A DNA stretch of 64,000 nucleotides. Source: an uncultured Pseudomonadales bacterium (GTDB lineage Bacteria > Pseudomonadota > Gammaproteobacteria > Pseudomonadales > Porticoccaceae). Numbering within the stretch: position 1 is the stretch's first letter; each line of letters begins with the position of its first letter. The stretch spans positions 108,747 through 172,746 of the forward strand of contig CASIAU010000001.1 in the NCBI GenBank assembly GCA_949372765.1. Reading direction: 5' to 3'. Positions 1 through 64,000 of the stretch are shown here, in pieces. The position numbers and the translations under genes are program-made. The notes under the pieces were generated by a model. The model was not told where the DNA came from and searched no databases. It worked only from the letters and a program-made list of their open reading frames with translations.

Positions 1-355
1 TTTCCACCACGAAAACTGGAATACCTAACTTGCGCAACGGGTCGATAATTTTATTGCCATTGCCTGACTGCCAGGCAATCACTAAATCAGGCTCTAATGA
101 CAGTATTAACTCGTAATTAGCTGCGGCATGATTATTTACTCGCAGAATATCCTTGGCCTCTTCGGGATAGTTACTGTATTCATCCGCTCCAACGATTTTT
201 TCACCAGCGCCTATATGAAAGAGGACTTCGGTAATATTAGGGGCAAGACTAACAATCCGTTTTGCCGGCGCCGCAAGTTTGATCTGTTGCCCATTGTCAT
301 CAACGACAACAACCTCAGCAGCAGTAACCACAGACAGCCAAGCCAAGATAATCAT
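1..355 (-). CDS. btuF: Periplasmic vitamin B12-binding protein BtuF-like; 5' portion only, 3' end lies beyond position 1
   Basis: Absent from the ORF track because it runs off the window. My minus-strand translation from the ATG at 355 gives MIILAWLSVVTAAEVVVVDDNGQQIKLAAPAKRIVSLAPNITEVLFHIGAGEKIVGADEYSNYPEEAKDILRVNNHAAANYELILSLEPDLVIAWQSGNGNKIIDPLRKLGIPVFVVE. It has a short signal-like N-terminus, then the RIVSLxPxxTE, YSxYP and PDLVIAW pattern of BtuF-type class III binding proteins. It is the last gene of the B12 operon. Confidence 0.8.
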   Translation of the reverse strand, partial: MIILAWLSVVTAAEVVVVDDNGQQIKLAAPAKRIVSLAPNITEVLFHIGAGEKIVGADEYSNYPEEAKDILRVNNHAAANYELILSLEPDLVIAWQSGNGNKIIDPLRKLGIPVFVVE

Positions 356-366
356 TAATACGCGCA

Positions 367-1140
367 CTAAGTAATCACCAGGGGTCGCTTTGTAATTGGA
401 TGTTCCGAGATAACTGCTTTCACCTTAAATACATCGTCTATTAAGGTTTCAGTTAACACCAGTTCTGGGCTACCTTGCGCCGCAATAACGCCACCATCGA
501 TAACTACTAGGTTATCAGCACAGCGTGCCGCTAAATTTAGATCATGCACAACCATTACAACGCCTACGCCTTTATTAGCAAGCTGGCGGACAATGTCCAA
601 AGTGAGTTTTTGATGTGAAAGATCAAAAGCTGAAGTGGGTTCATCAAGCACTAAAAACTGATCTCCCAACGCGCTGGACTGCCAAATTTGCGCTAGCACT
701 CGCGCCAATTGTACGCGCTGCTTTTCACCCCCGGACATCTGCGTATAAAAACGACGCTGAAGATAGCTTGCGTCCACTAATTCAAGAGCCTCGGCAATAA
801 TTTCCTGATCTTTAACAATTCCAGTCTGATGAGGAATACGCCCTAAACCAACAACTTCATCGGCGGTAAATGAGAAATTAAGTAATGTATGTTGCGGAAG
901 CACCGCTAACATTTGTGCCTTTTCTAATAGCGGCCATTGATTGAGCAAGCGACTATTAAGATACACATCTCCTTTACTGGCAGTCATATCTCCCGTCAGA
1001 ACCTTGAGTAAACTCGATTTACCTGCTCCATTTGGCCCTACAATGGCAGTGACCTTGCCCGCTTCAACCTCTAAACTTATATTGCGCAGTAGATCAAAGC
1101 CCGATAAATGGAGAGAAATGTCTTTAGCCAGCATAGTCAT
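367..1140 (-). CDS. btuD: ABC transporter ATP-binding protein, B12/siderophore (BtuD/FecE/HmuV) type
   Basis: Walker A GPNGAGKSS, ABC signature MSGGEKQRVQLARVLA, Walker B LVLDEPTSAFD. Sits between a FecCD-type permease and a BtuF-like gene in a riboswitch-led operon. Substrate is inferred from context. Confidence 0.85.
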   Translation of the reverse strand: MTMLAKDISLHLSGFDLLRNISLEVEAGKVTAIVGPNGAGKSSLLKVLTGDMTASKGDVYLNSRLLNQWPLLEKAQMLAVLPQHTLLNFSFTADEVVGLGRIPHQTGIVKDQEIIAEALELVDASYLQRRFYTQMSGGEKQRVQLARVLAQIWQSSALGDQFLVLDEPTSAFDLSHQKLTLDIVRQLANKGVGVVMVVHDLNLAARCADNLVVIDGGVIAAQGSPELVLTETLIDDVFKVKAVISEHPITKRPLVIT

Positions 1141-1143
1141 AAG

Positions 1144-2163
1144 CTAAACATCCTTACGTTGCTGTAATAGCAATACGACAAAGAATGGCGCCCCTAAGAT
1201 AGCCGTGAGAACACCTGTTGGTAATTCAGCTGGAATGACCACGACCCGTGCCAAGCTGTCTGCAATCACTAGTAACACTGCGCCTGCCAACCCAGAAGCG
1301 GGGATCAGCCAACGATGATCAGGCCCAATCATTAGCCGTATAATATGCGGCATAATCAAACCCACAAATCCTACCAACCCAGCAACGGCGACGCACACAC
1401 CAACACCCAACGCTGTTAACGCAATTAATCGGCGCTTGACCCACTGCACATTAATGCCTAAGTGGCGCGCCTCGGATTCGCCCAACAACAAGGCATTCAG
1501 CGCCTTGCTATCACGAGGAAATAAACTCATCAATAGGACGGCTACCACACCCATAATAGATACTTTTAACCAACTAGCTCCGCTGAGATTCCCCATCTGC
1601 CAAAGGCTTATTTGTCGTAACATATCATTATCAGAAAAATAACTGAGTAAACTGTTAAGAGCACCAGCCAAAGCACCGATAGCGATCCCGGCCAACAGCA
1701 TAGTAGTGACGGATGTACCCATGCCTGAGGTCGCCAACCGATAGACCAGTAAAGTAGCTAAAAAGCCACCAACAAAAGCACCTATCGACACTAGTGAAAG
1801 TCCGACTAATGCGCCGCCTTGAATAGCGCCACCCGCAGTCACAATCATTATGCTAGCACCTACAGAGGCACCACTCGATACCCCGATTAACGAGGGGTCG
1901 GCTAAAGGGTTTCGAAATAATCCCTGCATGACCGCGCCAGTACTGGCTAATACAGCACCCACAAAAATAGCTAATAGAATTCGCGGTAAACGGATATCAA
2001 ATAAGATAGTGTTAATTTGAGTGCCAGACGCATTTCCAAAAACAGCACTCAATGCGTCTCGCCAAGAAATGCTAACGGTGCCCACAGTCAGGGAGAAAAG
2101 CGCCACAACTGGTAATAAAATTACCAGTATGCCGATTAGCCTTCCCGAAGAAAAATGTCGCAA
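1144..2163 (-). CDS. btuC: FecCD-family ABC permease (BtuC-like)
   Basis: 339 aa polytopic membrane protein with Gly/Ala-rich helices typical of FecCD/BtuC permeases (RLPRILLAIFVGAVLASTGAVMQGLFRNPLADPSLIGVSSGAS). Its stop is 4 nt from the ATPase start. Confidence 0.88.
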   Translation of the reverse strand: MRHFSSGRLIGILVILLPVVALFSLTVGTVSISWRDALSAVFGNASGTQINTILFDIRLPRILLAIFVGAVLASTGAVMQGLFRNPLADPSLIGVSSGASVGASIMIVTAGGAIQGGALVGLSLVSIGAFVGGFLATLLVYRLATSGMGTSVTTMLLAGIAIGALAGALNSLLSYFSDNDMLRQISLWQMGNLSGASWLKVSIMGVVAVLLMSLFPRDSKALNALLLGESEARHLGINVQWVKRRLIALTALGVGVCVAVAGLVGFVGLIMPHIIRLMIGPDHRWLIPASGLAGAVLLVIADSLARVVVIPAELPTGVLTAILGAPFFVVLLLQQRKDV

Positions 2164-2778
2164 TTAATAGTCCACGCCCTTGCGAGCCATAATACCTGAG
2201 TGGTATGCGTGCTTTATATCTTTGACTTCAGAGACAGTATCGACAAGATCTCTTATAGCGCTACCACCGCCTCGACCTGTGACCACAACACTTTGACTCT
2301 TAGGTCGGTTTTTAATCGCTGACAGTACTTTTTTTTCATCAAGATATTTAAAACTTAACATATAAGTCAGTTCATCCATCACCACAAGATGGTAGCTATC
2401 ATCTCTGAGCATTGGCTCAACCACAGCCCAGGTTCGCTCTGCAGCAGCTATATCGCCAGATCGATCTTGAGTATCCCAGGTAAAGCCCGTACCCATCTGA
2501 TAAAAATCCACCTCAGGTAAATTGTTTTTGAGATAAAGCTCTTCACCGGAAAGTTGCTCACCTTTTATGAATTGAACGACACCGACTCGATATCCGTAAC
2601 CCAAGGCACGCAATACCATGCCAAATGCCGAGCTAGTTTTACCCTTGCCATCACCGGTCAACAAAATAGAAACGCCGCGCTCCTCACTTGCCGCTGCAAT
2701 ACTGGCATCAATCTTCTCTTTCTGCTTTTCCATCTTCTTTTGATGTCGCTGATCTTTTTTACTATTTTCGTCGTCCAT
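2164..2778 (-). CDS. cobO: Cob(I)yrinic acid a,c-diamide / cob(I)alamin adenosyltransferase (CobO/BtuR/CobA type)
   Basis: P-loop GDGKGKTSSAFG followed by VGVVQFIKG and VVMDELTY, characteristic of CobA/BtuR. Abuts btuC (2163/2164). Confidence 0.9.
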   Translation of the reverse strand: MDDENSKKDQRHQKKMEKQKEKIDASIAAASEERGVSILLTGDGKGKTSSAFGMVLRALGYGYRVGVVQFIKGEQLSGEELYLKNNLPEVDFYQMGTGFTWDTQDRSGDIAAAERTWAVVEPMLRDDSYHLVVMDELTYMLSFKYLDEKKVLSAIKNRPKSQSVVVTGRGGGSAIRDLVDTVSEVKDIKHAYHSGIMARKGVDY

Positions 2779-2789
2779 CTGTTTAAACC

Positions 2790-3710
2790 TTAGATATTAA
2801 ATTGAATTGCTGAGGGCAATCCCTCAGGCAAAGAATGAATTTCAGGATGTAAAGTGTGGGCCATAATTTCAAGAGCATCTACTAAACGAGGCCCTGGACG
2901 GCTAAAATAAGCATTGCCATCTACTAAAAATACCTTGGTATTTCTACGATTGGAAAGGTTGCCAAAGCCAGCAGTCTTTAGGAATAGATCAACATCTTGT
3001 AGAGATCGCTCAACATTAAAACCACAGAGTGCAATAAAAATAACGTCTGGTTGAGCCGCAATTAACTGCTGCCAGGTACGACGTTGAGAGGGTTCACGTT
3101 TTGCACCGAAACAGGGCTCGCCTCCAGAGAGAGAAATAATCTCAGGGCTCCAGTGTCCTCCGTCAAATAACGGATCAAGCCAATCTAGTAAGGCTACTTT
3201 GGGCTTGTGTTCGGTCCTAATCGTCGCTGACCGCTTAGCCACTGTATCAATGCGAGCCTGCAGTTCTTTTCTATAGCGCACACCCTGCTCAACACAGTTA
3301 GCCGCCAACGCCAAAAGTTCAACTGTATCGAGAACATCATTAAGACAAATTGGCTCTAGATTCACCACCTTCGGATTACCCGATAGCCCGTGAATCGCTT
3401 TAGCTACATCATTACCCGAAACAGCACAGACATCACACAGAGCCTGAGTCACAATTAAATCAGGCTCAAGGTTAATCAAGGCGTCCATCACTAGATCATA
3501 GAGCGCCTCATCATTCTTAAGCTGATCAGTGACTAACCGATCTATTTCAACACTATCTAGTCCAGGAGGAATGCGCGAACTAGTCAGAATCGGAAGGCCA
3601 ACCACAGAGGGTGGATAATCGCATTCATGAGAGACACCGACTAAATGATCACGCAGGCCAAGACCGCAAATTAATTCGGTGGCACTTGGTAACAGTGACA
3701 CTATCTTCAT
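2790..3710 (-). CDS. BtuF-like (class III periplasmic-binding-protein fold) cobalamin-binding protein without signal peptide, predicted cytoplasmic
   Basis: Starts directly with MKIVSLLPSATELICGLGLRDHLVGVSHECDYPP. This is the first strand and motif that follows the cleaved signal in BtuF. No upstream in-frame start is available in the ORF. It overlaps the upstream DUF71 gene by 4 nt. Confidence 0.7.
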   Translation of the reverse strand: MKIVSLLPSATELICGLGLRDHLVGVSHECDYPPSVVGLPILTSSRIPPGLDSVEIDRLVTDQLKNDEALYDLVMDALINLEPDLIVTQALCDVCAVSGNDVAKAIHGLSGNPKVVNLEPICLNDVLDTVELLALAANCVEQGVRYRKELQARIDTVAKRSATIRTEHKPKVALLDWLDPLFDGGHWSPEIISLSGGEPCFGAKREPSQRRTWQQLIAAQPDVIFIALCGFNVERSLQDVDLFLKTAGFGNLSNRRNTKVFLVDGNAYFSRPGPRLVDALEIMAHTLHPEIHSLPEGLPSAIQFNI

Positions 3711-4405
3711 GGTGACTCCTCCAATAGCAGGTCAGCATAGACAAAACCATCCCGATTAACCACCTCCCCAGCCACTAGAGAAATTTTATGTTTAAACATT
3801 GGTCCATCCCAAGCAAATGTGTGAAACTCGCCGTTTTCACCGCAAGGGTCAACAGATAAAGGTAGCACTTCCAATAATTTATTTGAAAATTCACTTCCAA
3901 CCAGCCGCTCGGGCATTACCCGCGGATCGAGACAGGTAATTTTAGCTTTGAGGCCACCACTAATCATCTGTTGAGCCAATTTATCGGTGGGGATTTTCCA
4001 AAGAGGAAATACTAGATCTAATCCAATACCCGCCATCTGTTTCTCACGATAAGCTCGAACATCCTCTAAAAAAAGATCTCCAAATGCTATGACATCCGGT
4101 TGCAATAATAAACACGCATCGTCTAAAGCCTTCGCCATAGCGGCTTCATACTCCAGATTACTGCAAGGCCAAGGTAGAGGGACCTCGATTAAGGGTAATC
4201 GAGCGGCTTTTGCCTGGAGGCGCAACAGCTGTTGCCGGACACCGTGAATCGCAGAGCGATTAAACACACTATTGAAGGTGGTAAGTAATCCTACCACCTC
4301 AATAAGCGAGTCCTGTTGTAACTGATACAAAGTCCAAGCCGAGTCTTTACCGCTACTCCAAGAGAGTAGCACTCGTTTGATCCCTGTATCAGTTGTTGGG
4401 GACAT
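3707..4405 (-). CDS. DUF71 / Dph6-like N-type ATP pyrophosphatase (adenine nucleotide alpha-hydrolase superfamily)
   Basis: PP-loop variant SWSSGKDS near the N-terminus and the family hallmark GENGEFHTF near the C-terminus; 232 aa. Lies between btuB and the cytoplasmic BtuF-like gene. Confidence 0.72.
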   Translation of the reverse strand: MSPTTDTGIKRVLLSWSSGKDSAWTLYQLQQDSLIEVVGLLTTFNSVFNRSAIHGVRQQLLRLQAKAARLPLIEVPLPWPCSNLEYEAAMAKALDDACLLLQPDVIAFGDLFLEDVRAYREKQMAGIGLDLVFPLWKIPTDKLAQQMISGGLKAKITCLDPRVMPERLVGSEFSNKLLEVLPLSVDPCGENGEFHTFAWDGPMFKHKISLVAGEVVNRDGFVYADLLLEESP

Positions 4406-4413
4406 ACATTTTC

Positions 4414-6318
4414 CTACAGGCTGTAGCGCACTCCTAAACTAGCACCAAAACCTAGTGTCTGATAACCGAATACCTCCTCGTAATCATCATCTAGGGCGTT
4501 TTCTAACTTTAGGTAAATATCAAGTTTCTCGCTCGGCGCATAGTTAAGGTTAATATTGAGCAAAGTATGGCTACCTAAATCAACAACTTGCGATGGCTCA
4601 GGGAAAGGTGGAAAGTACACGTCTGTTTGCTCTCCCGTAAATTGAATATTAGTATTTAAATACAGATTATCGGATGCCTGCCATCCTAGGTTTAAACTCG
4701 CGGTATGTTGCGGTCTTCTCACTTCTCTAACCGAATCATCTCCCGTTGAATCAGTGTATGTATAGGCGCCGGAAAGTGACAAAGATTCAGAAAGATTACC
4801 AGCGGCACTTATTTCTCCGCCTCTACGTTCGCTTGCGCCGTCTATATTACTGGACGTATAAGCAAAGGTCGTTGGGTCTAACACAAATCCATTTATTTCA
4901 TTCTCTAAGTCTGCATCAAAAAGAGTCAGCGATAACGTAGCATCACCGCCCATGAGTTGCTGATCAACTCCCAACTCCCAACTTGTAGACTCTTCAGGAA
5001 TTAGATTTGGGTTGCCAATAAAGTTTGTGTAAAAACCAAAACGCTCTGTAAATGTTGGGTTTTTTACCGCCGTACCAACTGCGCTTCGAAGACGTGTATT
5101 CTCTGATAATCGATAAATGGCTTCTGCTCTAAATGTATTTGCACCGTCGAACTCAGAATTATCATCATGTCGACCACTGGCGGCCAGTGTTAATTGGTTA
5201 CTGATATCCGTTCGATACTCAATGGCCAAACTATTAGTATCACGTTCACGATCTTGATTTGGGTCATAAACACCCCAAGAAATTTCGCCTCGCTGCATCC
5301 ACTCTTCTTCCTCCCGCTCAACTAAAACCGAGAGAGTCTGTGCACCCTGAGCCCAAGATAGCGACCCCGTATATTGATATTGGTCTTTGGTCGAAGCGGT
5401 TACATTACCCTGCACACCATCAGCGAAAGCGGTATTATCACTTTTCGCTCTGCTAATCAGAATTTTATGCTGCCAAGCCCCATCTCGAGAGGAATAGTCA
5501 CCTTGCAGGCGCATAGTGCTATTTTCAAATTCCGACATTCTGTCTTGATCTTCAATAATGCCGTCAAAATCATTATCGGCATCAAATTGATTCATACCAT
5601 CAGACTCCCGAGCAGCAAATGAAAGAGTCATTTGATCATTCATCTTCAAGCCTGATTTAAGATTAACAGTAGTATTGCGGTAACCATCATTTTCGGCCCC
5701 TGAGCGGGCGATATTATCTCCCTCTGACTCGACATGACTCAGACCAAAGCGAATATCGAAATCATCTTGTTTGTGACCAAGGCTAAATCCACTGTGATGG
5801 GTAGACCAGCTACCACTTTCGACAAAAAGACCGATACCCGAAGTGTCTGCACTGCGGGTAATAATATTCACAACACCTGCAACCGCATCGCTGCCTCGCA
5901 GCGAGCTCTGTGGACCGCGTACAATTTCAATACGCTCAATGTCAGACGCGGTTAGGGTTCCCCAGCTAAACTCATCACCCTGAGATGGGTCATTAGCCTC
6001 AACACCATCCACCGTGACTAGCAAATGGTTGGCCTCAGCGCCGCGCACACGAATCTGAGTTTGCGACCCTAAGACTCCAACTTGACTCACAGAGAAACCA
6101 GGAACGTCGCGAAGGATGTTACTGAGACTTACCGTGGCACGGTTTTTTAGCTGCTCTCTATCAATAATGGTCACAGCATTACCTGATCGGCTGGCTGCAA
6201 TAGGGACTAAGGAGGCGCTGACCAACACTTCCTGAATTTCTGTATCAATGACAGTCTGTGCCTGTAATGATGTAGCCGACACTAATACTGCTAACGATAA
6301 AAGGAGTATTTTTCTCAT
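4414..6318 (-). CDS. btuB: TonB-dependent outer-membrane cobalamin receptor
   Basis: Signal peptide MRKILLLSLAVLVSATSLQAQ and a TonB-box-like region (EVLVSAS). The plug domain carries IEIVRGPQSSLRGSDAVAGVVNIITR, and the C-terminus ends GASLGVRYSL. Sits directly downstream of a cobalamin riboswitch. Start set at M29 of the track ORF (ATG 6318, preceded by GAGGAAATT). Confidence 0.9.
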   Translation of the reverse strand: MRKILLLSLAVLVSATSLQAQTVIDTEIQEVLVSASLVPIAASRSGNAVTIIDREQLKNRATVSLSNILRDVPGFSVSQVGVLGSQTQIRVRGAEANHLLVTVDGVEANDPSQGDEFSWGTLTASDIERIEIVRGPQSSLRGSDAVAGVVNIITRSADTSGIGLFVESGSWSTHHSGFSLGHKQDDFDIRFGLSHVESEGDNIARSGAENDGYRNTTVNLKSGLKMNDQMTLSFAARESDGMNQFDADNDFDGIIEDQDRMSEFENSTMRLQGDYSSRDGAWQHKILISRAKSDNTAFADGVQGNVTASTKDQYQYTGSLSWAQGAQTLSVLVEREEEEWMQRGEISWGVYDPNQDRERDTNSLAIEYRTDISNQLTLAASGRHDDNSEFDGANTFRAEAIYRLSENTRLRSAVGTAVKNPTFTERFGFYTNFIGNPNLIPEESTSWELGVDQQLMGGDATLSLTLFDADLENEINGFVLDPTTFAYTSSNIDGASERRGGEISAAGNLSESLSLSGAYTYTDSTGDDSVREVRRPQHTASLNLGWQASDNLYLNTNIQFTGEQTDVYFPPFPEPSQVVDLGSHTLLNINLNYAPSEKLDIYLKLENALDDDYEEVFGYQTLGFGASLGVRYSL

Positions 6319-6399
6319 AATTTCCTCTAACACTCTCACCCGAGTGAATGGATTTAAAGTATGCGAGGAACATAGAAAAGGCAGAGGGACAAAGACTGT

Positions 6400-6605
6400 C
6401 AATCAGCACAATACCGCACCCCGCGGTTTGTCTGCGTAGCAAAAGGCAGGTCTCCGGACTCATAAGTGAGCAAACGCTCTATTTGGTAACCTTCCCATGC
6501 CGAAGCACAGTGGTATCCAACCAAATACTCTTATTTACCGTTGCGGGGGCAGTGTCGGGATGACTTTCTGTTTCGTTGCAAAGTGCACCGACTTCCCTTT
6601 TCATT
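6400..6605 (-). promoter_or_regulatory. Cobalamin (B12) riboswitch in the btuB leader
   Basis: The minus strand reads AAAAGGGAAGTCGGTGCA...CTGCCCCCGCAACGGTAA...CCACTGTGCTTCGGCATGGGAAGG...AGTCCGGAGACCTGCC. The last block is the B12 box (plus-strand GGCAGGTCTCCGGACT at 6446-6461). Downstream, TTCCTC could pair with the btuB Shine-Dalgarno GAGGAA, giving a possible RBS sequestrator. Boundaries are approximate. Confidence 0.9.
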
Positions 6606-6664
6606 TCTTTACGCCAAATACTGATATGACGAAAAGAAAACCTTTTGCAGAAGCAAGAGAGGGC

Positions 6665-6693
6665 AATTTACTCTGAGGACATAAAATTGTCAA
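6665..6693 (-). promoter_or_regulatory. Candidate sigma70 promoter of the riboswitch-btuB operon
   Basis: Minus strand TTGACA (6693-6688), 17 nt spacer, TAAATT (6670-6665), about 55 nt upstream of the riboswitch core. Motif match only. Confidence 0.45.
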
Positions 6694-6772
6694 ACGACAT
6701 CGTTGGAAAATTGAACATTAGACTGTTAATCTGGCCGGATAAAATGAGTCGCTAAACAAACAAGGAACAAAC

Positions 6773-7057
6773 ATGCTCGCAGTGTTGATAAAAAGAACGT
6801 TGGCGTCAGAAATGGAATCGACCTATGAAGCGTTCTCTCGGAAAATGATTCAAGCGGCTGTGCCTGCCAAAGGGTTCATTTCTAGTAAGGCGTTTAAAGA
6901 TTTAAAAGATAGCAAAATCCGCTACACGCTAATCCAAATGGAGTGCTTAGCCGATTGGAAAGCGTGGTATGAGTCTGAGGAGCGCCGTGCTGCTTTGATG
7001 CACATACAGCCTCTGCTAAAAGAAGATGAATACATTTCGATCTTGACGACGGCTTAA
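6773..7057 (+). CDS. Small ABM-fold (antibiotic biosynthesis monooxygenase-like) protein
   Basis: 94 aa with the pattern GFISSKAF..L.D...RYTLIQMECLADWKAWYESEERRAAL, typical of single-domain ABM/ferredoxin-like proteins. Family call is from pattern recognition only. Confidence 0.55.
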   Translation: MLAVLIKRTLASEMESTYEAFSRKMIQAAVPAKGFISSKAFKDLKDSKIRYTLIQMECLADWKAWYESEERRAALMHIQPLLKEDEYISILTTA

Positions 7058-8424
7058 GTTAGCGCCTCTAGGGCATCGGTCACCTTGCGTACAGGCACTA
7101 TCGTCATACCTTTAATAGGTTGTTTAGGCATATTACCTGCTGGGACAATAGCATGGCTAAAGCCATGCTTAGCTGCCTCACGCAAACGCTCTTGACCATT
7201 GGCAACCGGTCGAATTTCACCTGCCAATCCGACCTCACCGAAGACCACTAAATCTTTCGGGAGAGAGGTGTCTCTAAAACTGGATATCACTGACAGTATC
7301 AATGCTAAATCTGCGCTGGTCTCCAAGACTTTGACACCCCCAACAACATTGACAAAAACGTCCTGATCACCGACAGATATACCCCCATGCCGATGCAGTA
7401 CCGCCAGTAGCATTGACAGACGATTATGATCTAGACCCACCGTGACTCGTCGGGGATTACCCAAATGACTATCATCAACTAATGCCTGCAATTCCACTAA
7501 AAGAGGCCGCGTGCCCTCCCAGACCACCATTACCACACTACCTGATGACACCTCTTCTCCACGCTGCAGGAAAATAGCTGAAGGGTTGGGTACTTCGCGC
7601 AGACCCTTATCAGTCATGGCAAAAACGCCAAGTTCATTAACTGCACCAAAGCGGTTCTTATTGCTGCGCAGGGTTCTGAATTGACTGTCGCTAGACCCCT
7701 CTAACATCAGAGAACAATCAATCATATGTTCCAATACTTTGGGTCCCGCCAATGACCCATCTTTTGTAACATGGCCAACCATGATCAGCACAGTTCCAGT
7801 CTGTTTGGCAAACCTTACGAGCATGGCAGCACTCTCTCTCACCTGAGAAATACTGCCAGGCGCAGAGGCAACCTCTGCGATATGCATCACCTGAATTGAG
7901 TCAATGACTACAATTTTTGGGCGCTTTTGCTCGGCGATTGCGCAAACGGTTTCCACTGAAGTCTCGGCCATAATCTCAAGCTTTTTAGTCGGCAAGCCCA
8001 GTCGATTAGCTCGCATGGCCACCTGTTGTGGTGATTCTTCACCGGTAACATACAAAGCACTATTACTTTCTGCCATGGCGCAGAGTGTTTGCAGTAATAC
8101 CGTGCTCTTGCCTGCACCAGGTTCACCACCGAGTAACACACAGGATCCTGGGACAAATCCACCTCCCAGAACTAAATCTAATTCACCGGTACCAGAACTA
8201 ATTCTTGGAATTTCATCAAGAGCAATATCAGCAAGGGTTTTGACCACACTGTCCACATTACCAGTAAAGCCCGAGCGCAATACCGCACCTCCCCTAGAGG
8301 GGCTGCCAAGGCGCACCTCAGAAAGCGTATTCCATGCATTGCATTCACTGCACTGACCCTGCCACTTGCCATAATCTGCGCCGCAATCATTGCAAACATA
8401 GGCTGATTTAGTTTTGATCACCAT
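7054..8424 (-). CDS. radA: DNA repair protein RadA/Sms
   Basis: N-terminal zinc finger CNDCGADYGKWQGQCSECNAWNT, Walker A GGEPGAGKST, KNRFG motif, and a Lon-protease-like C-terminal domain. Confidence 0.97.
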   Translation of the reverse strand: MVIKTKSAYVCNDCGADYGKWQGQCSECNAWNTLSEVRLGSPSRGGAVLRSGFTGNVDSVVKTLADIALDEIPRISSGTGELDLVLGGGFVPGSCVLLGGEPGAGKSTVLLQTLCAMAESNSALYVTGEESPQQVAMRANRLGLPTKKLEIMAETSVETVCAIAEQKRPKIVVIDSIQVMHIAEVASAPGSISQVRESAAMLVRFAKQTGTVLIMVGHVTKDGSLAGPKVLEHMIDCSLMLEGSSDSQFRTLRSNKNRFGAVNELGVFAMTDKGLREVPNPSAIFLQRGEEVSSGSVVMVVWEGTRPLLVELQALVDDSHLGNPRRVTVGLDHNRLSMLLAVLHRHGGISVGDQDVFVNVVGGVKVLETSADLALILSVISSFRDTSLPKDLVVFGEVGLAGEIRPVANGQERLREAAKHGFSHAIVPAGNMPKQPIKGMTIVPVRKVTDALEALT

Positions 8425-8462
8425 AAAACGTTCCCTAATCCATGATTGCTATTTAAGCCCAT

Positions 8463-8482
8463 TACTGTAGTTATGTACAGTA
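8463..8482. promoter_or_regulatory. LexA (SOS) box
   Basis: TACTGTAGTTATGTACAGTA fits CTGT-N8-ACAG and closely matches the gammaproteobacterial consensus TACTG(TA)5CAGTA. Located in the 140-bp divergent region between radA (ATG 8424) and the ORF starting at 8565. Confidence 0.75.
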
Positions 8483-8564
8483 TTAACGCTATCCAAATAG
8501 TATTCGTGTTTTAACAAGTTAGGTTTATGTCGTTCGAGCAATAGCTTTCTGATAGAGTAACCAG

Positions 8565-9686
8565 ATGTCGTTAATTCCTGAAAAACCTATTGTTATTTCT
8601 CCCACCCTAGCCGCAACGATCGGCTTGGAAGAGACCGTTTTCCTGCAGCTTCTGCAAGAGTGTCTGAGTCATGGCAATCCTGTGACTAGTAGCGGTTTTG
8701 ACTGGATTACAGTGCCTGCCGATAAAATTCTCCACCTAGCCCCCTTTTGGAGCCAGACCGATGTGCGGCGTTTGTCATCAAGCCTGCACGAAAAGGGCCT
8801 GTTGTTGATCGGCGGTGGCCCGTTTACCGCGCAACATGATTTTCGCTTTGCCTTTAATGAGCGCTCACCTTCTCAACAAGCACCTGTAATGTCCGGCTCT
8901 ACTGGAACCAGACCTGCAGTGCCAACCAGTAAGCCTCATTCAGCAAAAACTATCGGTGGCAGTTGGCAACCGAGCGAAGATGCTCTTCGTCAGTTGAGTC
9001 AGCTCGGTGTGACACGAGAATTCGCCCAGCAACAAATTCCTCAGTTTGTTAGCTATTGGCGTGAGCGTAATGTGCCGCGCCACAGCTGGGAGTCCAAATA
9101 TATTAAGGAGGTCTGGCGACAGTGGCAGCAGACCGAAACAACCAACAACAGAAGGCGTAAAGAAGTATCCGTCACTGGAGATTGGCGACCCTCAGTTGAT
9201 GCTCTTGATATCTTAGTCAGTAAGGGTGGTATTAATACTAACTTTGTCGAAGACGCTATTCCCGAGTTTATTTTGTACTGGCGAGATCGAGGCGAACTAT
9301 CGAGTACCTGGGACTCAAAATTTATCCAGCATGTTAGGCGTCAGTGGCAGTTCTTTACCGGAATGATGGAACAGGATTCTATGCCTCGGGTTATACCTGC
9401 AAATTGGAAACCCAAAGAGACAGTCTATGATGTCTTGCAAATGGCCAACATAGACCGTCCATTTGCTGAAAAAACTATTCCAGAATTTGTTTTATACTGG
9501 CAGGAGAATGGAACGCCTCAATCTTCCTGGAGTACAAAATTTTTACAATATGTTAAGCGTCAGTGGGCGTATCAAAGTAAATTATTAACGGAACCTTCCA
9601 ATGGCAAACAGCAAGGACATTCAAAAGGTCGCATCCGGGATCGGAGCATCATCGAAAAGCTCACCGACCGCAGCTGGGCATCCTAA
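8565..9686 (+). CDS. Protein with three tandem DnaT-like ssDNA-binding domains
   Basis: 373 aa: an N-terminal region of about 95 aa, a P/S/T/Q-rich linker, then three repeats (aa 134-187, 207-262, 281-334). The repeats share W.P....L.....F....IP(E/Q)F..YW....W..K(F/Y)...V.RQW. This is the same skeleton as the C-terminal domain of E. coli DnaT as I remember it. Confidence 0.7.
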   Translation: MSLIPEKPIVISPTLAATIGLEETVFLQLLQECLSHGNPVTSSGFDWITVPADKILHLAPFWSQTDVRRLSSSLHEKGLLLIGGGPFTAQHDFRFAFNERSPSQQAPVMSGSTGTRPAVPTSKPHSAKTIGGSWQPSEDALRQLSQLGVTREFAQQQIPQFVSYWRERNVPRHSWESKYIKEVWRQWQQTETTNNRRRKEVSVTGDWRPSVDALDILVSKGGINTNFVEDAIPEFILYWRDRGELSSTWDSKFIQHVRRQWQFFTGMMEQDSMPRVIPANWKPKETVYDVLQMANIDRPFAEKTIPEFVLYWQENGTPQSSWSTKFLQYVKRQWAYQSKLLTEPSNGKQQGHSKGRIRDRSIIEKLTDRSWAS

Positions 9687-10263
9687 GGAAGCCAAAGCTT
9701 CTCCTCAGCTGATCGATGCCATCAATCAGGTTTTTGCGCTGTTTCAAGTCAATTATCACAATCAGTATTACAGTGCATTCGGTGACACCACAAAGTCTGA
9801 GAATCTAGCCAAAAATCTTTGGTGTAAGAAGCTAAATAATTTCTCACCAGAAACCATCTGTGGTGCAGCAGAGAAAGTTATTGCCGAAAGTGATTACCTA
9901 CCCACTCTCCATAAAATGCTTAATGCCTGCCGCCATGTGGGTATGCCCGCCGGGCTGCCAAACTCAAGAAAAGCCTATCAGGAGGCCTGCAATAAAATTA
10001 GCCCCAAGGCTGATCAAAAATGGTCTCATCCAGCCGTTTATTTTGCTGGGCGCGATGCTGGTTGGCACATGCTGTCTAACGGAATTGAATCCAAAGTGAT
10101 GCCGGTCTTTAGCGAGATCTATCAACAATACTGCGACCGTGTTTTAGCCGGTGAGAAGTTTATTATCGAAAAATCGAGCACTATCCCTGAACTACCAGAA
10201 TTACCGGCTACCAAAAAGCATAATCAGCAGCAACTTGATAACCTCAAAAAACTGTTAGATTAA
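9601..10263 (+). CDS. Phage lambda P-like (replication protein P family) protein
   Basis: 220 aa. Blocks INQVFALF, YLPTLHKMLNACR, PAGLPNSRKAYQEAC and WSHPAVYF line up with the lambda P segments INGVFSQL, FLPSPGQFVAWCR, TAGLPNVSELVDMVYEYC and WKSNAHYW (lambda sequence from memory). The only ATG/GTG/TTG start in the 5' part of this frame is at 9601, which overlaps the upstream ORF by 86 nt. Confidence 0.6.
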   Translation: MANSKDIQKVASGIGASSKSSPTAAGHPKEAKASPQLIDAINQVFALFQVNYHNQYYSAFGDTTKSENLAKNLWCKKLNNFSPETICGAAEKVIAESDYLPTLHKMLNACRHVGMPAGLPNSRKAYQEACNKISPKADQKWSHPAVYFAGRDAGWHMLSNGIESKVMPVFSEIYQQYCDRVLAGEKFIIEKSSTIPELPELPATKKHNQQQLDNLKKLLD

Positions 10264-10283
10264 ATATCTTCGAGACATAAGAC

Positions 10284-12053
10284 ATGGCATTGCAACTACT
10301 GATACACAACTCAACCGCACGGCGTATGGCGAAAACCATACTCAATGGGTTTCGCAGCTATTTTGCTGATTACCTCAACTCAACGCTAACCGCAAAAGCA
10401 CGGTTTGAGAAAGCCGACTGGCATGGCGTGAGTCAAGCCAATGTTGAACGTTTAGAACTCTACAAGGACAAGGTTGCTCAGACTGTTCAATATCTTGAGG
10501 TGGTGACCAATAAAGATATCGCTAACCTACCACTTTGGAGTGAGGCTAAAAAGGCTTACACCCAATTGGTATTTAATTTCCCTAATTTTGAGATTGCCGA
10601 GACTTTCTTTAATTCAGTGTTCAGTGATATTCATGATCATGACAAAATTAGCGATGATATTATTTATGTACTGTCATCCCAGTTAATAGAAGCGCCCGAA
10701 GCGGAATACAGCATTTTTGTGCGCTACGAAGGTGAGAATTTTCGGGACACCTTTCAGCGAATTCTCGAGGAGGCGGAGTTCTCCCTGCCGATGGAAGATC
10801 TCTCTCTAGATCTCGATTGTATAATGGCTGTGTTTAATCAAGAAATTGTCCCTCATTTAAAGGGGGCTCCGGAGACCATTAAATTCGATTTGCTGGAGTC
10901 AACTTTTTACCGCAGTAAAGCTGCCTATATGGTGGGACGGATAGTGAATGGTGATCAGACCTTCCCCATGGCGCTGGTTGTGCTCAACAATGAACAGGGT
11001 GCGCTCTACGTAGATACTGCGTTATTTAATGCCGATGAGTTGAGTGTTATATTTAGCTTTACCCAAAATCATTTTATGGTCGACGCTCCTCTACCTTATC
11101 AATACGCTCTTTTTCTGAAGAATTTGGTACCCAATAAACTCGATTATGAAATTTATAATTCTTTAGGGTTTCCAAAGCATGCAAAAACTGAGTTTTATCG
11201 ACAATTGGTGGGCCATTTGGAAAACTCCAGTGATGAATTTGTTATCGCCCCAGGCATCAAAGGTATGGTGATGACCGTATTTACGCTACCCTCTTACAAC
11301 ATTGTTTTTAAAATAATTAAGGATAAGTTTGCGCCGCCAAAAGAGGTAACTCACCAAATTGTGCGAGAGAAATATCGTCTGGTTTCGCGCCATGACCGTA
11401 TCGGGCGCATGGCTGATACACAAGAATTTGATAATCTGGTTTTCCCACTTAATCGTTTTTCTAAAGAATTGGTCTCCGAATTACAAAAACTTGCGCCATC
11501 CCAAATAGAGATTAGAGACGACACACTTCTGATAAAGCACCTGTATACCGAGCGCTACATGACACCCCTAAATATCTTCCTTGAAAGTGCCGATGACGCG
11601 GAGATAAGAAGCGCTATGGAAGAATACGGAAACTGTATCAAACAATTGGCGGCGGCGAATATATTCCCGGGCGACATGCCGTTAAAGAACTTCGGCGTTA
11701 CCCGACATGGTCGTGTGGTGTTCTATGACTATGATGAGATCGCCACTCTCACTGATTGTAATTTCCGCAAAATCCCTCAAGCGAGAACAGAACAAGAAGA
11801 GATGCAGTCTGGCACTTGGTATACGGTGGGCCCTGACGATATTTTCCCTGAAGAATTCAGGTTATTTTTCTCAGGAAATATTAAAGCACGTAAAATGTTT
11901 GAAGAGATTCACAGTGAACTCTATGAGGTTACCTTCTGGACTGACCTGCAAGAAAAAATTCGTAACGGCTATGTGGTTGATATCTTCCCTTACCGACGAG
12001 TAAAGAGGTTCGATCGTGGTAAAAGCTCTCAACTAGAGGTTTTTGCTGACTAA
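10284..12053 (+). CDS. aceK: Isocitrate dehydrogenase kinase/phosphatase
   Basis: 589 aa. N-terminus AKTILNGFRSYFADYL...ARFEKADWHGV and FEIAETFFNSVF parallel E. coli AceK (ILQGFDAQYGRFL...QRFEQADWHAV, FEIAESFFNSVY). Length also fits. Confidence 0.92.
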   Translation: MALQLLIHNSTARRMAKTILNGFRSYFADYLNSTLTAKARFEKADWHGVSQANVERLELYKDKVAQTVQYLEVVTNKDIANLPLWSEAKKAYTQLVFNFPNFEIAETFFNSVFSDIHDHDKISDDIIYVLSSQLIEAPEAEYSIFVRYEGENFRDTFQRILEEAEFSLPMEDLSLDLDCIMAVFNQEIVPHLKGAPETIKFDLLESTFYRSKAAYMVGRIVNGDQTFPMALVVLNNEQGALYVDTALFNADELSVIFSFTQNHFMVDAPLPYQYALFLKNLVPNKLDYEIYNSLGFPKHAKTEFYRQLVGHLENSSDEFVIAPGIKGMVMTVFTLPSYNIVFKIIKDKFAPPKEVTHQIVREKYRLVSRHDRIGRMADTQEFDNLVFPLNRFSKELVSELQKLAPSQIEIRDDTLLIKHLYTERYMTPLNIFLESADDAEIRSAMEEYGNCIKQLAAANIFPGDMPLKNFGVTRHGRVVFYDYDEIATLTDCNFRKIPQARTEQEEMQSGTWYTVGPDDIFPEEFRLFFSGNIKARKMFEEIHSELYEVTFWTDLQEKIRNGYVVDIFPYRRVKRFDRGKSSQLEVFAD

Positions 12054-12598
12054 CGATAGGACAGTATTTCGGTTCGGTTCCCAGCCTTAATAACAAAGTT
12101 ATCCGGTTTGATAGACACCAGGGTCCACGTCTTATTTAAAGCGTCACCTTCACGAAAACTTCGATCGTCAATAAAGAGTCGATTGGAGGAAGAGCCCTCA
12201 GTGATAAACATGTGGCCAGCCACTCTAAAATCGGGAATTGTCTCAGCAACAGGTGCCGATGTTTGTGACTCGCTAATATCAGCAGTGCTCTCCGCTTGGA
12301 TCTCATTCTGCATCGCTGGTGTTTCAATCACCTCTAGTGCAACTTCTGAGATAAGCGGTGTGGCAATGGTAGTTTGATTTGCAGGGAGATACTGCATCCA
12401 CTGCCCGCTAAAAAAACCACCGAGTACCAGCCCCAGTAGCAACAGAACAACTGCCAACAGCCAACGTCCAGACCCTGTGGCCTGTGGTGGCGGTTGATAT
12501 GGGTCCCAATGAGCGCTGGCAAAATCATTCAAGTCTTGGGGATCTTCCCTGCGGCGATCTCGCTCAGCTTTTTTTAATGCATTAAGAATGTAGGACAT
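12050..12598 (-). CDS. gspB: Type II secretion accessory protein GspB/ExeB
   Basis: Typical N-terminus MSYILNALKKAERDR, a single transmembrane segment (WLLAVVLLLLGLVLGGFF), and a conserved C-terminal domain. Its start overlaps the gspA stop by 1 nt. Confidence 0.8.
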   Translation of the reverse strand: MSYILNALKKAERDRRREDPQDLNDFASAHWDPYQPPPQATGSGRWLLAVVLLLLGLVLGGFFSGQWMQYLPANQTTIATPLISEVALEVIETPAMQNEIQAESTADISESQTSAPVAETIPDFRVAGHMFITEGSSSNRLFIDDRSFREGDALNKTWTLVSIKPDNFVIKAGNRTEILSYR

Positions 12599-14364
12599 TA
12601 ACCACCGCTCCGAGTTAATCTTGGCACCAGCGGATCAGTCAGTTGATTCAAGCGCATAAGCGTTTGTCGACCAACAATACCATCTGCAGTAATATTTTGT
12701 TGGCTCTGAAAATCAGTAACCTGCGCCTGTATAGCAGCAGTGTAATTACCCCCTGTAATCAGTTGTTCTAGGTCATCATTAACCAAGTCAAGCTTCCCTT
12801 GCAACCAGGCTAACGCTGGTTTATTGAAATCATCCGGTTTAAGTATTTCGAAAGAGTCCGGTGATCGCCATAAATATAGATAGCTACCTGTCCACTGGTC
12901 CAAGAAAGCTGCTCGATCCATCGCTATGCGGTCTCCACTGGACATTAGGCTGACAGTAAACTCATTAATGTCCACAATAAGATGACTTTTCTCCAGCCCT
13001 GACGGCTGCCGCATAAACACAACGCCTGGACGATCAATCAAAGATAGCGCAAACAGCGTCGTGTCATCTAATTGAGCTGAGCGCAGCCCCGATCTTCCCG
13101 CAAGCGCATCAAACTCTGCCAGTGTATAGATTTCTGAAGCAGACACGCCCCAGAGTTTAAGAAGATTGATAAGAGGATTTTTTGAGCGCTTGTTTGCACT
13201 TTCTTCCTGATTTTCGCCATTTTCATCCGTCTGGGCCAAAGTCTCTAAGGATTCTGGCACCCCAGATTCGATGATTTGATCATCTGGCGGTAGTTGTTCT
13301 ATGTCAACCAATCGCGTAATCACTGGTTCTAGACTAACGGTAGGAGCAACAACTGGCTCCTTAGCAGCTGCAGCGGTAGTATCTAGCGATACAGAGCTCG
13401 GGCCATCTGAATTACTATTAAATCTAGTTAAGTAGTCATTCCAGTCACTATTTTTTAATGGCGTAAGCGTTGCCGCTATGGCGATAAAAACCACTGAGAC
13501 CAAAACAAGTAGAGCTGAGCGAGAGTGGCTATTAGAGTGTTTTAAATCAACTAAAATCTCTTTGGATGAGAGCCTAACTAACTTAGCTGAGACGGTTTTA
13601 GTACCGATAGAATAAGCTGCCAGTAGCGCTTGATGGCAAATCAAGTTGATCAACCGAGGAACACCTTTGGTCAGCTTAAATAGGGTATGAACGCAATTAG
13701 TATCAAAAATTGCACCACCAGCGCCTGCATGATGCAGTCGATGATTAATATAATTGGCAATTTCAGTTTTATCCAAAGGCAGTAAATGAAAGCGTGATAC
13801 TACTCGCTGATTTAACTGCCGAAGCTGATTCTGTCCCAGCATCTCCAACAGTTCAGGCTGACCCACCAATAGAATATGTAGCAGCTTATGAGTATTTGTC
13901 TCTAAATTACTAAGCAGTCTTAGCGTTTCTAGGACGTCATGACTCAGATTTTGCGCCTCTTCAAGGACAATCAGCGTTTTTTTACCTGCCGCATGGGCAT
14001 CCAGTAAGTCTTGATTAAGCGCATCAATACACGTTTTAGAAAACGAAATATGTTTTCTGGTAGGAATTTTAATCGATAATTCACTGCAAATACTGGCGAG
14101 CAGGTCTGATTCATTAAGCTTACTATTTAGCACATAGGCAACACGCACATGGGCGGGTATACGCTGCAGCATTGTTCGAGTGAGCGTCGTTTTACCCGTC
14201 CCGACCTCGCCGGTGAGAAGTATGAAACCACCCTCTCGATCAAGGCCATATTTTAGGTGGGCAACCGCTTGACGATGCTGATGACTGGGGTATAAAAACC
14301 CGGGATCAGGAACAATCGAGAATGGCTCTCGCTTGAGCGCAAAATGCTGTAAATAAATACTCAT
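12598..14364 (-). CDS. gspA: Type II secretion accessory ATPase GspA/ExeA with C-terminal peptidoglycan-binding domain
   Basis: N-terminal AAA domain (Walker A GEVGTGKTT; Walker B LIVLEEAQ), a transmembrane segment (ALLVLVSVVFIAIAATL), and a C-terminal PG_binding-like ITADGIVGRQTLMRLNQL. Confidence 0.85.
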   Translation of the reverse strand: MSIYLQHFALKREPFSIVPDPGFLYPSHQHRQAVAHLKYGLDREGGFILLTGEVGTGKTTLTRTMLQRIPAHVRVAYVLNSKLNESDLLASICSELSIKIPTRKHISFSKTCIDALNQDLLDAHAAGKKTLIVLEEAQNLSHDVLETLRLLSNLETNTHKLLHILLVGQPELLEMLGQNQLRQLNQRVVSRFHLLPLDKTEIANYINHRLHHAGAGGAIFDTNCVHTLFKLTKGVPRLINLICHQALLAAYSIGTKTVSAKLVRLSSKEILVDLKHSNSHSRSALLVLVSVVFIAIAATLTPLKNSDWNDYLTRFNSNSDGPSSVSLDTTAAAAKEPVVAPTVSLEPVITRLVDIEQLPPDDQIIESGVPESLETLAQTDENGENQEESANKRSKNPLINLLKLWGVSASEIYTLAEFDALAGRSGLRSAQLDDTTLFALSLIDRPGVVFMRQPSGLEKSHLIVDINEFTVSLMSSGDRIAMDRAAFLDQWTGSYLYLWRSPDSFEILKPDDFNKPALAWLQGKLDLVNDDLEQLITGGNYTAAIQAQVTDFQSQQNITADGIVGRQTLMRLNQLTDPLVPRLTRSGG

Positions 14365-14373
14365 CGCCTAGCA

Positions 14374-16272
14374 TTACTCTGTGGTGTCTAATATCTGTCC
14401 CTGCTCAACAAACTCTTTCAATTGTTTTGATACGGCACTGCCTTCAGTACCTCGGAAATCTAAGGTCTTCAAATGCTCAAACTTAGATTGGGATACTTTG
14501 TTGGCATCCTCTGGAGTACGAATAATGGTCGGTCGAATGAACATCATAAGCACTTTTTCTCGATCACTATTACTTGAAGATTTAAATAGGTTACCCAAAA
14601 TGGGGATGTCACCTAAAAATGGTACCTTCGACTCACTTTCACCGGTGGTACCTTCAATCAAGCCACCTAGAACTAGTAATTCTCCATCTTGGATCATCAC
14701 ATTCGTTTGAATCGTACTTTTGGTCGTCGTCGCCCCTAATTGAGAATCTGCCGTTCCTGTTTTTACCGCTGAGGATTCCTGTTCTATCTCTAGTCGCACC
14801 GCATTGCCTTTGCTTATTTGCGGTTTGACCTTAAGCATTACCCCTACATCTTCTCGGTTAACCGTAGTAAAAGGATTCACACTATTAGAATTATTAGTGT
14901 TAGCGTAACTGCCCGTCGGAAAGGGTACCTGCTCACCCACGGTTAACGAGGCCTCTTCGTTATCTAAAGTAATTACCGAGGGAGTAGAAAGGATCTTATT
15001 GCGCCCATCCTTCTTTAAAGCCTGCACCAACAAGCCTATGCCCCTATTGGTCTCCGCATCGAAATCTCCCATCACGCCTATTACGCTTTGCGGTAAACTA
15101 CCCGCGATCTGCGCACCATTAACACCGGAGGCATCGCCCCCCCCAAACGCTGTCCCTAATAAACCTGCGAGCACACCATCGAAATTGGTTATATAGCCAC
15201 CACGATTTTTGCCCGTTATCGCTATTTGTGCACTGAGATCACGAGCCTGTTCCTCGGATAACTCAGCGATCACCGCTTCGATAAGCACCTGTGGTCGAGC
15301 GCGATCAAGCTTAGCTACCACGTTTTGAATTTCACGAATCACCGCTGAGGGTGCGGCAATGACAAGGGCATTATTTAACTCGTCAATTTCAACTTTATAG
15401 TTACTATCCGATTTTCCATCCCCGACAGATTCTCCGGCCAAACGTAAAAATATATCTGAACCGAGCATTCCATCAATAATGGGTTTTATTTCGGATGCTC
15501 TGGAATAATCCAAATAGATCACTTCAACATTGCCCTTCTTTGTAGCCGGTAGATCGAGCAATTTCAGCATATTCCGAAAAGCAGTACGCGCCATACTGGG
15601 CCCACTGACTATAACGCGATTATTAAGTCCATCTTCTACTAGTGACAACTCTTGCTTTTGTAATTGCTTAAGCTGTCCGGCAATGTGGACTGCCTCTCCA
15701 GCGGCAATATACTTAAGGTTGATAACCTCAACCGCCGTCTGATCAGGATCGTCCATTTTTGAAATAATCCGCTTTACCGCCGTAACATTGCTGCGGATAT
15801 CAGAAATAATCAAAAAGTTACTCTGGGCAAAGGCTAAAAGTCGTGCGCCATTGCTGAGGAGAGGCTTGATAACCGGAACTAAGGTAGCGGCCTGTACATG
15901 GTTAATTTTGATTATTTCAGTTTGAAGGGTGTTATCGCCATCGCCGCCGGCAAAATTAAATGCTTGGGTGAAGGGAATGATACGTGTCACCGCGCCATCT
16001 TCAACTGCCTGAAAGCCCTGAACCTGGATGGACGAGAGTATCGCTTCATAAAGCAGCGAGGCGTCGATAGGTCCTGGGGATATAATCGTTACCTTGCCCT
16101 TAACTCGAGGATCCAATACAAAAGATTTCCCGGTAATTTCAGCCACACTTTCAATAACGCTACGGATATCTGCATCACGGAAATTGATCTGCACCGTCTC
16201 TGCGGCCAGCACTTCAGCCGTTAGACTCCAGCTGAGAAAGAACGCAGCACCTAGTTTACCCAATAAATTCAT
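14374..16272 (-). CDS. gspD: Type II secretion secretin GspD
   Basis: Signal peptide MNLLGKLGAAFFLSWSLTAEVLAAE, N0-N3 domains, and a secretin core (KVPFLGDIPILGNLFKS...LMMFIRPTII). Start set at the internal ATG 16272, preceded by GGAAGAGGAATA. The track start at 16338 has no Shine-Dalgarno. Confidence 0.93.
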   Translation of the reverse strand: MNLLGKLGAAFFLSWSLTAEVLAAETVQINFRDADIRSVIESVAEITGKSFVLDPRVKGKVTIISPGPIDASLLYEAILSSIQVQGFQAVEDGAVTRIIPFTQAFNFAGGDGDNTLQTEIIKINHVQAATLVPVIKPLLSNGARLLAFAQSNFLIISDIRSNVTAVKRIISKMDDPDQTAVEVINLKYIAAGEAVHIAGQLKQLQKQELSLVEDGLNNRVIVSGPSMARTAFRNMLKLLDLPATKKGNVEVIYLDYSRASEIKPIIDGMLGSDIFLRLAGESVGDGKSDSNYKVEIDELNNALVIAAPSAVIREIQNVVAKLDRARPQVLIEAVIAELSEEQARDLSAQIAITGKNRGGYITNFDGVLAGLLGTAFGGGDASGVNGAQIAGSLPQSVIGVMGDFDAETNRGIGLLVQALKKDGRNKILSTPSVITLDNEEASLTVGEQVPFPTGSYANTNNSNSVNPFTTVNREDVGVMLKVKPQISKGNAVRLEIEQESSAVKTGTADSQLGATTTKSTIQTNVMIQDGELLVLGGLIEGTTGESESKVPFLGDIPILGNLFKSSSNSDREKVLMMFIRPTIIRTPEDANKVSQSKFEHLKTLDFRGTEGSAVSKQLKEFVEQGQILDTTE

Positions 16273-16339
16273 TATTCCTCTTCCTAGACAACTGTGTAAT
16301 GTTATCGACGTTTTATACTTTTCTCTTAAATTAGTCATG

Positions 16340-17152
16340 TTAGGGCTTCAATCCAAAGGTTGGTAACATTTTAGCTGACAGGCTCGCAGCATTAACATAA
16401 ATCGTTTCTTTGCGACCATTACGCATAACAGTTACGGGCAAACTCGTTGCTGAACTGTAACTCATCAATTTTAGGGGATCTGACATTAAGTCTTGAACCG
16501 ATAAACCATCAACCTGCATGACCACGTCGCCATCGCGAATATCGGCCATCATCTTTATATCCGAGGACAAATTGTTCATTTTAAAGCCGCTGCCACCGGC
16601 AACATTCACTGGCACAGCACCAAACATATTAGCCAGTGCAAACCCCTTCGATTGGAGCTGCTGAACTGATCCATCAGGACTCACTGCTGTTTCCATAATG
16701 GTGTCAGGTTTGTTCATCAATATCTGCTTTTTAACACCATTTTCGCTGACGATAATACGATAAGCTTCAATGGCTAGTAACGTGATTGATGTATTAATTT
16801 TCTCATCACGCTGGAAGACCTTTTCAGGTTTACCTTTAAATTTTAACGTGGCTGAAGAGGCCTCACCCGCTAACACTACCCCGAGAAGCTCGGCATTAAT
16901 ATTCGCGTCTTTGAGCTCTTGATCTTGTTCAGTGGTCTCTACTATTTGCACGACCTGCTGACCGCCAAACCAAGCAAACCTTAACATACTGGCAGAAGCA
17001 ACTCGCTGCAAAGGCTCCATCGAGGTGCTTGGCGACTGAAAGACAAACATAATTAAAACCAACAGATACGCTGATAGTGCCGTCATGATTAATAACACAG
17101 CCCTTTTAATTATTTGCTGTGGGTTATTTAAATTAATTTTCAATTGCGACAA
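16340..17152 (-). CDS. gspC: Type II secretion inner-membrane protein GspC (XpsN-equivalent position) with C-terminal PDZ-like domain
   Basis: N-terminal transmembrane helix (AVLLIMTALSAYLLVLIMFVF) and a C-terminal PDZ-like segment DIRDGDVVMQVDGLSVQDLMSD...VTVMRNGRKETIYV. Located immediately upstream of gspD. Confidence 0.72.
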   Translation of the reverse strand: MSQLKINLNNPQQIIKRAVLLIMTALSAYLLVLIMFVFQSPSTSMEPLQRVASASMLRFAWFGGQQVVQIVETTEQDQELKDANINAELLGVVLAGEASSATLKFKGKPEKVFQRDEKINTSITLLAIEAYRIIVSENGVKKQILMNKPDTIMETAVSPDGSVQQLQSKGFALANMFGAVPVNVAGGSGFKMNNLSSDIKMMADIRDGDVVMQVDGLSVQDLMSDPLKLMSYSSATSLPVTVMRNGRKETIYVNAASLSAKMLPTFGLKP

Positions 17153-17621
17153 CCTCCATGGACGCTTCCATCAATCCTTCAGCAGATCGCTCTATCTCCA
17201 AGGTCTTTACGCCGTAACCAGAACAGGCTATCTGATGAGTCAAACTGATAACGCGATTGGCATCTGGGCCACTGATCGAGAATTCGAGCCCACTATTAAT
17301 ATCTCGCATCGAATTGAGAGTAAGTTGATTGCGTCGAATTAACCTCGTTATCTGTTGACGACTGGATGCTTGCCCGACTTTTTGGGCCGAACAGTTATTA
17401 ATCAAACGTTCAACCACTTGTCGCTGTTGCTGCATCCACTGCACGTCTGTATTGAGTTCATCGACCTTCAGTTTTAGCTCGGCATAGTTTTGAATCTGCG
17501 GTGCTAAGGATAGATAGATCGAGGTTACTAACAATAACCCGCCACCGAAAATAAGTAATTGACGCTCTCTCAGCTGTAATTGCATCCACTTGCTTCGAAG
17601 GCTCTCAATGAGTAACTTCAT
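17133..17621 (-). CDS. gspM: Type II secretion protein GspM
   Basis: 162 aa bitopic protein (LLIFGGGLLLVTSIYLSLA). Follows gspL with a 4-nt overlap. Confidence 0.75.
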   Translation of the reverse strand: MKLLIESLRSKWMQLQLRERQLLIFGGGLLLVTSIYLSLAPQIQNYAELKLKVDELNTDVQWMQQQRQVVERLINNCSAQKVGQASSRQQITRLIRRNQLTLNSMRDINSGLEFSISGPDANRVISLTHQIACSGYGVKTLEIERSAEGLMEASMEVVAIEN

Positions 17622-18751
17622 GGATTGGGCTCCTGACTGACTCTAGGCTTCATCGATAACGCAAATACATCTGGGCCTGCCGTTTGATCTTGCTCAAGAC
17701 TGAGCTGATATCCACGGATATTCAGTGACTTTTTAACCAAATTGGCGCCTCCTGAAACCTTGAGTTGAACGCCGTCAGTACTGGCGGTCATAGCCTGCAG
17801 TTCACACTGACACGCGTTCATCAAAGTATCCAGTGCAGATAGGGCTGCAACGGGCTCTGCTTGCAAACTTTTTTGTTGCTTAAACAGCTGCTCTATTCTG
17901 GCCTCGGCGGTAGATCTAAACGCTGTCAAAGCTGGCTTGGTAACGCCAAAGACTCGACTATGACTAGTTAACAGATGCTGCTCTAAGTCCACAACCTCCG
18001 CTTCAAGTGAGCGATTGGCCACCTGTAAATAGATCACTGTCAGAAGTAAAACCGCCATGGTAGATGCTGCCACAGGCCACCACTGAAACCACGCTGGACG
18101 TGCAGCCTTGGGTTTAAACTCTGCAGACATAAGACTAACAGCGGGAAATACTGCAAACTGCCAGTCGACGCTAGAGCTATTAATGTTAGCCGCTGCACGC
18201 AAATACTCTGGAACCATACCTTCATCAGGTAGTGAAATGGACAGTCGCGGTATGACATTCGCACTTTTTAAAATAGCGTCAACCATTACCCAGCCAACAT
18301 CAGGCGTAGCCGCAAAGCCACTATGACTGCCATCTCTTACCAATAACATACCCTCGCGCCAACCAACACTTAAAATTCCTGACTCCCAATCTAAGGCCAT
18401 GAAATCTGGCGCCATAGCCGTCGCCGCAATTCCCGCATTGTCAGCGATACGCATCCACTCTCGCATGTCTTGTTGGCTAACCGCCCATATATGTAGTTGC
18501 TGATCATCTCGATCAGCAACCACAAAATGCATCTCATCCACCGGTTGCAAGACCCGATCCTCAAGCATCCAGGGTATAAGTTCTGCCCACTTGCGCTCAG
18601 GCGCAGATGGAATATCTATCAAGTGCAGGCCAATGCGTTCTGAGGGCACCCATAAGCTTTTGGACTCCATATTGGTGCCCGATGCGGACTGCAGCGGGTC
18701 ATCTGAAGTATTCACTTGTCGGTCAAGATTGTAGAGGTGCTCGACACTCAT
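17618..18751 (-). CDS. gspL: Type II secretion protein GspL
   Basis: 377 aa with a cytoplasmic actin-like domain, one transmembrane segment (WWPVAASTMAVLLLTVIYLQV) and a periplasmic domain. Position between gspK and gspM. The true start may be an internal Met. Confidence 0.75.
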   Translation of the reverse strand: MSVEHLYNLDRQVNTSDDPLQSASGTNMESKSLWVPSERIGLHLIDIPSAPERKWAELIPWMLEDRVLQPVDEMHFVVADRDDQQLHIWAVSQQDMREWMRIADNAGIAATAMAPDFMALDWESGILSVGWREGMLLVRDGSHSGFAATPDVGWVMVDAILKSANVIPRLSISLPDEGMVPEYLRAAANINSSSVDWQFAVFPAVSLMSAEFKPKAARPAWFQWWPVAASTMAVLLLTVIYLQVANRSLEAEVVDLEQHLLTSHSRVFGVTKPALTAFRSTAEARIEQLFKQQKSLQAEPVAALSALDTLMNACQCELQAMTASTDGVQLKVSGGANLVKKSLNIRGYQLSLEQDQTAGPDVFALSMKPRVSQEPNP

Positions 18752-18756
18752 TTAGG

Positions 18757-19917
18757 TTAAATCCCCATCATTAAACAGGCAGGCTGTACTATATTACTTT
18801 CTTCATCAGACTGTTGGTTCTGATTATCATTTTTTGTAAATAATTTTTCGACTTCAGATAACTTTTTCGACTCAGGCAAGGCTGTGGGGACCATGACCAT
18901 AGTCCTAGCTATAACATCAGGCTGTGTTCCTGGCCTCCTGTGAAGGATACTGGTCACCTCAATGCGCGCCTCACCAATGGCCACCTCTAAATAAAGCTGG
19001 AAAAACTCACTGCTCACGGTGAGTAAATCTGCGTTCCATATTTGTCCTGCTGTCGTCCCTTTAACGCTAGTACTACTTGGATTAACAAACCCCAAGTATG
19101 TATCAAGCTGACTGTGAAGTTGATTCAAATCGCTAAAAGGTCGACCCTGAGCAACCACCTCGATAAATTGTGCCGAATAATTGCCGCCCAGTGCAAACAG
19201 TAGCTCTTCAGATGCCGTGTTAATATTAATTGGCATGCTGGCCCGAGGTGGTAATGGCAGAGTTGCTATCCATGGAAGTAAAAGTTGTACTTCTTGAACT
19301 CGATAACCCATTACATCGGCCAGTTCACTGGCATCACTCATTCGATCATTGGCGACCACTCTAGGAGGCTGAAAGGCCTCATAGTCAGGCTGCTCAGCAC
19401 CCGAACTGTTAATAAGTGTGGCGTCTGTATCCAGCCAGTCAATAATGGTCGCAGCGCGCGCTGGCGTGGCCGGTATTTCTAATAAATTAAGTAGGATGAT
19501 CCAGGCTTTTGCAAGGCCCATGTTGTCATATTGATTAAGCTCAGTTTGCAGTTTTCCAGCAGTGTAGCTGGAAAAGCTATTGAGGTTAATTCTGCTTTGG
19601 AGGTCACTGATACAGCCCGTCAGAGTCCCACCCTCCACGGGGAGCAATGGCATTGCTTGAGCCCATATTTCCCCATAGTGGTCTGATTGGTTAGTTTGAG
19701 GATTGCGACTATCTTCTTCAAGCAGTTCGCGGGCCCAACCCTCTCCACTCAGAGCAATTAATAGTGCCTGATCAGTATGCAGAGAAGCCGTTGCCTGAGA
19801 GACATCAATTTGGTGACGATAAAATATGTTAGTCATGATCAAGGTGATCGCTAACATCAGAATGATGGCGGCGAGTAAGGCTACCCCTTGCTGCTGGCTG
19901 CGTACTTTATTAATCAC
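18757..19917 (-). CDS. gspK: Type II secretion minor pseudopilin GspK
   Basis: N-terminal hydrophobic segment GVALLAAIILMLAITLIM, INLNS and ININTAS motifs, 386 aa. Position after gspJ. Confidence 0.8.
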   Translation of the reverse strand: MINKVRSQQQGVALLAAIILMLAITLIMTNIFYRHQIDVSQATASLHTDQALLIALSGEGWARELLEEDSRNPQTNQSDHYGEIWAQAMPLLPVEGGTLTGCISDLQSRINLNSFSSYTAGKLQTELNQYDNMGLAKAWIILLNLLEIPATPARAATIIDWLDTDATLINSSGAEQPDYEAFQPPRVVANDRMSDASELADVMGYRVQEVQLLLPWIATLPLPPRASMPININTASEELLFALGGNYSAQFIEVVAQGRPFSDLNQLHSQLDTYLGFVNPSSTSVKGTTAGQIWNADLLTVSSEFFQLYLEVAIGEARIEVTSILHRRPGTQPDVIARTMVMVPTALPESKKLSEVEKLFTKNDNQNQQSDEESNIVQPACLMMGI

Positions 19918-20530
19918 TCACCACCCCCGGAAACAGCCGCGACGTTTCAAATCCATTGTCAGCGGTAATGGTGACACTAATCATTCTTGGCAGCGCATAA
20001 GGGGAAAGCGTCACATTGATAGGAGGCCAGTCCAGTGAGTAACTTCCACTTTTAGCGAGATGGTTAAACTCCACCGCACTGACATTATCCAGCAGAGTAA
20101 GCACCGTCCCTTCAGACTGGCGCGGTGATTCGGTTATAGCCCAAGACGTTCTTATTAATTGCTGATCTTGATTCAACCGATAATCGACACGCCTTATCCC
20201 ACTGGGGTTTGTGCGCACCATAGGGCCGCCGCCACGACTAAATCTAATGCCAAAATCACTGGGGTCGGTGACATAGGCCGGCTCGAGCGAACCCAACCCG
20301 TCTGAAAATCGACGCGGCCTCATGTGCATTAGATCCCGACCAATAATTTGCCACGCACGCTGCAATTGAGCCTCTTCGGCTAGGTCATTTCGACTGCGTT
20401 CATTAACGCCCATCACTACTTCAACAGCCTGATAAGACATCACGGAGAGCACCGCCAGCAAGGCCAGAGACACTATCGCCTCAATTAACGTGAAGCCAGA
20501 ATATTTTTTCAATGAGAGAGTCTGTTGCAT
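19910..20530 (-). CDS. gspJ: Type II secretion minor pseudopilin GspJ
   Basis: Prepilin leader plus GFTLIEAIVSLALLAV; 206 aa. Confidence 0.82.
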   Translation of the reverse strand: MQQTLSLKKYSGFTLIEAIVSLALLAVLSVMSYQAVEVVMGVNERSRNDLAEEAQLQRAWQIIGRDLMHMRPRRFSDGLGSLEPAYVTDPSDFGIRFSRGGGPMVRTNPSGIRRVDYRLNQDQQLIRTSWAITESPRQSEGTVLTLLDNVSAVEFNHLAKSGSYSLDWPPINVTLSPYALPRMISVTITADNGFETSRLFPGVVSD

Positions 20531-20917
20531 TTATTGGACCAAATAAACGGCTAATGAAGACTGGTACTTTTCAGCAGTTGTCGAACCTGCCTGTACCTGA
20601 TAGCGGTAGAGGTCCTGTCCCATCGCCTTTTCAATTTGTATTTCCCATCGCCATTTCTGGCCAGCTTGCTCATCCACACCCTTTTTCTTGAGTGAAGGCG
20701 AGCTCCCGCTAGAGATCCATTTTTGCGACTGCTGATAGTGCTCCATCAAATGATTCCAAGCGACCTGATTAGCCAAGAAACGTTCTCTGAGTCTGACCCT
20801 TTCATCTGCATATTGATGCACCATATAAATCGCACTGCTGAGCACCCAGCCAAGTATAAAAAGGGCAATAACCACTTCTATTAATGTAAACCCTCGACTA
20901 TAACGGTTAGTTTTCAA
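20531..20917 (-). CDS. gspI: Type II secretion minor pseudopilin GspI
   Basis: GFTLIEVVIALFILG prepilin N-terminus; 128 aa. Confidence 0.82.
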   Translation of the reverse strand: MKTNRYSRGFTLIEVVIALFILGWVLSSAIYMVHQYADERVRLRERFLANQVAWNHLMEHYQQSQKWISSGSSPSLKKKGVDEQAGQKWRWEIQIEKAMGQDLYRYQVQAGSTTAEKYQSSLAVYLVQ

Positions 20918-21485
20918 CGCTGTCGCTCTCCATAGTCATCACCGATTTGATATCATCCCATTGGTAACTGAACGACTTATAAGAAGACTGGAACACAAGC
21001 ATTATTTGGCCTTGAGGCTCGATGTAGCCATCGGGAAGGAATGCTATTTCCGGCAACAGAAATTCGTCATCCTGTTCTTTTAGATCTCCCTCTTGATCTA
21101 ACTCAGTACGCCATGACTGACTTTGCGCCAAGAACTCTTCGTCTTCGCCAGATTCCATATTCCAGATAATTTCTGCTTCGTCGTGAACAGCATAGGGTTC
21201 AGGGGAAAGAACGGCGACCCAACGATTTCGATAATAAACCACCGGCTGCAATTCGGCGATCCGTTCTGCTTCCTCGTCGGAGGTAGACACAATCCCATAA
21301 GCTGCGCCTTCGAGAGAAGACCGTTCAGCTATCTGTTGCAACCAAAACAATAATCTCTCTGCTTCAGCGGGATAGCGTCGGTCAGAAGCCTGATTAATAG
21401 CCAAACCGCTCATTGCGGATAAAATTCCGACAATAGCCACAACCACCAGTAGCTCGATTAGCGTAAAGCCCTTGGGATTGTTCAT
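20907..21485 (-). CDS. gspH: Type II secretion minor pseudopilin GspH
   Basis: MNNPKGFTLIELLVVVAIVGIL prepilin N-terminus. At 192 aa it carries an acidic internal stretch. Confidence 0.8.
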   Translation of the reverse strand: MNNPKGFTLIELLVVVAIVGILSAMSGLAINQASDRRYPAEAERLLFWLQQIAERSSLEGAAYGIVSTSDEEAERIAELQPVVYYRNRWVAVLSPEPYAVHDEAEIIWNMESGEDEEFLAQSQSWRTELDQEGDLKEQDDEFLLPEIAFLPDGYIEPQGQIMLVFQSSYKSFSYQWDDIKSVMTMESDSVEN

Positions 21486-21527
21486 AAATAATTATTTAGT
21501 GGCATTTTTACGCAGCCACTTAAATCC

Positions 21528-21962
21528 TTAGTCATTAATATTCCAGTTGCCCCAGTCTCTATCCGAACCCTGACCACCACTGACATTATCAAGCCCAAGA
21601 GTAAACACTTCGACATTTTTGCCATGAGTCCCGGGATTTGCATACCGGTAAGGCTTCTGCCATGGATCTTTAGGAAGTTGCTCTAAGTAGGGGCCATTCC
21701 ATTTTGCTGCTGTACTTCCAGAGGGCGCAGACACTAGGACTTCTAGACCCTGCGACTGTGTTGGGTAGCGATAATTATCCAAGCGGTAAAACTTGAGAGC
21801 ACTCTCAATCTGACGAATATCTGAGGCGACTCGCGTCTTTTCGGCTTTTTCAACATTCCTAAATAAGTCAGGCGCTATGGCTGCAATCATGAGCCCCATT
21901 ATCGCGATTACGATCATTACCTCAATTAATGTAAAACCACTTTGTTTGCTTATTACCCTCAT
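21528..21962 (-). CDS. gspG: Type II secretion major pseudopilin GspG
   Basis: MRVISKQSGFTLIEVMIVIAIMGLM, then the GspG core (YRLDNYRYPT, PWQKPYRY). Start chosen at ATG 21962, which lies 6 nt after GAGGAG. The track ORF begins 45 nt further upstream. Confidence 0.92.
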   Translation of the reverse strand: MRVISKQSGFTLIEVMIVIAIMGLMIAAIAPDLFRNVEKAEKTRVASDIRQIESALKFYRLDNYRYPTQSQGLEVLVSAPSGSTAAKWNGPYLEQLPKDPWQKPYRYANPGTHGKNVEVFTLGLDNVSGGQGSDRDWGNWNIND

Positions 21963-22020
21963 TTTCATCTCCTCTGCACTGAACATGCTCACTGGATTGT
22001 CGAGCAAGACAATCTCATTA

Positions 22021-23232
22021 TTAAACCGAATTACTCATATCCATAATCGGAAGCATCACCGCCGCCATAATCGCTAATACCATTCCACCCATTAGTAAAA
22101 TTAGAATGGGCGTCAGTAACTTTAAAAAGACGTCTACTGCATTTTCCAACCGCGCAGAATAGTATTCAGCAACTCGCAATAGCATTTTGTCGAGCTCACT
22201 AGAGGCCTCTCCACTGCCCACCATGTGCACTAAAAACCCACTGCCAGAGAGATTATCTTCAAGCGCCTTATGCAGACTGGTACCTTGGCGCATCGCCTCA
22301 GTGACTCGATTAAATATTTTCTGTAGTGCAAGGTTAGTGATCACTGCTGAAGATATTTTTAATGCCGACAAGGCTGGAACACCGCTACTTAATAGTACGC
22401 CCAAATTGCGCGACCAATCGGAAATATCAGCCATTCTGATCCAGCGGCCCAAACCGGGAGAATTCAGGATCATTTGATGCCATCTAAGCTTAGTTTGCGG
22501 GTTTTTCATAGCGTAGCGAAAAACCAGTATAGCCAACACAATAAAAGCCAAGACATAAGCCCCATAGTTCTGTGCAAAATTACTGATACTGACAACAACC
22601 TCAGTAATCCAGGGCAATTCCCGATTTCTACTGGCAAACACAGCAGTTAATTTGGGCACTACCCAAACCATCATCATTGATACAATTATTATCGATACAC
22701 TGACCAGCGTTATCGGGTAGATAAGTGCTCGAGAAATGGTCTTACGATTCTCGGCACTGGTCTCAAGCTCCTCTGCTAGACGCAATAAAATATTATGCAG
22801 ATGGCCTGTTTCTTCACCCACACCCACACCAGCAATAATGCTTTCCGGGATTTGATAAGGCGAACGGCGCAAGGCCTCCGAGAAACTGCGCCCCTCCGTT
22901 ATTTCGCTGCGCCAACTCTCTACCAAACGTCTTTGCTTGTCTGTCTCTGCCTGCTCAATAGTCATGCGCAAGGATTCTTCCAGAGGCAATCCAGATTGAA
23001 TTAAGATTGCCTGCTGATGAAGGAGGAGTGATAAATCAAGATTATCCACTCGCGCTTGGCGACGTACCTTAGACCCTTTTTTTGTTACCTTTTGGCCGAC
23101 TTCGCTAAGCGTTGATGGTAACAACTTTTTGTCTTTGAGGAGACGTCTGGCCTGCCGGTCAGAGTCGGCAGAAATGACGCCATTGACCAGTTTTCCTGAG
23201 GCGTTGTAAGCGGAGTAATCGAAGGCTGGCAT
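22021..23232 (-). CDS. gspF: Type II secretion inner-membrane platform protein GspF
   Basis: 403 aa with two GspF/PilC repeats and three transmembrane regions. Position between gspE and gspG. Confidence 0.92.
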   Translation of the reverse strand: MPAFDYSAYNASGKLVNGVISADSDRQARRLLKDKKLLPSTLSEVGQKVTKKGSKVRRQARVDNLDLSLLLHQQAILIQSGLPLEESLRMTIEQAETDKQRRLVESWRSEITEGRSFSEALRRSPYQIPESIIAGVGVGEETGHLHNILLRLAEELETSAENRKTISRALIYPITLVSVSIIIVSMMMVWVVPKLTAVFASRNRELPWITEVVVSISNFAQNYGAYVLAFIVLAILVFRYAMKNPQTKLRWHQMILNSPGLGRWIRMADISDWSRNLGVLLSSGVPALSALKISSAVITNLALQKIFNRVTEAMRQGTSLHKALEDNLSGSGFLVHMVGSGEASSELDKMLLRVAEYYSARLENAVDVFLKLLTPILILLMGGMVLAIMAAVMLPIMDMSNSV

Positions 23233-23238
23233 GACTAT

Positions 23239-24708
23239 TTAAACACTAGTGACACGAAGAACTTCTTCTATCGTAGTCATTCCATCATTAACCAGCGCAA
23301 ACCCGGCCTGACGTATACTAGGCACCTGCTCTCTTATCTTCGCCTCTAAATCAATCTCTCCTGCATTTTCATGAATAAGCGTTTGTAGCGCGGCATCCAC
23401 GGTGACTAACTCAAACAATGCTTGACGACCGGCATAGCCGGTACTGTTGCATTTACCACAACCACCCGCCTCATAAATTTTATGGCCTTTTTTTAATTTC
23501 AACAAATCGCGATTGAATTCATTCGGCTCAACCTCTTGCCGACAATGATGACAGAGTTTACGCAGCAAACGTTGCGACAGAATACCCCTGATAGTGGAAG
23601 CCAACAGAAAACTGTCCACCCCCAAATCTTGCAATCGCGTAATGGCACCCGCCGCCGTATTCGTGTGGAGGGTTGAGAGCACAAGGTGACCCGTTAAGCT
23701 TGACTGGGTAGCAATTTCAGCAGTCTCTCCATCACGAATCTCACCAATCAAAATAACATCTGGATCCTGTCTCAAAATCGCCTTCAAGCCACGAGCAAAC
23801 GTCATTCCAGCCCGTAAATTAATTTGTGTTTGACTGATACCCGGCAGATCATATTCAACAGGATCTTCCACCGTCATGATGTTGCGGCCTTGACGATCCA
23901 TCTGTTGCAACGCCGCATACAGAGTTGTAGTTTTACCTGAACCGGTGGGACCCGTCACCAAAACAATACCGTGCGGACGGCGGATCAAAGCATCCAATTG
24001 CGCAGAAGTGTCTGCCGGCATACCTAGATCATCAACTTGGAGTTTTCCCGCATCTTTATCTAGAAGACGCATCACTACGCGCTCTCCATGACTTGAAGGC
24101 ATGGTAGAAATACGAAGATCAATACTGCGGCCACCCAACTTCACGCTCATGCGCCCATCCTGAGGCAGACGCTTTTCGGCGATATCGAGCTTTGACATGA
24201 CCTTGATACGTGAAATCAGTAACGGGGTTATTTGCGCAGAAGGTTTTAGGACTGTGCTCAACACGCCATCAAGACGAAAACGCACCAGCGATTCTTTTTC
24301 GTAAGGCTCAACATGAATGTCAGAGGCGTTTTCTTTTAAAGACTCGGCCAAAATAGCATTGAGCAGGCGAATGATCGGTGCATCATCCTCGGCATCTAAC
24401 AGATCCCCAGTTTCCTCTAAGTCAGCGGCGGCAGACTCCATATCAACAAAATCTTTGATGTCCTCCATGACCGATTCTGACGAATTTTTCCTGCCACTAT
24501 AAAGGGTAGAAAGCATCTTATCAAAAGCCTCACTATCGACGCGATTAATTGCTGAAAAGCCGCCATTAATGCGGCTGACTTCAGCGATTGCCCAATGGCT
24601 CACATCAGGGGAAAGTACAAGATCCCCCTCAACCTCTCGCACCAACAACCCGTTGTTGCGAGCAAACTCGAAGGGTAGCATTCTGGTGCTTGAATTTGAC
24701 ATCTTCAC
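23239..24708 (-). CDS. gspE: Type II secretion ATPase GspE
   Basis: Walker A GPTGSGKTT, Asp and His boxes, and a tetracysteine motif (CHHC...CGKC); 489 aa. Confidence 0.96.
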   Translation of the reverse strand: MKMSNSSTRMLPFEFARNNGLLVREVEGDLVLSPDVSHWAIAEVSRINGGFSAINRVDSEAFDKMLSTLYSGRKNSSESVMEDIKDFVDMESAAADLEETGDLLDAEDDAPIIRLLNAILAESLKENASDIHVEPYEKESLVRFRLDGVLSTVLKPSAQITPLLISRIKVMSKLDIAEKRLPQDGRMSVKLGGRSIDLRISTMPSSHGERVVMRLLDKDAGKLQVDDLGMPADTSAQLDALIRRPHGIVLVTGPTGSGKTTTLYAALQQMDRQGRNIMTVEDPVEYDLPGISQTQINLRAGMTFARGLKAILRQDPDVILIGEIRDGETAEIATQSSLTGHLVLSTLHTNTAAGAITRLQDLGVDSFLLASTIRGILSQRLLRKLCHHCRQEVEPNEFNRDLLKLKKGHKIYEAGGCGKCNSTGYAGRQALFELVTVDAALQTLIHENAGEIDLEAKIREQVPSIRQAGFALVNDGMTTIEEVLRVTSV

Positions 24709-24809
24709 GTCCTCGAAAAACTACTTATTACTATTTTTCCACTCGCTTTCGCATAATGACTCGAATGGAGGTTTTTTTGGTAAGTACCTTGCTGGCATGG
24801 CGAACTTCC

Positions 24810-25145
24810 TCAATCCGCCGAGGGCTTTCCTCCGGCCATCGAGGGATAGGGGAAGGGGCTTACGTTACCGCCCTTGGCTTCGGTAATCTTGCCCACGCCC
24901 TCTTTTTCCACTTCATCAATCCGGATAATAGATTGCATCGGAATAAAACTGCGCTTGATATCAGCAAACTCATTTTTGAGCTTCTCTTCTGCCGGATCCA
25001 CAATCATCTGTGATCGCTCTCCGAATAGAAATTCCTCAACCTCAAGAAAGCCCCAAAGATCACTCTGAAAAACATGCCGAGCAAAAATCTCATAGACCTG
25101 CCCTTGATTTAAAAAGTTAATACGGTAGATCGGTTCGCTGGCCAT
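24810..25145 (-). CDS. DUF1820-family small protein
   Basis: 111 aa. The opening [20 protein letters not shown]...[12 protein letters not shown] resembles the conserved small protein found divergent from miaB in pseudomonads. Function unknown. Confidence 0.6.
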
Positions 25146-25259
25146 AAAATATCACTGTTAAAAGGGCTAAATGGAATGTGTGATGATAGCATATCAGGGC
25201 AAAATCACATCGCAAAATGTTGCGCAATAGGCTCTCAAGGCTATAATGGCGCGTCTCCA

Positions 25260-26615
25260 ATGAGTAAGACCATAAGAATGCTGGAAAAGTCAGTTAAAAA
25301 ACTTCATATCGTAACGCACGGTTGTCAAATGAATGAATATGACTCGGCGCGCATGCGAGACTTACTTGGCGAAAGTCATCAAATGGTAATTACCGATAAC
25401 GCCAAAGATGCTGATGTTATATTGCTAAATACTTGCTCGATTAGAGAAAAAGCACAAGAAAAAGTATTTCATCAACTGGGCCGATGGAAGCACCTCAAAG
25501 AAGCCAAGCCAGATTTATTGATTGGCGTAGGCGGCTGTGTTGCCAGCCAAGAAGGTGCCGCCATTGCTAAACGAGCGCCCTTTGTAGATCTTATTTTTGG
25601 CCCGCAGACACTGCATCGTCTTCCAGAAATGATGGAGACAAAGCAAGCTAACGGTGCTGTTGTTGTGGATATTAGCTTCCCTGAGATTGAAAAATTCGAT
25701 CGCCTTCCTGAACCTGAAGCTGACGGTCCCAGCGCCTTTGTATCCATTATGGAGGGCTGCTCCAAGTACTGTACTTTTTGCGTTGTTCCGTACACCAGAG
25801 GCGAAGAAGTCAGTCGCCCCATCGCCGATGTTTTAGCGGAGATCAACGCTCTCGCCGAACAGGGCGTACGCGAAGTCAATCTTCTTGGCCAAAATGTTAA
25901 TGCTTATCGTGGCGATATGCCCGATGGTACGATTTGCGATTTTGCTGAACTCATTCCATTTGTTGCCAGTATCGAAGGCATCGATCGTATTCGTTATACT
26001 ACTTCGCATCCAGTAGAATTCTCTGATGCCCTTATCGACGTCTATAGCCGCGTGCCTGAGCTAGTGAGTCACTTGCATTTACCCGTACAGAGTGGCTCAG
26101 ACAAAATTCTTATGGCAATGAAGCGCGGTCATACCGCAATTGAGTACAAGTCTAAGATTCGCCGACTGCGTCAACTGCGGCCAGATATGAGTATTTCCTC
26201 TGATTTCATTATTGGTTTTCCCAATGAATCTGAAGACGATTTTGCCGCTACTATGACGTTAATTGAACAGGTGGGGTTTGATACCTCATTTAGCTTCATC
26301 TATAGCGCGCGCCCAGGAACTCCGGCGGCTGACTTATCAGATAACGTCAGTCCCGAGGAAAAAAAACAGCGCCTTAAGATACTGCAGTCTAGAATTTTAC
26401 AGAATGCCATGGAAATTAGTCGGCGTATGGTAGGTACTCAACAACATCTTCTAGTCACCGGCGTATCAAAGAAGGATCCTGGCGAACTTCAAGGGCGCAC
26501 CGAAAATAACCGTGTAGTGAATTTCCGCACTAGCAATCAAAATCTAATCGGCGATTTTGCCGATGTCATGATCACAGAAGCCTTACCAAACTCGCTTCGC
26601 GGCCAAATGGTTTAA
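25260..26615 (+). CDS. miaB: tRNA-2-methylthio-N6-dimethylallyladenosine synthase MiaB
   Basis: [17 protein letters not shown] (UPF0004 domain), radical-SAM cluster [11 protein letters not shown], and a C-terminal TRAM domain. Start uncertain: 25260 or 25278 is more likely than the track start at 25176. Confidence 0.93.
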
Positions 26616-26780
26616 CGCTGCTTTAAAAGCAACATCACTCGATGCAATAAGAAATCTTGTTATGCAGCCCAGTCACTTTATTTTTTTAATCAATAGTGGT
26701 CGGTAAAAAGAGTTTACGCTGATCCCATGATCGGGCTATGCTAGAGGCAGTTAACAACTTTATAGGCGTTTAAGCACACC

Positions 26781-27794
26781 TTGAAACAACTGGAAACCCA
26801 ACCTGCAGCTTTTAGTGTTACCCTTGAGCCAAACGATGCTCATCGCCTCGCCTCTCTCCGCGGCCAATTTGATGACAATCTACGCTTAATTGAGGGCCGC
26901 CTCAATGTAGAAATACGCTCTAGAGATAACTTCTTTGCCGTTTATGGCGATCCAGGTCCTGCAAAGCATGCTACTGACACCCTACATAATCTTTATCAAG
27001 AAACAGCCCACTTTAGTGCCGTCACCCCTGAAGAAGTCCACCTCCATCTTAGACAATTTGAGAGCACAACATCTATGGATCAACTCGCCAAGAACTCAGA
27101 GCAGGTCACTGACCTCGATAATTTTTCTGTTATTCGCACAAAAAAAGGCAGTATTAAGCCGCGAGGACTCAATCAACAACGTTATGTTCGGTCGATACAA
27201 ACGCATGATATCAACTTTGGTGTTGGCCCCGCTGGTACAGGAAAAACCTACTTGGCGGTAGCCTGTGCCGTCGAGGCATTGCTAAGAGATGAAGTGGAGC
27301 GAATTTTACTGGTGCGTCCAGCCGTTGAGGCAGGCGAGCGCCTCGGGTTTTTACCTGGCGATCTCGCTCAGAAAGTAGATCCCTATTTGCGACCACTTTA
27401 CGACGCTCTGCATGAAATGCTTGGTTTTGAAACCGTGGCGAAATTGCAGGAGCGAAACGTTATTGAGATTGCGCCATTGGCTTATATGCGCGGACGCACC
27501 CTCAACGGTGCCTATATCATTCTTGATGAAAGCCAAAATACTACTCGAGAACAAATGAAAATGTTTTTAACCCGTATTGGTTTCGGCTCCACTGCAGTGA
27601 TAACGGGTGATATGTCACAAATTGATTTGCCACGAGGCGTGAACTCCGGTTTAGTGCACGCGTGTGAAGTCCTTAAAAATGTTGAAGAGATCAGTTTTAC
27701 TCACTTTGAATCCTGTGATGTGGTTCGTCACTCCATTGTTCAGAGCATTGTTGACGCTTATGACGCCTTTGATAAAGAAAATCAATTAACTTAA
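26781..27794 (+). CDS. ybeZ: PhoH-like ATPase (YbeZ)
   Basis: GVGPAGTGKTYLAVA Walker A, LGFLPGDLAQKVDPYLRPLYDAL, and IILDESQNTT; near-collinear with E. coli YbeZ. TTG start. Confidence 0.93.
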   Translation: MKQLETQPAAFSVTLEPNDAHRLASLRGQFDDNLRLIEGRLNVEIRSRDNFFAVYGDPGPAKHATDTLHNLYQETAHFSAVTPEEVHLHLRQFESTTSMDQLAKNSEQVTDLDNFSVIRTKKGSIKPRGLNQQRYVRSIQTHDINFGVGPAGTGKTYLAVACAVEALLRDEVERILLVRPAVEAGERLGFLPGDLAQKVDPYLRPLYDALHEMLGFETVAKLQERNVIEIAPLAYMRGRTLNGAYIILDESQNTTREQMKMFLTRIGFGSTAVITGDMSQIDLPRGVNSGLVHACEVLKNVEEISFTHFESCDVVRHSIVQSIVDAYDAFDKENQLT

Positions 27795-27796
27795 CT

Positions 27797-28264
27797 ATGC
27801 CTATTTCGATTGATATCCAGCGAGCCTGCCCATCTGAGAATATCCCCAGTGACAACTCAATAAAGCGCTGGGCAGTGGCCGCACTGGGTAATCATAGTGA
27901 TCCTACTGAACTGAGTATAAGGGTTGTCGGAGAATCTGAGAGCGCTACCCTAAACAAGCAATACAGAGGAAAATCGGGCGCCACCAACGTGCTTTCATTT
28001 CCTTTTTCTGCAGTAATCCCGGAACCACTGCCATTGCTGGGAGATCTCGTTATCTGCGCGCCTATAGTCAGTGCAGAGGCTAAGCAGCAAAATAAGTCTC
28101 TGCAGGCACACTGGGCACATATGATAGTGCATGGCGTATTACATTTAGTGGGTTATGATCATTGCGATAACAGTGACGCGGAAGTCATGGAAGCACTGGA
28201 AACAGAAATTTTGCTTGGCTTGAATTACCCTGCCCCCTACACTGAAACAACAGAGCACATTTGA
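27797..28264 (+). CDS. ybeY: rRNA maturation endoribonuclease YbeY
   Basis: Zinc motif HGVLHLVGYDH; 155 aa; conserved position after ybeZ. Confidence 0.95.
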   Translation: MPISIDIQRACPSENIPSDNSIKRWAVAALGNHSDPTELSIRVVGESESATLNKQYRGKSGATNVLSFPFSAVIPEPLPLLGDLVICAPIVSAEAKQQNKSLQAHWAHMIVHGVLHLVGYDHCDNSDAEVMEALETEILLGLNYPAPYTETTEHI

Positions 28265-28271
28265 GCAAAAG

Positions 28272-29114
28272 ATGAACGATGAATCCCCCACAAGTAAAAT
28301 CCCAGAAACCTCGTTACTGAAGAGATTTGTTCGGCTGTTTTCTCCAAGCCCAACCAATAGTGATGAAGTTGCTGACATGCTGCGAAGTGCTGAGAATGAA
28401 TCGATTATCGATGCTGATGCACTTCAAATAATGGAGGGAGCTCTCAAAGTATCTGATCTTCAGGCTCGGGAGATTATGATCCCCCGCTCACAAATGAAGT
28501 TTATCGAAGCCGATTTGTCATTAGAAGAAATTCTCAAAATTGTTATTCAATCGCAGCATTCTCGCTTCCCTGTGGTAGGTGAATCCTCAGACGATATTCA
28601 GGGTATCCTTTTAGCTAAGGAGCTGCTTCCCTTGGTCTTATCGGGCAAGGAATCATTTAACCTTAAAAGCATGCTACGCCCTGCCACCGTTATCCCTGAA
28701 AGTAAGCGCATCAATGTCCTACTCCAAGAGTTTCGCGAACAACGATACCACATGGCTATTGTCATCGATGAATACGGCGGGGTCTCTGGCCTACTCACCA
28801 TTGAAGACGTTTTAGAAGAAATCGTCGGTGAAATTGAAGATGAAACTGACGAGCACGGCCCAGAGCAAATACGTAAAATTGATGCAAACTATTACACTGT
28901 TGATGCCATTACTGAGATTGCTGACTTTAATGAATATTTCGACGTTGGACTTCCTGATGATGAATTTGATACGGTTGCAGGTCTTATTATTAACGCACTT
29001 GGCCGCCTTCCAGCGGTTACAGATAAGGTCGTCATTAACGATTTTCACTTTACTGTTGTCGCCGGCGACAGCCGAAAGATAACTCAACTGGAAGTCACTA
29101 GAATTGCTTCATGA
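28272..29114 (+). CDS. corC: CBS-pair / CorC_HlyC domain magnesium-cobalt efflux-associated protein
   Basis: Tandem CBS domains and a C-terminal transporter-associated domain; conserved ybeX position. Confidence 0.9.
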   Translation: MNDESPTSKIPETSLLKRFVRLFSPSPTNSDEVADMLRSAENESIIDADALQIMEGALKVSDLQAREIMIPRSQMKFIEADLSLEEILKIVIQSQHSRFPVVGESSDDIQGILLAKELLPLVLSGKESFNLKSMLRPATVIPESKRINVLLQEFREQRYHMAIVIDEYGGVSGLLTIEDVLEEIVGEIEDETDEHGPEQIRKIDANYYTVDAITEIADFNEYFDVGLPDDEFDTVAGLIINALGRLPAVTDKVVINDFHFTVVAGDSRKITQLEVTRIAS

Positions 29115-30631
29115 AGCGCCTCAGTAAAGTCCAAAGCTATGCCCTGCTTATCGCTGGAGGAGTAATCTTTCCCTTAGGACTCGCTCCTCTTAAGCTTTGG
29201 CCTGCTGTAATAGTGAGTATGGCGATTCTATTTCAATCATTGCGTCAGCCATCAATTAAACAAGCATTTTTCAATTCAATGGCTTATGGCTTCGGCTTAT
29301 TTATCGCCGGCGCAAGTTGGTTGTATGTCAGTATTCACGAGTATGGTTTTATCGCCGCCCCACTCGCAGTAATCGCCACGACTTTATTTTGTCTTTTCTT
29401 AGCCGCTATTTTCGCAGCTCCATTCACATTAGCCGCTTTCTTACCATCAACCCCAATCGCATTGATGCTTGGCTTACCGGCAATATGGGTGCTTAGCGAG
29501 TGGATCAGAACTTGGATTTTCACAGGGTTTCCCTGGCTTTATGCAGGCTATAGTCACACTGATACTTGGCTGAATGGCTGGGCGCCAATCGGAGGCGTAC
29601 TCTGGCTGAGTTTTATTACGGCACTGGCCGCTGTGCTTTGTCTTTGGTTAGTGCAAGGCATGGGAAAGCGCCGTTCAATACTGGGGCCTTGCGCAATGCT
29701 CGCGACGTTGACTGTCTCAGGTTATTTCTTACAACAAGTAGAATGGACCGAAGACTGGGGCGAGCCGATAACCGTAGCGATAATCCAACCTAATATCCCA
29801 CAAAATGAAAAATGGTCTGCTCAAAAGCAACGCGCGATACTAAATCAATTAGCAGCCCAAACTGAGTCTTACTGGGGCCATGACCTTGTCATCTGGCCAG
29901 AAGCCGCTGTCCCTACCATAGCCCAGAGAATCCCACAGTTCATGCAAAGTATGAAAAGTCGAAGTGTCGACAGTGACTCTATTTTGTTAACAGGTATTAT
30001 TACCTATCAGGCTGAACCAAGGCGCAACTACTCGTCAGTGCTGGCTATTGGCGCTGAACAGGGCCACTACCACAAGACTCGCCTCGTCCCTTTCGGTGAA
30101 TATGTTCCGCTGGAATCTTTACTACGAGGATTGATTGAATTTTTTGATTTACCTATGTCCTCATTGTCTGTCGGCCCACCTAGCCAAGTCCCTCTCTCGG
30201 TGAAAGAGCAACTGATAGCGACGGCAATTTGTTATGAAGTGGTCTACCCTGATCTTGTCGCCCGTAATAGTAAGGGAGCGACGGTAATTCTCACTGTGAG
30301 TAATGACACCTGGTTTGGCGAGTCACTGGGCCCTTTACAGCATATGCAAATGGTACGAATGAGAGCTTTAGAGAATTCAAAACCAATTATTCGTGGGACT
30401 AATAATGGCATTTCTGGCCTAGTGGATCATCAAGGTGATGTTTATCAGCGTATAAAGCAAAATAGCATCACTGAACTTAGCGGTATCGTTCAGCCGCGCG
30501 CAGGCCAAACGCCCTTTTCGATGACGGGGTCATGGCCAGCCGTTCTTTTATCATTGCTAATAGTGTGCTTTTTAGTAGTTAACCGAACCAAAACTAATAT
30601 CTTAGAGGAATCTAAAAATGAAATTAAGTAA
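29111..30631 (+). CDS. lnt: Apolipoprotein N-acyltransferase
   Basis: Polytopic N-terminus plus a CN-hydrolase domain (LVIWPEAA, ICYE, nitrilase-type Cys); 506 aa. Confidence 0.92.
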   Translation: MKRLSKVQSYALLIAGGVIFPLGLAPLKLWPAVIVSMAILFQSLRQPSIKQAFFNSMAYGFGLFIAGASWLYVSIHEYGFIAAPLAVIATTLFCLFLAAIFAAPFTLAAFLPSTPIALMLGLPAIWVLSEWIRTWIFTGFPWLYAGYSHTDTWLNGWAPIGGVLWLSFITALAAVLCLWLVQGMGKRRSILGPCAMLATLTVSGYFLQQVEWTEDWGEPITVAIIQPNIPQNEKWSAQKQRAILNQLAAQTESYWGHDLVIWPEAAVPTIAQRIPQFMQSMKSRSVDSDSILLTGIITYQAEPRRNYSSVLAIGAEQGHYHKTRLVPFGEYVPLESLLRGLIEFFDLPMSSLSVGPPSQVPLSVKEQLIATAICYEVVYPDLVARNSKGATVILTVSNDTWFGESLGPLQHMQMVRMRALENSKPIIRGTNNGISGLVDHQGDVYQRIKQNSITELSGIVQPRAGQTPFSMTGSWPAVLLSLLIVCFLVVNRTKTNILEESKNEIK

Positions 30632-31145
30632 CGTTTTTGCTCTGGCCAGCAGCCTGTTGATGTCAGCAACTGTCTTTGCACTTGAAGTGGGAGATCAGGC
30701 TCCGGACTTCGAACTCCAAGCTACTGATGGAAAAACCTACACACTGAGCCAATTCCATGACAAGGAAGCGGTAGTCATTGCTTGGTATCCCAAGGCATTC
30801 ACCAGTGGGTGCACCATAGAATGTAAGTCTCTTGCTCAAAATGGCCACCTGTTGAAAAATCTGCAGGTAGCCTACTTCATGGCAAGCGTTGACCCTCTAG
30901 AGACAAACAAAGAATTTGCTGAAGAAAATGATGCTGATTTCCCTCTATTAAGTGATCCCTCAAAAGAAGTCGCCAAAGCCTATGATGTGCTGGCTTTTTA
31001 TGGGATTCCCAACCGCCACACGATTTACATCGGTAAAAACGGTAAAGTTCTCTATGTCGATCGTAAAATTCAAGCCTCCACGTCGGCGGAGGACATAGCT
31101 CAAAAACTCAAGGAACTTGGTATACCCGCCCGTCAGTCGACCTAA
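30618..31145 (+). CDS. Secreted thiol peroxidase / redoxin (AhpC-TSA, Bcp-like)
   Basis: Signal peptide MKLSNVFALASSLLMSATVFA, then EVGDQAPDFEL and the peroxidatic motif YPKAFTSGCTIEC. Overlaps the lnt stop by 14 nt. Confidence 0.8.
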   Translation: MKLSNVFALASSLLMSATVFALEVGDQAPDFELQATDGKTYTLSQFHDKEAVVIAWYPKAFTSGCTIECKSLAQNGHLLKNLQVAYFMASVDPLETNKEFAEENDADFPLLSDPSKEVAKAYDVLAFYGIPNRHTIYIGKNGKVLYVDRKIQASTSAEDIAQKLKELGIPARQST

Positions 31146-31267
31146 TTTCAAGTTAAGTTACCCGAGAGAGTAGCTGTTAATGCTATTCCTCTCGGATGAC
31201 TGTTAGAGTGGCTAACATTCCCCTATAATTCACGCTGATGACCAACTCTTACAAGTAGTGAATTTCA

Positions 31268-33862
31268 ATGACCTTTGAAGCAATCTATAACCCCGCACAA
31301 ATAGAGCGGGAAGCTCAAGAATACTGGAACAACAATAAAACCTTTGAGGTCAGCGAAGACCCGAATAAAGAGAAATTTTATTGCCTAGCCATGTTCCCTT
31401 ATCCCAGCGGCAAACTGCATATGGGTCATGTGCGTAATTACACTATTACCGATGTAATCGCTCGCTATCAAAAGATGCAGGGCAAAAATGTTTTACAGCC
31501 TATGGGTTGGGATGCCTTTGGCTTACCTGCTGAAAACGCGGCTATTCAGAATCATACTGCACCGGCAAAGTGGACCCATGAAAACATTGCCTACATGAAG
31601 GCTCAGCTGAAAAGCCTGGGTTTTGGGATCGACTGGTCTCGAGAGCTAGCGACCTGCGAACCCGATTATTATAAATGGGAACAGTGGTTCTTCACTAAAT
31701 TATACGAAAAAGGCTTGGTCTACAAAAAAACCAGTGCCGTTAACTGGTGCCCGAATGATGCAACGGTACTAGCGAATGAGCAGGTCATTGATGGTTGCTG
31801 CTGGCGCTGTGATACGGCTGTGGAGCGAAAGGAAATTCCGCAGTGGTTTATTCGTATCACTGATTATGCTGAGCAATTACTCGATGATTTAGATGAACTA
31901 GAGCACTGGCCTGAGCAGGTCAAAACAATGCAGCGCAACTGGATAGGTAAAAGCCGTGGCGTGAATGTAGTCTTTGATCTATCTGAATCCGCCGGTGAGC
32001 ATAACCATTTTGAGGTTTATACTACCCGTCCTGACACGCTAATGGGCGTCACTTATTTAACCTTAGCTACTCAGCATCCGATTGCCCTTGAGGTGGCTCA
32101 AAATAATTCGGTGTTAGCTAGTTTTATTGAGAAGTGCCGCCTACAGCAAGTGTCAGAAGCTGAAATGGCGACTATGGACAAGGTAGGTATGGACACGGGC
32201 ATTACTGCCATTCATCCGCTGACCGGTGATTCGGTTTCTGTGTGGGTGGGTAATTATGTGTTGATGGACTATGGTTCAGGTGCGGTTATGGCTGTACCAG
32301 GGCATGATCAGAGAGACTATGAGTTCGCTAAAAACTACGACTTACCTATCACTCAGGTTATTCTGGTTGATAATGAAGAATGCTCCATTGAACACAAGGC
32401 CATCACCGATAAAGGTATCTTAATTAATTCTGGGAAATACGACGGTCTAGACTTTGACGCTGCTTTTGACGCCATTTCCGCAGATCTTATAGACGTTGAT
32501 CATGGCTCAGTAACAACCAATTATCGTTTGCGAGATTGGGGCGTAAGCCGTCAACGTTACTGGGGAACACCAATCCCTATGTACAACCTTGCAGAAGGTG
32601 GCGAAATTGCCGTGCCACTAGACCGCTTGCCGGTAATACTGCCAGTTGACGTGGAAATGGACGGCATTCAGTCACCTATCAAGGCCGATAAACATTGGCG
32701 CATGACCGAATTTAGCGGTCAAGTGGTCGAACATGAAACAGATACCTTTGACACCTTTATGGAGTCCTCTTGGTATCACGCAAGATTTACCTGCTCTGAT
32801 CTGAATAGCGCCATGCTTGATCCAGAACGAGCCGATTATTGGCTTCCTGTGGACCAATATGTCGGTGGTATTGAGCATGCAATTTTGCATCTCTTGTATG
32901 CGCGCTTTTACCACAAACTGCTACGCGACGAGGGTTTGGTTAACAGCAACGAACCCTTTAAGAGCCTACTCTGCCAAGGTATGGTTTTGGCTGAGTCGTT
33001 TTATAAAGAGACTGATGGCCGCAAGACCTGGCTAGCGCCCAGCGAAGTCACTGTAGAGCGCGACGAAAAGGGTCGCACGATTAGAGCGACGGAAACGACA
33101 AGCGGGGATACCGTGAATAGCGGCGGTATTACAAAAATGTCGAAGTCAAAAAACAATGGTGTCGATCCACAAACAGCGATTGATAAACAAGGTGCTGATA
33201 CGGTTCGTTTATTTACCATGTTCGCCGCCCCCCCAGAACAAACGTTGGAATGGAGTGATGAAGGTGTTTCTGGCGCCCATCGTTTCTTGCGAAAACTTTG
33301 GAAAATGGTTCATGAGCATCTTGAAGCTAATGTGAACGCACCTCTTGATATCACAAGCCTGAGTCAACAGCAGAGGGATCTTCGCCGAAAAACCCATGAG
33401 ACCATCAATAAAGTGAATGATGACTTTGGGCGTCGCAATACCTTTAACACAGCTATTGCTGCAGTCATGGAATTATTAAATGAAGTGGCGAAACATAGCA
33501 GTACTGAGAGTCAATCAGTTGCGGTGCGTCATGAAGCCCTAACCAGTGCTATTTTGTTATTATCGCCAATAGCTCCGCATATTTGTCATGCTCTTTGGCA
33601 GGCTTTAGGTTACTCAGAATCGGTAGCCGAGGCGAGCTGGCCCTCGGTTGATGAGCAAGCATTGGTGCGCAGTACTATTACCTTAGTATTGCAAGTCAAT
33701 GGCAAAGTTCGAGGAAAAATAGAGGTTGCGGCGGATATTTCAAAGCAGGATATTGAAAAAATTGCGCTGGCTGATGAGAATGTGAAACGATTCATCGTAG
33801 GCAACACCATCCGAAAAATCATTGTCGTACCGGGTCGATTAATTAACATAGTGGCAAACTGA
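31268..33862 (+). CDS. leuS: Leucine--tRNA ligase
   Basis: HMGH (HIGH) motif, KMSKS motif, 864 aa. Confidence 0.98.
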
Positions 33863-33869
33863 GAGGGAA

Positions 33870-34373
33870 GTGATGAAATATAGAGGATTGCTGTTGATTA
33901 TTACTCTAATCATCTCTGGCTGTGGATGGCAGCTCCGCGACAGCCAAATAGCCGCCTCATCCATAGGGGCTGTTTATCTTTCATCAAGTGACACTAATAG
34001 CGTGCTAACAAAAGAACTGCGGCGAGCACTTAGTACCTATGGCGTGCACAGTGGGGTCACTAAAGCAGAATCCAAGTATGTCGTTGTGATTGTTGATTTC
34101 AGACAAAACACGCGCATAGCTAGCATAAACTCCAGTGGTCGCGTGGCTGAATACCAGCTTAATGAAGATGTAGACTTTTATATTACTGACCCCGAAGATA
34201 ATCAGGTTCTATCTTTATCAACAGCATCGGTAGAAAGGGTATATGAATTTAGGGAAGAGGATATTTTAGCTTCATCAAACGAAGAACAACGCATTCTTAC
34301 AGAAATGCGCAGTGAAATTGTACGGCAAATTTTGAACAGACTTAGGGCTCTACCTATGCCCATCGATGCTTAG
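33870..34373 (+). CDS. lptE: LPS-assembly lipoprotein LptE
   Basis: Lipobox LIISGCGWQLR; 167 aa; conserved leuS-lptE-holA order. Confidence 0.88.
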   Translation: MMKYRGLLLIITLIISGCGWQLRDSQIAASSIGAVYLSSSDTNSVLTKELRRALSTYGVHSGVTKAESKYVVVIVDFRQNTRIASINSSGRVAEYQLNEDVDFYITDPEDNQVLSLSTASVERVYEFREEDILASSNEEQRILTEMRSEIVRQILNRLRALPMPIDA

Positions 34374-34393
34374 CTAGAACCTTTAGGTATGAT

Positions 34394-35440
34394 ATGAAAA
34401 TAAGACCTGAACAGCTTCAAAGCCACCTATCAAAACAACTGTTGCCGGTATATGTTATCAGTGGCGATGAGCCCTTACTCGCTCAAGAGTCGGCTGATGC
34501 AGTTAGACTGGCAGCACGGAACCAAGGCTTCGGTGGTCGAGAAGTATTTCATGGTGAGGGTAAATTTGACTGGGGGCAATTGCACAATGAAGCTAACGCT
34601 CTGTCTTTGTTTGCCGAAAAGAAAATAATTGAAGTTAGGATTTCAAACGGCAAACCTGGCGACAAAGGCAGTAAAGCAATTTGCGAACTCTGCGCCAACC
34701 CTAGCTCAGATAATTTACTACTGTTCCTATTGCCAAAACTCGAGCGCTCTGCACAGAATAGTAAGTGGATGAAAGCATTAGAGTCAGCTGGTGCGCACAT
34801 TCAAGTCTGGCCAGTCACTGGCGACCAATTGCCACGCTGGATTAAGCAAAGACTGCTTGAATCTAATATAACCGCCAACCAACAAGCCATAGAAATATTG
34901 GCAGAGCGCGTGGAGGGCAATTTACTTGCTGCGGTTCAAGAGATTGAGAAATTAAAGCTGCTCGCCGTTGATGGTAAGGTTGATGCCATTATGATGTCCT
35001 CAGTTGTCGCCGACAGTGCTCGATACAACCTGTTTGAATTCGTTGATAAAGTCCTGGCTGGCGATGCGCAATCTGCGGCTCGATCACTTCGTGGATTGCA
35101 CAGTGAAGGGACTGACGCAATTCCTTTACTTTGGGCTATCACTCGCGAATTACGGATCTTAATCAAAGCAAGTGAGCAGATTTCCCGGGGTGAAAGTTGC
35201 GACTGGGCACTCAAAAATGCGGGCGTCTGGGAAAAACGGTTACCATTGTTTCGGACCGCGGTACAACGTTGCAACGCAGCGCATTTAAGAATGTTGCTCT
35301 ACCAAGCTGGCGCTATCGACCGTGGTATCAAAGGTATGCGTAAGGCAGACGTGTGGGATGAGTTGACCACTCTAGTGCTCTCTCTTGCAGGTAGCCAAAC
35401 GCTTAAGCCGGGTAACATTAAGCTACTTATAGCGCCCTGA
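34394..35440 (+). CDS. holA: DNA polymerase III subunit delta
   Basis: 348 aa with N-terminus LLPVYVISGDEPLL and conserved synteny. Confidence 0.9.
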   Translation: MKIRPEQLQSHLSKQLLPVYVISGDEPLLAQESADAVRLAARNQGFGGREVFHGEGKFDWGQLHNEANALSLFAEKKIIEVRISNGKPGDKGSKAICELCANPSSDNLLLFLLPKLERSAQNSKWMKALESAGAHIQVWPVTGDQLPRWIKQRLLESNITANQQAIEILAERVEGNLLAAVQEIEKLKLLAVDGKVDAIMMSSVVADSARYNLFEFVDKVLAGDAQSAARSLRGLHSEGTDAIPLLWAITRELRILIKASEQISRGESCDWALKNAGVWEKRLPLFRTAVQRCNAAHLRMLLYQAGAIDRGIKGMRKADVWDELTTLVLSLAGSQTLKPGNIKLLIAP

Positions 35441-35448
35441 ATTAATCA

Positions 35449-36840
35449 TCATCCCAACCAGTAATAAACTACGCTGGTAATAACCACAATACCGATTAAG
35501 TTTAAAATCAAACCCTCTCGAACCATCTGCTCCACAGTAATCTGACCCGTACCAAAAACGATGGCATTTGGACCCGTTGCTACCGGTAACATAAACGCAC
35601 AACTTGCTGATAAGGCCGCTGGTAACATCAGCAGTGCAGGCTCGAATCCGGCGCCCAGCGATGCAGCGGCAAGAATTGGCATCAACAGTGAAGTAGTAGC
35701 AGTATTACTGGTAATCTCGGTTAAAAACGTCACTGCCAACGCAACTACAGCGATAATAACGATAATAGATAATCGAGTTACGCTCGATAATGATTCACCG
35801 ATAGCCGAACTAATCCCAGTAATAGCGAACGCCTTGGCGATGGCGATACCCCCTGCAAATAGTAGTAATACTCCCCAATGAATATTGGCGGCTGTATCCC
35901 AATCCAGTAACTTTCCGCCCTTACCGTTAGGTACCAAAAACATTATGATCACAGCTGTCAGCGCAACCGCAGCATAATTAGCGGAAGGAACACCAAGCCA
36001 AGAGGTCCATCCACCAAAAGGCTCTCGTAAGGTAATCCACGCTAAAGCTGTTAAACCAAAAATAAGCAGTACTCTGAACTCTTCCTGACGCCACTCCCCA
36101 ACCTCAGGAATCTGTGCAGATTGATCACTCGTCAAATGCCGAGTTAGCCAGAACCCTGCAGCAGGTATCATCACTACGACCACGGGTAATGCCCAAATCA
36201 TCCACTGCATAAAACTAGGCATAGTACCGGTCGCCTCAGCATAAACCTTAAGGAAAATTACGTTGGGTGGCGAACCAATAGGAGTCCCCAGTCCACCAAT
36301 ACTGGCAGCATAAGCGATGCCTAAAAACAACGGCACCGCGAGTTTACGTCTCTCATCGGGATGCTGAATACTATCTAAGACGGCATAGGCGACGGGCACT
36401 AACATTAAGGTTGTCGCCGTGTTGGATACCCACATGCTGAGTACGGCAGAGGCAACCATAAATCCAAAGACTAGACTACGCAGACTGTCTCCACCAAAAA
36501 GATTGACCATAGCCAAAGCAATGCGTCTATGAGCGCCACTCTTTTCCATAGCTTTGGACAGCATAGCCCCCCCCATTAGCAGTATAATGAGCGGATCACC
36601 ATAGGCCTGGGCTACCTGTTTGCCGTCCAGAATACCAACTAAGGGCATGACTCCAAGAGGAATCATCGAGGTGGCCGGAATAGGTATGGGTTCGAATATC
36701 CACCACAATGCACACAATGTGGTAAGTCCAGCTGTCAACGAACCCTCTATAGCCCATCCATAAAGATGCATCACGGCAGAGATTATTGCTGCCACTAAGG
36801 GACCTATCCAGAGCATATGCCGTTTAAGCACTTTATTCAC
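35449..36840 (-). CDS. DASS/SLC13-family (ArsB/NhaD superfamily) anion permease
   Basis: 463 aa, highly hydrophobic with many predicted helices. N-terminal TLCALWWIFEPIPIPATSMIPL resembles DASS transporters. Substrate unknown. Confidence 0.68.
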   Translation of the reverse strand: MNKVLKRHMLWIGPLVAAIISAVMHLYGWAIEGSLTAGLTTLCALWWIFEPIPIPATSMIPLGVMPLVGILDGKQVAQAYGDPLIILLMGGAMLSKAMEKSGAHRRIALAMVNLFGGDSLRSLVFGFMVASAVLSMWVSNTATTLMLVPVAYAVLDSIQHPDERRKLAVPLFLGIAYAASIGGLGTPIGSPPNVIFLKVYAEATGTMPSFMQWMIWALPVVVVMIPAAGFWLTRHLTSDQSAQIPEVGEWRQEEFRVLLIFGLTALAWITLREPFGGWTSWLGVPSANYAAVALTAVIIMFLVPNGKGGKLLDWDTAANIHWGVLLLFAGGIAIAKAFAITGISSAIGESLSSVTRLSIIVIIAVVALAVTFLTEITSNTATTSLLMPILAAASLGAGFEPALLMLPAALSASCAFMLPVATGPNAIVFGTGQITVEQMVREGLILNLIGIVVITSVVYYWLG

Positions 36841-37183
36841 GAGTCTTCCTTAGCAGCACCTGAAAAAATATCACTGCAAAAATGCCTAAAACATTTGCCA
36901 GTAAGTCCTTTACTTCGCCCAATCTATAGTCGGTCAATGATTGAGCAATCTCTATTCCTAAACCAAAAAACGCCAAAGCTAAGGCTATTTTCCATAGTGC
37001 TAACCGATCTCCATACACCTTGATCGCTAAGAAACACAAAATCCCATAGGCCACAAAGTGATGAACCTTATCTTGCCCAGTGAAAACGCTCAACTGAGGC
37101 GCTGATAGGGGTATTAATGACAGTAGCAAAACCATTAATATCGCCACCCAGAAAATGAAGGCCTGTAATTTATTGAGCTGCAC
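36833..37183 (-). CDS. VanZ-like family membrane protein
   Basis: 116 aa with four helices and the VanZ pattern DKVHHFVAYGIL...GIEIAQ...R...DLLANVLG. Confidence 0.72.
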   Translation of the reverse strand: MQLNKLQAFIFWVAILMVLLLSLIPLSAPQLSVFTGQDKVHHFVAYGILCFLAIKVYGDRLALWKIALALAFFGLGIEIAQSLTDYRLGEVKDLLANVLGIFAVIFFQVLLRKTRE

Positions 37184-37859
37184 TGCTTGTCCCTTTGAGT
37201 TTTCGGTTTAAATTATCATATCGTTCAATTGTGCCTACATCGCACCAGTCGTCAGGAAAAATTTCTCCGCTGATTTGGCTGGCTAGAATTGCTGGTCGCA
37301 GGACATCTCTCAGTGGGAACGCTTTTGACATGGGCTTTAACGATTTAAATATTGCAGGAGAAAGTACGCTGATGCCACTATAGGTATAACGAGGTTGTCC
37401 ATAGCCTACAACATTATCAATTAACGAGAAGTCACCTCTCGGATTATGCTCAGGGTTCTTGATCAAAAATAGGTGAGCTGATTTAGCCGGGACTAGGGTG
37501 TTTTTAAGCTCGTTAGTAAAGGCTAAATCAGTCCAAATATCGGCGCTAATAAGCACAAACGGATCATTGCCAAGTAGCGGTAAGGCGTTAAAAATACCGC
37601 CACCGGTCTCTAAGGGTGTTTCCTCTCGAGACCAAATTATATTGATACCATACTGCTGGCCATTGCCAAAATAATCTTCTATTTGATGGGACAGCCAGGA
37701 AATATTTACCACAACGTCTTTAATGCCTGCAGCGGCCAGTTTCTCGAAATGCCACTGCAACAACGGCTTGCCGGCTACCGCCAACATTGGTTTGGGTACC
37801 TGATTGGTCAATGGACGCAATCGAGAGCCTAAACCAGCAGCTAAAATCATCGCTTTCAT
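37170..37859 (-). CDS. murU: N-acetylmuramate alpha-1-phosphate uridylyltransferase
   Basis: Nucleotidyltransferase loop MILAAGLGSRLRPLT; 229 aa. Shares 1 nt (TAATG) with the upstream amgK-like kinase gene. This pair sits next to lptD in Pseudomonas. Confidence 0.82.
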   Translation of the reverse strand: MKAMILAAGLGSRLRPLTNQVPKPMLAVAGKPLLQWHFEKLAAAGIKDVVVNISWLSHQIEDYFGNGQQYGINIIWSREETPLETGGGIFNALPLLGNDPFVLISADIWTDLAFTNELKNTLVPAKSAHLFLIKNPEHNPRGDFSLIDNVVGYGQPRYTYSGISVLSPAIFKSLKPMSKAFPLRDVLRPAILASQISGEIFPDDWCDVGTIERYDNLNRKLKGTSSAAQ

Positions 37860-38935
37860 TAAAGCGTATCCGGATCAGCTAGATCTGCTGAGAAAAATTC
37901 ATGACTGCCCTTATACCAACTTTGTGAACTCAAATGAGGCTTAACTTCAGCTTCAAACCAGTGTCCAAACGGTGCGGCTGCTGGGTATCTCGAAACCACA
38001 TCTAGCACATGCGCAATAGCCAAGGGGAGGTCATGCAAATATTCCGTCTTTCCATCACGCAGCGCCAATCGTGCAAAAACACCCATTACCTTGATGTGCC
38101 GTTGCAGTCCCATGAGGTCAAACCAGCGTAAAAATGTCTGCTCGTCCACCCCTACCATCAATTCACTATCCTCTAATTGCTGCCGATAATTCAAGGCTCT
38201 CCCCTCAACTAATTCGCGCGGCCAGAAAACATAGCAGTCTTTAAGAAGAGAGACTAAATCATAAGTGATCGGTCCAATGACTGCATCTTGAAAATCAATC
38301 ACCGCCAATTGTTGATCATCCATCAACATTAGGTTTCGAGAGTGATAATCACGATGCACAATGACCTGTGGCTGCGATATTGCATTGTTGCTTAAGTCAG
38401 TAGAGAGTGTATTAAGCATACTGTTAGTTTGCTCGTCTAATGGTATACCTAGCATCTTTTTGACAAACCAAGTAGCAAAAAGGTCAAATTCTTGAGTAAG
38501 CGCAGCTGTGTCATATGGTGGGAAAATTTCGGTATCCGGCGCTGACTTTTGAATTGACTGTAACATTAGCTCGGCTCGACCATAGAGGTTCTCAACGGTG
38601 TCAGCACTCAACAGAGGTAGCAATAACTGCTCGCCTAGATCTTCCAGCAACAAAAAACCTCGACTGAAATCAACTGCATAGAGATGGGGCCTTCTTATAC
38701 CTCTAGCATTTAATGCTAATGAAATTTCGACATAGGCCAGATTATTTTCTTTATTGGGCGGTGAATCTACGGCGATCATACTAGGTGTGGTGTTAAGTCG
38801 ATAGTAACGTCGAAAGCCGGCATCACCGGCAAGAGCCCGCAACTCTAAAGTTCCCTGAAGATCGTTTTTTTCAGGTAAATAGGTCAAGATCCATTCTGTT
38901 AACTGACGCTGCTTTTCTTTGTTCAAATGGTTCAT
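37859..38935 (-). CDS. amgK: Anomeric MurNAc/GlcNAc kinase (APH-fold)
   Basis: Phosphotransferase catalytic loop HRDYHSRNLM and metal-binding DFQD; 358 aa; divergent from lptD. Confidence 0.8.
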   Translation of the reverse strand: MNHLNKEKQRQLTEWILTYLPEKNDLQGTLELRALAGDAGFRRYYRLNTTPSMIAVDSPPNKENNLAYVEISLALNARGIRRPHLYAVDFSRGFLLLEDLGEQLLLPLLSADTVENLYGRAELMLQSIQKSAPDTEIFPPYDTAALTQEFDLFATWFVKKMLGIPLDEQTNSMLNTLSTDLSNNAISQPQVIVHRDYHSRNLMLMDDQQLAVIDFQDAVIGPITYDLVSLLKDCYVFWPRELVEGRALNYRQQLEDSELMVGVDEQTFLRWFDLMGLQRHIKVMGVFARLALRDGKTEYLHDLPLAIAHVLDVVSRYPAAAPFGHWFEAEVKPHLSSQSWYKGSHEFFSADLADPDTL

Positions 38936-39116
38936 ACCTATATCAAAATGATGGTTTATTAGTCAGGCGCCAACGTAATAATTGTTCTTTGCTAAAAAAA
39001 ATCACTTTTAACCTATTTAGATGAATTCTCAGTCCTACCGGTTAAATATATCAGGTAAGATAACGGGGAGTCACTTACACTGTTAATCGAAGGTCACTAT
39101 ATTAGTAAAGCACTCT

Positions 39117-41570
39117 ATGTTAACTCGAATTAACCACTATTTTCTATCTACCCTAGCTATTACTTTTGGCCTGTCTGGCTCCGTTTTCGCAATAGACATT
39201 ACGCCTGTCCCAAAAAAATCTGAAACCCCTAAGGCACTGACTAAACACACCTTAGACTGGGTGCAGGCTATTGACATGACTGCACAGCAACAGAAGCATT
39301 ATAGCCATACTTCCTGTGGTGCGTTCATAGAGCCGGGACGTAATCTGGAGGATACCGACCTAGATATGCAAGATGCGCCGCTCCGCGTAACGGCTGACTC
39401 AACCAAGGCCTCATCGGACAAGATCGCTGTACTAGAGGGTGAAGTGCAAATATCTCAGGGCAATCGTCAAATTAAAAGTGACTTCGCCATCATTGATCAG
39501 AATGCACAAAAAGTCTCACTAGAGGGTAATGTGGAATTTCGTGAGCCCGGACTGCTACTGACGGGAGAGGATGCGTATGTCGACTTCGCTAACAGCAATG
39601 TAACTCTTAACGATGCAGCCTATGTTATTCATCAATCCTCAATAAGAGGAACTGCTAAAAAGCTCAGTAAATCTGATCAAGGCGATATCATCATTGATGA
39701 GGCATCCTATACAACCTGCGCGCCTGGTGACTCTAGCTGGCAACTCGTTACTAAGCAGATCGAAATCGATCAAGAATCGGGTTGGGCAACGATTAAAAAT
39801 GCCCGCTTTGAAATAAAAGACATTCCGGTGTTTTACTTTCCCTATATTAAATTTCCGATAGATGACCGTCGTTCTTCTGGATTATTGATCCCCGATGTAA
39901 ATGTTAACCAAGAAAATGGCCTAGATATTACCCAACCTATTTATTGGAATATTGCTAACAATTATGATTCGACGATTTCACCTCGTTATATACAACATCG
40001 CGGTTTCGGCATAGAAGCAAACTTTCGTCACCTCAATAACTGGTCGAAAAGTACAGTGTCAGGGGCTTTTCTGAGCGATGATAAGGGCGGGGACGACGAT
40101 GACGAAATTAGCCCTGTTACTGGGCTATATCCCTATGAGGGTGAAGATCGATATATGTTTAACTTTCATCATGCGGGTGGTTTGGGCAGTCCTTGGTCGA
40201 CTTTCGTCGACTATAACAAAGTGAGTGATGCCGACTATTTGCGCGATCTAGGTAATATGACTATTGATGAGACCAGCAAAACACATATAAAGCAACGTGC
40301 CTATGCCAGCTATAAGACCGAAAATTGGAACTACCAAATCGCGAGCGAAGACTATCAAACGATAACCCGTGGACTGGCCGACCAATATTCCATTCTCCCG
40401 CGTGTTGCAATCGAAGGTTATTATCGTTTTTCTAATAACCTAGTGGTTAACTTAAATAATCAATACTCGGTCTTTAGGCACACTAACCCTAACAAAGTAG
40501 AAGGTAATCGCAGCCGAATTGACTATAGTCTAACCTGGGATCAGCGCTGGGATTGGGCCTACTTTAAACCTAAAGTACAGTTGAAACATCTAGCCTATAA
40601 GCTTAACCAACACCCCGGTAAACTCCCTCTCATCACAGATCAGAGCCCTGAGGTCACTGTTCCAGTGTACAGCGTTGATGCCGGCATCTTTTTTGAACGT
40701 AATTTGAGTTGGCTGAATGGAGCCACACAGACATTTGAGCCCAGACTAATGTATCTTCGCTCAGCCTATAAGGATCAATCGGCACTGCCTGATTTCGATA
40801 CTCGGGAGTTCACCCCCTCGTATGACCTATTATTCCGCGACACTCGGTTCGTTGGTGGTGATAGAATTTCCGATGACAAGCGCCTAACGGCTGGAGTGAC
40901 GACAAGATTCATTGACCCAAGCTCTGGCCAAGAGCGATTTAGGGCCAGCATAGCCCAATCGGTTTACTACGCAGACCGACAAGTCATGTTGACCACTGCG
41001 CCATCCGCTGAAGAATTCGCTGAAATAAGTCGTGATAGATCTGTTATTGCTCTAGAACTGGCTGCCAGAGTCACTAATAATTGGCGCTTTACCAGCGACC
41101 TTGTGTATGACGACCTGGACAACCATCTTGAAAAGACTGGGTTTAGTGCTCGCTATAATGATCGAAAAAAACGAATTTTTAACTTCAGTTACCGATATAC
41201 TAGAAGGGCCGCGAGGGAATATGAGGGCCAGCTGGTTGACCAAAATATAAAGCAAACCAATATTTCAGGCTTCGTACCTCTGACACCAAATTTGAATTTA
41301 GTGGGACGATGGAATCATGATTTTACTAATAACAGAGAACTAGAGATATTCGCTGGGTTCGAATACCACAACTGTTGTTGGCGAACCTCTCTTTTTGCAT
41401 TCCGATCTCTGCGTCGTGATGATGATTTTCTGCTTCCGGAAGAGGAACTAAAAGCCAGAAATGGCTTTGCGTTCAAAATTGAATTTAAAGGTCTAGGTGG
41501 CAGCAGTAACCGCGTAGACACAATGTTAAATAATGGTATTTATGGTTATGAACACAATGAAAATTTTTAA
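39117..41570 (+). CDS. lptD: LPS-assembly outer-membrane protein LptD
   Basis: 817 aa with a signal peptide, an OstA-like N-terminal domain and a large beta-barrel. Followed by surA-pdxA-rsmA-apaG-apaH. Confidence 0.95.
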   Translation: MLTRINHYFLSTLAITFGLSGSVFAIDITPVPKKSETPKALTKHTLDWVQAIDMTAQQQKHYSHTSCGAFIEPGRNLEDTDLDMQDAPLRVTADSTKASSDKIAVLEGEVQISQGNRQIKSDFAIIDQNAQKVSLEGNVEFREPGLLLTGEDAYVDFANSNVTLNDAAYVIHQSSIRGTAKKLSKSDQGDIIIDEASYTTCAPGDSSWQLVTKQIEIDQESGWATIKNARFEIKDIPVFYFPYIKFPIDDRRSSGLLIPDVNVNQENGLDITQPIYWNIANNYDSTISPRYIQHRGFGIEANFRHLNNWSKSTVSGAFLSDDKGGDDDDEISPVTGLYPYEGEDRYMFNFHHAGGLGSPWSTFVDYNKVSDADYLRDLGNMTIDETSKTHIKQRAYASYKTENWNYQIASEDYQTITRGLADQYSILPRVAIEGYYRFSNNLVVNLNNQYSVFRHTNPNKVEGNRSRIDYSLTWDQRWDWAYFKPKVQLKHLAYKLNQHPGKLPLITDQSPEVTVPVYSVDAGIFFERNLSWLNGATQTFEPRLMYLRSAYKDQSALPDFDTREFTPSYDLLFRDTRFVGGDRISDDKRLTAGVTTRFIDPSSGQERFRASIAQSVYYADRQVMLTTAPSAEEFAEISRDRSVIALELAARVTNNWRFTSDLVYDDLDNHLEKTGFSARYNDRKKRIFNFSYRYTRRAAREYEGQLVDQNIKQTNISGFVPLTPNLNLVGRWNHDFTNNRELEIFAGFEYHNCCWRTSLFAFRSLRRDDDFLLPEEELKARNGFAFKIEFKGLGGSSNRVDTMLNNGIYGYEHNENF

Positions 41571-42864
41571 GCAATTAATTGCCCTGCCAGCCGTCGCCCT
41601 AATCGTCCTGCTTGTCTCATTCCAAGCGACAGCTCAGGTTAAAGTGTTAGATAAAATAGTTGCTATCGTCGATGACGATGTCGTTCTTAAGAGCGAACTA
41701 GAACAACGTATGGATGCCATTGTGGCTCAGTTAACGCAATCTGGTACTCAGATGCCTCCTCAAGAGATTCTTGAGAAACAAGTCCTCGACAGGCTTATTT
41801 CAGAACGCTTGCAGCTCACTATGGGGTATGACTCCGGCGTCCGAATATCTGATGAAGAACTCAACCAAGCCATTGCTCGAATTGCGGCTAGCAATAAAAT
41901 TTCGGTGGCACAGTATATTGAGCAAATTAATTTACAAGGATCAAGTATCAGTTCGATGCGAGAAGAAATTCGTAATGAACTCACCATTATGCGAGTACAG
42001 CAAGGCAAAGTAATGCGTCGCATCAGGATCAGTGAGCAAGAATTAGACAATTTCTTAAAATCTGAAGAGGGTCGCTTTGTCACTTCACCCGATGTGAATA
42101 TTGGGCAAATTTTACTGTCGATATCCAGCGGTGCTACCAAAAATGCCATTGATGAGGTGGTTGGACGCGCTCAGTTACTCTTTAATCAGATTGAACAGGG
42201 TGCAGATTTTAGAGCCTTAGCCATCGCTAATTCTGCAGATCAATCATCTCTTCAAGGAGGCGACTTAGGCTGGAGAAACATGGCCCAGTTACCCGGTGTT
42301 TTTATCGAAGCCGTCGAACAACTAGAACTGGGTAAAGTATCTCAGCCTATTCGCAGTGCTGCGGGTTACCACTTAATTAAGTTATATGAACGTCGCGGAG
42401 GCGAAGAGCAACTGATTGAACAACACTTTGCTCGCCATATTTTGATCAAGCCTAATCAAATTCGCGATCAGCAAACGACCATTGATCAACTCGACGCATT
42501 GCGCCAAAGAAGTTTGGCTGGCGAAGACTTTGCAATCTTGGCTAAGGAGTTCTCTGAAGATCCTGGCTCTGCACTAAGCGGTGGAGAACTAGGCTGGTCG
42601 ACGCCAGGTATGTTTGTTCCCGAATTTGAGCAGACAATGAGCACCATTGCTATCAATGATATCAGTGCACCATTCTCATCGCAGTTTGGCTGGCATATTC
42701 TTCAGGTAACAGAGCGGCGCCAACAAGATTTCAGCAGCGAGATTCTGCGTAACAAGGCGCAAAATATGCTTCGCCAAAGAAAATATGAGGAAGAATTACA
42801 GGTCTGGCTGCAAGAAATTCGTGATGAGGCCTTTGTCGAGATTAAGCAGGCCCCGGCGTCATGA
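41557..42864 (+). CDS. surA: Periplasmic chaperone / peptidyl-prolyl isomerase SurA
   Basis: Signal peptide MKIFKQLIALPAVALIVLLVSFQATAQ and two parvulin domains (GGDLGW and GGELGW). Start ambiguous: in-frame ATGs at 41533, 41542, 41548 and 41557. Overlaps the lptD 3' end. Confidence 0.93.
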   Translation: MKIFKQLIALPAVALIVLLVSFQATAQVKVLDKIVAIVDDDVVLKSELEQRMDAIVAQLTQSGTQMPPQEILEKQVLDRLISERLQLTMGYDSGVRISDEELNQAIARIAASNKISVAQYIEQINLQGSSISSMREEIRNELTIMRVQQGKVMRRIRISEQELDNFLKSEEGRFVTSPDVNIGQILLSISSGATKNAIDEVVGRAQLLFNQIEQGADFRALAIANSADQSSLQGGDLGWRNMAQLPGVFIEAVEQLELGKVSQPIRSAAGYHLIKLYERRGGEEQLIEQHFARHILIKPNQIRDQQTTIDQLDALRQRSLAGEDFAILAKEFSEDPGSALSGGELGWSTPGMFVPEFEQTMSTIAINDISAPFSSQFGWHILQVTERRQQDFSSEILRNKAQNMLRQRKYEEELQVWLQEIRDEAFVEIKQAPAS

Positions 42865-43835
42865 CGATTAGTCTGGCACTGACACCTGGTGAACCCGCGG
42901 GCGTCGGACCTGACCTACTGATAGAGCTGGCTCAGCAAAAGCATCAACAACAGTTAATCGCTTTTGCTGACCCAGAGATGCTGCTGCAGCGAGCACATCA
43001 CTTAAAGTTGCCGTTAAAATTAGTTGCACCAGATCCCCTTTCCCCCGGGTCGGCAACTGGTGAGCTCGCTATCGTTCCTGTGAGCTTAGCGGAAACCGCT
43101 GTGCCAGGGCTATTAAATATTGCTAATGCTCCTTATGTACTGAAGTGCTTAGACGAAGCTATTAAGGCCTGCCAGAGTGACTATTGCCAGGGCATGGTCA
43201 CTGGGCCGATCCATAAGTCTATCATTAGTGAATCTGGCGTCAGCTTTAGTGGGCACACTGAATATCTAGCACGGAAAACCAATACCGACACCGTGGTTAT
43301 GATGCTCGCTACTGAAGAGTTACGTGTTGCGCTCGTCACCACACATTTACCGCTAAAAGACGTGTCACAAGCTATCAATCAGGAGTTGTTAACCTCGGTG
43401 ATCAATATTCTGCATCATGATTTAAAGATTAAATTTGGTATTGATAACCCACGGATTTTGGTTAGCGGTCTGAATCCTCACGCAGGAGAGTCGGGCCACT
43501 TGGGGTATGAGGAAATTGATGTTATTGAACCCGTTTTAGAACGACTGCGTAAGTCGGGCATGCACCTTACAGGCCCGCTCCCGGCAGACACTTTATTTAC
43601 TCCAAAATACCTAAAAACTGCTGATGCCATATTAGCTATGTATCATGATCAAGGACTGCCAGTGTTGAAGTATCACGGCTTCGGTAGATCGGCTAATATC
43701 ACCCTTGGACTTCCAATTATCAGAACGTCGGTTGACCACGGCACAGCGATCGATATCGCTGGAACTGGCCGTGCAGACTCTGGTAGTTTGCGAACTGCCA
43801 TAAATGTTGCAACCCAAATGGCTTCGCATTCATGA
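42861..43835 (+). CDS. pdxA: 4-hydroxythreonine-4-phosphate dehydrogenase
   Basis: GEPAGVGPDL, GLNPHAGE and SVDHGTA motifs; 324 aa. Confidence 0.96.
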   Translation: MTISLALTPGEPAGVGPDLLIELAQQKHQQQLIAFADPEMLLQRAHHLKLPLKLVAPDPLSPGSATGELAIVPVSLAETAVPGLLNIANAPYVLKCLDEAIKACQSDYCQGMVTGPIHKSIISESGVSFSGHTEYLARKTNTDTVVMMLATEELRVALVTTHLPLKDVSQAINQELLTSVINILHHDLKIKFGIDNPRILVSGLNPHAGESGHLGYEEIDVIEPVLERLRKSGMHLTGPLPADTLFTPKYLKTADAILAMYHDQGLPVLKYHGFGRSANITLGLPIIRTSVDHGTAIDIAGTGRADSGSLRTAINVATQMASHS

Positions 43836-44632
43836 CTATTGACCATAAAGCACGCAAAAGGTTTGGGCAAAATTTTCTTATCGACCAGCAAATTATTGGC
43901 CAAATCGTGTCGGCAATTGGCGCAAAACCCGAGGACAATTTAATTGAGATTGGACCTGGCACCGCGGCCATTACAGAACATCTTGTGAAGACTTGCCCCA
44001 ACATGCACCTGCTTGAGCTAGATCGCGATTTAGTCAGCTTTTTGAGTAACAAGTTTACAGCCTACCCCGGGGTTACCATTAACAATGGAGACGCCTTAAC
44101 TACAGATTTCTCCGCCTTTTACGATGGTCGGCCTTTGCGCTTGGTGGGCAATCTGCCATACAACATATCTACGCCTCTTCTTTTTCACCTGCTAACCATA
44201 GGACATCTGATTAAGGATATGCACTTCATGCTACAAAGGGAGGTTGTGGATCGTTTGGGAGCGTCTCCAAGCAGTAAGACCTATGGCCGTCTGTCAGTGA
44301 TGATTCAATATCACTGTCGCGTGATGCCATTAATACCCGTTCCGCCAGAATCCTTTCGGCCAGCACCCAAGGTTCAGTCGGCCGTGGTTAGACTAAAACC
44401 ATACACCGTGAAACCCTTTGTAGCGGATAACGAAATTTTAATGAGTAAATTAGTCAACATTTGCTTCCAACAGCGTAGAAAAACCCTACGCAACTGCCTG
44501 AAGTCTTTTGGGGATTATCTGCAAGAGCTAGAGAGCCTGATCGACTTGTCGAAACGACCTGAACAACTTTCTGTTGGAGACTTCGTAACAATAGCAAATG
44601 CAGTTCAACTGAGCATGGATGCTAGACAATGA
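43832..44632 (+). CDS. rsmA: 16S rRNA (adenine1518/1519-N6)-dimethyltransferase
   Basis: KRFGQNFL, EIGPG and GNLPYNIST motifs. Confidence 0.97.
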   Translation: MTIDHKARKRFGQNFLIDQQIIGQIVSAIGAKPEDNLIEIGPGTAAITEHLVKTCPNMHLLELDRDLVSFLSNKFTAYPGVTINNGDALTTDFSAFYDGRPLRLVGNLPYNISTPLLFHLLTIGHLIKDMHFMLQREVVDRLGASPSSKTYGRLSVMIQYHCRVMPLIPVPPESFRPAPKVQSAVVRLKPYTVKPFVADNEILMSKLVNICFQQRRKTLRNCLKSFGDYLQELESLIDLSKRPEQLSVGDFVTIANAVQLSMDARQ

Positions 44633-45009
44633 ATACCCTGGCGGCATCAATCGTAGTCACTGTAGTTGCTGAGTATCTGGATAGACAGTCTTCGCCGGAA
44701 AATAATCGTTTTGCCTTCGCTTACCATATTACAATCAATAACCAGGGGTCATCGGCAGCCACGCTGCTTACCCGCCACTGGATTATTACCGATGCCAATC
44801 AAGAGCGTAAAGAGGTTCAAGGGTCAGGCGTCATTGGCCAGACCCCTACTATTTCGCCCGGTCGCTCCTATGAATATACAAGCGCCGTTGTACTAGATAC
44901 ACCGATTGGAACTATGGAGGGCTCCTATCAAATGTTAGATGAACAGGGAACAGCCTTCGATGCCCGCATCGCACCCTTCTTGCTGTCCACACCTAACACG
45001 GTGCATTAG
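44629..45009 (+). CDS. apaG: ApaG (DUF525) protein
   Basis: 126 aa with FAYHITINN, W.ITD, V.G.GV.G.P and Y.S patterns. Confidence 0.93.
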   Translation: MNTLAASIVVTVVAEYLDRQSSPENNRFAFAYHITINNQGSSAATLLTRHWIITDANQERKEVQGSGVIGQTPTISPGRSYEYTSAVVLDTPIGTMEGSYQMLDEQGTAFDARIAPFLLSTPNTVH

Positions 45010-45804
45010 GTGACGGACTTTGTTGTTGGGGACATTCAAGGCTGTTTCGATCCACTCATTAGCCTATTAGAAAAAATCGACTTCAACCCTTCTAAGGACC
45101 GCCTTATCGCCGCTGGAGATCTTGTTAACCGCGGTCCTAAATCCCTAGAGACCATGCGTTACTGTAAGAATCTTGGCAGTGCTTTTAAAATGGTTCTGGG
45201 AAACCATGATCTCCACCTTCTGGCGATTGCTCACGGGGTCAAAAAGCCCACCCCAAAAGATACCATCGGGGAAGTTCTAGCAGCGCCAGACGCGTCGGTG
45301 CTGATTGACTGGCTACAACAGCAGCCTCTTATGCTCAGCGTCAATGACTTTACGATTGTGCACGCCGGGATACCCCCTCAGTGGACACTGGGAGAGGCCT
45401 TTTCACTGGCAGAAGAAGTGCATACAGCTCTAACATCAACAAGAGCAACATCCTACTTTGAGCATATGTACGGTAATCATCCAACGACTTGGCGCGATAG
45501 CTTAGAAGGACCGGAAAGGCTTAGGGTCATTACTAACTACCTAACACGCATGCGGTTCTGCGCTGAAGATGGCCAGCTAGACTTAGAGACCAAACATGCC
45601 TTCGAGGCGCCATACCCTTTTTGCCCTTGGTTTTCCCACCCTCTTCGTAAAACACGACGGGATAAGGTAGTCTTTGGCCACTGGGCATCATTAGAGGGAA
45701 GAGATTGCGGTGAAAATTTGTTCGCTTTAGATACTGGCTGCGTCTGGGGGGGGGCTTTAAGGATCATGAACTTAGAAAGCCAGCACTATTCCCACCAACC
45801 ATAA
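45010..45804 (+). CDS. apaH: Bis(5'-nucleosyl)-tetraphosphatase, symmetrical
   Basis: Metallophosphatase motifs VGDIQGC, GDLVNRG and GNHD; GTG start. Confidence 0.94.
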   Translation: MTDFVVGDIQGCFDPLISLLEKIDFNPSKDRLIAAGDLVNRGPKSLETMRYCKNLGSAFKMVLGNHDLHLLAIAHGVKKPTPKDTIGEVLAAPDASVLIDWLQQQPLMLSVNDFTIVHAGIPPQWTLGEAFSLAEEVHTALTSTRATSYFEHMYGNHPTTWRDSLEGPERLRVITNYLTRMRFCAEDGQLDLETKHAFEAPYPFCPWFSHPLRKTRRDKVVFGHWASLEGRDCGENLFALDTGCVWGGALRIMNLESQHYSHQP

Positions 45805-45842
45805 GCTAGCATGGTAGCCACTAAGATTAAAACGAGGGATAC

Positions 45843-45871
45843 AAAAAAACCGAGCTACTTGCTCGGCTTTT
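45843..45871. terminator. Bidirectional rho-independent terminator between apaH and rplQ
   Basis: AAAAAAA-CCGAGC-tactt-GCTCGG-cTTTT. A 6-bp stem is flanked by an A-run and a T-run, between convergent genes. Confidence 0.6.
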
Positions 45872-45894
45872 AAAGTGCTAGGATTATTGAATCC

Positions 45895-46299
45895 CTATTC
45901 TGCTGTCTCCAACAGGCCCTCTTCAACTTCAACGTCCGAAATCTCGCGTCCTACTAGTTCAACGTATGCCATTGGCGCTTTATCACCCGTGCGGTAGCCG
46001 CATTTAAGGATGCGTAAATACCCACCAGGTCGCTCTTGATAACGAGGGCCTAAGTCAGAAAACAACTTTCCAACCGCTGCCTTATTACGCAGTCGATCAA
46101 ACGCAAGACGACGATTAGCCACGCTATCCTCTTTAGCCAGTGTAATGAACGGCTCAGCAAAACCACGTAGCTCCTTCGCCTTCGGCAAAGTTGTCTTAAT
46201 TAACTCATGCTCAACCAATGAAGCCGTCATATTTCGGAACATTGCTCTCTTGTGAGTACCAGTTTTATTCAGCTTGCGGCCACTATAGCGATGACGCAT
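45895..46299 (-). CDS. rplQ: 50S ribosomal protein L17
   Basis: [24 protein letters not shown]...; last gene of the alpha operon. Confidence 0.98.
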
Positions 46300-46352
46300 G
46301 ATTCAATTCCTTAATTCGTTGCTTTGTCAGCAAATGTGTCTATTAACCTAGA

Positions 46353-47348
46353 TTACCCGAGTTCGCGATCACTTTTAATGCTAGCTGGGGGCCAATTCTC
46401 AAGGCGCATGCCAAGGGAAAGACCTCGTGAAGCCAGAACATCTTTAATCTCAGTAAGGGACTTCTTACCCAAGTTTGGCGTCTTCAACAACTCAACCTCC
46501 GTCCGCTGAATCAAGTCACCAATATAGTAAATACTCTCTGCCTTTAAACAGTTAGCGGAGCGCACTGTCAATTCAAGATCGTCCACAGGACGTAAAAGAA
46601 TCGGATCTATTTCTTCTTCTTTCTCTTCAGGCTCCTCGGCAGTCTCCCCTTGCAAGTCAACAAATACAGCCATTTGCTGTTGAAGTATTGTTGCTGCTCG
46701 ACGAATTGACTCTTCCGGATCAATTGTTCCGTTAGTCTCGAGTTCAAGAACTAACTTATCAAGGTCGGTGCGGTTTTCAACACGTGCGTTATCAACACTA
46801 TACGAAACCTTGAAAATCGGGCTAAAAGATGCGTCTAACTGAAGACGACCAATTGTGCGGTTTTCATCATCAGAAACTCGCGCATCTGACGGCTGGTAAC
46901 CGCGGCCACGAACAATACGCAACTCCATATTCAAGGACTTCTTACCAGAAATCGTTGCAATTACGTGCTCTGGATTAACAACCTCCACATGGCTATCACA
47001 CTGAATGTCGGCAGCCGTTACCACGCCCGGCCCTTGAGCCTTGAGTGTCACTGTAGTTTCGTCTCTGCCTTCCATCACTACTGCTACACCCTTAAGGTTT
47101 AGCAGTATCTCCATGACGTCTTCTTGAATACCCTCGATGGTGCTGTATTCGTGCTCGACACCGTCAATTTCAACCTCAACGATGGCACAACCAGACATAG
47201 AGGATAGCAGGATGCGTCTCAGTGCATTACCCAGCGTATGACCGAAACCCCTTTCAAGGGGCTCCAGTACGACTTTAGCATGGGTCGAATTGTAAGATGT
47301 TACATCGATATTTCGCGGTGTAAGCATTTCAGTAGCAGAATTTTGCAT
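46353..47348 (-). CDS. rpoA: DNA-directed RNA polymerase subunit alpha
   Basis: 331 aa; N-terminal dimerisation domain and C-terminal alpha-CTD ([17 protein letters not shown]). Confidence 0.99.
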
Positions 47349-47375
47349 AATATTACCTGTAAGAGCTAACAGCGA

Positions 47376-47996
47376 TTATTTAGAGTAAAGCTCAACGATT
47401 AAATTCTCGTTAATCTCTGAGGGTAAGTCTGATCTATCAGGGTTCCGAGTAAACGTACCTTCCATTTTATTGGTATCAACGCTAACCCATTCAACCTCTC
47501 CTCTCTGAGAAGCCAGCTGCAATGCAGACTGAACTCTGAGTTGAGCCTTTGATTTCTCGCGAAGACCGACCATGTCGCCTTCTTGAACGCGGAACGAAGG
47601 AATATTGACCTTCTGGCCATTCACCAAAATAGCGTTATGAGCCACTAGCTGGCGAGATTCAGCACGAGTGGAACCAAATCCCATGCGATAAACCACGTTA
47701 TCTAGACGAGACTCAAGAAGAGTCAACAGGTTTTCACCTGTATTGCCCTTTATACGAGCAGCAGCCTTGTAGTAATTGCTGAACTGCTTCTCCAGCACGC
47801 CATAAATGCGACGAACTTTTTGCTTCTCACGCAGCTGGACACCGTAGTCAGATAGGCGTCCACGACGCGCACCATGCTGACCTGGCGCACTCTCTGCACG
47901 ACATTTCGATTCTAGGGGACGAACGCCACTCTTAAGAAACAAGTCAGTTCCTTCGCGACGTGATAGTTTACAAGTTGGTCCAAGATATCTAGCCAT
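47376..47996 (-). CDS. rpsD: 30S ribosomal protein S4
   Basis: [24 protein letters not shown]... Confidence 0.99.
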
Positions 47997-48008
47997 GATT
48001 GTTCTCTC

Positions 48009-48401
48009 TTACACGCGACGCTTTTTAGGAGGACGACAGCCATTATGAGGCACTGGCGTTACATCCGTGATATTAGTAATTTTGTAGCCGGCATTGTTAA
48101 GTGCACGAACTGCGGACTCACGCCCAGGGCCAGGACCCTTGACCTGAACATCAAGGTTTTTAAGACCATAGTCTTTAGCCGCTTCTCCCGCACGTTCAGC
48201 AGCAACCTGAGCAGCAAATGGCGTACTTTTACGCGACCCCCTGAACCCAGACCCACCAGACGTAGCCCAAGAAAGCGTATTCCCTTGACGATCTGTGATT
48301 GTCACAATGGTATTATTAAACGATGCGTAGATATGTGCTACACCGTCTATTACCGTCTTTTTGACTTTTTTACGAGTCGTTTTAGCTGCTGTTTTTGCCA
48401 T
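48009..48401 (-). CDS. rpsK: 30S ribosomal protein S11
   Basis: [22 protein letters not shown]... Confidence 0.99.
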
Positions 48402-48417
48402 TACAAACCGATCCTAA

Positions 48418-48774
48418 TTATCGTTTAATCGGACGCTTGGGACCTTTACGGGTGCGCGCGTTCGTCTTGGTACGCTGTCCGCGTACCGGCAAATTACGTC
48501 GATGACGTAGGCCTCTATAGCAACCTAAATCCATCAACCGCTTAATGTTCATACTTGTCTCGCGACGTAGATCCCCTTCAACTTCGTTCTGCCCAACGGC
48601 AGCACGCAACTGATCAAGTTGACCTTCGTCCAATGCAGAAATTTTAGTGTCTCCTGCAATGCCCACTTCCGCACAGATTTTCTCCGCGGTTGGACGTCCG
48701 ATACCAAACACATAAGTCAGTGAAACCACTGTGTGTTTATTATCTGGAATGTTGACACCGGCAATACGGGCCAT
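48418..48774 (-). CDS. rpsM: 30S ribosomal protein S13
   Basis: [14 protein letters not shown]... Confidence 0.99.
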
Positions 48775-48882
48775 TCACATTACTCCACTTATACTATGGG
48801 TTTAATCGGTACTCCAACACCCCGCAGCAACACTGCGAAAAGGCGCGGTAGAATACCGATAGATCTAACAAAAATCAACCAA

Positions 48883-48999
48883 TTATCCTTGGCGCTGCTT
48901 ATGACGAGGTTCCACACTACAAATAATACGAACCACGCCCTTGCGACGGACAACTTTACAATTTCGACAAATCTTTTTAACCGATGCACGTACTTTCAC
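48883..48999 (-). CDS. rpmJ: 50S ribosomal protein L36 (zinc-ribbon form)
   Basis: Too short for the ORF track. My minus-strand translation from GTG 48999 gives [38 protein letters not shown], stop at 48885-48883. Lies between secY and rpsM as expected. Confidence 0.95.
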
Positions 49000-49011
49000 A
49001 GCATCACCTCT

Positions 49012-50331
49012 CTATCGACGGCCAACGTTTTTAAGGTTGGCCTTTTTCATCAGCGAATCATATTGCTGTGACATCAGATGTGACTGCACTTGAGCCATAA
49101 AATCCATTGTTACAACAACCGCAATTAACAGTGACGTCCCGCCCAGATAGAAAGGTACATTAAAGTACACATTCAGAAACTGTGGCATCAGACAGATCAA
49201 AGTGATGTAAATACCACCTATCAATGTCAACCTGGTGGTGACACTATCAATATATTTAGCCGTATGCTCTCCGGGACGGATCCCAGGCAAATAAGCACCG
49301 CCTTTCTTAAGGTTATCAGCCACTTCTCTTGGGTTGTACATCAACGCCGTGTAGAAGAAGCTAAAGAAAATAATCAAACTAGAGAACAGTATTATGTATA
49401 ACGGCTGCCCTGGACCAATCAAAAGAGCCACATCTTGTAACCAAGTTGGCGCATTGACACCCTGACCAAACCAAGTACTTATCGACGTTGGAAACAACAA
49501 CAAGCTACTCGCAAAAATTGCTGGAATGACACCCGCCATGTTCACCTTTAACGGTAGATGAGACGTTTGCGCGTTATATGCCTGTCGACCCTGCCGCTGA
49601 GCATAATTAACCGTTAGCCTGCGCTGACCTCGCTCTATAAATACGACAAAATAAACAACGGCTACTGCAATGATAAGTACCACAATCAACATCAACGGGT
49701 TTAAATCGCCCTGTCTTGCTGACTCTAATGCCTGCCCTACTGCTCCAGGCATGCCTGCGACAATACCAGCAAAGATCAGCATTGATATACCATTGCCTAT
49801 TCCGCGTTCGGTAATCTGCTCACCAAGCCACATCAGAAATACTGCCCCTGCCACCAGAGACGATATCGCCACGGCGTAAAACATCGGCGTTACTTCATAG
49901 GCCAAACCTTGCGACCCAAAGCCTACTGCCATCGCCGTACCTTGTATGGTGGCTAAAGCCACTGTTCCGTACCGAGTGTAACGGTTTATTGTACGTCGCC
50001 CGCTATCACCTTCTTTCTTCAACTGCTCAAGGCTTGGGACGGTGGCCGACAACAACTGCATGATAATCGATGCTGAAATGTAAGGCATAACGCCCAGTGC
50101 CAAAATCGATAAGCGCTCTAAAGCACCACCTGAGAACATATTAAACAGACCAAGGAACGTACCTTGATTCTGATTAAACAACTCTGCCAACCTATCTGGA
50201 TCGAAACCCGGTACCGGAATATGCGTTCCAATCCGATAAATCACAATGGCGAGAAACAAAAAGCGCAGACGAGCCCAAAGCTCTCCAAGTCCTTTTTGAT
50301 TGCCTACAGGCATGCCACCAGGTTTGGCCAT
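49012..50331 (-). CDS. secY: Preprotein translocase subunit SecY
   Basis: 439 aa, ten transmembrane segments, conserved position at the end of the spc operon. Confidence 0.99.
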
Positions 50332-50336
50332 TATCT

Positions 50337-50771
50337 TTACTCTTCTATCTTGCCGCCGGCAGCTTCAATCGCTGCGGCCGCACCTTTAGTTGCACCAACT
50401 CCTTTAAGAGTTATCGCCTTAGAAATCTCGCCTGAAGCAAAAACTTTAGCGCGAAGGATATTACTATTGAGCAAACCAGCGCTGCGAAGCGCTTCCAGAT
50501 CAACAATATCACCCTCAACTAAATTCAGCTCCGATAAGCGAATCTCAGCAGTAACAGCCGCGAGACGCGAGGTGAAACCATACTTGGGTAATCGCTTCTG
50601 CAAAGGCATTTGACCACCTTCAAATCCTGGGCGCACACTACCGCCAGACCGAGAAGCCTGTCCCTTGTGACCACGACCGCAAGTCTTACCAAGCCCGCTA
50701 CCGATTCCTCGACCCGCACGCTTACCTTCTTTAATCCGACCCGGAGCCGGGCTTAGGGTATTCAGTCGCAT
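50337..50771 (-). CDS. rplO: 50S ribosomal protein L15
   Basis: [11 protein letters not shown]... Start set at the second Met (50771), just after the rpmD stop at 50773. Confidence 0.98.
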
Positions 50772-50772
50772 C

Positions 50773-50967
50773 TTAAGCTTCCTCAACCTGTAACATATAG
50801 TTAACTTTATTAATCATTCCACGAACCGAGGGGGTATCTTCAACCTCAACTGTGTGGCCAATTCGACGTAGCCCAAGCCCAGTAAGGCAGGCTTTATGAT
50901 TCTTTAGCCGGCCAATCGAGCTTTTCAACTGCGTTACTTTTACTTTTTTTAATTTAGCTTTTGCCAT
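50773..50967 (-). CDS. rpmD: 50S ribosomal protein L30
   Basis: [31 protein letters not shown]... Confidence 0.98.
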
Positions 50968-51007
50968 GATCTACTTCCAATAACCTGCATGCTTTATTTG
51001 CTATCAA

Positions 51008-51517
51008 TTAGTTCAGAATTTCTTCTACAGACTTTCCACGCTTCGCAGCAACATCATCTGGAGAGCTCATCGCTTCTAACGCCTTAAAGGTAGCCCGAAC
51101 GACATTCACAGGATTTGTTGATCCGTAGCACTTTGCCAGCACGTTCTGAACCCCTGCCAATTCAAGTACCGAGCGCATTGCGCCACCGGCGATAACACCA
51201 GTACCTTCAGACGCGGGCTGCATATAAATCTTTGATGCCGCATGGATACCCTTGGTAGGATACTGAATGGTAGTGCCATCAAGCGCCACGTCAATCATAT
51301 TACGCCGCGCAGCTTCCATCGCCTTTTGGATTGCCATTGGTACTTCACGAGCTTTACCACGACCAAAGCCGACCTTTCCGTTTCCGTCGCCAACAACAGT
51401 CAATGCAGTGAAAGCAAATATCCGTCCACCTTTAACCGTTTTAGCAACTCGGTTAACCTGAACGAGCTTTTCCATCATGCCTTCAGCAGCTGCGTCTTTT
51501 TGATCTGTAAGAGCCAT
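51008..51517 (-). CDS. rpsE: 30S ribosomal protein S5
   Basis: [32 protein letters not shown]... Confidence 0.99.
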
Positions 51518-51529
51518 ATCTTCTACCTA

Positions 51530-51880
51530 TTAAAATTCGAGGCCGGCTTCACGCGCGGCGTCTGCCAGTGCTTTAACACGGCCATGATATTTAAAACCAC
51601 TGCGATCAAACGCCACTGAAGTAATCCCTGCAGCGACTGCTCGCTCAGCAATCAACTTACCAACAGCTGATGCAGCATCAATGTTACCGGTGCTACCCTC
51701 GCGCAGATCCTTTTCTAGAGTAGACGCTGTCGCTAGGACTTTGTCCCCCTCAGCGGCAATAATTTGTGCATAGATATGACGAGGCGTACGATTGACACAC
51801 AAACGTGTGGCGCCCTGCTCACGGATCTTCATCCGTACTCGTTTGGCTCTGCGCTGTCGTGAAACTTTTTTATCGCTCAT
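51530..51880 (-). CDS. rplR: 50S ribosomal protein L18
   Basis: [16 protein letters not shown]...[26 protein letters not shown]. Confidence 0.99.
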
Positions 51881-51892
51881 TGTTTTACCCTG

Positions 51893-52426
51893 TTACTTCT
51901 TCTTGGCTTCTTTGCGTCTTACGTACTCACCAGAAATCCTAACGCCCTTACCTTTATAAGGCTCTGGCGGTCGGAAGGCGCGAATCTCAGCTGCGGCCTG
52001 TCCTAATTTCTGCTTATCTGAAGACTTCAACAAAATTTCTGTCTGACTCGGCGTCTCTGCAGTCACACCGTTGGCTAGTTCGTACACCACCGGATGAGAA
52101 AAGCCGAGTGTTAAATTAATCTTGGAACCTTGAACCTGGGCGCGATAACCAACACCCACGAGATCAAGCTTTTTCTCAAAGCCTTGAGACACTCCCGTCA
52201 CCATGTTGCTGACCAACGACCGGGTTGTACCAGACATCGCTCTAGCGGACGCATCTTGGCCAACCGCGGCGAACGTTAACACGTTATCGCCTTGTTTGAT
52301 TTCGACTTGGCTATTAACCGACATAGCTAAGGTGCCCTTGGCTCCTTTTACCGAAATCTTAGAACCATCGAGGGATACTTCAACACCTTTTGGCAGTTCA
52401 ACTGGATTATTTGCTACTCTAGACAT
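51893..52426 (-). CDS. rplF: 50S ribosomal protein L6
   Basis: [17 protein letters not shown]... Confidence 0.99.
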
Positions 52427-52438
52427 ATCTATTTCCTA

Positions 52439-52831
52439 TCAGAATACAGTGCAGAGCACTTCACCGCCGATACCAGCAGCACGCGCTGCACGATCGGTCA
52501 TTACGCCTTTGCTAGTGCTAACAATAGCAACACCGAGGCCACTGCGTACCTTAGGAAGATCATTTGCACCGACATAAAGGCGCAAGCTAGGCTTACTAAT
52601 ACGCTTAATTTCTTCAATAACAGGCTTGCCTTCAAAATATTTAAGGGCAACTGTTAAGCTTGGCTTAGCGTCATCGGTGACGTTAAAACCACTTATGTAA
52701 CCCTCATCTTGCAACACCTTAGCCACGGAGGCTTTTAGCTTAGAAGCAGGCATGCTGACTTCTGGCTTACTGCGGTGATGCGCATTACGGATACGGGTCA
52801 ACATGTCTGAAATTGGATCTTGCATACTCAT
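52439..52831 (-). CDS. rpsH: 30S ribosomal protein S8
   Basis: [17 protein letters not shown]... Confidence 0.99.
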
Positions 52832-52849
52832 CGTGTTTGGCTCCTTAAA

Positions 52850-53155
52850 CTACCAACTGGCTTTAACCAGCCCCGGAACTTCCCCACGCATTGCTGCTTC
52901 GCGTAGCTTGTTTCGGCACAGGCCAAACTTTCTATAAACACCGTGTGGACGGCCAGTAACTCGGCAGCGGTTTCGCTGACGTACCGGACTCGCATCACGC
53001 GGCAGTTGTTGTAACTTCTGTATGGCGTCCCAACGATCTTCGTCTGAAGCCTCTACATTACTGATGACAGCTTTAAGTGCAGCACGTTTCACGGCGAACT
53101 TTGCAACTGTCTGGGCGCGCTTTTTTTCACGCTGAACCATTGATACCTTAGCCAT
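52850..53155 (-). CDS. rpsN: 30S ribosomal protein S14 (long form)
   Basis: 101 aa ending ...[18 protein letters not shown]. Confidence 0.99.
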
Positions 53156-53167
53156 TAATCTATGTCC

Positions 53168-53707
53168 TCAACTTTTCAACGGGAAGTTGAAGGCGCGAAG
53201 TAAAGCGCGACCTTCATCATCGTTTCTAGCGGTAGTAGTAATCGTAATATCCATGCCACGAAGCTTATCGATTTTCTCGTAGTCGATCTCTGGGAAGATA
53301 ATCTGCTCAGTTACTCCCATCGAGAAATTGCCACGGCCATCGAACTGCTTTGGGCTGATGCCACGGAAATCTCGTATGCGTGGAATCGCGATCCCCACCA
53401 GACGCTCTAAAAATTCGTACATCCGATCAGAGCGCAAGGTTACTTTAGTCCCGATGGGCCAGCCCTGACGAACCTTAAAACCAGCGATAGACTTTCGCGC
53501 ATTATTAATTACAGGCTTTTGAGCCGAAATCAAGGTCAGATCCGCAACTGCATTGTCCAGTGACTTTTTGTCTCCGATCGCCTCACCGACACCCATATTT
53601 AGAGTAATCTTGGTGATACGGGGAACCTCCATCACATTAGCCAGACCCAACTCTTTAAAAAGCTTAGGAGCCAACTCATTTTTATAAACTTCTTTCAACC
53701 TTGCCAT
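53168..53707 (-). CDS. rplE: 50S ribosomal protein L5
   Basis: [16 protein letters not shown]... Confidence 0.99.
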
Positions 53708-53724
53708 TACGATTACCTATTTGC

Positions 53725-54048
53725 TTAAGCGTCGACGGCTTCGCCGCTCGACTTAAAGACCCGAATCTTTTTGTTATCATCCTGGATCTTGAAACCAACC
53801 CGATCCGCCTTATTAGTCGAACTGTTAAAGATGGCCACATTAGACACCTGAATCGGAGACTCTTTTTCAATAATTCCACCAGGGATACCAGCATTAGGAT
53901 TAGGCTTCTGATGCTTCTTAATCATCTGGACCCCAGACACTAAAACCCGACTATTTTCAAGCACCTTAAGCACCTTGCCACGCTTACCTTTGTCTTTCCC
54001 TGCGACGACGACAACTTCATCATCTCGTTTAATTTTCAGCATTACCAT
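53725..54048 (-). CDS. rplX: 50S ribosomal protein L24
   Basis: [22 protein letters not shown]... The start may be 6 nt downstream. Confidence 0.98.
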
Positions 54049-54062
54049 TTCTTAATCCTCGC

Positions 54063-54431
54063 TTACAGCACTTCAGGTGCTAGGGAGATGATTCGCATGA
54101 AACGCTCTGTGCGCAGCTCACGAGTCACTGGCCCAAAAATGCGTGTTCCAATCGGCGCCAAGTTAACATTCAAAAGAACGGCTGCGTTATCATCAAACTT
54201 AATCAAGCTACCATCCTGCCGACGCAAGCCTTTCTTAGTGCGAACCACGACCGCACTCATAACCTGCCCCTTCTTAACCTTCCCGCGGGGAATTGCTTCC
54301 TTAACAGTGACCTTAATTACATCACCAACCCGCGCATAGCGACGGTGAGAACCGCCCAACACTTTGATACACATCACGCGACGTGCACCGCTGTTGTCTG
54401 CTACATCAAGATAACTTTCTGTTTGAATCAT
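54063..54431 (-). CDS. rplN: 50S ribosomal protein L14
   Basis: [28 protein letters not shown]... Confidence 0.99.
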
Positions 54432-54463
54432 TTTCCTACCCCAAACCGATACTTTATACGGCG

Positions 54464-54730
54464 TTACTCTGCAGTAGCGCGCTCATCAATATTTACCAAT
54501 TTCCAAGCCTTGTCCTTCGACACAGGCCGGCATTCCGCGATGGTGACTAAGTCGCCTGTATTAGCGTCGTTACTCTCATCATGAGCTTTAATTTTACTCG
54601 ACTTCGTCAAGATCTTTCCATAAACCGGATGCTTAACGCGTCGCTCAACCAAAACTGTAATGGTTTTATCCATTTTATCGCTGACAATACGACCAGTCAG
54701 AGTTCGTGAACTTGTGTTTAACTCAGCCAT
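54464..54730 (-). CDS. rpsQ: 30S ribosomal protein S17
   Basis: [31 protein letters not shown]... Confidence 0.99.
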
Positions 54731-54732
54731 AC

Positions 54733-54924
54733 TTATTCTCCAGCCTTCTGATTCATCGCGGTCTTAATGCGCGCTATATTTCGACGCGTCTTCTTCACCA
54801 GGTGGCTTTCATTGAGCTGCCCAGTCGACAGCTGCATACGCAACTTAAACTGCTGCTTGAGCTCTCCGCCCAGCGCCGCCTGCAACTCTTCAACAGACTT
54901 TTCACTTAATTCGCTTGCTTTCAT
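54733..54924 (-). CDS. rpmC: 50S ribosomal protein L29
   Basis: 63 aa; [15 protein letters not shown]... Confidence 0.98.
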
Positions 54925-54926
54925 GG

Positions 54927-55340
54927 TTACATCACCGTCCGCGTAACAAAGGTGGTAGCAATTGGCAACTTCGCCGCCCCCAGCGCAAATGCTTCACGCG
55001 CCAGCTCTTCACTTACACCTTCCATTTCATAGAGCACTTTACCGGGCTGCACCAAAGCAACCCAATATTCAACATTACCCTTACCCTTACCCATTCTAAC
55101 CTCAAGCGGTTTTTTGGTGATTGGCTTATCTGGAAAAACACGAATCCAAATCTTACCACCACGCTTGATATGTCGGGTCATAGCACGACGAGCCGCCTCA
55201 ATCTGCCGAGCCGTCAAACGCCCTCGGCCGGACGCCTTGAGGCCAAACTCACCAAAGCTGACTTTGCTGCCGCGTTGCGCTAGGCCACGATTACGGCCTT
55301 TATGCATTTTGCGGAATTTTGTACGTTTTGGTTGCAGCAT
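54927..55340 (-). CDS. rplP: 50S ribosomal protein L16
   Basis: [21 protein letters not shown]... Confidence 0.99.
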
Positions 55341-55359
55341 CTCGCTTTACCCTTATCGC

Positions 55360-56037
55360 TTAATTCTTGTTTCGTTTTTCTTTAGTGGGAGCCTTAACAG
55401 CCTCCTCACCACCTAGAACTTCACCCTTGAAGATCCAGACCTTAACGCCAATAATTCCATACGTGGTATTGGCTTCGGCAGCTGCATAGTCAATATCTGC
55501 TCGCAAAGTATGCAGGGGAACCCGTCCTTCTCTATACCATTCAGACCGCGCTATCTCAGCGCCACCTAAACGACCACCCACCTGGATCTTTACTCCGAGG
55601 GCACCACCGCGCATCGCATTCTGCACTGCTCTTTTCATTGCGCGACGGAACATAACTCTCCGCTCTAGCTGTTGGGCGACATTCTGCCCAACTAAAGAAG
55701 CGTCCAGGTCAGGCTTACGGATCTCCTCAATATTGATAGTTACCGTACAACCCATCACTTTGGTAACTTCGTTGCGTAAACGCTCAACGTCCTCGCCCTT
55801 CTTACCAATCACAATACCTGGACGGGCAGTATGAATAGTTACTCGGCCAGTGTCTGATTGACGCTCAATATCGATCTTACTGACCGAAGCGTGAGAGAGT
55901 TTTTTGTTTAAAAATGCTCTGACCGCCAAGTCTTGGTTAAGCTTATCGGCATAGTCTTTACTCCCGGCGTACCAGGTGGAGCTATGCTTCTTAACGATCC
56001 CTAGACGGATACCGGTTGGATGTACTTTTTGACCCAT
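55360..56037 (-). CDS. rpsC: 30S ribosomal protein S3
   Basis: [24 protein letters not shown]... Confidence 0.99.
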
Positions 56038-56060
56038 TACATGGTCTCCCGAACCTAATT

Positions 56061-56399
56061 CTACTTTTCAGCGACTTTTACAGTTATGTGACAGCTGCGT
56101 TTTAAAATTCTATCTGCACGACCTTTAGCACGCGGCTTAATGCGCTTCATAGTCATACCTTCATCAACAAAGATAGTCGTTACCTTTAACTCGTCTACAT
56201 CGGCACCATCATTATGCTCAGCGTTAGCAATAGCCGACTCAAGGACCTTCTTAATAATGTCTGCACCCTTTTTAGTGCTGAACTGCAGTATTTCTAATGC
56301 AGCCTCAACAGACTTTCCGCGAACTTGATCAGCGACGAGGCGGGCCTTTTGCGCCGACATTCTAGCGCCTTTTAATTTTGCTACTACTTCCACAATCAA
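56061..56399 (-). CDS. rplV: 50S ribosomal protein L22
   Basis: [24 protein letters not shown]... Confidence 0.98.
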
Positions 56400-56424
56400 T
56401 TACCTCTTTCAATCAAAACCAGGC

Positions 56425-56700
56425 TTAACGCTTGGCTTTTTTATCCGCGACATGACCACGATAAGTACGCGTCGGAGAGAACTCACCCAACTTATGCCCT
56501 ACCATCTCTTCATTGATAGTTACCGGGATATGCTGGCGGCCATTGTGAATCGCAATAGTTAAACCAAGCATATCAGGCAGAATCATAGATCGGCGAGACC
56601 ATGTCTTGATCGGTCGCCGCTCATTGTTTGCTACCGCCGCCTCAACCTTTTTTGCAAGGTGACGATCGACGAATGGTCCTTTCTTTAGAGAGCGTGGCAC
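56425..56700 (-). CDS. rpsS: 30S ribosomal protein S19
   Basis: [15 protein letters not shown]... Confidence 0.99.
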
Positions 56701-56736
56701 GTTTGCTATCCTCTTCTGTATAATTTATATCGACGC

Positions 56737-57558
56737 TTACTTGCGACGACGGATAATGTATTTATCAGTACGCTTATTCTTACGCGTCTTGTAACCCTTA
56801 GTTGGCATCCCCCAAGGTGAAACCGGATGTCGGCCACCAGAGGTACGTCCTTCACCACCACCATGCGGGTGGTCGACTGGATTCATCGCTACACCTCGTA
56901 CGGTCGGACGAACACCACGCCAACGCGCCGCGCCGGCCTTCCCTAATGAGCGCAAACTGTGCTCACTATTACAAACTTCACCGAGTGTCGCCCTGCAATC
57001 AATAGGTAGACGTCTCATCTCCCCACTACGCAATCGAACGGTAGCATAAGCGCCTTCACGTGCAATCAGCTGTACCGATGCGGCGGCACTGCGAGCAAGC
57101 TGTGCGCCCTTCCCAACCTTCATCTCTACACAGTGAACAATCGACCCGACGGGGATCTTGCGGAGTGGCAGACTATTGCCTACCTTGATTGGCGAGTTCT
57201 CACCTGACACAACCGTATCTCCAGCTGAAATACCCTTCGGTGCAATGATGTAGCGACGCTCGCCATCGGCATAACAAAGCAAGGCAATGTGCGCGCTTCT
57301 GTTGGGGTCGTACTCTAGACGCTCAACTGTTGCAGGAATACCATCTTTATTACGCTTAAAATCAATTATCCGGTAGTGCTGCTTGTGCCCGCCGCCAATA
57401 TGGCGAACAGTAATTCTACCATTGCTATTTCGGCCACCAGACCGCTTCTTGGGTGCCAACAAAGGCCCATAGGGAGCGCCTTTGTGCAAGTCAGGGTTCA
57501 CAACACTAACTACAAAGCGCCTGCCGGGGGAGGTTGGTTTTCTTTTAATAACTGCCAT
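56737..57558 (-). CDS. rplB: 50S ribosomal protein L2
   Basis: [17 protein letters not shown]... Confidence 0.99.
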
Positions 57559-57568
57559 GATTAACCCC

Positions 57569-57865
57569 TTACTCCGCTACTGAAAAGTCAATATCTTGAC
57601 CTTCCGCCAGTCGTACATAGGCCTTCTTCCAATCGCTGCGATGACCGAGGCCGTTCTTAGTGCGACGAGTCTTGCCCTTCATATTAATCACGCGAACATC
57701 ATCAACCTTGACCTCGAATAGCTGCTCAACAGCCTTGCGAATCTCTAGCTTGGTCGCGTTCGTCGCAACTTTAAATACAACCTGCGTTGCCACGCCAGAC
57801 ACCATTGCTGATTTTTCAGTAATATGCGGCCCTAACAACACTTTGAAGAGTCTCTCTTGGTTCAT
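57569..57865 (-). CDS. rplW: 50S ribosomal protein L23
   Basis: 98 aa; [19 protein letters not shown]... Confidence 0.98.
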
Positions 57866-58482
57866 ACTAGGATCTCCTCGATTTTTTTCAATGCTGCAAC
57901 GGTAACAATCACTTTGTCTGAATTGATCAGGCTTACCGGATCAATTGCTGCTGCGTCCCGCACATCTACCTTGTGTAGATTGCGTGATGACAAATATAGG
58001 TTTTCGCTAACCTCTTCGGTAACGATCAACGCTTGCTGCAATCCGTACTCTGCCAACTTAGCAATAAGGCCCTTAGTCTTTGGCGCATCAACATCAAAGT
58101 CTTTAACAACAACCAACCGGTCTTGACGAGCGAGCTCAGACACAATTGAACGCATCGCCGAGCGGTACATCTTTCGATTAATCTTTTGACTGTGATCTTG
58201 TGGCTGTGCAGCAAATGTCACACCGCCCCCACGCCAGATCGGACCACGGATAGTACCAGCACGAGCGCGACCAGTTCCTTTCTGAGCAAATGGCTTCCGG
58301 CCACCTCCAGAAACAGCGGAACGATTCTTCTGAGCTCGGGTTCCCTGACGGGCACCCGCTAAAAAAGTTACCACAGCCTGATGAACCAGGTCTTGATTGA
58401 ATTCCATTCCAAAAGCAGCTTCAGAAACCTCTACAGTTCCTTTAATACCCTTGGGCGTGGCGATCGATAATTCCATGGACAC
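57862..58482 (-). CDS. rplD: 50S ribosomal protein L4
   Basis: ...[46 protein letters not shown]... Confidence 0.99.
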
Positions 58483-58487
58483 TCCCC

Positions 58488-59123
58488 TTAAGCCTTAACT
58501 GCTGGACGAACGATAATATTGCCGCCGGGCGCACCAGGAACCGCTCCCTTGATCAACAAGAGGCTGCGTTCTGTGTCCACACGAACAATTTCTAAATTCT
58601 GAGTTGTTACCTGTGCGTTACCCATCTGACCACTCATTTTCTTTCCCTTGAACACACGACCCGGAGTTTGGTTCTGGCCAATTGAACCATTAGATCGGTG
58701 AGAGATTGAGTTGCCGTGCGTAGCATCTTGCATACTAAAGTTCCAACGCTTTACTCCGCCCTGAAAACCTTTTCCTTTAGAAGTACCGGTAACATCGACT
58801 TTTTGGCCTTCCTGAAAGCGCTCCACCGTTAGCGACCCGCCAACTTCAAACGTCTCATCTGAGCCTTCTGATCTGAACTCCCACTGACCGCGCCCAGCTT
58901 CGACGCCTGCTTTCGCAAATTGGCCGGCCTGAGATTTGGCAACTCGGGAAGCTTTCTTTGAGCCTGTAGTGACCTGAATAGCCGAATAGCCATCAGTCGC
59001 CAAGGACTTAACCTGGGTAATATGATTAGGTGAGGCTTCTACCACTGTCACAGGGATAGAAACACCATCTTCGGTAAACACACGAGTCATACCACACTTG
59101 CGGCCGACAATACCTATTCTCAT
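58488..59123 (-). CDS. rplC: 50S ribosomal protein L3
   Basis: [20 protein letters not shown]... Confidence 0.99.
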
Positions 59124-59233
59124 TTTAAAACCTCTTACGTGTACGGGGCTCTTACCCGCTACGGCCGCTCATTTCAAAGCGTTACACTATAGAACTTGCT
59201 CGATGGGCACCCATCGAACGACTACACATCAAA

Positions 59234-59545
59234 TTAGCTCAAGCTAATCTGAACTTCTACTCCAGCAGCAAGATTTAATTTCATCAAAGCATCAACGGTT
59301 TTTTCTGTTGGCTCAACAATGTCAATTAAACGCTTGTGCGTGCGAATCTCATATTGATCACGCGCATCTTTATTAACGTGAGGAGAGATCAAAATTGTAA
59401 ACCTCTCTTTGCGCGTTGGCAGTGGAATCGGGCCACGAATCTGCGCGCCAGTTCGTCTTGCAGTCTCAACAATCTCTTGCGTCGATGTATCGATCAATTT
59501 GTGATCAAAGGCCTTTAGACGAATCCTAATACTTTGGTTTTGCAT
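59234..59545 (-). CDS. rpsJ: 30S ribosomal protein S10
   Basis: [19 protein letters not shown]... Confidence 0.99.
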
Positions 59546-59628
59546 ATCAGCGAAGCTCCGCTATCTATTCTTTTCTTTCGGCTCTAACTATCAAATAAGC
59601 TACTGCCAGCCCCGAAAATGGAGCGCGA

Positions 59629-59657
59629 ATTCTAGAGCCGGACCCCCGAACTGTCAA
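59629..59657 (-). promoter_or_regulatory. Candidate sigma70 promoter of the S10 operon
   Basis: Minus strand TTGACA (59657-59652), 17 nt spacer, TAGAAT (59634-59629). It lies about 85 nt upstream of the rpsJ ATG and just downstream of the tuf terminator. Confidence 0.6.
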
Positions 59658-59728
59658 GCAATTAAACAGCTACACCCTGTTTTTTTTACCACTTTGCTAA
59701 AAGTGTCGACTCTAAAACCCAAATCGAC

Positions 59729-59751
59729 AAAAAAGGGGCCTGCAAGGCCCC
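59729..59751 (-). terminator. Rho-independent terminator downstream of tuf
   Basis: Minus strand GGGGCC-ttgca-GGCCCC followed by TTTTTT, 18 nt after the tuf stop. Confidence 0.75.
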
Positions 59752-59769
59752 TTCCTAATGCAATGTTTC

Positions 59770-60993
59770 TTACGCAATAATTTTAGCGACTACGCCTGCA
59801 CCAACTGTACGCCCACCTTCACGAATCGCAAAACGTAAGCCGTCTTCCATCGCAATCGGGTGAATCAACTCAACAGTCATCTGCACGTTATCACCGGGCA
59901 TAACCATCTCAGTACCTTCAGGCAACTCACAAGCACCTGTTACATCCGTGGTACGGAAGTAAAACTGCGGACGGTAGCCTTTAAAGAATGGCGTATGACG
60001 ACCACCCTCATCTTTAGACAGAACATATATCTCTGACTCAAACTTAGTGTGCGGCTTAACAGAACCCGGCTTAGCCAGTACCTGACCACGCTGCACTTCT
60101 TCACGCTTTGTACCGCGCAACAAAATACCACAATTCTCTCCAGCACGCCCCTCATCAAGGAACTTTCGGAACATCTCAACACCTGTACAGGTAGTCTTCG
60201 ACGTATCAGCAATACCAATCACTTCAATCTCTTCACCAACCTTAATCACACCACGCTCAATACGACCGGTAACCACTGTTCCACGACCGGCAATTGAGAA
60301 CACATCTTCAATTGGCATCAAGAACGGCTGGTCAACAGCACGAACTGGCTCAGGAATATAGCTGTCTAGTGCCTCTACTAGCTTCTTAACAGCAGTAGTA
60401 CCCAACTCGTGATCATCCTTACCTTCTAACGCCATTAACGCAGAACCAACAATAATCGGCGTGTCATCACCAGGGAACTCATAAAGATCAAGCAGCTCAC
60501 GCAGCTCCATCTCAACCAGCTCTAGCATTTCTTCGTATTCTTCTGAACCAACGCCACCACAATCTTCAGCAAGCAGGTCAGCTTTGTTCAAAAATACGAC
60601 AACGTAAGGTACACCAACCTGACGAGAGAGCAGAATGTGCTCACGCGTCTGAGGCATTGGACCGTCAGTCGCACCACAAACCAATATAGCGCCGTCCATC
60701 TGTGCAGCACCAGTAATCATGTTCTTTACATAATCAGCGTGACCTGGGCAGTCAACGTGCGCGTAATGGCGATCCGCTGAATCATACTCAACGTGCGCTG
60801 TTGAAATAGTAATTCCGCGCTCACGCTCTTCAGGCGCATTATCAATCTGATCAAATGCCTGCATTGTCCCACCAAAAACTTCTGCACAGACGCGCGTCAT
60901 CGCTGCCGTCAATGTTGTCTTTCCGTGGTCAACGTGCCCAATTGTACCGACATTCACATGCGGCTTATTTCTTTCAAACTTTTCTTTAGCCAT
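59770..60993 (-). CDS. tuf: Elongation factor Tu (407 aa, with lineage-specific insertions)
   Basis: [14 protein letters not shown] and NKAD motifs. Collinear with E. coli EF-Tu apart from an insertion of about 10 aa after NKAD and one of about 3 aa in domain I. Confidence 0.99.
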
Positions 60994-61080
60994 CTTAGCG
61001 TCTCCTCAACAGGCATCTGTGTTAAAAATTTTTAAAGCGCTTGCTCGCAACTTGTGAAGCTGCAGCGCTCGAAGGTGGCC

Positions 61081-61108
61081 ATCTTATACGTCGATTCACA
61101 AGAGTCAA
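61081..61108 (-). promoter_or_regulatory. Candidate stand-alone promoter for tuf
   Basis: Minus strand TTGACT (61108-61103), 16 nt spacer, TAAGAT (61086-61081), with an A-rich tract further upstream. Motif match only. Confidence 0.35.
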
Positions 61109-61313
61109 CGCCCTTTGCCATTAAATCGCGGTTTTTTTTTGCATTTTTGTACAAAATTGCGACATAACCTACCTCAGCAAGGTTAAAACTCATGATTTGG
61201 GGGAATTTTAGACTGATTATTTGAATTTTTCTGCGCTTCGTGCCGAATATCCTGTATACTCGCGCGCGTTTTGCAGGCCCCAAATAACCAGACTTTTAAA
61301 ATCGAGCAGAATA

Positions 61314-63398
61314 ATGACTGACTTATCTCACTACAGAAATATTGGCATCTTTGCACACGTTGATGCTGGAAAAACGACCACAACTGAACGAATCCTTAAA
61401 CTCACCGGTAAGATCCATAAGACCGGCGAAGTCCATGATGGCGCCGCCACTACCGACTTTATGGAACAGGAACAAGAGCGCGGAATTACCATCCAGTCGG
61501 CAGCAACAACGTGCTACTGGAGAGATCATCGCTTCAACATTATTGATACCCCTGGGCACGTCGACTTCACAGTTGAAGTGTACCGCTCTCTAAAAGTGCT
61601 TGATGGTGGCGTAGGTGTTTTCTGCGGCTCTGGTGGTGTCGAGCCTCAGTCTGAAACTAACTGGCGGTACGCTAACGAATCTGAGGTGGCGCGAGTTATC
61701 TTTGTGAACAAACTTGACCGTATGGGCGCTGACTTCCTACGTGTGGTTGGCCAGGTTAAAGACGTACTGGGTGCTAACCCTTTGGTGATGTGTCTTCCAA
61801 TCGGTGTCGAAGAAAATTTTGTCGGACTGGTTGACCTTCTAGAGCGCAAAGCTTACGTATGGGACGACTCCGGTCTTCCAGAGAACTTCGAGATTGTCGA
61901 CATCCCTACTGATATGGTTGACTCGGTAGAACAGTACCGCGAAATGATGATCGAAACTGCCCTTGAGCAAGACGATGATCTCTTGATGGCTTATATGGAA
62001 GGTGAAGAGCCTTCTGTAGAAGACGTCAAAAAGTGTATTCGCAAAGGCACTATCGCACTGGACTTTTTCCCAACTTATTGCGGTTCGGCGTTTAAAAACA
62101 AAGGTGTACAGATGGTTCTGGATGCTGTTGTCGACTACCTGCCTTGCCCAACTGACGTTGAGCCTCAGCCATTGACTGATGAAGACGGTAACGAGACGGG
62201 TGAGAAAGCCATTGTTTCAACTTCAGAGCCGCTGAAAGCGCTAGCGTTTAAAATTATGGATGATCGCTTCGGTGCTTTGACTTTTGTCCGCATCTACTCC
62301 GGCGTACTTAACAAGGGCGACACTATCCTCAACTCATTTACCGGAAAAACTGAACGAATCGGTCGTATGGTGGAGATGCATGCTGATGATCGCAACGAGA
62401 TTGACCGCGCGCAAGCCGGTGATATCATCGCCATCGTAGGCATGAAGAATGTTCAAACTGGTCATACGCTATGTGACCCCAAGCATTTAGTGACACTTGA
62501 ACCTATGATTTTCCCTGAGCCCGTTATTTCTATCGCCGTTAAGCCCAAGGACAAAGGCGGCTCTGAAAAAATGGGTATTGCTATTGGAAAGATGATTGCT
62601 GAAGACCCTTCATTCCGCGTTGAAACTGATGAAGATTCAGGCGAAACCATCCTCAAAGGCATGGGTGAATTGCACCTGGACATCAAGGTTGACATTCTCA
62701 ACCGAACCTACGGTGTAGATTTGATTGTTGGCCAACCACAGGTTGCCTACCGTGAGACGATTACCGCTGCTCTAGAAGACAGTTATACCCATAAGAAGCA
62801 GTCTGGTGGTTCTGGCCAGTTTGGTAAGATCGATTACCGTATTAAACCCGGCGAGCCGGGCACAGGCTTCGTGTTCAGTTCAAAAGTGGTTGGTGGTAAC
62901 GTGCCTAAGGAATTTTTCCCGGCAATTGAGAAAGGCTTCAAAGGCATGATGGAAGAAGGCCCGTTAGCTGGCTATCCCGTGCTTGATGTTGAAGTTGAGC
63001 TTTATGATGGTGGTTTCCACGCCGTTGACTCATCGGCGGTTGCGTTCGAAATTGCTGCCAAGGGCGCCTTCCGTCAGTCCATGCCAAAAGCTGGCCCACA
63101 GATCATTGAGCCAATTATGAAGGTCGATGTTTATACCCCTGAAGATCACGTTGGTGATGTTATCGGTGACTTGAATCGCCGCCGCGGCATGATCAAGGAC
63201 CAAGAGCCAGGTGTAACCGGCGTTCGTATAAAGGCCGACGTGCCACTGTCAGAGATGTTTGGCTATATTGGTCATCTACGCACTATGACCTCAGGGCGCG
63301 GCCAGTTCTCTATGGAATTTGCCCATTACCTTCCTTGCCCACAAAACATCGCAACTGATGTTATTGCTGCCGCCAAGGAACTCAGAGAAGCCAAGTGA
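61314..63398 (+). CDS. fusA2: Elongation factor G paralog (EF-G2-like)
   Basis: [28 protein letters not shown]..., DTPGHVDF and NKLD motifs; full five-domain length (694 aa from ATG 61314). Roughly half of the residues over the last 160 aa are identical to the convergent canonical fusA, by eye. The symbol is descriptive only. Confidence 0.9.
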
Positions 63399-63413
63399 TG
63401 AGCCTCTCTGATT

Positions 63414-63454
63414 AAAAAAACCCCCGCTGGTGCTAACCAATGGGGGTTTTTTTT
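63414..63454. terminator. Bidirectional terminator between the convergent EF-G genes
   Basis: AAAAAAA-CCCCCGCTGG-tgctaa-CCAATGGGGG-TTTTTTTT; an imperfect stem flanked by an A-run and a T-run. Confidence 0.6.
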
Positions 63455-63479
63455 GCCTAATTATTTTCCGACTGAGTAC

Positions 63480-64000
63480 TCAGCTCGTGTTTTTTGCCAT
63501 CACCGCTTCGGTAATGTTTTTTGGTGCTTCAGAGTACTTATCAAATTCCATAGTAAAAGTGGCTCTGCCCTGAGTAGCAGAGCGCAGATCCGTTGCATAA
63601 CCGAACATTTCGCCGAGAGGCACCTCAGCGTTAATTACCTTGCCCACCGAACTGTCTTCCATTCCTAAAATAATACCGCGGCGACGATTCAAGTCACCGA
63701 CCACATCACCCATATTAGCCTCAGGCGTAACAATTTCAACTTTCATAGTCGGCTCTAGAAGTACAGCACCACCAAACTCAGTCAGCTGCCTAGTCGCCAG
63801 CGAGCCAGCGATTTTAAATGCCATTTCAGATGAATCAACATCGTGAAAAGAGCCATCATATAAAGTCGCTTTGACACCCAATAGTGGATAACCCGCAAGA
63901 ATCCCGTTCTGCATTTGCTCCTCAATACCTTTAGCAACCGCAGGTATATACTCACGGGGCACACTTCCACCGACGACCTCATTAACAAACTCTAACCCTT
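63480..64000 (-). CDS. fusA: Elongation factor G, canonical str-operon copy; 3' portion only, 5' end lies beyond the window
   Basis: The reading frame stays open to the window edge (...[28 protein letters not shown]...). It is collinear with the C-terminal part of E. coli EF-G ([20 protein letters not shown]...GDVIGDLSRRRG...). Confidence 0.93.

Follow-up and report, generated by a model that had tools for sequence, protein, structure and literature searches.

The gene pair dopC-dopE represents a proposed third answer to replicative helicase loading in bacteria, after DciA and DnaC/DnaI. It was described in Cellvibrionales and some Oceanospirillales (Brezellec et al. 2017, Genome Biol Evol; PMC5509034) as a set of phage lambda O/P-like genes that were domesticated by the host and are thought to load the replicative helicase. 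DopC combines an N-terminal O-like HTH with a C-terminal motif of DnaT, and its gene always lies upstream of dopE. The same study states that Cellvibrionales lack dciA and dnaC/dnaI, uses GC-skew analysis to locate the origin of 13 genomes at gidA-dnaA, and notes that the lambda origin sits inside gene O, just upstream of the loader gene P (PMC5509034). In the literature open to search, no experiments on DopC or its partner DopE came up. Cellvibrionales such as SAR92 are abundant heterotrophs in marine waters, and the pair thus belongs to the replication machinery of a group that matters ecologically.

The other relevant system is DnaT of Escherichia coli, whose C-terminal domain forms an open helical filament on DNA, with five copies in the crystal (PMC4132743). 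Four DnaT C-terminal domains are seen on lagging-strand ssDNA in a 2026 cryo-EM study of the preprimosome (PMC13377028), and the filament holds two nucleotides per domain-domain interface (PMC4132743, PMC13377028). A trimer in solution, in monomer-trimer equilibrium, is mentioned by way of citation in PMC13377028. In the E. coli preprimosome, oligomerization into dimers and filaments is attributed to the N-terminal domain of DnaT. In Bacillus subtilis, DnaD and DnaB join a DDBH1 winged helix to one or two ssDNA-binding helical DDBH2 domains, and they act with the loader DnaI at oriC and in PriA-dependent restart.

We analyzed a 64,000-nucleotide stretch of DNA (the window) from a SAR92/HTCC2207-clade member of the Porticoccaceae, order Cellvibrionales, a host that fits the published range of DopC/DopE.

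A dopC-dopE pair in the SAR92 clade

The open reading frame reported in the initial annotation is present exactly as given, as are its flanking genes radA and aceK (Table 1). It is very probably the SAR92-clade ortholog of dopC, paired with an overlapping downstream dopE. This assignment draws on three PF17948 matches in the protein, a PF06992 match in the next gene, matches to PHROG 1032 and PHROG 109, the published description, the order of the host, and synteny. A PF06992 gene is preceded immediately by a gene with O-like and DnaT-motif regions, and synteny and composition indicate a non-prophage context conserved along host groups. The gene pair, gene order, domains, chromosomal non-prophage setting, and bacterial order are those of the published DopC/DopE, and nothing essential differs. 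The gene had been presented as either a host module or a phage remnant, a choice that turned out to be a false one, since it is a domesticated lambda-O-like gene already published as part of DopC/DopE (PMC5509034).

Table 1. Features of the dopC-dopE locus (window coordinates)
Feature	Position	Strand	Description
radA	7054-8424	-	upstream flank of dopC
dopC	8565..9686	+	373 aa, ATG start; winged helix, linker, three DnaT domains, C-terminal tail
N-terminal winged-helix domain, lambda-O/DnaD-like	8601..8855	+	about aa 13-97; AF2, Foldseek, PHROG, tblastn
P/S/T/Q-rich disordered linker	8856..8951	+	about aa 98-129; pLDDT 30-37
DnaT repeat R1	8964..9128	+	aa 134-188; Pfam stretch, AF2 three-helix bundle
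DnaT repeat R2	9183..9350	+	aa 207-262; best Pfam stretch (aa 203-262)
DnaT repeat R3	9405..9569	+	about aa 281-335; third Pfam stretch
Conserved dopC C-terminal tail GRIRDRSIIEKLTDRSWAS	9627..9683	+	DRSWA motif two residues from end
dopC/dopE overlap	9601..9686	+	86 nt, out of frame; dopC 3' end over dopE 5' end
dopE	9601..10263	+	220-aa lambda-P-like helicase loader; PF06992, PHROG 109
aceK	10284-12053	+	downstream flank of dopE

The family, the gene pair, and the DnaT motif of DopC are thus already known, and the presence of three DnaT domains, although real, is explained at the family level. The published text speaks of "a domain" of DnaT (PMC5509034) and is silent on the three copies in tandem, on the DRSWA tail, and on the conservation of the overlap. 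The new details are the DRSWA tail, the conservation of the overlap and its evolution in the frame of dopC, a rigid spacing of R2 and R3, a repeat number of 2 to 4, and the occurrence of the module in Mu-like phages and in a Rep3 plasmid initiator.

The whole DopC protein matched PF17948 in three separate stretches (E = 7.4e-66, 218.3 bits, cut-off 25 bits) and PHROG 1032, "replication initiation protein" (E = 3.6e-12). For the DopE protein, PF06992 (Phage_lambda_P) was matched with E = 1e-7 (32.3 bits, cut-off 26 bits) and PHROG 109, "P-like helicase loader," with E = 3.5e-16. No direct match between DopE and the PDB chain of lambda P came out of a phmmer search, and the assignment of DopE therefore relies on the Pfam and PHROG profiles. 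NCBIfam holds no model for DopC or DopE. The 220-aa lambda-P-like frame at 9601-10263 had been overlooked in the initial annotation.

DnaT-type repeats and the N-terminal winged helix

In pairwise local alignments, R1, R2, and R3 share 22 to 25 identities over 54 to 55 columns (41 to 45%), with BLOSUM62 scores of 135 to 145 against shuffle means of 23 to 26 (z = 22 to 28). The repeats had been interpreted as three DnaT-type domains, in good agreement with the exactly three PF17948 matches. Their positions stood as well, except that the R1 string is 55 aa long and ends at aa 188 (nt 9128) instead of aa 187 (nt 9125). A profile derived from the repeats matched solely DnaT entries in the PDB (4ou7, 4ou6, 2ru8, 9zbu, 9zbt, and 6aep; best E = 7.2e-5), and the E. 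coli DnaT sequence given in the initial annotation agrees with the PDB alignment.

In the AF2 model, each repeat is predicted to form three helices (pLDDT about 80 to 95) in a fold resembling DnaT residues 84 to 153. Foldseek placed 6aeq and 4ou6 at the top (probability 0.97 to 0.99, TM about 0.5 on the target), with E-values that are weak (0.13 to 0.27) owing to the small size of the domain. DnaT C-terminal domains are the only credible PDB matches of the modeled repeat folds. The three three-helix bundles expected from structure prediction were thus recovered, but their mutual packing was modeled with only moderate confidence: the pTM was 0.32 for full-length DopC and 0.55 for the repeat region alone, the single domains being confident and their arrangement moderate.

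Residues corresponding to the ssDNA contacts of E. coli DnaT (the base-stacking F124, Y127, and W128 on helix 2 and the backbone lysine K143 on helix 3) occur in all three repeats, as F161-x-x-Y164-W165 and K178 in R1, F235-x-x-Y238-W239 and K252 in R2, and F308-x-x-Y311-W312 and K325 in R3. In the family alignment, these triads and lysines vary little or not at all. K133, F135, and R146 of E. coli DnaT are not conserved in the aligned dopC repeats; loop L3 of DopC is two residues shorter than that of DnaT, leaving K133 and F135 without an equivalent. Alignments inspected by eye likewise revealed no conservation of A122, A126, and A130, the helix 2 residues of the E. coli domain-domain interface, so that a DnaT-like filament geometry of DopC is only putative. 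Across species, R1 is the most divergent repeat, with a mean identity of 30% compared to 47% for R2. From these alignments, the three DnaT domains of DopC may not be equivalent, R1 being much less conserved than R2 and R3.

The first 95 residues and the linker had been left unassigned. The linker is indeed predicted to be disordered, and its length and sequence vary across the family alignment, but the first 100 residues or so correspond to a lambda-O/DnaD-like winged helix. AF2 predicted the topology H-H-E-E-H-H-E-E (pLDDT 83 to 89), and Foldseek returned the RepA_N-DNA complex 5kbj (probability 0.96) and the DnaD N-terminal domain 2v79 (probability 0.66). Residues 2 to 82 matched PHROG 6493, "DnaD-like helicase loader" (E = 1.7e-4), and tblastn aligned residues 2 to 209 with phage genes annotated as "DNA replication protein O" or as "DnaD-like primosome initiator," with E-values down to 4e-9. 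Matches to PDB DnaT chains were confined to the repeat region, with none at the N terminus.

DopC thus resembles the DnaT proteins of E. coli and Salmonella (4OU6/4OU7, 2RU8, 6AEP, and 9ZBU) in its PF17948 three-helix bundle, its F-x-x-Y-W triad, and its K143-equivalent lysine, at a sequence identity of about 20 to 25%. In both cases, moreover, the next gene downstream encodes a phage-derived helicase loader (dnaT-dnaC and dopC-dopE). However, DnaT carries a single C-terminal domain per chain and multimerizes through its own N-terminal domain, whereas DopC carries three per chain and has a winged helix at its N terminus, where no E. coli-type oligomerization domain was detected. DopC likewise lacks the E. 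coli-type ...EPDxxIPPGFRG tail and ends in DRSWA instead; Salmonella DnaT and an O-like protein of an Escherichia phage do carry the IPPGFRG tail. Phage initiators of the lambda O/DnaD-like type, such as that of Stenotrophomonas phage QH16, have an N-terminal winged helix related to that of DopC (tblastn E = 4e-9 to 1e-5), and those of Stenotrophomonas and Xanthomonas phages have one DnaT domain beside it. Relatives from cultured phages contain zero or one DnaT domain, and none spans at least 80% of DopC. Compared to lambda O itself, DopC has no O C-terminal domain (no Pfam match) and dopC has no iterons. The combination of a winged helix with small helical domains follows the same logic as in B. 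subtilis DnaD/DnaB, and the DopC N terminus matches DnaD-like models. The C-terminal family is PF17948 and not DDBH2, however, and the likeness is architectural only, with no homology shown for the repeats.

Conservation of the locus, the tail, and the gene overlap

The closest ortholog, from a SAR92/HTCC2207 MAG, is 97% identical, and 79 further species loci were recovered. The survey of relatives proposed in the initial annotation showed that three repeats are kept in 80 of 80 related loci, among them those of Simiduia, a genus of the IN-group in PMC5509034, whose orthologs can be aligned with the window protein over the whole length. An overlapping dopE directly follows dopC in every related locus that extends far enough; radA lies upstream in nearly all of the 80 loci and aceK downstream in most. 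The arrangement radA<>dopC-dopE>aceK, or a close variant, extends across Porticoccaceae and Cellvibrionaceae at 44 to 97% protein identity. The GC content of dopC-dopE equals that of the flanks, with no compositional island and no skew inversion, and no phage genes flank the pair in the window. The proposal that the gene resides in a conserved chromosomal context rather than a prophage is therefore borne out by synteny across 80 species genomes and the absence of a GC island.

In the wider family the repeat number is 2, 3, or 4, with three in most representatives. Across 61 family representatives, the starts of R2 and R3 lie 73 ± 1.4 aa apart, and the R1-R2 linker ranges from 70 to 150 aa. Natural chains of two, three, or four DnaT domains offer a handy system for asking how many domains an ssDNA hand-off needs.

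DopC ends in ...LTDRSWAS. An alignment of 43 sequences (26 to 76% identity) shows no exchange of D368 or W371 and hardly any of S370, and all 67 unique sequences from the genome loci carry DRSWA. Among representatives with three repeats, 61 of 81 have the D.SW motif, as do 6 of the 7 with four repeats. It is also present outside the gene pair: one type of relative carries the tandem-DnaT-plus-tail module fused to a Rep3 plasmid initiator, and Mu-like transposable phages encode it as a stand-alone protein adjoining gemA-mor. No P-like loader was found in the seen sequence of these tail-bearing Mu-like phage relatives, which argues against DopE as the sole possible partner of the tail. Mu replication uses the PriA restart primosome of the host.

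All 23 sequences inspected, from Porticoccaceae to Simiduia, have an in-frame dopE ATG at -86/-89 relative to the dopC stop, apart from one locus where it is at -74. We also considered a dopE start farther downstream, clear of the overlap, and rejected it, as the window has no in-frame ATG past the dopC stop and the ATG at -86/-89 is kept across families. Within the overlap, entropy by dopC codon position is highest at position 3 (0.86), followed by positions 1 (0.63) and 2 (0.38), and amino acid entropy is 0.81 in the dopC frame compared to 1.21 in the dopE frame. The overlap evolves in the dopC frame, and the constrained frame is that of the DRSWA tail. A conserved tail with a coupled loader gene also provides a handy system for studying what recruits the helicase-loader complex.

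Proposed role of DopC and alternative readings

We propose that DopC could act as a single-chain adaptor that marks exposed ssDNA for helicase loading. The linked three-helix bundles would constitute a pre-assembled short DnaT-type filament on ssDNA, with roughly 2 nt per domain-domain interface, and covalent linkage would remove the need for an N-terminal oligomerization domain such as the one E. coli DnaT uses. The N-terminal winged helix may bring DopC to duplex DNA or a partner, the DRSWA tail may recruit DopE-DnaB, or DnaB or PriA directly, and the conserved gene overlap would couple the synthesis of DopC and DopE. The site of action could be oriC, abandoned forks, or both. The filament part of this proposal is suggested by the DnaT-only PDB matches, the conserved F/Y/W and K residues, the E. 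coli filament, the fixed R2-R3 spacing, and the pTM of 0.55; the adaptor part is suggested by the invariant DRSWA tail as the constrained frame, the Rep3 fusion, and the stand-alone module of Mu-like phages. Taken as a single statement, orthology to DopC together with this mechanism is on balance probable, and the adaptor mechanism in its own right falls a little short of an even chance. Rather unlikely is a more far-reaching version, in which DopC would be a "pre-polymerized" DnaT that replaces the whole PriB/DnaT hand-off, loads DnaB together with DopE at oriC and at abandoned forks as a Gram-negative counterpart of DnaD/DnaB/DnaI, and represents a portable helicase-recruitment cassette reused by Mu-like phages and Rep3 initiators.

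The initial annotation had viewed DopC as a covalent pseudo-trimer hard-wiring the DnaT homotrimer, that is, three domains held in a closed, fixed three-fold unit that binds ssDNA as the homotrimer does. Exactly three repeats in all 80 loci and in most family representatives would be in line with this, as would the monomer-trimer equilibrium of DnaT in solution, cited in PMC13377028. Nevertheless, this view was not supported as formulated: DnaT C-terminal domains bound to DNA form open filaments of four to five copies and no closed trimers, oligomerization in the E. coli preprimosome is attributed to the N-terminal domain, family members with two or four repeats bear the same tail, the R1-R2 linker can be anywhere from 70 to 150 aa long, conservation is far lower in R1 than in R2 and R3, and the pTM is low to moderate (0.32 and 0.55). 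We consider it quite improbable. DopC could also be a restart factor only, replacing DnaT and perhaps PriB by handing the lagging-strand ssDNA of PriA-bound forks to DopE-DnaB, with no role at oriC. The restart primosome is the other setting in which the DnaT domain is known, the dopC-dopE order parallels the E. coli dnaT-dnaC operon, dopC adjoins the repair gene radA, and stand-alone tandem-DnaT-plus-tail proteins exist in Mu-like phages, whose replication is PriA dependent. The authors of the DopC study raised this option themselves (PMC5509034). However, dopC is always overlap-coupled to dopE, and a DopE that stands in for DciA has to work at oriC. Origin-binding initiators (the O-like winged helix and Rep3) also occur as fusion partners of the module, and the LexA box between radA and dopC tracks radA rather than dopC. 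A role limited to restart therefore appears unlikely.

Both proteins are clearly of phage type, and the lambda origin is located inside gene O, which could suggest that dopCE is a prophage remnant in the form of an active or cryptic phage or plasmid replicon, its O-like initiator firing an origin of its own in or near the gene. We regard this as extremely improbable, since the only DNA repeats in dopC are the three coding repeats with a period of 219 to 222 nt and no iteron array, the GC content equals that of the flanks with no skew inversion, the same radA<>dopC-dopE>aceK neighborhood recurs across families at 44 to 97% protein identity, no phage genes flank the pair, and the published GC skew of 13 genomes points to gidA-dnaA as the origin (PMC5509034). 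A cryptic origin inside dopC was accordingly rejected, with no iterons, skew, or GC anomaly to mark it.

The radA-dopC spacer contains a perfect LexA box, TACTGTAGTTATGTACAGTA, at 8463-8482, the only full 20-mer in the window. SOS control of dopC was considered and rejected: the box is missing in many loci that keep dopCE, and it keeps a distance of about 40 nt to the radA start also in loci where a gene of 0.7 to 1.4 kb parts radA from dopC, indicating that it is the SOS box of radA.

Domain architecture of DopC and its overlap with dopE

The ORF of dopC had initially been annotated as encoding three repeats (R1, R2, and R3, from the N to the C terminus), and this was borne out by its translation and by pairwise alignment, in which the repeats were 41 to 45% identical and scored 22 to 28 standard deviations over shuffled controls. 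At the DNA level, their only trace was a 219- to 222-nt coding periodicity. All three repeats were present as quoted, except that the end of R1 was off by one codon. Their assignment to the DnaT type also held: the Pfam search that the initial annotation had suggested matched PF17948 (DnaT DNA-binding domain) to DopC in three separate stretches (whole-protein E = 7.4e-66), and every PDB entry matched by a profile of repeats taken from 11 family members was DnaT (4ou7, 4ou6, 2ru8, 9zbu, 9zbt, and 6aep; best E = 7.2e-5). The E. coli DnaT sequence given in the initial annotation agrees with the printed profile-PDB alignment.

Each repeat keeps an F-x-x-Y-W triad and a lysine, which align with F124, Y127, W128, and K143 of E. 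coli DnaT, the residues making base and backbone contacts in the DnaT-dT10 complex (PMC4132743). Because loop L3 is shorter in the DopC repeats than in E. coli DnaT, K133 and F135 of the latter have no counterpart, and in alignments read by eye, the interface alanines of E. coli DnaT were not conserved in the repeats. Across species, R2 and R3 are each 47% identical, compared to 37% between R2 and R3, while R1 is the most divergent (30%). Judged from sequence, the triplication is old. Within the family, R2-to-R3 spacing is 73 ± 1.4 residues, and that from R1 to R2 varies between 70 and 150. A winged helix followed by three DnaT domains is the dominant architecture in representatives of 50%-identity clusters; some members have two repeats instead, and four are found in Microbulbifer/Biformimicrobium and Sessilibacter. 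AF2 models were confident for the individual domains of DopC and only moderately so for their arrangement, with a pTM of 0.32 for the full-length protein and of 0.55 when the repeats were modeled alone.

The N-terminal ~100 residues, initially left unassigned, adopt a winged-helix fold in the AF2 model (pLDDT 83-89), with structural matches to a RepA_N complex with DNA and to the N-terminal domain of DnaD and a sequence match to PHROG 6493 ("DnaD-like helicase loader"). Phage matches by tblastn (E = 4e-9 to 1e-5) fell on genes annotated as "DNA replication protein O," "replication initiation protein," and "DnaD-like primosome initiator." At the other end, DopC terminates in L-T-D-R-S-W-A-(S). 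D368 and W371 were invariant in 43 sequences with identity down to 26%, and DRSWA was invariant across 67 distinct sequences of genome loci.

The product of dopE matches PF06992 (32.3 bits; cut-off, 26 bits) and PHROG 109 ("P-like helicase loader"; E = 3.5e-16) and is predicted to be a lambda-P-like helicase loader. In all 23 sequences inspected, its ATG precedes the end of dopC by 86 to 89 nt, or by 74 nt in a single locus. Nucleotide variability in the overlap tracks the dopC frame, with entropy falling from 0.86 at position 3 to 0.63 at position 1 and 0.38 at position 2, and amino acid entropy is lower in the dopC frame (0.81) than in the dopE frame (1.21). What is selected in this region is therefore the DopC tail, with the initial ~28 residues of DopE forming a tolerant leader.

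Features of the window and of related loci (positions in L082 and L084 to L089 refer to the phage or viral locus)
Feature	Position	Strand	Remarks
662-aa ORF	4414-6402	-	Putative TonB-dependent btuB-type receptor, from position and sequence appearance only
Cobalamin riboswitch RF00174	6428-6660	-	105 bits; directly upstream of the 662-aa ORF
LexA/SOS box	8463-8482		Between radA and dopC
dopC	8565-9686	+	ATG start; 373 aa
DopC repeats	aa 134-188, 207-262, 281-334	+	Seen in translation
dopE	9601-10263	+	220 aa; overlaps last 86 nt of dopC; missed by initial annotation
588-aa P-loop ATPase-like ORF (long low-complexity middle) and adjoining 182-aa ORF	12050-14364	-	Downstream of aceK, opposite strand
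Alpha-operon ribosome-binding-site leader RF00140	48742-48875	-	41.5 bits (gathering score, 38 bits)
Two-DnaT-plus-tail protein, L084	3938-4525		Stand-alone; Mu-like phage contig
Two-DnaT-plus-tail protein, L086	3941-4585		Stand-alone; Mu-like phage contig
Two-DnaT-plus-tail protein, L087	3989-4525		Stand-alone; Mu-like phage contig
Two-DnaT-plus-tail protein, L089	3998-4498		Stand-alone; Mu-like phage contig
Two-DnaT-plus-tail protein, L085 and L088			Stand-alone; Mu-like phage contigs
"Primosomal protein I," L082	2492-3457		Escherichia phage mEp460_ev081

A domesticated gene pair and its mobile relatives

This gene and the overlapping dopE are the pair described as dopC-dopE by Brezellec et al. 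2017 (PMC5509034), domesticated lambda O-/P-derived genes found in Cellvibrionales and some of the Oceanospirillales, lineages without dciA and dnaC/dnaI; dopC has no iterons, and the replication origin maps at gidA-dnaA (PMC5509034). The nearest relatives of the DopC studied here are named Porticoccaceae, SAR92, or HTCC2207 (best genome locus, 97% identical), and Porticoccaceae belong to the Cellvibrionales. The 80 species genomes that we surveyed extended from SAR92 to the Cellvibrionaceae, including Simiduia, an IN-group genus in PMC5509034. Exactly three repeats were found in the dopC orthologs of all 80, and an overlapping dopE followed in every locus whose contig reached far enough. A divergent radA lies upstream in nearly all loci, and aceK lies downstream in most. 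With this conserved neighborhood and unremarkable GC content and skew, dopC is a resident gene and not part of a prophage, as initially annotated, though it is of phage descent and previously described. A literature search turned up no experiments on either DopC or DopE; later papers mention dopE in passing only. The gene is thus an ortholog of a published, experimentally uncharacterized system; the feature is real and the domain call correct. Repeat number, age of the triplication, contact residues, invariant tail, and conserved overlap go beyond the published description.

Relatives in cultured phages harbor the winged helix alone or with one DnaT domain, and none spans 80% of DopC. In IMG/VR uncultured viral contigs, proteins of 166 to 214 aa consist of two DnaT domains and the LTDRSWA tail, without the winged helix. 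Their genes directly precede gemA-mor, and the phages, which are Mu-like and transposable, additionally encode a MuB-like ATPase (AAA_22) and DUF3164. The replication mode of Mu-like phages depends on the host restart primosome, and the two-domain protein looks like a phage-borne DnaT-like factor for that replication. In P0209, a 638-aa metagenomic protein named "plasmid replication initiation protein," Rep3 WH1/WH2 are fused to two DnaT domains and the LTDRSWA tail; the module has therefore also been joined to a plasmid-type origin-binding protein. The unit of tandem DnaT domains plus tail thus recurs in phage, plasmid, and DopC proteins as a portable module, either joined to differing DNA-targeting domains or alone in elements replicating from a fork-like intermediate.

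The "Primosomal protein I" of phage mEp460_ev081 is lambdoid O-like and has the winged helix in common with DopC; no PF17948 match was present in it. It ends in SEPDTEIPPGFRG, which along 21 residues matches the extreme C terminus of DnaT from Salmonella/E. coli (6aep, 2ru8; E about 0.03). A putative docking-type terminal peptide is common to the host adaptor DnaT and this phage initiator, in parallel to the DRSWA tail of the DopC family.

Proposed mechanism and site of action

Several C-terminal domains of E. coli DnaT filament on lagging-strand ssDNA, with two bases per domain-domain junction (PMC13377028; PMC4132743); of this filament, which takes DNA from PriB, four domains were resolved (PMC13377028). 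A separate N-terminal domain multimerizes and is the proposed recruiter of DnaB-DnaC (PMC13377028). Unlike DnaT, DopC lacks this N-terminal domain and carries the C-terminal-type domains in tandem. In the mechanism that we infer, these would form a covalently pre-linked short filament on a few nucleotides of exposed ssDNA, captured without concentration-dependent oligomerization. The R2-R3 geometry would be fixed, which their constant spacing fits, and R1 more loosely attached. The winged helix would direct DopC to duplex DNA or to a partner; the DRSWA tail could be the peptide on which DopE-DnaB docks, or alternatively DnaB or PriA; and the overlap would couple expression of adaptor and loader. 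A closed "pseudo-trimer" hard-wiring the DnaT homotrimer, as initially proposed, fails because the DNA-bound form is an open filament and the family has two to four copies; covalent linkage in place of oligomerization survives as its modified form.

As to where DopC acts, fusion of the tandem-DnaT module to origin-binding initiators and the obligatory coupling of DopC to DopE point to initiation at oriC, and the Mu-like phage context of the module and the DnaT precedent point to restart at abandoned forks. DopC might also act at both, for which Bacillus DnaD/DnaB/DnaI, active in initiation and restart, are a precedent. With the tail, the overlap, the repeat details, and the mobile-element relatives, questions on the DnaT filament and helicase recruitment would become testable in a simpler single chain.

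The LexA box and other features of the window

The perfect gammaproteobacterial LexA/SOS box (TACTGTAGTTATGTACAGTA) is the sole full 20-mer match in the window. It lies upstream of radA, ~40 nt from the start, a distance kept in related SAR92/Porticoccaceae loci even where a gene lies between radA and dopC; the box therefore belongs to radA and was rejected as a dopC feature. By this reading, radA appears to be SOS regulated in this clade. Because the radA-dopC spacer is only 140 nt, the box could here have an incidental effect on the divergent promoter of dopC. Elsewhere, the RF00140 leader indicates a ribosomal-protein operon and thus that the window is core chromosome, and the 588- and 182-aa ORFs appear unrelated to dopCE.

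Follow-up and report, generated by a model that had tools for sequence, protein, structure and literature searches.

The dopC and dopE genes of a Porticoccaceae genome: a chromosomal lambda O/P-type gene pair and proposed helicase loader of the Cellvibrionales

Two overlapping genes of a Porticoccaceae bacterium, located in a 64,000-nt stretch of DNA (the window), are the SAR92/Porticoccaceae orthologues of the published pair dopC/dopE and thus represent an already known system. dopC and dopE were described as lambda O/P-derived genes resident in the Cellvibrionales and in some Oceanospirillales, and were proposed as a third class of loaders for the replicative helicase (Brezellec et al. 2017, Genome Biol Evol 9:1561, PMC5509034). 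We consider it probable (about 0.7) that dopCE is a lambda O/P-type replication module that was fixed in the ancestor of the Cellvibrionales and acts as the main replicative-helicase loader, and this published reading is better supported than the accessory, damage-inducible role suggested by the initial annotation of the sequence. The pair is not novel, having been described in 2017; the observation on lambda P is correct and finds again a system that had been predicted computationally and published.

Results

DopE Is a Remote Homologue of Lambda P

DopE is a remote homologue of the replication protein P of phage lambda, with a similarity well beyond chance. The initial annotation had described the 220-aa product as lambda-P-like, and four approaches now agree with it. 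PF06992 was the only significant domain match (E = 1e-7; 32.3 bits, cut-off 26), linking residues 41-187 of DopE to positions 3-159 of the 162 positions of the profile; neither an ATPase nor an IstB/DnaC domain was present. The match to PHROG_109 ('P-like helicase loader') had E = 3.5e-16. When a profile of 13 DopE sequences was aligned by hhalign with the single sequence of lambda P (J02459, 39582-40283), columns 37-223 were paired with 35-230 at E = 0.0018 but with a probability of only 15%. The blocks of lambda P paired in this way (INGVFSQ, FLPSPGQFVAWCR, TAGLPN, EYC, and WKSNAHYW) are the same blocks that the initial annotation had matched to the product. In a Foldseek search with the AF2 model of DopE, the lambda P chains of 9oa1 (DnaB-lambda P, cryo-EM) ranked first with a probability of 1.0, and the best of these chains was the sole match in the PDB at E <= 1e-3. 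A sequence search of the PDB with the DopE profile HMM matched nothing, lambda P included, and for this reason the homology was demonstrated via Pfam, hhalign and the fold search. Sequence identity amounts to 24-41% with P-like proteins of phages and prophages and to ~16-20% with lambda P. NCBI annotates DopE as 'replication protein P [Porticoccaceae bacterium]'; neither DopE nor DopC is covered by an NCBIfam model.

In the alignments and the structural model, all four domains of lambda P have counterparts in DopE (Table 1). The pLDDT is <50 at residues 1-6 and 11-29, and residues 30-36 are hypervariable among orthologues. The two compact helical domains (pLDDT 80-91) were aligned by Foldseek to chains Z, Y and V of 9oa1. 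In lambda P, domain I (residues 1-29) is disordered in solution, and the lasso contacts the DH-LH junctions of DnaB and opens the ring (PMC12661323).

Table 1. Positions of the dopCE genes, protein domains and putative regulatory elements in the window.
Feature	Position	Strand	Remarks
LexA-type operator (TA)CTGTAGTTATGTACAG(TA)	8465..8480		perfect palindrome; on sequence grounds assigned to the divergent radA
Conserved block (G/C)TCGTTC	8529..8535	+	at the -35 position of the predicted dopC promoter; not sigma-70-like
Predicted extended -10 element TGATAGAGT	8550..8558	+	6 nt 5' of the dopC ATG
dopC	8565..9686	+	373 aa; lambda-O-derived companion of dopE (Pfam, PHROG, synteny)
DopC winged-helix domain, aa 1-100	8565..8864	+	phage O / DnaD-N / iteron-Rep type
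DnaT-like ssDNA-binding repeat 1, DopC aa 131-192	8955..9140	+	Pfam PF17948, HMM, Foldseek
DnaT-like repeat 2, DopC aa 203-264	9171..9356	+	PF17948, local HMM
DnaT-like repeat 3, DopC aa 276-342	9390..9590	+	PF17948, local HMM
Shine-Dalgarno-like GGAA (weak)	9590..9593	+	inside dopC, 7 nt before the dopE ATG
dopC/dopE dual-coding overlap	9601..9686	+	86 nt; dopC frame 0, dopE frame +1
DopC C-terminal tail GRIRDRSIIEKLTDRSWAS	9627..9683	+	near-invariant across the order (73 loci); putative DopE-binding peptide, by analogy
dopE	9601..10263	+	220 aa, ATG start; putative domesticated lambda-P-like helicase loader
DopE aa 1-34	9601..9702	+	helix 5-16 and disordered linker; predicted equivalent of lambda P domain I (N-terminal lasso)
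DopE aa 35-182	9703..10146	+	two compact helical domains; predicted equivalents of lambda P domains II and III
DopE C-terminal extended segment and helix	10147..10260	+	AF2 secondary structure; hhalign partner lambda P residues 193-230

Domain Architecture of DopC

DopC, named 'DnaT-like ssDNA-binding domain-containing protein' by NCBI, combines an O/DnaD-type winged helix with three DnaT-type three-helix units and an O-type tail. Pfam gave no match for the N-terminal domain. Its residues 2-82 matched PHROG_6493 ('DnaD-like helicase loader', E = 1.7e-4), tblastn retrieved phage O-like and DnaD-like initiators over residues 2-209 and 3-130 (E down to 4e-9), the AF2 model displays helices and strands at 13-97, and Foldseek found winged-helix regulators, Rep-DNA (5kbj), and DnaD-N (2v79). 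The three DnaT domains were recognized by Pfam (PF17948, E = 7e-66), and a local HMM recovered three repeats in all orthologues (73/73); repeat 1 matched the DnaT C-terminal domain (CTD; 6aeq and 4ou6) in Foldseek with a probability of 0.97-1.0. At the DNA level the units recur with a period of 219-222 nt, and these coding repeats are the only repeats of the dopC locus, which has no iterons. DnaA boxes (<=1 mismatch) were likewise not found between 6791 and 11195, which agrees with dopC not being an origin.

The tail, disordered in the AF2 model, contains the peptide RDRSIIEKLTDRSWAS and carries a lambda-O-type 'D-x-S/D-W-A' end motif. This motif is also found at the C-terminus, or close to it, in lambda O (TNTDWIYGVDL), in the O protein of phage Ab31 (NDTSWAVGLEQDLF) and in several O-like proteins from IMG/VR that are encoded directly 5' of P-like genes. 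Pfam detected no DnaT domain in Ab31 O, and a direct BLASTP comparison with DopC gave no significant match. Of 29 IMG/VR loci containing a P-like gene, four encode O-like proteins in which the repeat HMM recognized one DnaT domain. Since (pro)phage O-like proteins already carry one DnaT domain, a substitution after domestication is the less parsimonious explanation for its presence in DopC.

The Overlap between dopC and dopE

According to the initial annotation, the P-like gene lies in the +1 frame and shares 86 nt with the triple-DnaT-domain gene, and this is what we found. The overlap was present in 73/73 loci, measuring 83-101 nt with an unchanged phase. Position 9601 is the sole in-frame ATG/GTG/TTG ahead of the conserved domain of DopE. 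Only N, H, D, or Y (codons xAT) were found as the DopC residue across this ATG, followed by G, a codon choice by which the start of dopE is preserved. The entropy of codon positions tracks DopE in the 5' part of the overlap and DopC in the last 57 nt. In most loci a purine-rich GGA/AGG/GAG lies at -8 to -13 of the dopE start, and the local RNA at the start is unstructured (z = +1.3). A programmed +1 frameshift yielding a DopC-DopE fusion as the main product was rejected, because the DopC tail is conserved up to the stop codon and the ATG of dopE is under selection. The same arrangement, an O gene with a DnaT domain followed by a P gene with an 86-nt overlap, was seen in one prophage.

Distribution, Inheritance and Selection

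The genome belongs to the group in which DopE is known (Cellvibrionales or dopE-bearing Oceanospirillales), and the closest DopE and DopC proteins and loci are those of Porticoccaceae/SAR92/HTCC2207. All retrieved genome loci (80/80) derive from Cellvibrionales (Porticoccaceae/SAR92, Halieaceae, Cellvibrionaceae, and Simiduia or Pseudomaricurvus). The synteny radA-dopC-dopE(-aceK) held in 60+ loci with dopC directly 5' of dopE, full-length DopC orthologues adjoin dopE in all suitable loci, and the orthologues of Simiduia (46-49% identity) have kept the synteny. Co-occurrence and synteny had been put forward by the initial annotation as a check on the pairing, and in 73 Cellvibrionales loci both genes are syntenic and co-evolve with radA. 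In the window the pair is surrounded by B12 uptake genes, radA, aceK, and an ExeA-like gene, and no phage genes lie at the locus, which bears out the core chromosomal context ascribed to it earlier.

Protein distances correlate with those of RadA (r = 0.89-0.91, DopE r = 0.89; Mantel 0/999), with radA serving as a linked marker and not as a species tree, and the distances of DopC and DopE correlate with each other (r = 0.945). Because distant pairs were saturated, dN/dS was recomputed on close pairs, giving medians of 0.05 and 0.06 for the two genes (dopE 0.05). dopCE is thus syntenic throughout the order, vertically inherited and under strong purifying selection. With its cellular context, host-congruent phylogeny and purifying selection, dopE has the properties of a resident gene; it is a chromosomal homologue and not part of a phage replication module beside an origin-bearing O.

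These data also bear on the view that dopCE has no function in host replication, being either what is left of a prophage in decay or a mobile anti-phage decoy by which DnaB or phage P proteins are titrated. Phage ancestry is clear from the identity of DopE to phage and prophage P-like proteins, and a protective side benefit of the pair was speculated upon in PMC5509034. However, with phage genes absent nearby, position and architecture conserved across the order under vertical inheritance, strong purifying selection on both genes, and no DopC-like protein detected by tblastn in the 29 IMG/VR loci with P-like genes, a remnant or decoy is hardly credible.

The radA-dopC Intergenic Region

radA is encoded on the minus strand (ATG at 8424), divergent from dopC. 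A LexA-type palindrome (TACTGT-N8-ACAGTA) is located 85 nt 5' of the dopC ATG; four perfect CTGT-N8-ACAG sites were observed in the window versus 0.7 expected. The initial annotation had placed the pair behind a LexA box: the box exists and is perfectly palindromic, but it follows radA and is absent from most of the order. Across related loci its distance to the radA start is ~40 nt, also where one or two genes are inserted before dopC; in the ~22 loci with a GNAT (with or without an SDR) gene between radA and dopC, the box lies 39-73 nt from radA and 650-1400 nt from dopC. It is kept in the subset of Porticoccaceae in which radA is adjacent to dopC, and was not found in HTCC2207-type Porticoccaceae, Simiduia, Pseudomaricurvus, Halieaceae or Cellvibrionaceae, all of which retain dopCE. 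A member of the LexA regulon would have an operator over its own promoter that is conserved with the gene, whereas dopCE has none. From its position we assign the operator to the control of radA, not of dopCE. Searching the literature for gammaproteobacterial radA genes controlled by LexA yielded nothing useful.

Upstream of dopC, TGnTAnAnT was found 6-7 nt before the ATG in 64/72 orthologous Cellvibrionales loci, including loci with upstream insertions, and no Shine-Dalgarno sequence fits between this element and the ATG. As the extended -10 element lies 6 nt before the ATG, a leaderless or near-leaderless dopC mRNA is predicted, and the LexA box would be at about -92 from the predicted start. 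A 'CTCGTTC/CTCGTCC' block is conserved in most Porticoccaceae loci, the surrounding intergenic DNA being unalignable. A sigma-70 scan of the radA-dopC spacer revealed no canonical promoter, and a scan for terminators 3' of dopE found none. From the sequence we infer that dopC has its own promoter and that its mRNA is leaderless.

Might dopCE be an SOS (LexA)-controlled accessory primosome or helicase-reloading module that operates beside a canonical loader? The perfect palindrome 5' of dopC, its retention in Porticoccaceae with adjacent radA and dopC, and the association of DnaT domains with restart in E. coli would fit such a module. The box, however, stays ~40 nt from radA across insertions of 0.7-1.4 kb and is missing from many Porticoccaceae and from all other sampled families with dopCE, while dopC has its own conserved promoter-like element at the ATG, which puts the box at about -92. 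In addition, the canonical loader is reported in the literature to be missing from the order, and a dN/dS of ~0.05 fits a housekeeping gene. We therefore regard an SOS-controlled accessory module as improbable, and the damage-inducible control initially suggested for the pair is not upheld, since the box tracks radA and dopC has a -10 element of its own. In the SAR92-type subclade, an indirect influence of LexA on dopC through the common intergenic region is possible.

Discussion

Cellvibrionales were reported to be without dciA and dnaC (PMC5509034; PMC11087808), and phyloprofiling identified dopE as the single gene specific to the clade that lacks both (PMC5509034). According to the reading that we prefer, i.e., that of a main replicative-helicase loader, a lambda O/P-type phage module would have become fixed in the chromosome of a Cellvibrionales ancestor. 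dopE would be translated on the dopC transcript from the internal Shine-Dalgarno-like element and ATG, resulting in coupled products. The C-terminal region of lambda O binds P, and by analogy the LTDRSWA tail of DopC may bind DopE, whose C-terminal lasso helix might in turn bind the DH-LH junctions of DnaB and open the ring as lambda P does. The three linked DnaT domains of DopC could represent a short, pre-formed DnaT-like filament that grips ssDNA for DnaB; filaments of the DnaT CTD wrap ssDNA with 2 nt per domain junction (PMC13377028; PMC4132743). DnaB would be deposited at the DnaA-opened oriC, and possibly also at abandoned forks. A function of DopE as loader of the neighbouring RadA, a DnaB-like helicase, is unsupported, because the DH-LH elements to which the lasso of lambda P binds are peculiar to DnaB (PMC12661323).

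An alternative is that dopCE is constitutive but serves only restart, as an analogue of DnaT/DnaC with PriA, and that oriC uses another factor or no loader. DnaT-type domains are known from replication restart and not from initiation at oriC, so a restart-only role is possible, and DopC has three of them; the DnaT filament of E. coli takes lagging-strand ssDNA from PriB (PMC13377028), fork reactivation was named as one option for DopC by the authors of the 2017 study (PMC5509034), and in most Cellvibrionales the pair adjoins the recombination gene radA. Against this stand the specificity of dopE for the dciA- and dnaC-less clade and the fact that lambda P itself works at an origin. Moreover, the DnaT domain occurs in (pro)phage O-like initiators and is therefore not specific to restart, and altogether we think a restriction to restart unlikely.

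Loading at the origin and at forks might also be combined, an idea that we offer as tentative in all its parts taken together. DopE would open DnaB and DopC would hand it to the DnaA-melted oriC, while at abandoned forks the mini-filament of DopC would take up lagging-strand ssDNA, merging the roles of DnaC, DnaT and perhaps PriB. The ratio of DopC to DopE would be set by the leaderless dopC mRNA and by the position of the dopE start within the overlap, and the LexA site near radA might modestly raise expression upon DNA damage in SAR92-type genomes, via the divergent control region common to both sides.

No bacterial helicase loader of the lambda P type other than DopE has been proposed. If its function as main loader were shown experimentally, it would mean that a dedicated helicase loader is required in every lineage of free-living bacteria, and that a third, ATP-independent solution to helicase loading exists. 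We found no experiments on DopC or DopE in the literature, and papers from 2024-2025 still term DopE 'suggested'. The leaderless-type promoter, the dual-coding overlap, the O-type tail, the three DnaT units, and the prophage counterpart provide anatomical handles on dopCE.

Comparison with Known Systems

The genes studied here show no essential difference from the published DopC/DopE (PMC5509034): the same two genes occur in the same host order, the O-like gene with its DnaT C-terminal-type domain preceding the P-like gene of PF06992, and they are chromosomal, non-prophage, and without iterons or DnaA boxes; Simiduia is a genus in the data set of that study. The three tandem DnaT repeats, the overlap of 83-101 nt, and the leaderless-type promoter element are details not stated there, and whereas PMC5509034 limits the homology with O to the N-terminus, we found an O-type C-terminal tail on DopC.

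With lambda, dopCE shares the gene order O then P. DopE is predicted to have the fold and four-domain layout of P with both lasso segments, and DopC has the same type of winged-helix N-terminus as O and the D-x-D/S-W motif at its extreme C-terminus. In contrast to lambda O/P, dopCE is chromosomal and vertically inherited, the first gene is without ori-lambda-like iterons, three DnaT domains occupy the middle of DopC and replace the rest of the C-terminal domain of O, and the overlap is 86 nt instead of 4 nt.

The analogy with the dnaT-dnaC operon of E. coli, drawn in the initial annotation, had also been drawn by the authors of the 2017 study (PMC5509034). In both cases the gene with a DnaT ssDNA-binding domain precedes one for a known or proposed DnaB loader that originated in phages, and the fold of the DnaT CTD is common to DopC. 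However, DopE does not belong to the AAA+ ATPases of the DnaC/IstB type, DopC has a winged helix and three covalently linked CTD copies instead of the N-terminal oligomerisation domain, linker and single CTD of DnaT, and the role proposed for dopCE is initiation and not, as in the PriA-dependent dnaT-dnaC system, restart alone.

DciA (DUF721), the ancestral helicase loader of bacteria, for which PMC9912922 describes binding to the LH-DH module of DnaB, has the same proposed cellular job as DopE but is unrelated to it in sequence and fold, and is reported to be absent from Cellvibrionales. VdhL1 and VdhL2 of the Vibrionaceae (PNAS 2024, PMC11087808) derive from viruses and, as proposed for DopE, replace dciA without being homologous to it. 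Transfer together with an O-like partner gene is frequent. They have a remote similarity to PF06992, but belong to a different family in which PfamScan does not call lambda P (PMC11087808). Horizontal transfer has given VdhL a sporadic distribution in the Vibrionaceae; dopCE, in contrast, is an ancient pair passed on vertically in the loci studied here.

Results

DopE belongs to the lambda P family

The initial annotation took the 220-aa protein for a relative of lambda replication protein P, and this family assignment is correct. Profile and fold searches all agree on it: DopE scored 32.3 bits (E=1e-7) against the Pfam family of lambda P (PF06992, curated cut-off 26 bits), with residues 41-187 spanning nearly the entire model, and PHROGs returned 'P-like helicase loader' (E=3.5e-16). 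When a DopE profile built from 13 sequences was aligned with reference lambda P (J02459 39582-40283) in hhalign, residues 37-223 matched residues 35-230 (E=0.0018, at a probability of just 15%), and all four sequence blocks that the initial annotation quoted for lambda P were found in the true protein, aligned as proposed. The best PDB matches of the AlphaFold2 model of DopE (pLDDT 79; Foldseek) were the lambda P chains of the 2025 DnaB complex 9oa1 (probability 1.0), the top chain being the sole match with E<=1e-3. Four domains are defined in lambda P, of which domain IV, the C-terminal lasso, inserts at the DH-LH junction of DnaB (PMC12661323), and hhalign, the model and Foldseek give all four a counterpart in DopE (see table).

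Public databases name DopE 'replication protein P' and DopC 'DnaT-like ssDNA-binding domain-containing protein'. In the 90%-identity cluster of DopE many public gene calls are shortened to 174, 171, 115 and 64 aa, presumably because gene finders penalise the 86-nt overlap with dopC; automated annotation thus often loses the lasso-like N-terminus together with some of the P domain.

Features of the dopCE region (positions within the window, or residues of DopE)
Feature	Position	Strand	Remarks
B12-uptake/BtuR operon	367-4405		beyond the TonB-dependent receptor gene
TonB-dependent receptor gene	4414-6402
Cobalamin riboswitch (Rfam RF00174)	6428-6660	-	105 bits; upstream of the TonB-dependent receptor gene
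radA (sms)	7054-8424	-	divergent from dopC
LexA-type palindrome TACTGT-N8-ACAGTA	8465-8480		perfect
CTCGTTC/GTCGTTC block	8529-8535		-35 position of predicted dopC promoter
dopC extended -10-like element TGATAGAGT	8550-8558	+	window copy of TGnTAnAnT
dopC	8565-9686	+	373 aa; stop TAA at 9684-9686
dopE	9601-10263	+	220 aa; ATG 9601 is the sole possible start before the conserved domain
dopE-aceK junction	10264-10286
aceK ATG	10284		isocitrate dehydrogenase kinase/phosphatase
Alpha_RBS element (Rfam)	48742-48875	-	41.5 bits; marks ribosomal-protein alpha operon
DopE N-terminal short helix and disordered linker	aa 1-34		matches lambda P domain I (N-terminal lasso)
DopE two compact helical domains	aa 35-115 and 120-182		match lambda P domains II and III
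DopE extended segment and terminal helix	aa 183-220		matches lambda P domain IV (C-terminal lasso)

DopC carries three DnaT units and an O-type tail

The triple DnaT domain proposed for the upstream gene was confirmed by Pfam (three PF17948 copies, E=7e-66), and three such repeats were present in 73/73 DopC orthologues. In the AlphaFold2 model a winged helix (13-97) is joined by a disordered linker (103-127) to three helical units, and the tail (343-373) is again disordered; in Foldseek the DnaT ssDNA-binding domains 6aeq and 4ou6 ranked first (probability 0.97-1.0), followed by winged-helix regulators, the Rep-DNA complex of an iteron plasmid and the N-terminal domain of DnaD. The tail, ...RIRDRSIIxxL[S/T]DRSWA[S], is almost invariant throughout the order. 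Its motif D-x-[S/D]-W-[A/I] recurs at the C-terminal end, or close to it, in lambda O (TNTDWIYGVDL), phage Ab31 O (NDTSWAVGLEQDLF) and several IMG/VR O-like proteins encoded directly 5' of P-like genes, so that DopC has an O-type C-terminal end besides its O-type N-terminus. The C-terminal part of lambda O contacts P, and by analogy the DopC tail is a putative DopE-binding peptide.

The overlap and its conservation

Since the dopC TAA ends at 9686 and the dopE ATG lies at 9601, the two ORFs overlap by 86 nt, with dopE in the +1 frame, as initially annotated. The overlap is kept in phase and length in 73/73 loci (83-101 nt, mostly 86 or 89). The DopC residue over the dopE ATG is just N, H, D or Y, all xAT codons, followed by G, so selection acts on the ATG itself. 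Codon-position entropy follows the DopE frame in the 5' part of the overlap (the DopE N-terminal helix) and the DopC frame in its final 57 nt; directly past the dopC stop, variability is high at all three codon positions.

dopCE is a resident chromosomal module

The order radA (divergent), dopC, dopE, often then aceK, is conserved among loci, and the two genes are co-conserved. In the window they sit among a B12-uptake operon, radA, aceK and an ExeA-like gene, with no phage genes, in line with the core chromosomal context first proposed; the ribosomal-protein alpha operon likewise supports placing the window in the core chromosome. Purifying selection on both genes is strong (median dN/dS 0.05 and 0.06, computed on close pairs), and their pairwise distances follow those between RadA proteins (r=0.89-0.91; Mantel 0/999) and, for DopC against DopE, one another (r=0.945). 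Neither iterons nor DnaA boxes were found at the dopCE locus. In most SAR92 loci (among retrieved genome loci L001-L057) aceK begins 13-100 nt past dopE with no terminator detected in between; the helicase-loader genes may therefore share a transcript with this regulator of central metabolism.

The LexA box belongs to radA

A LexA box had been taken to place the pair under SOS control. The palindrome is present and perfect, at a distance of 41 nt from the radA start codon and 85 nt from that of dopC, but in about 22 related loci radA and dopC are separated by a gene for a GNAT acetyltransferase, in some of them with an SDR gene behind it, and the box then keeps close to radA (39-73 nt) and lies 650-1400 nt from dopC. 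These natural plus-strand insertions, found in many SAR92 relatives (e.g., L009 4397-4900; L013 3741-4918), are what parts box and dopC. Several Porticoccaceae lineages including HTCC2207, and every non-Porticoccaceae family sampled, lack the box, and all keep dopCE. The box is real but, judging from its position across loci, belongs to radA; with a promoter-like element of dopC's own, the SOS link of dopCE is not supported, and LexA control is not a conserved property of the module. Read-through regulation is conceivable, as the plus-strand gene after radA always has the box in the divergent region 5' of it. Across L001-L060, much of the Porticoccaceae retains the palindrome at about 40 nt upstream of the radA ATG; other lineages have lost it. 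In E. coli radA is not, to our knowledge, among the classical SOS genes, so this site appears to be an addition to the LexA regulon particular to this clade.

An extended -10-like element, TGnTAnAnT, stands exactly 6-7 nt before the dopC ATG in 64/72 loci, including those with inserted genes and distant families with otherwise unalignable intergenic DNA. This conserved spacing predicts that transcription begins on the A of the ATG or beside it, giving a leaderless dopC transcript from its own promoter, and would leave the LexA box outside the core promoter, near -92. A simple sigma-70 scan at dopC gave no canonical promoter. The block at the predicted -35 position, seen in most Porticoccaceae loci, resembles neither the -35 hexamer of sigma-70 promoters nor a DnaA box and may be a candidate regulator site.

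Discussion

Phage relatives point to the origin of the module. A Stenotrophomonas phage initiator combines a DopC-type N-terminal domain with one PF17948 domain, and in four IMG/VR loci the O-like protein 5' of the P-like gene has one DnaT-like domain. One of these four, L090 (IMGVR_UViG_2523231066_000003), is a clear prophage (CI/LexA-like repressor, lysozyme, terminase) with the same layout as dopCE: at 4082-5726 an O-like gene (winged helix and one DnaT-like domain) shares exactly 86 nt with its P-like neighbour, whereas O and P overlap by just 4 nt in lambda and 1 nt in Ab31. This prophage pair may serve as a model of the phage ancestor, from which dopCE probably inherited both its DnaT-type domain and its long overlap instead of gaining them after domestication. 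No DopC-like gene was found by tblastn in 29 viral loci (IMG/VR), so the tripling of the DnaT unit was apparently confined to the chromosomal lineage. Of the mobile P-like relatives found, the closest lies on viral contig L084 (IMGVR_UViG_3300003318_000003, 4519-5555): 190 aa, 38% identical to DopE and without the N-terminal extension, it follows, with an overlap of just 1 nt, the gene of a 154-aa protein whose C-terminal region has RTRDIPLQESLTDCSWA, similar to the DopC tail RIRDRSIIEKLTDRSWAS.

With homology, architecture, conservation, selection and gene layout of dopCE established, we infer the following mechanism. A constitutive promoter abutting dopC would yield a leaderless bicistronic mRNA, in SAR92 perhaps tricistronic with aceK, and DopE would be translated from an internal SD-like element and its ATG. 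The DopE C-terminal lasso would bind DnaB and open the ring without ATP, like lambda P, while the DopC tail would bind DopE and the three DnaT units ssDNA. In E. coli, DnaT units hold two nucleotides per domain-domain junction, and the filament takes over lagging-strand ssDNA (PMC13377028; PMC4132743); three covalently linked copies would serve as a short pre-formed filament. The 2017 phyletic argument favours action of DopCE at oriC (PMC5509034), and a second role in restart is possible.

The pair is dopC/dopE, already known as a computational prediction. Brezellec et al. (2017) searched for genes specific to Cellvibrionales and Oceanospirillales without dciA and dnaC/dnaI and obtained one with a lambda P profile, dopE, always behind a lambda-O-like gene with a DnaT C-terminal-type domain, dopC; both were shown to be resident and not prophage-borne, dopC lacked iterons and DnaA boxes, replication in the hosts starts near gidA-dnaA, and DopCE was put forward as a third type of replicative-helicase loader (PMC5509034). 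Many Cellvibrionaceae carry lambda-P-like loader genes (2024 survey, PMC11087808). On the strength of these two papers, the genome of the window presumably lacks dciA and dnaC. Our literature search found no experiments on DopE, which papers of 2024 and 2025 cite as a suggestion. The triple repeats and O-type tail of DopC, the conserved overlap, the phage precursors and the DopE domain map extend the published description and allow sharper experiments. The nearest DopE proteins come from Porticoccaceae/SAR92/HTCC2207, Halieaceae, Cellvibrionaceae, Simiduia or Pseudomaricurvus, as does each of the 80 genome loci retrieved (80/80 loci Cellvibrionales), and the window fits the published system in taxonomy, synteny, context, selection, inheritance and a locus without origin elements. 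The likeness to dnaT-dnaC drawn in the initial annotation is a fair analogy, but one already published, as figure 3 of the 2017 paper places the pair beside E. coli DnaT/DnaC (PMC5509034).
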